IMG/VR virus record: IMGVR_UViG_3300011339_000613
Coordinates: 1-29,430 of that record
Source: a virus
Taxonomy: Duplodnaviria > Caudoviricetes
Strand: one strand, 5' to 3'
Length of the DNA: 29,430 bases
Shown here one piece after another: positions 1-29,430 of this stretch (positions are counted from its first letter, which is position 1; every line of letters starts with the position of its first letter). Under the pieces are notes generated by a model. That model was given only the letters and a program-made list of their open reading frames with translations, was not told where the DNA came from and did not search any database. The translations under genes and the position numbers were made by a program.

Positions 1-2
1 CA

Positions 3-404
3 GCCTTGCCAAAACTGCCCAATATGGATGGGTGGCACCTTTGCTGGCTTTCGACAACCAACAGCTACGACTCCATCGATAAGCGGATTCGCCTAGGGTA
101 CGTTCCAGTTAAATCTGAAGAGTTACCCGGCTATGAAGACTATCGCGTGAAGGCGGGAGAACATGTTGGCTATATCTCATGTAACGAAATGTTACTGTTC
201 AAGTTACCAATGGATGTTTTTCAAGAGATCATGCTCCATCATCATTACGACCAACCTCGTGAAGAAGCTGAGAAACTGCGTGTTCAATTGGAAAGCTTGC
301 AAGGTCAACGTGACAGCAACGGTAAGCGACTTGTGGATGTCGAGGGCGAAGGTCTTGGTAATTTTGATCAACAGCCAAGCAAAACACCCGTATTTTCGGG
401 TTAA
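3..404 (+). CDS. Conserved hypothetical phage head-module protein (5'-truncated by window edge)
   Basis: The frame is open from the left edge, so the TTG at 6 is probably not the real start. GWHLCWLSTTN..DKR..LGY.PVK resembles proteins found two genes upstream of the capsid gene in this phage type (recalled, not searched). Confidence 0.7.
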   Translation, partial: ALPKLPNMDGWHLCWLSTTNSYDSIDKRIRLGYVPVKSEELPGYEDYRVKAGEHVGYISCNEMLLFKLPMDVFQEIMLHHHYDQPREEAEKLRVQLESLQGQRDSNGKRLVDVEGEGLGNFDQQPSKTPVFSG

Positions 405-419
405 CCCAAGGAGTTTAAT

Positions 420-1034
420 ATGAGTTCTACCTCTGCTCCGTTCGGCTTGCGCCCCGCGTTCCACCCTTCTGGTCTGGATCGCGCTCAGGCGTTGGCAAAC
501 GGTATCGTCTCTGGTTATGCCACAGACATCTTAAAAGGCGCACCTGTGCGCTATAACAGCACTGCTGGTACATCCGTAGCCGCTGGTACTATCACTAACG
601 CCGCCTCTGGTGGTGCATGGTCTGGTGCTTTCGCTGGCGTCGAATATACCGACACTACTGGTCGTCGTCGTGTCAGCAACTACTGGCCTGCCAGCACAAC
701 CTTTCAAACAGGTTCATGCGTGGCTTATTTCTACAACGATCAAAACATCGTTTATGAAATCCAGTCTGATGCAACTATTGCCCAAACATCTTTGGGTGGT
801 GAGTATGACTTCTCTGCCGCTACTGGCTTCACAGTTACTTCTGGTTCTAACGTGACTGGTCTGTCTACGACAGGTCTGGGCGTGTCTACAGCCAAAGCTA
901 ACGGTGCTCAAGGTCAAATGCGTGTCGTTGATATCGCTCCTTATGTGGACAATAACTGGGGTGATTCCTTTGTTATCGTTCGTGTTGTTAACGCTCAGTC
1001 TCAGTACTTCGGTTCTGTGACAGCAATTGTTTAA
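420..1034 (+). CDS. Putative capsid-associated structural protein (decoration/cement-like)
   Basis: AGGAG RBS at about 409-413. N-terminal APFGLRP motif, beta-rich Ser/Thr/Gly/Ala composition, immediately upstream of the capsid gene. Confidence 0.65.
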   Translation: MSSTSAPFGLRPAFHPSGLDRAQALANGIVSGYATDILKGAPVRYNSTAGTSVAAGTITNAASGGAWSGAFAGVEYTDTTGRRRVSNYWPASTTFQTGSCVAYFYNDQNIVYEIQSDATIAQTSLGGEYDFSAATGFTVTSGSNVTGLSTTGLGVSTAKANGAQGQMRVVDIAPYVDNNWGDSFVIVRVVNAQSQYFGSVTAIV

Positions 1035-1047
1035 GGAGGACTAAAAA

Positions 1048-1965
1048 ATGGCCGCTCCAATGCGCAGTACCGACTTTCGGTCTATTGTTGAACCCATTCT
1101 GAATGAGTGCTTTGATGGTGTATACGATCAACGTGCCGACGAATGGAGCCGTGTTTTCCGTGAGGAAGACGGCATCCCACGTAACTACCACGAAGAACCC
1201 GTCTTGTACGGTTTCGGTGCGGCTCCACAGTTGCCTGACGGCACTCCTGTGACGTACCAACAAGGTGGTGTGTTATTCCTCAAGCGTTACGTGTACAAGG
1301 TATACGGTTTGGCATTTGCTTTGACCAAAGTTTTGGTTGAAGACGGTGATCACATCCGTATCGGTCAAGTTTACGCTCGCCACTTGGCTCAATCTTTGGT
1401 GGAAACCAAAGAGTTGTTGTCTGCTAACGTGTTGAACCTCGCCTTCACTGGTGGTGCTTCAGCAGGTGGCGACGGCGTGTCATTGGTTAACACTGCTCAC
1501 CCAATCGTGAACGGTACTTTCAGCAACCAATTGGCTACATCTGCCAACTTGTCCCAGACTTCTTTGGAACAAATGTTGATCCAGATCCGTCAAGCTGTTG
1601 ACAACAACGGTAAGAAGATTCGTTTGGTTCCACGTCAATTGATCGTGGCTCCCGGCAACATCTTCCAAGCTGAAGTTCTCTTGAAGTCCGTCTTGCGTAC
1701 AGGTAACGCAAACAACGACATCAACCCTGTCAAGTCCATCGGTTTGTTGGACGAAGGCGCGGCTGTTCTGTCACGTTTGTCTAGCCCTACAGCATGGTGG
1801 GTTCAGACTGACGCTCCTGAGGGCATGAAGCTCTTGATGCGTCGTCGTCTTGAGAAGACTATGGAAGGTGACTTCGAGACTGACTCTATGCGCTACAAAG
1901 CGACAGAGCGTTACGACGTTGGCTTCACAGATCCACGCGCCGTATACGGCACGGCTGGCGTCTAA
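1048..1965 (+). CDS. Major capsid protein (HK97 fold, Mu gpT-like family)
   Basis: Strong RBS (TAAGGAGG). 305 aa with GDGVSL..TAHP, P.QLIV.P, W.VQTD and C-terminal YKATERYDVGFTDPRAVYG motifs typical of this capsid family. Strongly biased codons, followed by a hairpin. Confidence 0.92.
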   Translation: MAAPMRSTDFRSIVEPILNECFDGVYDQRADEWSRVFREEDGIPRNYHEEPVLYGFGAAPQLPDGTPVTYQQGGVLFLKRYVYKVYGLAFALTKVLVEDGDHIRIGQVYARHLAQSLVETKELLSANVLNLAFTGGASAGGDGVSLVNTAHPIVNGTFSNQLATSANLSQTSLEQMLIQIRQAVDNNGKKIRLVPRQLIVAPGNIFQAEVLLKSVLRTGNANNDINPVKSIGLLDEGAAVLSRLSSPTAWWVQTDAPEGMKLLMRRRLEKTMEGDFETDSMRYKATERYDVGFTDPRAVYGTAGV

Positions 1966-1971
1966 ACCCAA

Positions 1972-1996
1972 GTGGGGGGTTCGCCCCCTGCGTTTT
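1972..1996 (+). terminator. Probable weak/leaky intrinsic terminator after the capsid gene
   Basis: GTGGGGGG-TTCG-CCCCCTGC stem-loop (two G-U pairs) followed by GTTTT. Confidence 0.65.
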
Positions 1997-2010
1997 AAGG
2001 AGAAAAGACA

Positions 2011-2460
2011 ATGGCACAAACCTATTTTGGTTCTACCCTGCGAGCAGGTTCTGGAACATTGACTGACACCACAGACGGCGGTTTCGTCGTCATGATGCAG
2101 ACAAGTACAGTGACTACTGTGGCGGCAGGTACAGCGGTGAGTGTTACTGAAGTTCTGCCTGCAAGTTCACAAATTCTTGAAATCTTTATTGATCAAGTTG
2201 TTGATGAAGTTGTCGGTGGCGGTACAGCAACATCTATTGCGGCAACAGTGGGAACAGCGGCGGCGGGTACTCAGTACATTTCGTCAACCAACGTTTTTGC
2301 TGGTGGTCGCGTCGCCCCTACATTAACTACAGCCCAACTCTTGGCAATGTCTGATATTGGCACTAACACCAATGTCGTATTGACAATTGCTCCCAACGGT
2401 ACGATCAGCACAACTCAAGGCGTTTATCGCATGACAATTGTGTATGCTCAGAAAGTCTAA
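2011..2460 (+). CDS. Putative capsid decoration/minor virion protein
   Basis: AAGGAG RBS. 149-aa Thr/Val/Gly-rich, beta-sandwich-like sequence directly after the capsid gene. Confidence 0.6.
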   Translation: MAQTYFGSTLRAGSGTLTDTTDGGFVVMMQTSTVTTVAAGTAVSVTEVLPASSQILEIFIDQVVDEVVGGGTATSIAATVGTAAAGTQYISSTNVFAGGRVAPTLTTAQLLAMSDIGTNTNVVLTIAPNGTISTTQGVYRMTIVYAQKV

Positions 2461-2471
2461 GGAGCACAATC

Positions 2472-3635
2472 ATGGGTCAATTTAAACCTATGGTCAAAAT
2501 GATGACCACTGAGCCTTCAGTTATTCTGAAGCTCAAAAAAGGTGGCAAAGTAGAGCATAAGATGGACGGTGGGTACATGCCCATGCAGTCAACTATGCCT
2601 GCTCAAGCCTTGCCTGTTGGAAAAGGCCCAGCAGGTCTTGGTCGGGATACTGCTTTTGCACCAGCGCCTATGAAGCCCTCTTTGGCGGCTCGTCGTAAAG
2701 CAATGATGGCAAAGCCTGCTACAAAGCCTGCTATGAGTCCTACACTTATGAAAAAAGGTGGTAAGGCTGATAAGCATGAAGACGCCGCTCAAGATCGTGC
2801 AATGATCAAGAAGGCTATGTCTGGCAAGAAGTTTGCAACTGGTGGCGTCGTCAACGGTCAAGGTGGCTTCAAAGATGGTGGCATCATCAAGTCAACCAAG
2901 GGCGAGACGAAAATGGTAACTTCCAAAGTTGACCACTCACCTGCCAAAACTGGCGGTGTGAAGTTGGGCAATGGCGGTGGTTATGCAACTGGTGGCGTTG
3001 CTAAGGCTAATGGCGGTGGCTACAAGATGGGTGGTTCAGCAAAAAAAGCCTACGCGACGGGGGGAACTGTTGATACAGGCAAGCCCGTCGCGATGCCCAA
3101 AAGACCAGCTTCAAAACCTGTAGCTAACAGCATGCAATCTGGCACCTTTGCTAAGGGTGGTAAGGTCGAAAAAGCGGAGAAACCAAACCTTCGCTTGATT
3201 AAAACCTACACTGGCCCTAAAGGACATGTAGCGAAAGTTTACAAGGATCGTGACTGGCAGGAGTACAGAACCAAGTTCTATACACCTGATGGTAAGTATC
3301 TAACTGAAGGCGACTCACACACTGATGACGCTGAAGATGCTCACTCAACAGCCAAGAACCAAGTAGAAAACTCTCGCTACAAGCATGGTGGCACAGCAAA
3401 GGGCTACAACAGTGGAAGCACCGTAGACGCATCAAAAGGCGCATACGAGAAATCCATTGGCCCTAGTGAGGAAGATATGGACATGGCGAAAGCCATCCGT
3501 AGCGTTCCGCGCAAGCTGTTTGAAGGTGCGAAGAGCATGATGGGTATGACCCCCAAGCCTGCTGGTAGTGTTACAAAGACTGAGAAATCAGTTACTGTGA
3601 CTCCTGCTGGCAAAAAGCGTGGTGGTGGTTGTTAA
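2472..3635 (+). CDS. Basic Lys/Gly/Met-rich protein with about 11-12 [FYML]xxGG-type motifs; putative internal head polyprotein
   Basis: AAGGAG RBS. Motifs LKKGG, KMDGG, MKKGG, FATGG, FKDGG, YATGG, YKMGG, YATGG, FAKGG, YKHGG, YNSGS, KKRGGGC*. The function is inferred. Confidence 0.75.
   Translation: MGQFKPMVKMMTTEPSVILKLKKGGKVEHKMDGGYMPMQSTMPAQALPVGKGPAGLGRDTAFAPAPMKPSLAARRKAMMAKPATKPAMSPTLMKKGGKADKHEDAAQDRAMIKKAMSGKKFATGGVVNGQGGFKDGGIIKSTKGETKMVTSKVDHSPAKTGGVKLGNGGGYATGGVAKANGGGYKMGGSAKKAYATGGTVDTGKPVAMPKRPASKPVANSMQSGTFAKGGKVEKAEKPNLRLIKTYTGPKGHVAKVYKDRDWQEYRTKFYTPDGKYLTEGDSHTDDAEDAHSTAKNQVENSRYKHGGTAKGYNSGSTVDASKGAYEKSIGPSEEDMDMAKAIRSVPRKLFEGAKSMMGMTPKPAGSVTKTEKSVTVTPAGKKRGGGC
3041..3092 (+). 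promoter_or_regulatory. Candidate -1 programmed ribosomal frameshift signal
   Basis: In-frame A AAA AAA (3041-3047), 5-nt spacer, then CGCGACGGG (3053-3061) perfectly complementary to CCCGTCGCG (3084-3092). The -1 frame reads SLRDGGNC* (TGA 3071-3073). Confidence 0.65.
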
Positions 3636-3640
3636 GTAAG

Positions 3641-3665
3641 GTGGGGGCTTCGGCTCCCACTTTTT
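3641..3665 (+). terminator. Rho-independent terminator
   Basis: GTGGGGGC-TTCG-GCTCCCAC stem with a cUUCGg tetraloop, followed by TTTTT. Confidence 0.88.
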
Positions 3666-3680
3666 ATCGGAGAATAAATT

Positions 3681-4085
3681 ATGGCTGATGCAGTTACAAG
3701 TCAAACGCTACTTGATGGTGAGCGTCTGGCAATCATGAAATTTACAAACATCAGTGACGGCACTGGTGAAACAGCAGTTACCAAAGTGAACGTAGCTAAC
3801 CTTGCGCCTAGCGCATCGGGTAAAGCTTGCACAGGCGTTACTATCAACAAAATTACTTCTGTGTGTCACGGTATGGAAGTTCGTATGTTATGGGACGCAA
3901 CAACAGACGTACCGTTTTTCTTAGGTACTGTCAACACCAACTACATGAATGACTTTTCAAATTTTGGTGGCATTACAAACAATGCAGGTGCAGGTAAGAA
4001 CGGAAACATCGTGTTCAGTACCGCTGACCAAAGCTTAGGCGATACATACACAGTTGTTCTTGAGATGGTCAAAACATACGCTTAA
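3681..4085 (+). CDS. Conserved hypothetical virion protein
   Basis: GGAG RBS. 134 aa starting MADAVTSQTLLDG..KFTNISDGTGE, beta-rich, in the structural operon. Confidence 0.65.
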   Translation: MADAVTSQTLLDGERLAIMKFTNISDGTGETAVTKVNVANLAPSASGKACTGVTINKITSVCHGMEVRMLWDATTDVPFFLGTVNTNYMNDFSNFGGITNNAGAGKNGNIVFSTADQSLGDTYTVVLEMVKTYA

Positions 4086-4087
4086 TC

Positions 4088-4606
4088 ATGCCAAGCAAGT
4101 CACCAGCCCAACATCGTTTGATGCAAGCCGCCGCCCACACTAAGGGTGGCTTTGGTGGCGTACCTCAAAAAGTTGGTAAAGAGTTTGTGCAAGCAGACAA
4201 AGGAAAAGCTATGAAAAAAGCTAACGGTGGCTCCACAAGCCCTTACGATTACGACAGCGACGTTGACTACTACCAAGCAATTGGTCGCCTCAAAGACGAG
4301 GATGGCGAGTCGCAAGAAGCACCTCGCATTAGCTCTGCTGTTTTAAACAAGCAGAAGACTATGCGTAGAAAGAACGCGGCGTCTAGTGCAATGTCTATGG
4401 CGGCTAAACGTGCTGGTGACAAAGACGCTGACAAAAAAGTTCAAGATCGATGGGGACGTCGTGAGATCTCTGAGTCTTTGAAAAGCAAAGCCAAAATGTC
4501 AAGAGCACCTCAAGCTGAAGGCTATCGCAAAGAGTGGTCTGAAAAGATCGGCAAAGGTAAACCCGCTCCATTCAAAACAGGTGGCAAGGCGAAGTCCTGC
4601 TGGTAA
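4088..4606 (+). CDS. Basic protein with KANGG/FKTGG motifs and C-terminal KSCW; putative internal head protein
   Basis: N-terminal MPSKSPAQHRLM.AAAH...GVPQKVGKEFV.AD module, then KANGG, an unrelated central segment, then FKTGGKAKSCW*. Confidence 0.7.
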   Translation: MPSKSPAQHRLMQAAAHTKGGFGGVPQKVGKEFVQADKGKAMKKANGGSTSPYDYDSDVDYYQAIGRLKDEDGESQEAPRISSAVLNKQKTMRRKNAASSAMSMAAKRAGDKDADKKVQDRWGRREISESLKSKAKMSRAPQAEGYRKEWSEKIGKGKPAPFKTGGKAKSCW

Positions 4607-4609
4607 CTC

Positions 4610-4786
4610 ATGAAACAAGGTCTATATGCAAACATTCATGCAAAACGTGAAAGAATCGCTAAAGGGTCTGGCGAGAAAATGCGCCGAGTTGGTAGCGAAG
4701 GTGCACCAACGGCTAAAGCCTTCAAGCAATCCGCCAGAACAGCCAAAATGAGTCACGGTGGCAAGATGACTAAGTCTTGCTGGTAA
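4610..4786 (+). CDS. Small basic protein (58 aa), not in ORF track; ends MSHGGKMTKSCW
   Basis: Read manually: MKQGLYANIHAKRERIAKGSGEKMRRVGSEGAPTAKAFKQSARTAKMSHGGKMTKSCW*. It fills the gap with 3-nt and 2-nt spacers and shares its C-terminus with the upstream gene. Confidence 0.85.
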   Translation: MKQGLYANIHAKRERIAKGSGEKMRRVGSEGAPTAKAFKQSARTAKMSHGGKMTKSCW

Positions 4787-4788
4787 TC

Positions 4789-5037
4789 ATGGCAAAGAAC
4801 CCTTCACTAGCTATTGGTCGTGGTGAGAAGCTCCCTGCAAAGCAAGGCGCTGGTTTGACGGCTAAAGGTCGAGCCAAGTATAACCGCGAGACAGGATCAA
4901 ATTTAAAGGCTCCACAACCGCAAGGAGGAGCGCGTAGAGACTCTTTCTGCGCGAGAATGGAGCCAGTCGCTGAGAAAAGCGAAAAAGGCAGTAGAGCGCG
5001 AGCTTCAATGCAACGGTGGAATTGCCCCGGTTGGTAA
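4789..5037 (+). CDS. Small basic conserved phage protein (82 aa; SFCARM...RWNC type)
   Basis: The ATG at 4789, 2 nt after the previous stop, is preferred to the TTG at 4777. GLTAKGRAKYN...NLKAP...RRDSFCARM...RWNC is a recurrent phage motif. Confidence 0.75.
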   Translation: MAKNPSLAIGRGEKLPAKQGAGLTAKGRAKYNRETGSNLKAPQPQGGARRDSFCARMEPVAEKSEKGSRARASMQRWNCPGW

Positions 5038-5047
5038 GGAATAAAAC

Positions 5048-6121
5048 ATGGCATACAGCGGCACAGTCGGTCAAACAGTCATCACGGTTCAAAACCTGAT
5101 TGACAACGGAGCACGTCGGTGCGGTAAGCTGGCTGAAGAGTTGACCTCTGAGCAAGTGTTGAGCGCAAAACAATCACTGTTTTTCGTTCTGAGCAACCTC
5201 ATCAACCAAGGTATTCAGTATTTCGCTATCAAGAAGTACGTATACGGGCTTCAGCCGAATCAATACGAGTACTTGCTACCAGTGGGTGGGAATGACGTTT
5301 TAAACGCCCTATACCGCTGGATGACGCAACCTACGGGTACGTACACGTCCTCAGCAGGTGGTACGGCGGCTAATGTTGCAGATCAAGATGTATCAACGTT
5401 TTGCCAACAGACTACCCCAAACGGGAACATTGTAGTTAACTACGGTGCTAACCAAGCGCAATACATCGGTTCTATTGGCATCATGCCCTATGTGGCTGGT
5501 GGTGGTAGCGCGACATGGAATTATTCGTTCCAAGCGTCTTCTGACAACGTTACATGGAAGACTTTGTACACTGGTACGAGCGTATCGGTGACGGATGGAC
5601 AGTGGATTTGGCAGGACATAGACCCCGGCGCTCAGACCCAGTACTACCGTATCGTTGCTTCTGGCGGTACGACTTTGGCTCTTCGTGAGTGGTACCTTGG
5701 AGTAAACTCCACTGAGATCACGATGGCTCGCTTGAATCGCGATGACTACACGAACCTACCAAACAAGAATTTCACAGCAAACCAGCCATTTCAGTTCTGG
5801 TTGAATCGCACAATTCCTCAGGCGACGATCACTTTGTGGCCTACTCCCCAGAGCGCGTTCTATCAAATGACCGTGTGGTATTCAGCCCAGATTCAAGACG
5901 TTGGTGCGTTGAATGGTCAATTGGCTATCCCTGATCGATGGATGTTGGCGATTCAGAGCATGCTAGCTCACCAGATGAGCTTGGAGTTGCCAAACGTTGA
6001 TCTAGCGCGTGTTCAGTATCTTGAAGGTCAAGCTGAGAAGTACTTCATCATGGCGGAGCAAGAGGAGCGTGACAAGTCGCCGATCTACTTTGCACCCAAT
6101 ATCGGTGTATACACAAGGTAA
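5048..6121 (+). CDS. Putative head-tail adaptor/head-completion protein with an inserted beta-sandwich (discoidin-like) domain
   Basis: Helical N-terminus (LIDNGARRCG...AKQSLFFVLSNLINQG), RDDYTNLPNK..P.QFW..R....ITLWPTP core and helical C-terminus. The central insert has SSDNVTWKTL and YYRIVA. Confidence 0.65.
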   Translation: MAYSGTVGQTVITVQNLIDNGARRCGKLAEELTSEQVLSAKQSLFFVLSNLINQGIQYFAIKKYVYGLQPNQYEYLLPVGGNDVLNALYRWMTQPTGTYTSSAGGTAANVADQDVSTFCQQTTPNGNIVVNYGANQAQYIGSIGIMPYVAGGGSATWNYSFQASSDNVTWKTLYTGTSVSVTDGQWIWQDIDPGAQTQYYRIVASGGTTLALREWYLGVNSTEITMARLNRDDYTNLPNKNFTANQPFQFWLNRTIPQATITLWPTPQSAFYQMTVWYSAQIQDVGALNGQLAIPDRWMLAIQSMLAHQMSLELPNVDLARVQYLEGQAEKYFIMAEQEERDKSPIYFAPNIGVYTR

Positions 6122-6124
6122 GTC

Positions 6125-6400
6125 ATGCCACGCTTTTTAAACACTGAAGGCAATGCATCGATTGGGATTTTTATTTGTGATCGGTGCAAGATGAAACGCG
6201 CCATCATTGAGGCGATGCCTGACCCCAATTTCCCCGGCTTAAAAGTGTGCCAACAAGGGTGTGCCGACAACAAAGATCCGTACCGTTTGCCTGCTCGCAA
6301 AACGGAGAGAATTACATTGCAATATCCACGTCCTGATGTATCATTGGACAATCTGAGCGGATCTGAAATCCCGTATGGCGGATCTGTTTTAGAACCCTGA
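6125..6400 (+). CDS. Small Cys-rich, probably Zn-binding, virion-module protein
   Basis: CDRC...VCQQGC with four Cys, and a C-terminal PRPD motif. Confidence 0.65.
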   Translation: MPRFLNTEGNASIGIFICDRCKMKRAIIEAMPDPNFPGLKVCQQGCADNKDPYRLPARKTERITLQYPRPDVSLDNLSGSEIPYGGSVLEP

Positions 6401-6424
6401 TCTGGGAGTTGATAAAGGAATAAC

Positions 6425-7903
6425 ATGGCGGCAAGCGGCTTCACACCAATTCAGCTTTACCACAGTACGACCAATGGTGCTTTGCCACTGGCGGGTAATT
6501 TAGCTACAGGCGAACTTGCTGTAAACGTTTACAGCGGTAAGCTGTACTATAAAAATTCAAACACAGGTTTGGTCAGCATTTTGGCTGACGGTGCAATCTC
6601 AACGGGTAATTTGCCCGGTGGTTCTACGGGAACAGTTGTTTACCAAAGCGCCACTGGCGTTACAGCGTATCTGCCTATCGCTGGTGCTAGCGCTTTACTG
6701 TACTCCAACGGTACGCTACCTGCGTACTCTGCGACAGGTGCGGCAGGTTCTATTGTTTACTCTACAGGATCAGCGCCAGCTTACGCTTCAATTGGTGCGG
6801 TAGGCTCAATCGTTTACTCAAACGGATCTGCGCCCACATCGATCCCAATCGGTGCAGTTGATACCGTATTGACTTCAACGGGAACAATTCCTCAGTTTGT
6901 AAGCCAAGCTAGTTTGTCAGTAGGTACAGCGGCTACAGCAGGTTTTGCAACTACTGCTGGCGCGGCAACAACAGCGACAACAGCGACAACAGCAACTAAC
7001 CTTGCAGGTGGTGCGGCAAACAGGGTTGCTTATCAATCAAGCACAAGCAACACCACGTTTGTTGCCGCTCCAACAATTGCTGGTACGGTATTGGGATGGA
7101 CTGGATCTGTATTAGATTGGGTAGCCGCCCCAGCCGCCACAACAACAACAAACATTGCTGGTGGTGCTCAGTATCAGATCCCATTCCAAAGCGGTGTTAG
7201 CACAACAACGTTCAGTGCAAATTTGCTTTTCAATTCGTCAACAAATACGGTTGAAACGACAAACGTAACTGCAACTGGTGCAGTGGCTGGTAACACAGTT
7301 TCGGCAACTACAACAGTTGCGGCTGGAACAACGGTTACTGCGGGAACATCAGTCACAGCGACAACGTCAGTGACTGGCGCTACTGTTATTGCAAACAAAG
7401 CAATTGCACCAACAGCAACAACTGGCGCGTACAGCTACGGGACGCTGTCGTACACCGACACAAACATTTTTGAGTCAAGTCAAACTTCTGTTAACAGCTA
7501 CGCGCAGAAGATTTTGCAGAACACAAACAACGGTAGTACTGCATCGGTAGACTACATTGTTTCAAACGACTTAGGCACGGCGACAACGTACTTTGGCGAC
7601 TTTGGTATGAACAGTTCCACATACAGTGGAATTGGGCCGTTCCAGTTACCAAGTGCGGTTTATCTGTACTCAACAGACTCAGACCTTGTTATTGGTACAA
7701 AGACCGCACACCACTTGCGTTTGGTCACTAACGACAACTCAGCAGATTCAATGACAATCGACCCAAACGGCGCTGTTGCTTTTAACGGCAACTATGGCGT
7801 CGCTGGCAAGGTTCTTAGTTCAAACGGCACAGCAGGTGCTCCAACATGGATAGACGCTGGTGGCGCTCCGTCCTTCTTACTTATCAACGCAGGAGTCAGT
7901 TAA
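6425..7903 (+). CDS. Tail fibre protein
   Basis: N-terminal IQL..S.....P....LATGELAVN...GKLYYK resembles Mtd-N/hyaluronidase-N fibre anchor domains. It has 19-aa shaft repeats, Thr/Ala 6-aa repeats and a C-terminal GKVLSSNG..GAPTW motif. Confidence 0.75.
   Translation: MAASGFTPIQLYHSTTNGALPLAGNLATGELAVNVYSGKLYYKNSNTGLVSILADGAISTGNLPGGSTGTVVYQSATGVTAYLPIAGASALLYSNGTLPAYSATGAAGSIVYSTGSAPAYASIGAVGSIVYSNGSAPTSIPIGAVDTVLTSTGTIPQFVSQASLSVGTAATAGFATTAGAATTATTATTATNLAGGAANRVAYQSSTSNTTFVAAPTIAGTVLGWTGSVLDWVAAPAATTTTNIAGGAQYQIPFQSGVSTTTFSANLLFNSSTNTVETTNVTATGAVAGNTVSATTTVAAGTTVTAGTSVTATTSVTGATVIANKAIAPTATTGAYSYGTLSYTDTNIFESSQTSVNSYAQKILQNTNNGSTASVDYIVSNDLGTATTYFGDFGMNSSTYSGIGPFQLPSAVYLYSTDSDLVIGTKTAHHLRLVTNDNSADSMTIDPNGAVAFNGNYGVAGKVLSSNGTAGAPTWIDAGGAPSFLLINAGVS
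6681..6905 (+). repeat. About four tandem 19-aa (57-bp) fibre shaft repeats
   Basis: AGASALLYSNGTLPAYSAT / GAAGSIVYSTGSAPAYASI / GAVGSIVYSNGSAPTSIPI / GAVDTVLTSTGTIPQFVSQ. Boundaries are approximate. Confidence 0.75.
6965..7000 (+). repeat. 9-bp tandem repeat (Ala-Thr-Thr) x about 4
   Basis: GCAACAACA GCGACAACA GCGACAACA GCAACTAAC. Confidence 0.75.
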
Positions 7904-8341
7904 ATGGCAACGAACGCACAATATACAAAGAACGCCCGACAAGCATCGGTTGCGATCAGCACGGCAAACACAAACCGTGACGGAACAGGAACAATGACCA
8001 TTGTGTGGACTGCGCCTGCTTTTGTAGACGCAACAAACCCCGGCGGTTCACGCATCGAGCGCATCATCATTCAAGCTACTGGTACAACCACAGCGGGTAT
8101 GGTGCGCTTGTTTGTGAGTTCGGACGCAACGGCTAACAGCGCGGCAAACACGTTCTTGTACGAAGAAATCCCAGTGACTGCGGCTACACCTTCAACTACA
8201 GTGCAGGCTTATGCAGTGGCGCTACAGGCTGTGACGTACCAGACACTGTTCCCAATTATGATTGGCCCCGGATGCACCCTGCGTGTGTCCACGGCTAACG
8301 CTGAATCTTTTGTTGTGACTGCAATGGGCGGAGACTACTAA
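7904..8341 (+). CDS. Tail-fibre-associated structural protein
   Basis: Abuts the upstream gene. 145-aa beta-rich protein (ANTNRDGTGT, GSRIERI.I.ATGTTTAG.VRLF, GGDY*) lying between fibre genes. Confidence 0.65.
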   Translation: MATNAQYTKNARQASVAISTANTNRDGTGTMTIVWTAPAFVDATNPGGSRIERIIIQATGTTTAGMVRLFVSSDATANSAANTFLYEEIPVTAATPSTTVQAYAVALQAVTYQTLFPIMIGPGCTLRVSTANAESFVVTAMGGDY

Positions 8342-8342
8342 A

Positions 8343-11255
8343 ATGGCAAATGGATCTTTTGGACTTAGCGGTTTACCTACCGCACCTACCACTGTTGGCT
8401 CTGCGCCTAATAACCCATTCACGCCTGTTAGCGCCGTGGTAAACAGCACCGCTGGTTTTGAAGCTGGCGATTTAATTTATAACTTTGGTGGTGATATTGG
8501 CCCAGTGCCGGGTACTTCTGGCGGTACTGGCACGTTTGTAATCAATGATACTGCACCAACATATACACAAAATGTCACCTTTGGTGAACTAATGCCTACG
8601 CCAGTACCTTTAGGGTATAACAACAGAGGCGCAGAAAAATTAGCTGTTTTAACTGACGGAAACATTGTTATTGCTTATTTAAGAAACAGTTCATCACTGG
8701 GCAACTACCCGTGTTTTAAAGTAATTAACGAGAATGGCACTGTCATTGTTGCTGAAACAACAATTCAAGCCGCCACTGGTCAAAACGGCATGATTTCCGT
8801 TGGCGCTTTAACTGGCGGAGGTTTTGCAGTGGGGTGGATTCCATCAAACGGATCTGGTACTGGGTACGCTATTTACGCCAACCCTGTTGGTAGTAGTTGT
8901 GCTGTAGTTAAAGCGGCTACTATTGATGCGTCAGTCGTCCCCTCTGTTTCTGATAGTGTTGTACAAGTAGCCCCTCGCCCAAACGGTTCGTGGATCCTTG
9001 CTACTACAGATACTTCAAATAACTTGTACCATAAAGTTTTTGATGCTACTGGGACGCAAGTTTATAATTGGACATCACCTACGACAATTCAAAACTCCGC
9101 TCGGATGTTTAGGTACGTTGTTAGGGCTGACAACAGTTTTGTTTATTTTTCAATAAACGCGTCTGGGTACATAGCATACGGCGCGTATAACGCCACAAAC
9201 ACAGTAACAAAAGCGTTTACTGCAATTACAACGGTGACGGGAGTAGCTAATCCGAACGACTGGGGCGGCGCAACACTTCTTACTGGCACTAGGGTATTGG
9301 TGACTTGGTGTAACGGCAGTAACCAACCTTCATACGCAGAAATTGACTCCTCTAATAATATTTCAGTAGGGCCGACAGTATATTCCACGTTAAATACTAA
9401 CTATGGTTGGCGTTGGGCATCCCCAAAAGTGTTGGCTAACGGAAACTATATATTGACATTTTTGTCTTTAAGTAGCGCTCCTACCACAAATCCTTACGGT
9501 TACATCGTATGGTATGCTGTTTATAACAGTTCTCACGTTATTCAAACAACGTCAACAGGAAATTTCATTGGTGGGTTTTCTGGAAATTCAACCATGCTTC
9601 CTTCGGTTGTTGAAACCGCAAACTATATTCATGTACTTGGGACACCTACTTCGTTAAGCGGGGGTAACGTATTAAACGGTTGGAACAACGGCTCACCAGT
9701 TAATATGTTGTGGGCAAGGCTGTCTGCAACAACATACCAAACAATAAAACAAAACAGTACGACCGTTCTTATTGGTAACAGCAGTAGTTTGCCTGTTAGT
9801 GGCTATGTGCGTTCTGCCTCAACACCAAGCGCCGCTTCGTTTTATTCATCCACAACAACTACAGTAACAACTACGTCAACGGCAGGAACAATACTTGTTC
9901 CTCAAACAACGATTGACACTGGAACAATAGTTGCAATTGATACAGCATCATTGAACGATGGTACGTGTTTAATTTTGTATAGACTTGGTACTGGTGGTGC
10001 TCTTAAACTGGCTGTTGTAAGCCCAGCGGGTGCTCTGTTATCTACCACAACACTTGTAGCAAGCACTTCTTTAAATTATAGTAGCAATTCTTTTTCACAA
10101 TGCTATCGTATTGCTGTGTTGTCTGACGGAAAGATTGCAGTTTCTTACGTTTCTAGCACGGATGCGCCAACGCTGATTGTTTTGTCAAGTACATACGCAA
10201 TATTGGCAACTGTCTTACCAGCTAACGTTCAATTCTCATTAAGTACTATTGGGTATGGACTTGCCGCACTTACAAACGGCAGGTTTGTTTTAGTTTACCC
10301 AGACTCTAGTTTTGGTGGGGCTGTTGGATTCAGAGTCTACAATAGCTCTTTAACTTTAGTGTCTGGGCCAACTCAAATGCCCGGATCAACCTCACCAAAA
10401 TTACCTTCTTGCACTGGAACTCAAAGCGGATTTGTTGCTTCTTATCTTGACGGAACCGTGTTCTACTCATATACGGTAATTGAAACAACAAGCAATAATT
10501 TCCAAATATCTTCACAACAAAATATAAGTACAGCCTCATCCACGTTTAGAAACCGTAAGATGGTTACGGGGCCGAACGGAAGCATTTATGATTTTATTCC
10601 TCAAAGTGCTACGGGTTTAGTAGGGTATTTGTGTACAAACCCGGGGGCAAAATCCGCTGGCACGTTTGTACAAACCCAAGTTGCGGCTACTTTTTCGTCA
10701 AATTCAAATGATAACCAGAATATGGCTTTGGCTGTAACTGCGTATAACGAGCCAGTTATAGTTACTCAGTTCAACGCCACAACACTTTATTCTGTGTTTA
10801 ACAACGCGGGTATTGGAATAGATATTAACAGCACCAACACCGCTGTTTCTATCACAACAATGAGTTTACCAGCAACACTCACCAACAACATAATTAGTGC
10901 TTGCGCGTTGACTGGACGTACTCTTTTGGTTGCCCTTTTAAACTCAAGCAACCAACTAACCTATTTTACATACAACCCAATTACTACAACTTACTCATTG
11001 CCTTTGGTTGCTGGTGTAACAGCATCAAACCCTATGTCTCTTAGCCCTACCAATGGATTCTCCTTGGTTGGTGTCTCTTCAACAGCCGCCCCCGCAAATG
11101 GTCAGGGTACTGTTGTAATTAACGGCCCTGCGCAGTTAAGCTCAAGCTACCCCTCCACAACAGCGGGTCAAAGCTTTGACTTTGGTAACCCCGTGACATT
11201 TGGCGCGGCAGGAACAATCTCTGGTCGTAACGTAAACTTGATTGGAAATGTATGA
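8343..11255 (+). CDS. Large putative receptor-binding/fibre-tip protein with two beta-propeller-like regions
   Basis: 970 aa, Ser/Thr/Asn-rich, with recurring blade-like motifs: LTDGNIVIAY, LTGGGFAVGW, RPNGSWILA, LANGNYILTF, LNDGTCLILY, LSDGKIAVSY, LTNGRFVLVY. Confidence 0.6.
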   Translation: MANGSFGLSGLPTAPTTVGSAPNNPFTPVSAVVNSTAGFEAGDLIYNFGGDIGPVPGTSGGTGTFVINDTAPTYTQNVTFGELMPTPVPLGYNNRGAEKLAVLTDGNIVIAYLRNSSSLGNYPCFKVINENGTVIVAETTIQAATGQNGMISVGALTGGGFAVGWIPSNGSGTGYAIYANPVGSSCAVVKAATIDASVVPSVSDSVVQVAPRPNGSWILATTDTSNNLYHKVFDATGTQVYNWTSPTTIQNSARMFRYVVRADNSFVYFSINASGYIAYGAYNATNTVTKAFTAITTVTGVANPNDWGGATLLTGTRVLVTWCNGSNQPSYAEIDSSNNISVGPTVYSTLNTNYGWRWASPKVLANGNYILTFLSLSSAPTTNPYGYIVWYAVYNSSHVIQTTSTGNFIGGFSGNSTMLPSVVETANYIHVLGTPTSLSGGNVLNGWNNGSPVNMLWARLSATTYQTIKQNSTTVLIGNSSSLPVSGYVRSASTPSAASFYSSTTTTVTTTSTAGTILVPQTTIDTGTIVAIDTASLNDGTCLILYRLGTGGALKLAVVSPAGALLSTTTLVASTSLNYSSNSFSQCYRIAVLSDGKIAVSYVSSTDAPTLIVLSSTYAILATVLPANVQFSLSTIGYGLAALTNGRFVLVYPDSSFGGAVGFRVYNSSLTLVSGPTQMPGSTSPKLPSCTGTQSGFVASYLDGTVFYSYTVIETTSNNFQISSQQNISTASSTFRNRKMVTGPNGSIYDFIPQSATGLVGYLCTNPGAKSAGTFVQTQVAATFSSNSNDNQNMALAVTAYNEPVIVTQFNATTLYSVFNNAGIGIDINSTNTAVSITTMSLPATLTNNIISACALTGRTLLVALLNSSNQLTYFTYNPITTTYSLPLVAGVTASNPMSLSPTNGFSLVGVSSTAAPANGQGTVVINGPAQLSSSYPSTTAGQSFDFGNPVTFGAAGTISGRNVNLIGNV

Positions 11256-11944
11256 CAGTCCCTTTGATTACAAGCACGGTATCTAACCCTTTTACTGGCA
11301 CGTTTGGTAACGGGGTTGTTGTTCCGTTTTTAGTGTCTGGCACGTTTTATGTCCCCGCCGGTGTATCTAGCGTCCGCGTCCGAGTGTGGGGTGGTGGAGC
11401 AGGAAGTGGTGGTGGGGGCGGTGGGTTTACGCTTGAAACCATTACAGGACTTATTTCAGGCACTGCTATTGTTGTAACAGTTGGTGCGGCGGCAGGGACT
11501 TCATCTTTTGGCGCATATTGCACAGCTACTGGTGGCACTAACGGAGGCGCTGGCGGTGTTGGATCTGGTGGTGACATCAATAATAATGGTGGTGCGGGGA
11601 ATACTGGTAGCGGCGGCGGTGTTGGCGGATTGTTTGGTACTGGAGGCGGGGCAACTGCATCGGGAAACGCTGGTGGAGGTGGAGGTAGTACTGCTGGTAA
11701 CGTAGCGGGTAATGGCGTTTTTGGCTCTGGTGGTCAATACCAATCAACCACAGTTACTACTTACCCAACAAGCGGTATGATTTCAGCGTCAATTGATTTT
11801 CTTGGCACTGGGGGTGGTGGGCCAAATTTAGTGGGTGGTCTTAACGGCGGCGGCGGTGGAGTTAGTGCTCCCGGTGGATTCCCCGGAGGTGGTGGCGGTA
11901 ACGGTGGCTCTGGCGCTCGTGGCTTGGTAATTGTGGAGTATTGA
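11252..11944 (+). CDS. Glycine-rich tail fibre-associated protein
   Basis: ATGA overlap with the upstream gene. Typical SGTF.VPAGV..VRV.VWGGG...GARGLVIVEY* glycine-rich domain of phage fibres. Confidence 0.8.
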   Translation: MTVPLITSTVSNPFTGTFGNGVVVPFLVSGTFYVPAGVSSVRVRVWGGGAGSGGGGGGFTLETITGLISGTAIVVTVGAAAGTSSFGAYCTATGGTNGGAGGVGSGGDINNNGGAGNTGSGGGVGGLFGTGGGATASGNAGGGGGSTAGNVAGNGVFGSGGQYQSTTVTTYPTSGMISASIDFLGTGGGGPNLVGGLNGGGGGVSAPGGFPGGGGGNGGSGARGLVIVEY

Positions 11945-11946
11945 AA

Positions 11947-12159
11947 ATGAAATTTGCACGATTTATTGACAACACAGCCGTAGAAGTATTCACACCCCCA
12001 GACGGTTTTGGTATCTCTGATTGTTTCCACCCAACAGTTGCAAATCAGTTTGAGTCTGTTGCAGACGATGTAGACGTTGGTTATACAAAGCCTGTGGTTG
12101 AAGCTGTTGTGGTCGAAACTCCAGCGGTTGAAGAAACACCTCCTGACGCTACAACGTAA
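11947..12159 (+). CDS. Putative tail fibre assembly/chaperone-like small protein
   Basis: GGAG RBS favours the ATG at 11947. MKFARFID.TAVEVF...FHP...F..V..DV.VG pattern following a Gly-rich fibre gene. Confidence 0.55.
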   Translation: MKFARFIDNTAVEVFTPPDGFGISDCFHPTVANQFESVADDVDVGYTKPVVEAVVVETPAVEETPPDATT

Positions 12160-12353
12160 TGGAATCGGTAGACACAAAGCTCGCTGTCCACGAAGCAATA
12201 TGCTCAGAGCGATACAACAGTATTGATCGTTCTTTGCGTGATGGGGACAAGCGCATGACGAAGATTGAGTACCTCTTGTATGGGGTGATCGTCTGCGTGT
12301 TGTTTGGCCCCGGCGTTGCTGGGGAGCTAGTCAAAAAGATTCTGGGCTTGTAG
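12159..12353 (+). CDS. Small membrane protein, holin/XhlA-like
   Basis: TAATG overlap. L.VHEAIC.ERY coiled-coil followed by one TM segment (YLLYGVIVCVLFG). Confidence 0.65.
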   Translation: MESVDTKLAVHEAICSERYNSIDRSLRDGDKRMTKIEYLLYGVIVCVLFGPGVAGELVKKILGL

Positions 12354-12355
12354 CC

Positions 12356-12448
12356 ATGAGAGACTGGGTCGAAGCGTTTATTGTTGCGACCTTTGTAATT
12401 ATTTTTATAGTCTGGGGGACGTTCACCCTCATTTGGATTTGGGGATGA
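12356..12448 (+). CDS. 30-aa single-TM protein, not in ORF track
   Basis: MRDWVEAFIVATFVIIFIVWGTFTLIWIWG*. Starts 2 nt after the upstream stop and overlaps the next gene by ATGA. Confidence 0.7.
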   Translation: MRDWVEAFIVATFVIIFIVWGTFTLIWIWG

Positions 12449-12597
12449 AATGGGTACTGGTGATCTTCATGTTATTGCCGGGAGCGTCCAGTCAAAAGAA
12501 GAAAGATGAATATCGTTGTGTGCGTTGGGCATGGACAGGAGATGTCTACAACCGCAAAGTAGTATGCCTTGAGTGGCAAAAGGTTGAACGGAAATGA
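12445..12597 (+). CDS. 50-aa exported/anchored protein with two Cys, not in ORF track
   Basis: MKWVLVIFMLLPGASSQKKKDEYRCVRWAWTGDVYNRKVVCLEWQKVERK*. ATGA overlaps at both ends. Confidence 0.75.
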   Translation: MKWVLVIFMLLPGASSQKKKDEYRCVRWAWTGDVYNRKVVCLEWQKVERK

Positions 12598-13088
12598 TTG
12601 ATCCTGTTACCGCACTAGCGGGTCTTCAAAGTGCCATAGGACTTGTCCGTAAAGCGGCTCAGGTAGCAAATGACCTAGGTGGCCTAGGCGTGATGGTAGG
12701 TCGTATGTTTGACGCCAAAAGTCAGGCGTCCAAGGCGATGGTTGAAGCCAAGCGGTCAGGCAATAAGTCCAACTTTGCGCTGGCGATGCAGATAGAAAAT
12801 ACGCTGATGCAAACCGCCAAACTGGAGGCTGAGTTGCAGATGCTCTATATGCAGACTGGTCACATAGACGTTTGGAATAAGATCAAAGCAAGAGCGGCTG
12901 AGATGGATAGGGACGATGCCATAGCCGCAAGGCAGGCTAAAGAAGAAGAAAAACGCCAAAAAGAAAAAGAACAAGAAGAACTTGAACTAGCGGCTGGTCT
13001 TACAGCAGGTGCTTTTTTGTTAATGATGTTGGCGTTTGGTTTGTACGAGTTGTTTGAGTTTTGTGCTGTCAACAGGTGTGGTCGGTGA
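12594..13088 (+). CDS. Membrane-anchored coiled-coil protein of the lysis cassette
   Basis: MIDPVTALA N-terminus, charged coiled coil, C-terminal TM and a short C....C tail. Confidence 0.7.
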   Translation: MIDPVTALAGLQSAIGLVRKAAQVANDLGGLGVMVGRMFDAKSQASKAMVEAKRSGNKSNFALAMQIENTLMQTAKLEAELQMLYMQTGHIDVWNKIKARAAEMDRDDAIAARQAKEEEKRQKEKEQEELELAAGLTAGAFLLMMLAFGLYELFEFCAVNRCGR

Positions 13089-13234
13089 ATGAGTACCAAA
13101 AACAAGCTGACCTCTTCTTCAAGGTATTCGTCAGGCTCTGTGTGGCGTGGTGGGTGCTTGGTCTGCTCAAGTTCCTGCCTGACGAGTTGGCGGGGAAGAT
13201 TGTCGATAAACTACTTGGAATGATTGGACTGTAA
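13085..13234 (+). CDS. 49-aa membrane protein, not in ORF track
   Basis: GTG start overlapping the upstream TGA. MNEYQKQADLFFKVFVRLCVAWWVLGLLKFLPDELAGKIVDKLLGMIGL*. Its TAA overlaps the next ATG. Confidence 0.7.
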   Translation: MNEYQKQADLFFKVFVRLCVAWWVLGLLKFLPDELAGKIVDKLLGMIGL

Positions 13235-13737
13235 TGCTATCTCTATTCTCGACACTTGGCGGTTTGCTGATCTCAGGCTTGCCCAAACTCCTAGACTTCT
13301 TCCAGAACAAAGCTGACCAAAAGCATGAGTTGGCGCTTGCCCGTGTTCAAGTAGAACTACAGCTACAAATGATGGCTCAAGGCTTTGCGGCTCAAGAGCG
13401 CATGGAAGAGATTCGCACTGACCAGATTGCCATGCAGACCGATGCCGAGATGACGGTTGCCGCCTATGACCATGACAAAAAGGTTATGGAAAATGCAAGC
13501 ACTTGGGTGGTTAACTTTGTCGGTACTGTGCGTCCGATGGTTACTTACATTTTTGTGTTGGAACTCTGCGCTATCAATGCTTGGATTGCCTACTACGTTT
13601 ACACGCGCCCAAGTTTGGTAATGAGCATAGAAGACCTGATCCGCCTGTCTGACATTATTTTTTCCACCGATGAAATGGCAATGCTTGGAGGCATCATAGG
13701 TTTCTGGTTTGGCTCACGTAGCTGGAGCAAGAAATGA
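13234..13737 (+). CDS. Putative holin (3-TM, GTA-holin-like)
   Basis: N-terminal hydrophobic segment, DQKHEL motif, W....GTVRP.VTY, C-terminal IIGFWFGSR, directly upstream of the endolysin. Confidence 0.75.
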   Translation: MLSLFSTLGGLLISGLPKLLDFFQNKADQKHELALARVQVELQLQMMAQGFAAQERMEEIRTDQIAMQTDAEMTVAAYDHDKKVMENASTWVVNFVGTVRPMVTYIFVLELCAINAWIAYYVYTRPSLVMSIEDLIRLSDIIFSTDEMAMLGGIIGFWFGSRSWSKK

Positions 13738-14237
13738 AACTGGGCGAAGCTGGCGCTAAGTTGATGCACCAGTGGGAAGGGTATCGCACTCGCGTGTACC
13801 TCTGCCCAGCCCACATTCATACGATTGGTTACGGGCATGTACTGTACCAAGAGCAAATTAGATTGCCAATGGTCAGGAAAGAAGGCTATACAGGCATGAT
13901 TCGCAGTGAGTACCCATTAAAGCCGGAGGACAACCGTGTCTGGACTAAAGAAGAGATCGAGAAACTATTCGAAGATGACGTCAGACCTACTGAACGTGGT
14001 GTTCTTAGACTTGCTCCCGCTTTATCTGGTCGTCAAGGGGCTTTCGATACGTGCGTCAGCTTTTCCTTCAACGCTGGATTGGGTGCCTTTCAGCGGTCTT
14101 CTATTCGGATGAAGATCAATCGTGGGGACTGGGAGGGGGCGGCTGATGCGCTCATGCTGTATGTCATGGCTGGCGGTAAAGTGTTAGCAGGATTAAAACG
14201 ACGTAGGGAAGCTGAGAAAGCGTTGTTTTTATCTTAA
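13734..14237 (+). CDS. Endolysin, GH24 phage lysozyme
   Basis: E15-x8-C24-x5-T30 triad with TIGYGH, FD..VSFSFNAG, and GL.RRR.AE..LF C-terminus. Confidence 0.93.
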   Translation: MKLGEAGAKLMHQWEGYRTRVYLCPAHIHTIGYGHVLYQEQIRLPMVRKEGYTGMIRSEYPLKPEDNRVWTKEEIEKLFEDDVRPTERGVLRLAPALSGRQGAFDTCVSFSFNAGLGAFQRSSIRMKINRGDWEGAADALMLYVMAGGKVLAGLKRRREAEKALFLS

Positions 14238-14277
14238 AGGCAGACTAAAATGAATAAACCAATTCAGAGAAGATAAC

Positions 14278-14919
14278 ATGGCAACAACTCCATCATGGGT
14301 GATGACATACAACTCACTGACGAGTACGGTGCTCCAGTATCTGGAACGCTCTGATGCGGCAGTTGTCAACGCTATCCCCACATTCATCACATTGTGCGAA
14401 TTTGAGATCGCGCAAAACATCAAAACATTGGGTCAGATGGAAGTCGTTGACTCCAATATGAACATTGGCAACCCAGTGATTCCAAAGCCTGCAAGATGGC
14501 GCAAAACCACTTCTATGACTTTGTCTGTCAGTGGTCAAAAGCAACCCATGTTGGTTCGCAAGCTAGAGTACTTAAACAACTACGCTCAGGATGTTACGGC
14601 GACTGGGATACCCTTGTACTACGCTGACTACGATTACGACCATTGGTTAGTAGCGCCGACACCTAATCAAGCATATGCTTTTGAGGCGTTGTGTTACACC
14701 AGATTAGAACCTCTTTCATCGTCAAACCAGACTAACTGGTTGACAATAAATGCTCCAAATGCCATGTTGTTTGGTACTTTGAAGCAAACAGCACCGTTTC
14801 TTAAAAACGATGCACGACTGGCGCTATGGAAGTCAATGTTTGACGAAGCTCTCGCCGCCCTTAAAACTGAAGATACTCTGCGTATTGCAGACCGTTCAGC
14901 AATTGCCGTGGATAACTGA
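14278..14919 (+). CDS. Putative head-tail adaptor (second paralog)
   Basis: MTY.SL...V..YLER.D......IPTFI.L.E..I, G.PLYYA......LVAPTP..AY, TNWL...AP..MLFG.L, W...F..AL..L pattern of podovirus-type adaptors. Confidence 0.7.
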   Translation: MATTPSWVMTYNSLTSTVLQYLERSDAAVVNAIPTFITLCEFEIAQNIKTLGQMEVVDSNMNIGNPVIPKPARWRKTTSMTLSVSGQKQPMLVRKLEYLNNYAQDVTATGIPLYYADYDYDHWLVAPTPNQAYAFEALCYTRLEPLSSSNQTNWLTINAPNAMLFGTLKQTAPFLKNDARLALWKSMFDEALAALKTEDTLRIADRSAIAVDN

Positions 14920-14921
14920 TC

Positions 14922-16151
14922 ATGACAACATACGTAAACCCATTTACAGGTCAGACGGTTTCCCCGTCTTCTGTTAGCTATGAATCGCTGTCGTTAACAG
15001 CAAACACTGAGTTGGAATGGCCTATCAACGGCAACGACAACACGCCTGCTAGTAGCATCATCGACGTTACTGCGACCTCCTCTGGAACTGGTACAGGATG
15101 GTTGTTGGAATTACCACCAGCCACTCAGGTATCGACTGGTCAGTCAATCATCGTTCGTAACGTTGGTGCAAACACATTTACTGTGACTGATAACGGTGGA
15201 AACACAATTATTTCAATTGCCTCTGGCGTTGCTGATTTCATCTTTTTGACTGACAACACGACAGTTAATGGTATTTGGGCTTCAGTTGTTTTTGGTGCTG
15301 GTACATCCTCAGCCAACGCAAGTGCATTGGCAGGCTATGGTTTGGTGGCGACTGGTTTGACTTTAAATCAAGCCTACAACGTCACAAACTACTACTCAGA
15401 CGCTACTTTGGGTGCTTCAAGTCGTGCTCAGTTTGAGGTGTGGGCTGGTGGTGTTGGAGCATTCACGCTACCTTCTGCATCAACAATTGGGAACAATTGG
15501 TTCACCATCATTCGCAACGGTGGTACAGGTGTACTGACATTGACACCAACTGGTACAGATACTATTGACGGTAACGTCAACATGCAGTTGCAGTTGACTG
15601 AGTCTGTGGTGATCGTATCAAACGGGTCTTCAGGATTTAATACCTACGCTTATGGTCGATCAAACGCATTTGCGTTTACTCAGTTGGCGCAGGTGGTGAC
15701 TGGTGGTACGTTGACATTGTCAGCCGCACAAGGTGCAAATATCATTCAAGAGTACACAGGTGCTCTTGTCTCTAATCAGATTGTTGTTTTACCTTCGACG
15801 GTTCAACTGTATTCATTGCAAAACAATACGACAGGCGCATACACGCTGACATTTAAAACGGCTGGAATTGGATCAACGGTTGCTGTTGGTCAGGGTCAGA
15901 CAGCGTTGGTGGTGTGTGATGGTACGAACGTCTACAGTACGACGAGTAACACATCAAGCTCGTTCACGTCCGCAACGTTAGCACCGGGGGCTGTCTCCGC
16001 CCCATCCTTAAATTTCTTGGGCAACACAACTACAGGTTTGTATCTTCCTGCATCAAATCAAATTGGTTTCGCTGTCAACGGAACAAACGGAATGACGCTT
16101 TCATCCACTGGATTGGCAATAACTAACGGTATCTCAGGCGGTACTTTCTAA
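14922..16151 (+). CDS. Tail/fibre-proximal structural protein with three repeated beta domains
   Basis: Three copies of the LP........I.RN.......(L/F)T motif, the last with VVCDGTNV, plus a C-terminal GAVSAPSLNF..NTTTGLY motif. Confidence 0.65.
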   Translation: MTTYVNPFTGQTVSPSSVSYESLSLTANTELEWPINGNDNTPASSIIDVTATSSGTGTGWLLELPPATQVSTGQSIIVRNVGANTFTVTDNGGNTIISIASGVADFIFLTDNTTVNGIWASVVFGAGTSSANASALAGYGLVATGLTLNQAYNVTNYYSDATLGASSRAQFEVWAGGVGAFTLPSASTIGNNWFTIIRNGGTGVLTLTPTGTDTIDGNVNMQLQLTESVVIVSNGSSGFNTYAYGRSNAFAFTQLAQVVTGGTLTLSAAQGANIIQEYTGALVSNQIVVLPSTVQLYSLQNNTTGAYTLTFKTAGIGSTVAVGQGQTALVVCDGTNVYSTTSNTSSSFTSATLAPGAVSAPSLNFLGNTTTGLYLPASNQIGFAVNGTNGMTLSSTGLAITNGISGGTF

Positions 16152-18391
16152 TGACAGCGAAGGTCATTCAACTGCAGGTGAAGCCGGGCATCCAGCGCGA
16201 TGGGACAAACTTCGCCGCCTCCACTTACGTTGATGGTGAATGGGTTCGTTTTCAAAACTCCCTACCTAGAAAAATGGGTGGGTATCGAGCTATTTTCTTA
16301 GACGGATCAGGCATCTCTCGTGGCATGACCATGACGTCTGAGAACGGAATTAACTACGTTGTTTCTGGATACAGCCTAGGTCTTGAGCAGTGGTATACCG
16401 ACAATGATGACGGCGTGGGTTTTGGCCCTGTTGCCTACACAATAACTGGTGGTGCTGTTGCTGTGACAATTGCTAATGCAGGTTCTGCATACACAAACGG
16501 TACATACACAGCAGTTCCTTTGACTGGTGGTACTGGATCAAGCGCACAAGCCACAGTTGTGATTGCAGGCAACATTATCACCAATGTGACGATCACAGCC
16601 GCAGGTACTGGTTACACGGTAGGCGACTTGCTGAGTGCTTCGTCGGCATCAATTGGTGGTACGGGTTCTGGATTCTCTTTGCTGTTGACTGGCAACACAA
16701 TTTTTACTGGTGGTAACAACACGCTATGGCAGTTTGACATTGGTTATGACTCCAGTGGTGGTGCAACGAGTAATTTGATTGCTCACCCAGCGCAGAACTT
16801 GAATGCAATTGACTCGACGATCAACACAAAACCGTTAATTGGTCAGTTTCCCGGCACAACGCTAGCACCAGTTGGCGTATTTACTGTGGCAAGCTGTTAC
16901 CTGAATGGCTCGACCATCATTATCAATGGCGCGAACTTCTTAGTGGGTAATGGTCAAACAATCTCTGGTACTGGTATCACCGCAGGCACCACGATTACCA
17001 ATACAGACGTAGTCGCAAATGTCACCATTACTGGGTACATGGTCGGTACTACGTTGACAGTGACAGTGGCTAATGATGGATCATTGGCAGTTGGTCAGAC
17101 CATCATTGGTGGTGCTGGTGTTGGTGTGTTGCCAAATACGACGATTACAGCGCTTGGAACGGGTACTGGGGGGATTGGTACATACACGATCAATAACTCG
17201 CAGACAGTCGGTTCTAGCGGCACTCCTGTGGCTTTCTCAGGCAGTGCGACTACTACACTGACAACTTCAGTCGCAATGACGACTGGAACGGTCACTGTAA
17301 CCTATGACAACAACATCTCCGTATCTGGCGGTGTTGTGATGTTGCACCCCTATTTGTTTGTCTACGGAAACAACGGTTTGATTCAAAACTCAGCCGCTGG
17401 TGACTTCTCAAATTGGGTGTCTGCTGACGCTAACGCGAACAACGTAGCGACGGGTAAGATCGTCAAAGGGCTACCACTGCGTGGCGGTACAACTTCTCCT
17501 GCTGGACTTTTCTGGTCATTGGATTCAATTATCCGTGTGACATACGCTCCAAGCACCGTGAACGGTATCAACTTCTATTGGAAGTATGACTTAGTCACCA
17601 GCCAAACCTCAATCATGTCAAGCCAATGCGTGATTGAGTATGATGGAATCTTCTACTGGTGCGGTGTTGATCGTTTCTTGACTTACAACGGTGTTGTTCA
17701 AGAGATCCCAAACACAGCAAATCAGAACCACTTCTTTGACAATTTGAACTATGCACAGCGCCAAAAGGTGTGGTGTACAAAAGTTCCTCGTTGGGGTGAG
17801 ATCTGGTGGTTCTACCCTAGAGGTTCGGCAACCGAGTGTACTGATGCGGTCATCTACAACGTGAGAGAAAAGATCTGGTATGACGCTGGTGAGGCGGATG
17901 GTGCTAGACGATCTGCTGGTACGTTCTCAGAGGTGTTTCGTAAACCCATTTGGGGCGGTACTGGGGTTAACTCCACTGGCGGGTACACCTTGTGGCAACA
18001 CGAGACGGGTACAGATGAGATATACACAACGAATGTGAACGCTGTTCGGTCGTCATTCACTACGAATAACTTGGGGTGGGTCACGGGTGGGCCGGGCAAC
18101 CCCCAGCTATCAGGCGATAACCGTTGGTTGCGTTTAGAGCGTGTTGAACCTGACTTTGTACAGTCTGGTGACATGAACTTGTACGTGACTGGTCAAGGTT
18201 ACGCTGACGACGTTGATCAGGTGTCAGAACCCTATGTTTTTGACAACACAACGCTTAAAATTGACATGCGTGAACAGCGTCGTTTGTTGCGTTTAAAGTT
18301 TGAGTCAAATACATTCAACGGTGACTATTACATGGGTAAAGTGTTACTTAGTGCTGATCAAGGTGACGAGAGGAGCACTGGAAATCCATGA
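16151..18391 (+). CDS. Putative tail nozzle/stabilisation protein (short-tail type) with inserted beta domains
   Basis: KPGIQRDGT...YVDG.WVRF....PRKMGGY N-terminus, propeller-like core (FYWCGVDRF..YNG.V.EIP, GEIWWFYP, VIYN..E..W) and R.ERVEPDF. Position between adaptor and internal proteins. Confidence 0.7.
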   Translation: MTAKVIQLQVKPGIQRDGTNFAASTYVDGEWVRFQNSLPRKMGGYRAIFLDGSGISRGMTMTSENGINYVVSGYSLGLEQWYTDNDDGVGFGPVAYTITGGAVAVTIANAGSAYTNGTYTAVPLTGGTGSSAQATVVIAGNIITNVTITAAGTGYTVGDLLSASSASIGGTGSGFSLLLTGNTIFTGGNNTLWQFDIGYDSSGGATSNLIAHPAQNLNAIDSTINTKPLIGQFPGTTLAPVGVFTVASCYLNGSTIIINGANFLVGNGQTISGTGITAGTTITNTDVVANVTITGYMVGTTLTVTVANDGSLAVGQTIIGGAGVGVLPNTTITALGTGTGGIGTYTINNSQTVGSSGTPVAFSGSATTTLTTSVAMTTGTVTVTYDNNISVSGGVVMLHPYLFVYGNNGLIQNSAAGDFSNWVSADANANNVATGKIVKGLPLRGGTTSPAGLFWSLDSIIRVTYAPSTVNGINFYWKYDLVTSQTSIMSSQCVIEYDGIFYWCGVDRFLTYNGVVQEIPNTANQNHFFDNLNYAQRQKVWCTKVPRWGEIWWFYPRGSATECTDAVIYNVREKIWYDAGEADGARRSAGTFSEVFRKPIWGGTGVNSTGGYTLWQHETGTDEIYTTNVNAVRSSFTTNNLGWVTGGPGNPQLSGDNRWLRLERVEPDFVQSGDMNLYVTGQGYADDVDQVSEPYVFDNTTLKIDMREQRRLLRLKFESNTFNGDYYMGKVLLSADQGDERSTGNP

Positions 18392-18621
18392 CGGTATACG
18401 ACCCTCGCAACATGGAATGGGACTTTTACTGTAGTCTGATGGCGGAGTTGTTTTCGGCAAATGACATTGGTTCAGTCCCAGAAGAAAATTGGCGCGAATG
18501 GGTCGATGGTATTAACGGTATTGGACTTTTTGGTCAATCAGCAATTCCTGATCAGCGCCTATGCGAGACATGGCAAGACTGGGCAGAACAAATGGTTGGA
18601 ATTATGAGTTTGGCAGGATAA
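18388..18621 (+). CDS. Small Trp-rich hypothetical protein
   Basis: ATGA overlap. 77 aa, acidic, with W..W repeats (NWREW, TWQDW). Confidence 0.7.
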   Translation: MTVYDPRNMEWDFYCSLMAELFSANDIGSVPEENWREWVDGINGIGLFGQSAIPDQRLCETWQDWAEQMVGIMSLAG

Positions 18622-18624
18622 AAA

Positions 18625-21600
18625 ATGGCACTTCAAGGTTCATACAGAAACGCATTTGAAGATACTGGCGATGTTGCTGGGGTAGATGCAACACCTAGTG
18701 GTCTATCTAATTTAGCGGTTGATCCTGTAACCACTTCAGCAACTACTGCTGGCGGTCTTGCTTCGGCGATAACCCCAGAACAAGCTGAAATGGAGCGTAG
18801 GCAATCCGAAACTAATGCTCAAGCAGAACGTGAATATGCCGCACAACAAAAAGCCGCCGCTGACAATGTAACTGACTTAGGGAATGGAACGTTCCGACTT
18901 GCTGATGGTCGAATTTTTGATAGTAGTGGAAACCTTGTAACTGATACAACAAGCGGATTGTCTGCTCTCAGCACTACTACAGATAGCGCTAAAGGAACAG
19001 ACGTTTCTGGTCTAGCCACAGATGCTACGGCAGGCACTGCGGCAACCGCAGGAACTTTGACAGCGTTAGCGCAAGGTGATGCAAATGCTACAAGTTCCTC
19101 TACATCAAATGCATACTTCAATGCAAATCCTGATGTAGCCGCCGCGTATGCCGCAAATCCAAATGGGATGACACCTGAGCAATATGCTCAATCACACTAT
19201 CAATCTTATGGTTCTGAAGAAGGTCGTGAGTCTCCATTTGCATTAAGTGGCGAGTTAGCAAAATCTACCGATTTAAAAAATGGCACGTATTTAACCGCTT
19301 CTGGAGCAATTGTTGACTCTTCAGGTAATGCAATTAAGGATACTGGATCTGCCGCCACTGCTACGCTAACAAATCAAATTCTTGCTCAAAATTTGACAGA
19401 CAAATGGCAAGGTGAGGGCTTTGGTACAGCGCAAGCAAACGCGGCTGACATGGCTGGCATCATGGCAAGTATCGGAATTACTGACATCAATCAGTTTGGT
19501 GAAGTTCCTGTTTTAGCGCAAGTAGAGCAAATTGGTCAAAAATACAATGGGCAGAATGTTTCAACGTATCAAAATGAAGATGGAACTACTCGTCAAGTTT
19601 ACTGGAGAGCGACAGGCCAAACAGATCAAGACGGCAACGCAATTGCTGAACAAGTAGAGCTTCCAAAAGATGCAAAAATTGAAACTATTTATGGTTTATC
19701 CGATGGTAACGATGGGTTCACTCAAGTCGATTCTTCCAAAGTTAAAACAGTAGATGGAAAGCTAGTAGCCGATACAGGACAAAAAACTTACGGTAATAAA
19801 GAAACAGGTCAAGCTGTTCCAAATACATACAGCGAACGTCAAACAGGAAACGCTTGGGGCGGTACGTTTGCTGGTGATGGAAATACAGGCTATCGCGTCC
19901 AATTTAAAGCAGACGGAACGCCAATCTTTTACACAACAAAAGCATCTTCCAATGACCTTGCTAATTTGATGCAAGATCTTGGCCCACTGGGTCAAATTGC
20001 TATTGCTGTAGCTACAGGTGGTTTGTCCATTCCACAACAGATCGCCGCTAACTTGGCAATCCAAGTGCTTAGTGGTAAAGATATTGATGATGCGATCAAG
20101 GGTGCGGCAATCAGTTATGCAGGTGCGCAGATCCCCGGTCTCGATGCGCTGAAAGAAGGCACCAACTTCATCAAAGATTTAGGCTTGTCAGCAGGCGTTA
20201 CAGATACTTTGACACGTTCATTCCAGAACGCCGCAGTAGCAGGTGGTAAAGCGCTCTTGTCTGGTCAGAATCTTGGTGACGCAATGATTCAAGGTGCTAT
20301 CACTGGCGGTACAAGTGGTGCTGTCAACACATTGATGGGCAATATTGAGGGATTTGATACCCTGACAGATAGCCAAAAGAAGATGGTCACAAATGCTGTG
20401 ACAGGTGTTGTTTCTGGTCAACCGCTAGATCAGATCGTCATTAACACTGCAATTGCCGCCGCAAACGCTGAAGTTGCTAAAGCCAAAGGTGTATCTGAAG
20501 TTCCCGTATCTAAAGTTGGTGATGGTACTTCTAAGGCAACACAAAGTGGCTTGGATTCCTTGGTAAATAAAGAACTTGAAAGCGCTTTGACATTTGATGC
20601 AACTGGATCAACAGACGTCAATGCCGCCGCTAAGTTGGCGCAGGATCAGGGGTACAGCAAGTTTACCTTTGATGGCAAGTCATACACCATTGACGGCAAT
20701 GAAGACGCGAAGGTTGCCGATCTAGAGAAAACGGTCAAAGCAGAACAAGATCTACTGAAAGCACAAACAACAGCCGCCAACTTAGCTGGTGGCGAGTTTG
20801 CTGGTGTAGATCAAGCTGTAGCTAATACCGCCGCTCAAAACATTGTCTCAATTGGTAACGCAGAAGCAGATACACCAGATGAAGCCGCCGCACTAGCGAA
20901 ACTGCGTAATCCAACTGGAAATCAGTTCACATTCGGTGGTCAGACATACACGATGGGTGGATCGAGCGATGCTGTAAGTAGAGCCGCCGCTGAAGCTCGT
21001 GCAGAAGAGTTAAAGAACAACATCGCTAACGCTCCATCAAAATCTGAGGCGTATAAGCTTGCTCGTGAAGGTCTTGGAGCAGGACAGACTTTTACATGGG
21101 ATGGCAAAAGCTACAGCACAAACACACTTGAAGAATCGCAAGCTATTGCAACAGCACAAGGTGATGCACTTAGCGCAAAGAATCTTGCAAACAGAACACC
21201 AGAACAACAAGCGTTAATTGACGCTCAAAGAGATACAGCCGCACGAGAAGTTGCCGCAAGAGACACAGCCGCACGTATTTCAGCAAACAATTTGCTTGCC
21301 GCAAACACTGGTGATAAGTCTGTAGATACTGGCGGATACGATGCTTTGGGCAACCCAATTGGTGGTCAGACAATCGATGCATCAGCAGATCTAAATACAG
21401 TGAGTGGTCGTTTGGCAAATGGTTTTGCGAACTCCATGACTACGTTCCTAGGTGCTGTGGCAAATGCACCTGTTGCGGCAGTTCAGGCAGGCGGAAACTT
21501 GCTTGGGAACGCTGGCGGAATCATTGATCTAGTGGCTGGCAAATCTACTGAAGCAGGTAACAAACTGCGCGAGCTTGCTGGGCAGGTGGACAAGTTTTCA

Positions 21601-24600
21601 GATTCAATCTCTGATCCTCAGATCAAGATTCAACAGAAGCAAATTGGCGAAGACATCGACAAGGCTGATGGATTGTTGGCAAAGACTGGGGCAATGCTTT
21701 CTGCCGCTGTAAACAACCCTCTTGGTGCGGCTAACTGGGTGTTTACGGAAGGCTTTGAGGAAGTCCCCGGCGTCGGTATGGCGCTCAAGGCTGGAAGCAA
21801 AATTGCTCGCTATGGCATTTCTATTGCCAACGACATGATGGAATCTGGTGGAGCGGCTTACAACGACACCTATAAGGCGGCTAAAGCCCAAGGGATGAAT
21901 GAAGATCAGGCACGAGTCGCCGCACGTAATTCTTCCCTTGCGGCGATGGTTGCAACAGGCGTTACTGGTGGCGTTGTTGAAGGCAAGTTACTTACCAAAG
22001 CAATTGGTAAGGAATCTGCTGGTGAGCTTATCGAAGGATCTGCACAAGCCGCCGCCGCTCAACTTGCTCTTGGCAAGGACTTGAATGTAAACGACGTCTT
22101 GACACAAGGTGTTATCGAGATGGGTGTTGGCAAGGGTGCAAGCTCTACAGCCAACGCTGTGACCGCTACCAACATCAATACCAATATTGCAGGTGTTGCA
22201 TCGTCTGGTGATGTGGAAAAAATCAACAGCGCTATTTCAACCTCTGTTCAAGACGCGCTGGCTAGCGGTACGGCTGTTAACGTAGCTGTCGGCACATCGG
22301 TTGCGTCTGCCATCACAAACGGTGCTGATGCCAACTCTTCGATCATCACTGCTGTAACTTCAGCGATTGATAATGGTGCTGACGTAAACCAGACAATTAC
22401 ATCGTCAATTACTTCTGCAATTAGTGCAGGTGCGGACTCTGCTTTGTCAATTGATTCGACAGTAACGTCAGCCATTACAGGTGGTGCAGACGCCGCTACA
22501 ACTGTTGATTCAGCCGTAACTTCTGCGATGACTGCTGGTGCAGACGCATCCACGTCTATCGCTTCTGCTGTACAAGCGGCTGTAAGTGCTGGCACTAACG
22601 TAACAACAGCAACAAACGCCGCTACTTCAGCGGCTGTAACCTCTGCTATCACAGGTGGAACAGACGTCTCTACAGCGATCACCAACGCCGTGAGTGGCGC
22701 GGTTGCCGCTGGTGCTGATACAACTACAGCAACGACTACGGCTACAGGGGCGGCGGTTACCACAGCCATCACTAACGGAACTGATGCTTCTACAGCGATT
22801 ACAAGTGCTGTAACTGCGGCTGTAGACGCTGGTGCAGATGTAGTAACAGCGTCCAATGCGGCTGTGACATCTGCTGTAACAGCATCGATCACAAACGGGA
22901 CTGACGTTGCTACAGCAATTTCTACTGCGGTTACTGCGGCTGTAGATGCTGGCTCAAACGTTACTGCGGCTACAAATGCCGCGACAACTGCCGCAGTCAC
23001 GTCTGCCGTAACTTCTGGTACCGATGTATCAACTGCGATCACAAACGCTGTAAATGGTGCTGTTGCCGCAGGCGCAGACGCTACAACCGCTACCAGCACT
23101 GCGGTTACTGCCTCAGTAACTGCCGCAATAACCTCTGGTGCGAATGTTTCTACAACGATCTCCAACGCCATTCAGACGGCAGTAGATGCTGGTGTCGATA
23201 CGAACACAGTGGTTGGTAACACAATATCTGCCGCGATCACCGCAGGGGCTAACGTCAATACGGCTGTCACAACTGCTGTGACTACTGCGATCAATGCTGG
23301 ATCTGATGCCAACACGTCAATTGCTACTGCTGTAAATTCAGCGATCACGTCTGGAGTCAACTCCACGACAGCCATCAATGCGGCTGTTCAAGCGGCTATT
23401 GAAGCTGGTGTAGACGTGAACACAGCGATCAACACTGCCGTGAATACTGCGGTAAATGCAAACACCAATGTAACTACTGATGCAAATGTAGACGCCAATA
23501 CGAATGTCACTACAAACGTTAACGCAGATGCAAACGTTGTCACTAATGCAAATACTGATGCAAATGCGGATGTAGTCGCAAACGCAGATCTTCCTGTCAC
23601 TTCCGTTTCTACGGTTACTGGTGGTTTGCCAACATCCGATGTGTTGACAGTAAATCCCTTGGACACTTTAGATAGCACTGTTGCGGCGACATCAACACCG
23701 TCTGTAAGCCCTCTTTCCACTACTGTTTCAGTATCTAAACCTACAGTACCACCACGCAAACCAACTGCCGCGTCAAAGTACAGTCCAAGCGATTTTGCTG
23801 ACCCAACGCTCGATAGTTCACCTCAGTTCTTGAAGGGTGCGCCCAAAGAAAAGGCTATGCAGTTGGCGGCTTTGCAACAGCTTTTCAGTTCACTGACTCC
23901 AGAGATGCAAGAAATTTTCATGGAGCGCGGAATTACACCGCCTGAGGAAGAAAAAGAATCTGAAAAAGTGGCTGAAAATGACACCAAAAAGAAAGACAAG
24001 AAGTCTGACGAAGACAAGACCAAAGAAGAAATCATCGCTGAAGAGGACGCAAAATTGACCCCTGAGCAATTGGCTGAGAAGTACAGTACAAAGTTTGCCG
24101 CCGCTGGTGGTGCTATTGGCGTATCTGAGATGAAGGATACTTTTAATCCAAACCTGAAAACTACTCAAAGCATCTTAGCCGCCGCTCCCATTACGGAAGC
24201 CCCGTTCAAACTGAGCGGTCTGAAGCACCTCAAGCAAGGCATCTCAAAGGCTCCTAGAGCGGTGAGTGAGTACGCCCAAGGGGGATTGCCTACCAAGTAC
24301 GCAAAAGCCGCTCCAAAGGGTCACAATCCCGAATTCATCACTGGATTGACTGGTTACTACGCTCAGGGTGAAGGTACAGGTCAGTCTGACGACATCCCAG
24401 CCATGCTTCACGACGGTGACTATGTGATTGATGCTGACGCTGTGGCGGCTTTGGGTGACGGTTCTAGTAAGGCTGGTGCTCAGGCTTTATCCCAGTTCCA
24501 GTCCAAGGTGCCACACAAAATGTCAACAGGCGGACAAGCTGTTCCTGCGAAGATTGCTGACGGTGAATACGTATTCCCTGAAGCTTTTGTAACTGCCATT

Positions 24601-24744
24601 GGTGGCGGTGACAACAAACAAGGTGCAAAAATGCTCGATGCGATGCGCGAAGAGCTTAGAGCGCACAAAAGATCTGCTCCTACTAGTAAAATACCTCCAA
24701 AGGCGAAAAGTCCTCTGGACTACCTCAGAATGGCGAAAGGCTAA
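18625..24744 (+). CDS. Giant (2039 aa) putative internal virion/DNA-ejection protein
   Basis: Long uninterrupted ORF after the nozzle gene. Ala/Gly/Thr-rich helical segments, several internal repeats, and a C-terminal duplicated G.G.SD.IPAML.DG.YV domain preceded by xxGG motifs. Confidence 0.75.
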   Translation: MALQGSYRNAFEDTGDVAGVDATPSGLSNLAVDPVTTSATTAGGLASAITPEQAEMERRQSETNAQAEREYAAQQKAAADNVTDLGNGTFRLADGRIFDSSGNLVTDTTSGLSALSTTTDSAKGTDVSGLATDATAGTAATAGTLTALAQGDANATSSSTSNAYFNANPDVAAAYAANPNGMTPEQYAQSHYQSYGSEEGRESPFALSGELAKSTDLKNGTYLTASGAIVDSSGNAIKDTGSAATATLTNQILAQNLTDKWQGEGFGTAQANAADMAGIMASIGITDINQFGEVPVLAQVEQIGQKYNGQNVSTYQNEDGTTRQVYWRATGQTDQDGNAIAEQVELPKDAKIETIYGLSDGNDGFTQVDSSKVKTVDGKLVADTGQKTYGNKETGQAVPNTYSERQTGNAWGGTFAGDGNTGYRVQFKADGTPIFYTTKASSNDLANLMQDLGPLGQIAIAVATGGLSIPQQIAANLAIQVLSGKDIDDAIKGAAISYAGAQIPGLDALKEGTNFIKDLGLSAGVTDTLTRSFQNAAVAGGKALLSGQNLGDAMIQGAITGGTSGAVNTLMGNIEGFDTLTDSQKKMVTNAVTGVVSGQPLDQIVINTAIAAANAEVAKAKGVSEVPVSKVGDGTSKATQSGLDSLVNKELESALTFDATGSTDVNAAAKLAQDQGYSKFTFDGKSYTIDGNEDAKVADLEKTVKAEQDLLKAQTTAANLAGGEFAGVDQAVANTAAQNIVSIGNAEADTPDEAAALAKLRNPTGNQFTFGGQTYTMGGSSDAVSRAAAEARAEELKNNIANAPSKSEAYKLAREGLGAGQTFTWDGKSYSTNTLEESQAIATAQGDALSAKNLANRTPEQQALIDAQRDTAAREVAARDTAARISANNLLAANTGDKSVDTGGYDALGNPIGGQTIDASADLNTVSGRLANGFANSMTTFLGAVANAPVAAVQAGGNLLGNAGGIIDLVAGKSTEAGNKLRELAGQVDKFSDSISDPQIKIQQKQIGEDIDKADGLLAKTGAMLSAAVNNPLGAANWVFTEGFEEVPGVGMALKAGSKIARYGISIANDMMESGGAAYNDTYKAAKAQGMNEDQARVAARNSSLAAMVATGVTGGVVEGKLLTKAIGKESAGELIEGSAQAAAAQLALGKDLNVNDVLTQGVIEMGVGKGASSTANAVTATNINTNIAGVASSGDVEKINSAISTSVQDALASGTAVNVAVGTSVASAITNGADANSSIITAVTSAIDNGADVNQTITSSITSAISAGADSALSIDSTVTSAITGGADAATTVDSAVTSAMTAGADASTSIASAVQAAVSAGTNVTTATNAATSAAVTSAITGGTDVSTAITNAVSGAVAAGADTTTATTTATGAAVTTAITNGTDASTAITSAVTAAVDAGADVVTASNAAVTSAVTASITNGTDVATAISTAVTAAVDAGSNVTAATNAATTAAVTSAVTSGTDVSTAITNAVNGAVAAGADATTATSTAVTASVTAAITSGANVSTTISNAIQTAVDAGVDTNTVVGNTISAAITAGANVNTAVTTAVTTAINAGSDANTSIATAVNSAITSGVNSTTAINAAVQAAIEAGVDVNTAINTAVNTAVNANTNVTTDANVDANTNVTTNVNADANVVTNANTDANADVVANADLPVTSVSTVTGGLPTSDVLTVNPLDTLDSTVAATSTPSVSPLSTTVSVSKPTVPPRKPTAASKYSPSDFADPTLDSSPQFLKGAPKEKAMQLAALQQLFSSLTPEMQEIFMERGITPPEEEKESEKVAENDTKKKDKKSDEDKTKEEIIAEEDAKLTPEQLAEKYSTKFAAAGGAIGVSEMKDTFNPNLKTTQSILAAAPITEAPFKLSGLKHLKQGISKAPRAVSEYAQGGLPTKYAKAAPKGHNPEFITGLTGYYAQGEGTGQSDDIPAMLHDGDYVIDADAVAALGDGSSKAGAQALSQFQSKVPHKMSTGGQAVPAKIADGEYVFPEAFVTAIGGGDNKQGAKMLDAMREELRAHKRSAPTSKIPPKAKSPLDYLRMAKG
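22309..23590 (+). repeat. More than 20 degenerate 15/19-aa Ala/Thr/Val/Ser repeats, then an Asn/Thr/Val/Ala/Asp low-complexity tract
   Basis: Unit approximately G[ATSV][DN]xxxAIxxAVxxA[IV]xx, for example GTDASTAITSAVTAAVDA. No Lys, Arg or aromatic residues in the tract. Confidence 0.85.
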
Positions 24745-24746
24745 TT

Positions 24747-25823
24747 ATGGCAAACCTACTGCAAAGTTCCCAAACACAAGCAACGGAAGCTCCCGGCTTT
24801 TACACGGACTACCTGAGCAACATTGCGACTAAGGGTGCGGCGGCTGTTGATCCCACCACGGGAGCACAGTATGTCGGTTCTCAACCGTTACAAGAGGCGG
24901 CTTTTGCAAACGTTCAAGGTGCGGCTGGAGCTTTCAAGCCAACACTGACTGCCGCTGAAAACGTTTTGATGAGTGCGCGTGATTCAACAAGCCCACTATC
25001 AGCCGCTACTGATTATTTGACTGCCGCAGGAACAAACCCAGCCACTGCCGCTACAGGGTACATGAGTCCATACACAAACAGTGTAGTTAACCAGATCGGA
25101 AATATCGGTCAGCGCAACATCATGCAGAACCTTGCACCTTCAGCGACTGCGGGTGCTGTGGGTTCTGGTCAGTTTGGATCTAAGCGTGGTGCTGAAGTTT
25201 TGGGTCAAACAATCCAGAATGCTAGCCGTGACATTTTGGGTCAGCAGACCTCTGCAATGGACAAGGCATATCAAACGGCTTTGGATACTGCAATCAAGCA
25301 AAATCAAATTCAAGCCCAAATGGGTCAGACAGCAGGTACGCTTGCTTCTCAGGGAACACAGAATTTAACCAACTTGGGGAATGTTGCAGGTCAATTGGCT
25401 TCAACGAATCAAGCACTGAATTTAGCTGATATCAATGCTTTGGCTACCCTTGGCGAACAGCAACGCACACTGAAGCAAAACGAGCAGTTGTTCCCATTGA
25501 GCAACTTGTCTACACTGTCAGGCATGCTTCGTGGCTACAACGTACCTACAACGACAAAGACGACCGCACAGATGTCTCCGCTGTCTGCCTTGGCTGGTGT
25601 GGGTGCAGGCGCGATGGGAATGTTTACCCCCGGCGCTGGTGGTGCAACACCATACGACAGTTTGACTAAAGCGCTTAAAGGCATGACAACAGGTTCTGGT
25701 GCATCGGATATGTTTGGCAACATCATTTCGATTGATCCAACATTTAACACCGAAGGTTCTGTGCAAGGAGGCACATACACAGATCCTGTCACTGGTGAAA
25801 CTTATGACACTGGGAGCGCTTAA
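24747..25823 (+). CDS. Putative internal virion/DNA-ejection protein
   Basis: YMSPY...VV, AVGSGQFGSKR, Gln/Ala-rich coiled coils and C-terminal SPLS.LAG.G motifs, typical of podovirus ejection proteins. Supported by synteny. Confidence 0.7.
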   Translation: MANLLQSSQTQATEAPGFYTDYLSNIATKGAAAVDPTTGAQYVGSQPLQEAAFANVQGAAGAFKPTLTAAENVLMSARDSTSPLSAATDYLTAAGTNPATAATGYMSPYTNSVVNQIGNIGQRNIMQNLAPSATAGAVGSGQFGSKRGAEVLGQTIQNASRDILGQQTSAMDKAYQTALDTAIKQNQIQAQMGQTAGTLASQGTQNLTNLGNVAGQLASTNQALNLADINALATLGEQQRTLKQNEQLFPLSNLSTLSGMLRGYNVPTTTKTTAQMSPLSALAGVGAGAMGMFTPGAGGATPYDSLTKALKGMTTGSGASDMFGNIISIDPTFNTEGSVQGGTYTDPVTGETYDTGSA

Positions 25824-25825
25824 TA

Positions 25826-27310
25826 ATGGCTACACCAAATAACATTGAAAAAACAAGCCCTCCAGCTTTTGACATTAAAAGCCCTTTAGATATCAGCAAG
25901 TGGAATCCTGTTGGCGATGAAGTGCCAGCAATTGCCGCTGAAAAACAGAAGACTTTGGACGCTCAAGAAAAGCTAGTGAAGTCATTGGAAGAGCGTTACG
26001 CAAATCCAAACTGGTTCAAGGTTGCCGCAGGTTTCTTGAAGCCCCAACTGGGTGGCTTTGCCGCGTCTTTGGGAAGCGCTTCAGAGGCGCTTGGTGAGGG
26101 CGTGGAAGCACAACGTGCCATTGCCCCTACCATTGAGCGCATGCGAGCAGAAGTCGCTCAAGGTCGCATTGGTATGGAAACCAATAAAGAGCAAGCTCGT
26201 GCAATTGAAGAGTACGACAGGTTAGGACTGAACGACACAGCCAAGTTGCGTAAGATCTTGAGTCTTGCGCCCAACTCTGATGTTGGTAAATCAATTTTAG
26301 ATCGCCTGCAATTAGAGTCTGGACGTCGTGCAGAAACAGAAGCTGGAATAAACATCCAGAAAGAATTGATGAAGAACCCTGCGCTGAAGATCATCAATGA
26401 TCCGACGTACAAGGGCATCGAGACAGACCCAGCAAAACAGCAAGCGTTTGTTAAATCTGTTGGGGAAGGACGACCTGCTGGTATCACCCCACAAGAGTGG
26501 GCTGGTATGGGCTTTACTGCAAGAACAGAGGCAATTATTTCTGCCGCAAATGAGAAGGCTAGTCAGTTCTTAAAAGAAGGTCAGAAAGCTTCTTTGGAAG
26601 CAGAGCGTTCGCATGAGGTTCTTGATGACCTGAGTTCGTTGCGAAGACTTGCTGTTGATCCATCTCTAGCTCCTTTGTTCTCTGTTGCACAGAACGGCGA
26701 TTTGTTCTCTCAGTTCCGTGCGTTCTTGGACAAGAACCCCGGCAACACTCAGGGTGCTGTCGAAGGTTTGGTTGCCGCAACAATTGCAAGGCTTAAAAAC
26801 CCAGATGAAGCTACTCGCGCCAAGGCTGACAAGCTCATTAAGAACGTTGCTGATCTTGAAGTCAGATTGCGTGGCACTTTGAACAACCCAACAGACGCCG
26901 CTACTGCTTTGAGTATTTCACGTTCACCAAGCATGTCTAATTCTCAAGCTGGCTTTGTTGGCATCATTGACCAGTTGGGTTTGAGTGCTTATAGAGACAT
27001 TGAGTTGAACAGCTTGCGCAACAAATTAAAGTTGACTGCAAGCGATCAGATTCCGACCGAGCAGTATCGTCAGTTCAGAAACAATATTAGAGATCTGAAG
27101 GATGAGATGGCAACAAAGTCATCTTTGGACACAACGCCAATTTGGTTTTATCCCGGCAAACAAGAGACTGGTGCCAAAACTGATACTAAAGCAACCGTGC
27201 CTACGGCGGCTTCTTCGGCTCCTGCAACACAAGCAAAACCAACTGGTGGTGAGCGAAAGCCCCCTGCTGGATGGAGAAAATTGCCTAATGGTGATTTTGA
27301 AAGAATCTAA
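25826..27310 (+). CDS. Putative internal virion/DNA-ejection protein
   Basis: 494-aa helical protein with N-terminal WFKVAAGFLKP..GGF..SLG. Position in the ejection block. Confidence 0.6.
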   Translation: MATPNNIEKTSPPAFDIKSPLDISKWNPVGDEVPAIAAEKQKTLDAQEKLVKSLEERYANPNWFKVAAGFLKPQLGGFAASLGSASEALGEGVEAQRAIAPTIERMRAEVAQGRIGMETNKEQARAIEEYDRLGLNDTAKLRKILSLAPNSDVGKSILDRLQLESGRRAETEAGINIQKELMKNPALKIINDPTYKGIETDPAKQQAFVKSVGEGRPAGITPQEWAGMGFTARTEAIISAANEKASQFLKEGQKASLEAERSHEVLDDLSSLRRLAVDPSLAPLFSVAQNGDLFSQFRAFLDKNPGNTQGAVEGLVAATIARLKNPDEATRAKADKLIKNVADLEVRLRGTLNNPTDAATALSISRSPSMSNSQAGFVGIIDQLGLSAYRDIELNSLRNKLKLTASDQIPTEQYRQFRNNIRDLKDEMATKSSLDTTPIWFYPGKQETGAKTDTKATVPTAASSAPATQAKPTGGERKPPAGWRKLPNGDFERI

Positions 27311-27312
27311 CT

Positions 27313-28683
27313 ATGGCAACAATTGCTGACTACAACAACAATCCCGGCAACATCAAGCCACCCAAGGGCGTCACTTATGACGGTCAAATTGGTGTAGATG
27401 ACCGAGGCTTTGCTATCTTTGAAAACAAAGACTTTGGTCGCAAAGCGTTGGTCGGTGATATTGAAATAAAACTCAAAAACGGGTTGACTAGCCCTGAAGC
27501 ATTTATCAATCGCTATGCCCCAGCAGGTAGCGAGAATGATGAAGACGCTCGAATGAACTACAAGATTTTTCTTGCAGATCAACTTGGGATGAAAAACACT
27601 GGGGACAAGTTTCCAGAAAACTCTGCACAAAAAATTGCTGATGCAATTGCGCATTTTGAAGCTGGTACTCGCCCAGAGCAAGCCGCTACACCTGAAGTTC
27701 CTAAGCCTCCAACACAAGGCGCTCAAATTGCAAGCCCCAATACGACTCCAGCACCGATGGAAATTTCTCCTGAGCTTGCTGGTTATGTTGGTGGTAAAGC
27801 AGGTGCGGCTGTGGGTACTGGCGCTATTTTGGCAAAAGCAAAGTTTGATACAGCCAAAGAAGCCAAAGATGCGTGGGATGCGCTAAGAAGCAAGATGCCG
27901 GGATCTGCTCCTGCGCCTGATGTAGCACCCACGTCCGCGTGGCCCGGCACTCGCACACCTGCAACACCATCACAAGCCGCAGTTACCCCTGCACAACGTT
28001 TGTTTGAAGGCGCTGAGGATGTGGCTGGCTTGACAGGTCGTGAGAGACAAACAGCTTACTCAGAGGCTACAAGCCAAAGAGCGGCGGCGGCAAAAACTCA
28101 AGAAAACATCGCAAAAAGTCTTGGGTTGAATCCTAAGGAACAGGTTGCTAAGTACCCTTCCGTTTCTTCTACACCAAGCGGCACAATCATTACAAAAGAA
28201 TTGCGTGATGAATTGGCGCTAAGAGAATTGGTTCGTCAAAAAGATGAAGCCGAAAAGTTAAAAGCTTTAAGAAGTAAAAACGTTCAAGCGGCTGAAAAAG
28301 CTGGAACACCTTGGCAGAACATAGTTGCTCAAAAAGCGGCTGATGCGGCAAAACAACCTTCCCCTATATTTGCTTATGCACGACGTCTAGCTGGGTTGCC
28401 AGTTAAGGGTGCATTGGCTGGTGCAGGCTTTGCGGCTGAAGCGGCTGATGCCTATAACCGCTACAACAAAGGCGAAAAAGGTGAGGCGGCTGTCGGTGGC
28501 TTAGGCGCTGTGGCTAACCTTGCCGCGCCGTTTGTAGGCTCTATGGGGGCGTTACCTTCTATTGGTATTGCCGCACCACTGTACTTGACGGCGTCTGACC
28601 GTATCAAGCGTTTGGCGAAGAATCCTGAAGAGATTAGGCTTCAGGAAGACGCCTACGATGCTATGGGGAATCCCGTGCGCTAA
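27313..28683 (+). CDS. Putative internal virion protein with N-terminal lysozyme-like (NNNPGNI) domain
   Basis: YNNNPGNIK...GFAIF....G.KAL...FINRYAP...END...Y......AI.HFE motif of virion-associated lysozyme-like domains, followed by a Pro/Ala linker and a Gly/Ala-rich hydrophobic C-terminus. Confidence 0.7.
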   Translation: MATIADYNNNPGNIKPPKGVTYDGQIGVDDRGFAIFENKDFGRKALVGDIEIKLKNGLTSPEAFINRYAPAGSENDEDARMNYKIFLADQLGMKNTGDKFPENSAQKIADAIAHFEAGTRPEQAATPEVPKPPTQGAQIASPNTTPAPMEISPELAGYVGGKAGAAVGTGAILAKAKFDTAKEAKDAWDALRSKMPGSAPAPDVAPTSAWPGTRTPATPSQAAVTPAQRLFEGAEDVAGLTGRERQTAYSEATSQRAAAAKTQENIAKSLGLNPKEQVAKYPSVSSTPSGTIITKELRDELALRELVRQKDEAEKLKALRSKNVQAAEKAGTPWQNIVAQKAADAAKQPSPIFAYARRLAGLPVKGALAGAGFAAEAADAYNRYNKGEKGEAAVGGLGAVANLAAPFVGSMGALPSIGIAAPLYLTASDRIKRLAKNPEEIRLQEDAYDAMGNPVR

Positions 28684-28768
28684 GGTAAGCCCAGAAGAAA
28701 AGCCAAAACCATCCTGATCCGAGTAATGAAATCAGACCGTAGATCAGAAGAATAATAAGTGAGTCCAT
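28661..28768 (-). CDS. 35-aa hydrophobic membrane peptide, not in ORF track
   Basis: MDSLIILLIYGLISLLGSGWFWLFFWAYLSARDSP*. Fills the gap between the last structural gene and the hairpin, with a 23-nt tail-to-tail overlap. Confidence 0.55.
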   Translation of the reverse strand: MDSLIILLIYGLISLLGSGWFWLFFWAYLSARDSP

Positions 28769-28771
28769 AAG

Positions 28772-28799
28772 AAGCCCCCACCGCCAAGTGGGGGTTTTT
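28772..28799 (+). terminator. Rho-independent terminator ending the structural operon (possibly bidirectional)
   Basis: AAGCCCCCAC-CGCCAA-GTGGGGGTT stem followed by a T-run, between convergent gene blocks. Confidence 0.85.
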
Positions 28800-28801
28800 G
28801 T

Positions 28802-29020
28802 TTATGCGTTGTCTCTGATCTCTTGTAGCTTATCGGCTACAAGGGTGTTTAAGCTACGAACAACCTTGACGCACTGTTTGCGCTCCTCTTCGACAATAGC
28901 TGGTGTAGCAGTCTTTACGAATGCTTCTGCCAGCTTCATCAAATCCTCTTCGAGGAAGTTGTAGTTCTCTTCAAGAACGAGGTTAATGAAGGTGTCTGTG
29001 ACTTGCTCTTTGGTGATCAT
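28802..29020 (-). CDS. Hypothetical protein (72 aa)
   Basis: GGAG RBS on the minus strand, ATGA overlap with the upstream gene, and an EERKQCVKV motif common in small phage proteins. Confidence 0.75.
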   Translation of the reverse strand: MITKEQVTDTFINLVLEENYNFLEEDLMKLAEAFVKTATPAIVEEERKQCVKVVRSLNTLVADKLQEIRDNA

Positions 29021-29271
29021 GCTTTCTCCAGTGCTTTTTGCGCTTTTTTCTTTGCCAAATACGTTCTCATGTATTGACGTTGTTTTTCTCTTTGAGCGGC
29101 AGTCAATGGCTTTTTAGGATATTTTTTCTTAACTACGGGAGCAGGTTTGGCTTCCAACACTTTGACCTTCGCTCTGAGCATTGTGATCTCAGACGCCGCT
29201 AGGCTCATATCTTTAGACAGCGCTTTGATCTGGTCAAACAGGTACTTTTTTTCTTGGTTTGAAATAAACAT
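29017..29271 (-). CDS. Hypothetical coiled-coil, basic-tailed protein (possible nucleic-acid binding)
   Basis: The ATG at 29271 with a GGAGAG RBS is preferred to the TTG at 29283. C-terminal QREKQRQYMRTYLAKKK. Confidence 0.7.
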   Translation of the reverse strand: MFISNQEKKYLFDQIKALSKDMSLAASEITMLRAKVKVLEAKPAPVVKKKYPKKPLTAAQREKQRQYMRTYLAKKKAQKALEKA

Positions 29272-29272
29272 A

Positions 29273-29430
29273 TCACTCTCCAAATTTGTTTTTGAGTTTC
29301 CAAAATGTCAGCAAAGCTTGGAACATCGCCCAACCGCGCTGAAGCTCTTCTTCTGACCATTCATGGATCTTGATCAGACCGTGGTTAGAAGCTGATGCAA
29401 AGACGTTCGCGCAACGTGCATTGGGTAAGC
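29273..29430 (-). CDS. C-terminal fragment of a probable PD-(D/E)XK-type exonuclease-like phage protein (truncated by window edge)
   Basis: Read manually: LPNARCANVFASASNHGLIKIHEWSEEELQRGWAMFQALLTFWKLKNKFGE*. The family is recalled from similar C-termini, and the catalytic motifs lie outside the window. Confidence 0.5.
   Translation of the reverse strand, partial: LPNARCANVFASASNHGLIKIHEWSEEELQRGWAMFQALLTFWKLKNKFGE

What the first reader, a model, noticed from the sequence alone, without database searches (positions are those of the whole stretch)
3041..3092. Candidate -1 frameshift that regenerates a GGxC C-terminus inside the GG-motif protein
Seen: an in-frame slippery heptamer A AAA AAA (3041-3047), a 5-nt spacer and a perfect 9-bp GC-rich stem (3053-3061 with 3084-3092, plus an inner CTGT/ACAG stem). 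The YATGG here is coded TAC GCG ACG GGG GGA, whereas the other ATGG copies use GCA ACT GGT GGC, which suggests a second constraint. The G6 run gives Gly-Gly in both frames. The -1 frame reads KK-SLRDGGNC*, matching both the xxGG motif and the end of the full protein (KKRGGGC*). Known: a slippery heptamer with a stem 5-9 nt downstream is the layout of dnaX/IS3-type -1 frameshifting. Inference: the gene makes a 387-aa and an approximately 200-aa product with equivalent Cys termini. This would be a truncating frameshift that sets the stoichiometry of the downstream segments, unlike the extending tail-chaperone or T7 gp10 frameshifts.
Basis: partly seen in the sequence, partly recalled or inferred. 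Interest (0 to 1): 0.92.

Follow-up and report, generated by a model that had tools for sequence, protein, structure and literature searches.

The report
Flippable frameshift in phage head gene
A gene two places after the capsid gene of an uncultured freshwater phage carries a ribosome-slip signal kept in nearly all relatives, which likely yields a short and a long protein that both end in cysteine, and some relatives have flipped the arrangement so that slipping would be needed to make the long form instead.

Summary
An in-frame A_AAA_AAR heptamer sits at this site in 135 of 139 distinct homologues, and in 46 of 46 further ones. At 128 protein-defined sites it is expected 8% of the time under synonymous recoding. 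The stem 5-6 nt downstream covaries at synonymous positions (G-C/U-A/C-G). In 13 homologues its 3' arm has moved about 30 nt and still covaries. The -1 frame ends in Cys-stop in 105 of 128 (null 7%), reached by several tail lengths, so the kept feature is the terminal Cys more than GGxC. A frame-swapped allele (L162, gap-free in four independent runs) stops at KKC in frame 0 and continues in frame -1, keeping heptamer and stem. Best reading: a dnaX-type -1 ribosomal frameshift giving 200-aa and 387-aa Cys-ended forms of a disordered, basic head-module protein. Shifting, virion location and the role of the Cys are untested. My paper searches found no report. New variant of a known kind.

The parts
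2472..3635 (+). Host gene: 387-aa basic (pI about 10), mostly disordered protein with repeated [FYM]xxGG motifs, a conserved N-terminal leader and a single, C-terminal Cys; second gene after the major capsid gene
3041..3047 (+). Slippery heptamer A_AAA_AAA (Lys191-Lys192); A_AAA_AAG in 49 of 127 homologous sites
3048..3052 (+). 5-nt spacer (5 or 6 nt in 92 of 101 long-tail homologues that have a stem)
3053..3061 (+). 5' arm of the predicted stimulatory stem
3067..3078 (+). Inner 4-bp hairpin (3067-3070 with 3075-3078); sequence varies between homologues
3084..3092 (+). 3' arm of the stem, on the first Pro-Val-Ala codons
3047..3073 (+). -1 frame tail SLRDGGNC and stop (TGA 3071-3073); ends the predicted 200-aa, 20.5-kDa short form
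3117..3125 (+). Second Pro-Val-Ala codons: unpaired in the window's predicted fold, but the place to which the 3' arm has moved in 13 homologues
3189..3371 (+). Only confidently folded domain (aa 240-300, pLDDT 86-91). It is limited to the long form, present in only part of the family, and stand-alone in Pseudomonas phages
1048..1965 (+). Major capsid gene (context; 93% to MW202545, 76% to Caulobacter phage RW)

Best explanation
The gene carries an in-frame A_AAA_AAA run followed by a covarying hairpin and an early Cys-stop in the -1 frame, and this likely acts as a programmed -1 ribosomal frameshift that would give a 200-aa and a 387-aa form of one disordered, basic protein, both ending in cysteine. 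Shown: the signal, its conservation at synonymous sites, covariation, relocation of the stem partner, repeated re-creation of Cys-stop, and a frame-swapped allele. Inferred from dnaX/IS3 knowledge: the ribosome stalls at the stem with tRNA-Lys on both codons, slips one base back and stops 8 codons later. Inferred, weaker (about 0.45): the protein is packed in the head as a carrier. The short form (leader, basic GG repeats, Cys) would be the constant part. The long form would add a conserved module of about 40 aa plus exchangeable cargo, and the shift rate would set what share of copies carries cargo while both keep the same Cys end as a handle (cross-link or processing site).
For: Heptamer: 127 of 128 protein-defined sites against 8.1% under synonymous recoding; 135 of 139 counting regex misses, relocated and swapped sites; 46 of 46 new proteins. 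Stem: at least 7 uninterrupted Watson-Crick pairs starting 3-9 nt after the heptamer in 101 of 103 long-tail genes (null 19%). The Ala3:Val3 pair (both fourfold-degenerate) is G-C 44, U-A 32, C-G 11 among 87 stem-bearing genes, with at least 16 changes on a capsid tree. 13 of 15 genes that seemed to lack the stem pair the same 5' arm with a partner about 30 nt further on, with new compensatory changes. Core pairs hold 20 G-U and 0 A-C, which points to plus-strand RNA. -1 product: Cys-stop in 105 of 128 (null 6.7%) and 45 of 46 in the third set, reached 4, 5, 7 or 10 residues from the heptamer. GG in the -1 frame in 95 of 103 (null 0.6%). The G-run relaxes where the -1 frame has already stopped, and L292 lost GG in frame 0 but kept it in frame -1. 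Swapped allele L162: stop at KKC in frame 0, open -1 frame to a Cys end at 347 aa, 10-bp stem kept, no gaps at the site in four runs of four studies. E. coli data rank V_VVA_AAR motifs among the most efficient and place stimulators 5-8 nt downstream (PMC4066793, passages).
Against: No shift, peptide or ribosome drop was measured. Homologues are close kin (capsid identity 87-100%), so counts are not independent, and recombination may inflate tree changes. 23 of 128 -1 tails lack Cys, and the link between a Cys end in the long and short forms is loose (96 both, 16 long only, 9 short only, 7 neither; Fisher p 0.01 without phylogenetic correction). The stem is weaker in the short-tail class (11 of 24, null 10%). 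Median folding z against synonymous recoding is only -1.6 and -1.3. 4 of 139 proteins have no such site (L145, L149, L167, L201). The swapped allele has an ATG at the junction, so its second half might restart on its own. A_AAA_AAA shifts less than A_AAA_AAG in E. coli (PMC5009743, passage). Virion location rests on gene position only.
Confidence: 0.85

Rival explanations
1. The shift is real but only lowers output of the full protein or of downstream genes; the short product is waste.
For: Frameshifting into an early stop can simply abort synthesis (PMC6771820, passage). A -1 stop within 11 codons is expected 68% of the time from the protein alone. 18% of tails lack Cys.
Against: Cys-stop is re-created by at least five geometries. 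In the swapped allele the short form is the default product. Genes resembling the short form alone exist (L201, L149).
Confidence: 0.07
2. The extra-frame product arises by RNA polymerase slippage on the A run, not on the ribosome.
For: An added A would give the same product. A7 runs are noted as prone to transcriptional slippage (PMC4066793, passage).
Against: 49 of 127 sites are A6G. The codon phase is fixed. The conserved stem lies downstream, so it is not yet made when the polymerase is on the run (established knowledge).
Confidence: 0.03
3. Hairpin plus A-run is a terminator for antisense transcription (stem followed by T7 on the minus strand), or another RNA/DNA element unrelated to frame.
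For: The minus strand does read stem, 5 nt, T7. The terminal pair is C-A in 21 of 87 genes, which would be G-U on the minus strand.
Against: A 5-6 nt gap to the T run is too long, and the scan does not list it. Core wobble pairs are 20 G-U against 0 A-C. The stem encloses about 55 nt in relocated alleles. It does not explain the Cys-stop or the swapped allele.
Confidence: 0.03
4. The slip occurs on G_GGG_GGN inside the 5' arm, giving YATGG-NC-stop.
For: It is a formal in-frame heptamer in 91 of 101 long-tail sites.
Against: It is absent in the short-tail class and the swapped allele, which keep the A heptamer. G_GGG_GGU was the weakest of all motifs tested in E. coli (PMC4066793). No stem sits at the right distance.
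Confidence: 0.02

Closest known systems
E. coli dnaX tau/gamma -1 frameshift
   Same: Lys-Lys A_AAA_AAR heptamer with a downstream stem-loop (PMC6771820, passages); the shift gives a shorter product with the same N-terminus (recalled).
   Different: Phage late gene, not a replisome subunit. An upstream SD-like stimulator is not established here. The short tail re-creates the Cys end of the long form, and the polarity is reversed in some alleles.
E. coli copA / CopA(Z)
   Same: A -1 shift to an early stop gives a functional short protein (PMC6771820, passage).
   Different: The short form there is a folded chaperone domain; here it is a disordered basic chain whose end is dual-coded.
IS1/IS3-family OrfA/OrfAB frameshift
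   Same: 72% of IS heptamers are A_AAA_AAG or A_AAA_AAA, and stimulators start 5-8 nt downstream (PMC4066793). The swapped allele has the same extending layout.
   Different: Not a transposase; most alleles are truncating.
Phage structural frameshifts (lambda G/GT tail chaperone; T7/T3 gp10A/B; A2 and A118 capsid and tail Ig-like extensions)
   Same: Two products with a shared N-terminus from one virion-module gene (PMC5009743, passages).
   Different: The cases in the passages read are extensions of tail-chaperone, capsid or tail genes. This gene is none of those and is usually truncated. Tools such as PRFect are trained on overlapping gene pairs (PMC10885494, passages), a layout most alleles here lack.
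Internal head/cargo proteins (T4 internal proteins, recalled; crAss001 cargo, PMC10172136 passages)
   Same: Basic or disordered proteins of the head module that are thought to be packed with DNA.
   Different: No sequence or fold link was found; packing is not shown here.

Membership tests
Bacterial programmed -1 ribosomal frameshift (dnaX/IS3 type) | In-frame X_XXY_YYZ heptamer of a shift-prone class | tested here: met
   A_AAA_AAA at 3041-3047; A_AAA_AAR in 127 of 128 protein-defined sites; class ranked efficient in PMC4066793
Bacterial programmed -1 ribosomal frameshift (dnaX/IS3 type) | Conserved RNA structure starting about 5-8 nt downstream | tested here: met
   101 of 103 long-tail and 11 of 24 short-tail genes; covariation
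Bacterial programmed -1 ribosomal frameshift (dnaX/IS3 type) | Reduced synonymous variation at the signal | tested here: met
   Third-position entropy is 0 at five codons of the site against about 0.5-2.1 bits at degenerate codons of three other conserved anchors (62 against 68-132 genes)
Bacterial programmed -1 ribosomal frameshift (dnaX/IS3 type) | Upstream Shine-Dalgarno-like stimulator (optional; spacing of 9-14 nt is recalled) | tested here: inconclusive
   GGTGG ends 6 nt upstream; GGT GGT is 40% here against 17% at other GG pairs, but Gly-Gly codons give this anyway
Bacterial programmed -1 ribosomal frameshift (dnaX/IS3 type) | Two products detected; shifting depends on heptamer and stem | not testable with these tools
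   Needs a reporter, mass spectrometry or ribosome profiling
Tail-assembly chaperone G/GT frameshift | Gene between major tail and tape-measure genes; shift extends into an overlapping ORF | tested here: not met
   The gene is in the head module; the -1 frame closes after 8 codons; no tape measure is annotated in the stretches of relative MW202545 read
Capsid or major-tail C-terminal extension frameshift (T7 gp10B, A2) | [quoted passage not shown] | tested here: not met
   The site is mid-gene (short/full ratio median 0.63) in a gene other than the capsid gene
Intrinsic terminator (antisense) | U-tract directly after a short hairpin on the transcribed strand | tested here: not met
   5-6 nt gap, not listed; wobble pairs favour the plus strand
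Internal head (cargo) proteins | Presence inside purified virions | not testable with these tools
   No cultured member carries the gene: the only match beyond the small domain among 50,697 phage records is the metagenomic MW202545

The most novel reading that the evidence does not exclude
A phage family uses one frameshift as a flippable switch: either frame can hold the long product, the stimulator's partner can jump, and whichever way it is wired both products are rebuilt to end in a free cysteine. That cysteine is read by a still unknown head-assembly or processing step, and the shift doses exchangeable cargo modules, one with a faint anti-CRISPR-like fold, onto a packaged carrier.
Probability: 0.3. 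Interest if true: 0.85.

Novelty: new variant of a known kind. Interest (0 to 1): 0.68.

Why it matters
It adds a class of phage recoding that annotation misses because it hides inside one ORF; MW202545 lists a plain hypothetical protein. The family is large: about 1200 stored IMG/VR stretches match the leader pattern, and there are 516 clusters at 50% identity. The natural allele series (A7 or A6G, near or far stem, truncating or extending) is a ready-made panel for asking how frameshift signals and their polarity evolve. It also shows that the shift ratio is either near half or tolerant, since both wirings persist. The repeated rebuilding of a terminal Cys gives a testable handle on the unexplained GG-motif proteins of these phages.

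Tried and rejected
A first reading that 15 homologues had lost the stem (60-nt folds) was wrong: 85-nt folds showed a moved partner in 13. An assembly error for L162 (one A dropped from A8) was rejected by gap-free contigs in four runs and two further assemblies. L251 matched the swap pattern by chance. Pattern scans for more swapped alleles in IMG/VR returned only the L162 contig. P0117 (240 aa, ends KKGGAAKKC, 77% to L162, cluster of 4 members) is probably a second swapped lineage, but its DNA was not found. Cultured capsid relatives (Caulobacter RW, CRP-901, HTVC023P) showed no homologous gene or signal in the genes examined beside the capsid gene. Pfam gave no family, PHROGs only phrog_7884 for aa 245-298, ESM Atlas only unnamed viral clusters under 0.9, and the PDB no match at E 0.001 or better. 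RNA libraries: contigs cover parts of L162, one across the site without change (X19), but contigs cannot show transcription or slippage. Host: 6 hits in genome bins, five betaproteobacterial and one Hyphomicrobium; these may be mis-binned phage contigs and are a hint only. No protease or RNA polymerase is annotated in the MW202545 stretches read; I did not search them by profile. Paper searches showed no report of this site; subscription papers and supplements were not seen. PMC5512222 (passages) has no mention of glycine motifs. No complex prediction was sent.

Full report
Observation. The window is a 29.4-kb phage fragment. ORF 1048-1965 is the major capsid gene, 93% identical to metagenomic phage MW202545 and 76% to Caulobacter phage RW. 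Two genes on lies ORF 2472-3635 (387 aa). The fold has z -2.92. It is the only in-frame A_AAA_AAR in 24 window ORFs.

Samples. Set 1: 79 IMG/VR loci, the best of 578 found by protein similarity; L027 and L072 were dropped as incomplete. Set 2: 120 loci found by a degenerate pattern for the N-terminal leader, blind to the site; 45 incomplete genes were dropped. With the window these give 139 distinct proteins. Set 3: 80 loci found with P0117, of which 30 were duplicates and 4 lacked the leader, leaving 46 new proteins, one of them incomplete. Capsids of 102 of 140 loci were 87-100% identical to the window's, so this is one clade and counts are not independent events.

Heptamer. With the site located from the protein alone, 127 of 128 carry A_AAA_AAR (78 AAA, 49 AAG); synonymous recoding with family codon usage gives 8.1%. 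The exception, L156, has A_AAA_AAA at another KK, reading KKSC-stop. Of the 11 proteins the pattern missed, five have the normal site, one a relocated site (L130), one a swapped site (L162) and four none (L145, L149, L167, L201). That is 135 of 139. L149 and L201 end where the short form would end. Set 3 gave 46 of 46. Other KK pairs of the same genes have the heptamer 12 times in 523.

Stem. Among 87 long-tail genes with at least 7 of 8 core pairs, the pair between the third bases of Ala and Val codons is G-C 44, U-A 32 and C-G 11. On a capsid tree the 5' base changes at least 16 times and the 3' base 17, with 63 of 64 rows Watson-Crick; recombination could inflate this. A hand-picked 15-sequence alignment gave 96% paired cells against 34-52% for slid controls. 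The 15 genes that seemed to lack the stem mostly have not lost it: in 13 the same 5' arm pairs with the second Pro-Val-Ala codons about 30 nt further, again with compensation, including a G-C to A-U change in L134, L152 and L172. Overall 101 of 103 long-tail genes have at least 7 uninterrupted Watson-Crick pairs starting 3-9 nt after the heptamer (null 19%); the short-tail class is weaker, 11 of 24 (null 10%). Core pairs include 20 G-U and no A-C, which favours plus-strand RNA.

The -1 product. Cys-stop ends the -1 frame in 105 of 128 (null 6.7%) and 45 of 46. It is reached by different routes: KKSLRDGGxC (10 residues), KKVC, KKIC, KKAC or KKSC (4), KKSVC or KKSIC (5) and KKSRGRC (7). In the short-tail class the needed T-ending codons occur in 24 of 25 against 24 of 76 like motifs elsewhere, and KK[YF]ARGG uses the rare AGG codon 7 times in 7, which keeps the -1 TAG. 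GG in the -1 frame (95 of 103, null 0.6%) depends on a G at the first Gly's third base. That G is kept in 83 of 87 although unpaired in 38, and is present in only 4 of 24 short-tail genes, where the -1 frame has already stopped. L292 lost GG in frame 0 and kept it in frame -1. Against: 23 of 128 tails lack Cys, many in the far-stem group. Internal Cys is rare (39 in 51,673 residues).

Swapped allele. L162 reads A_AAA_AAA TGC TAG. Frame 0 stops at KKC (237 aa). The -1 frame carries the usual downstream half to a Cys end (347 aa). A 10-bp stem with the C-G variant remains, and the G-run is gone. Contigs from four runs of four studies cross the site without gaps, one at depth 108 (one run may be this DNA's source), as do two other assemblies. 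So a gene that looks broken keeps exactly the signal that would join it. Caveat: an ATG overlaps the junction, 13 nt after a GGTGG, so restart is possible. P0117 is a further 240-aa protein with the same KKC end, 77% identical, whose DNA I could not see.

The protein. AlphaFold predicts disorder except for aa 240-300, which lies after the shift. That domain occurs alone in Pseudomonas phages and has only a weak likeness to AcrF1 (E 0.06), a lead at most. The extension after the site ranges from 44 to 257 aa. Both forms are basic (pI 10.3 and 10.0).

Mechanism. Shown: signal, constraint, covariation, Cys convergence, swapped allele. Inferred from dnaX and IS elements (passages of PMC4066793, PMC6771820, PMC5009743): tandem tRNA-Lys slippage at a stem-induced pause, giving 200- and 387-aa forms. 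Inferred more weakly: a head-packed carrier whose cargo-bearing share is set by the shift, with the Cys as a cross-linking or processing handle. Rivals (waste product, polymerase slippage, antisense terminator, slip on the G-run) each fail on specific alleles.

Known systems and novelty. It works like dnaX and copA (truncating) or IS3 (extending, in the swapped allele) and meets the sequence-level tests of that kind; detection of products could not be tested. It is not a tail-chaperone or capsid-extension frameshift. Seven paper searches (listings) and passages of seven papers (those above plus PMC10885494, PMC5512222, PMC10172136 and bioRxiv 2025.10.02.679949) showed no report; supplements and subscription papers were not seen. 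I saw it after searches had shown the conservation, and it is not counted as evidence.

Verdict. Real, and very likely a programmed -1 frameshift (0.85). New variant of a known kind. Interest 0.68, because of unusually complete natural evidence, reversible polarity and the unexplained terminal Cys.

Noticed in passing
L162:2893-2940 (also L250, L252, L253, L262, L264): Frame-swapped allele of the frameshift site: Cys-stop in frame 0, long half in frame -1, stem kept
   Followed up: yes
P0117, P0151-P0153: 236-240-aa homologues ending KKGGAAKKC, probably a second swapped lineage; DNA not seen
   Followed up: partly
L009, L022, L023, L044, L074, L131, L134, L136, L144, L152, L160, L172, L199: The 3' arm of the stem has moved to the second Pro-Val-Ala codons about 30 nt downstream, enclosing a longer inner structure
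   Followed up: yes
L149, L167, L201: Family genes of 64-216 aa without the site or the downstream half; L201 resembles the short form alone
   Followed up: partly
L134, end of the GG-motif gene: An in-frame TAA is followed by AKGGKTKKC-stop: a nonsense change, an error or possible readthrough
   Followed up: no
L255:3389-4795: An insertion of about 70 codons separates the heptamer from the usual downstream module; the -1 frame ends KKALRHGG
   Followed up: no
window 3189-3371: Small beta-sheet-plus-helix domain (phrog_7884), stand-alone in Pseudomonas phages, with a weak fold likeness to anti-CRISPR AcrF1 (E 0.06)
   Followed up: partly
window 3641-3665: GC hairpin with TTCG loop and T5 directly after the gene; looks like a terminator by eye but was not listed; similar hairpins follow the gene in homologues
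   Followed up: no
window 4088-4606, 4777-5037, 18625-24744: Other late proteins carry [FYM]xxGG motifs (4088 and 18625 ORFs); the two small basic ones end near a Cys (KSCW; NCPGW, DUF6321)
   Followed up: partly
L127:7088-8593 (Caulobacter phage RW): A 501-aa Cys/His-rich gene that looks endonuclease-like by eye follows the capsid gene; no GG-motif gene among the genes examined there
   Followed up: no
window 22248-23759: Long Ala/Thr/Val-rich low-complexity repeat region in the 2039-aa ORF, with open frames on the opposite strand
   Followed up: no
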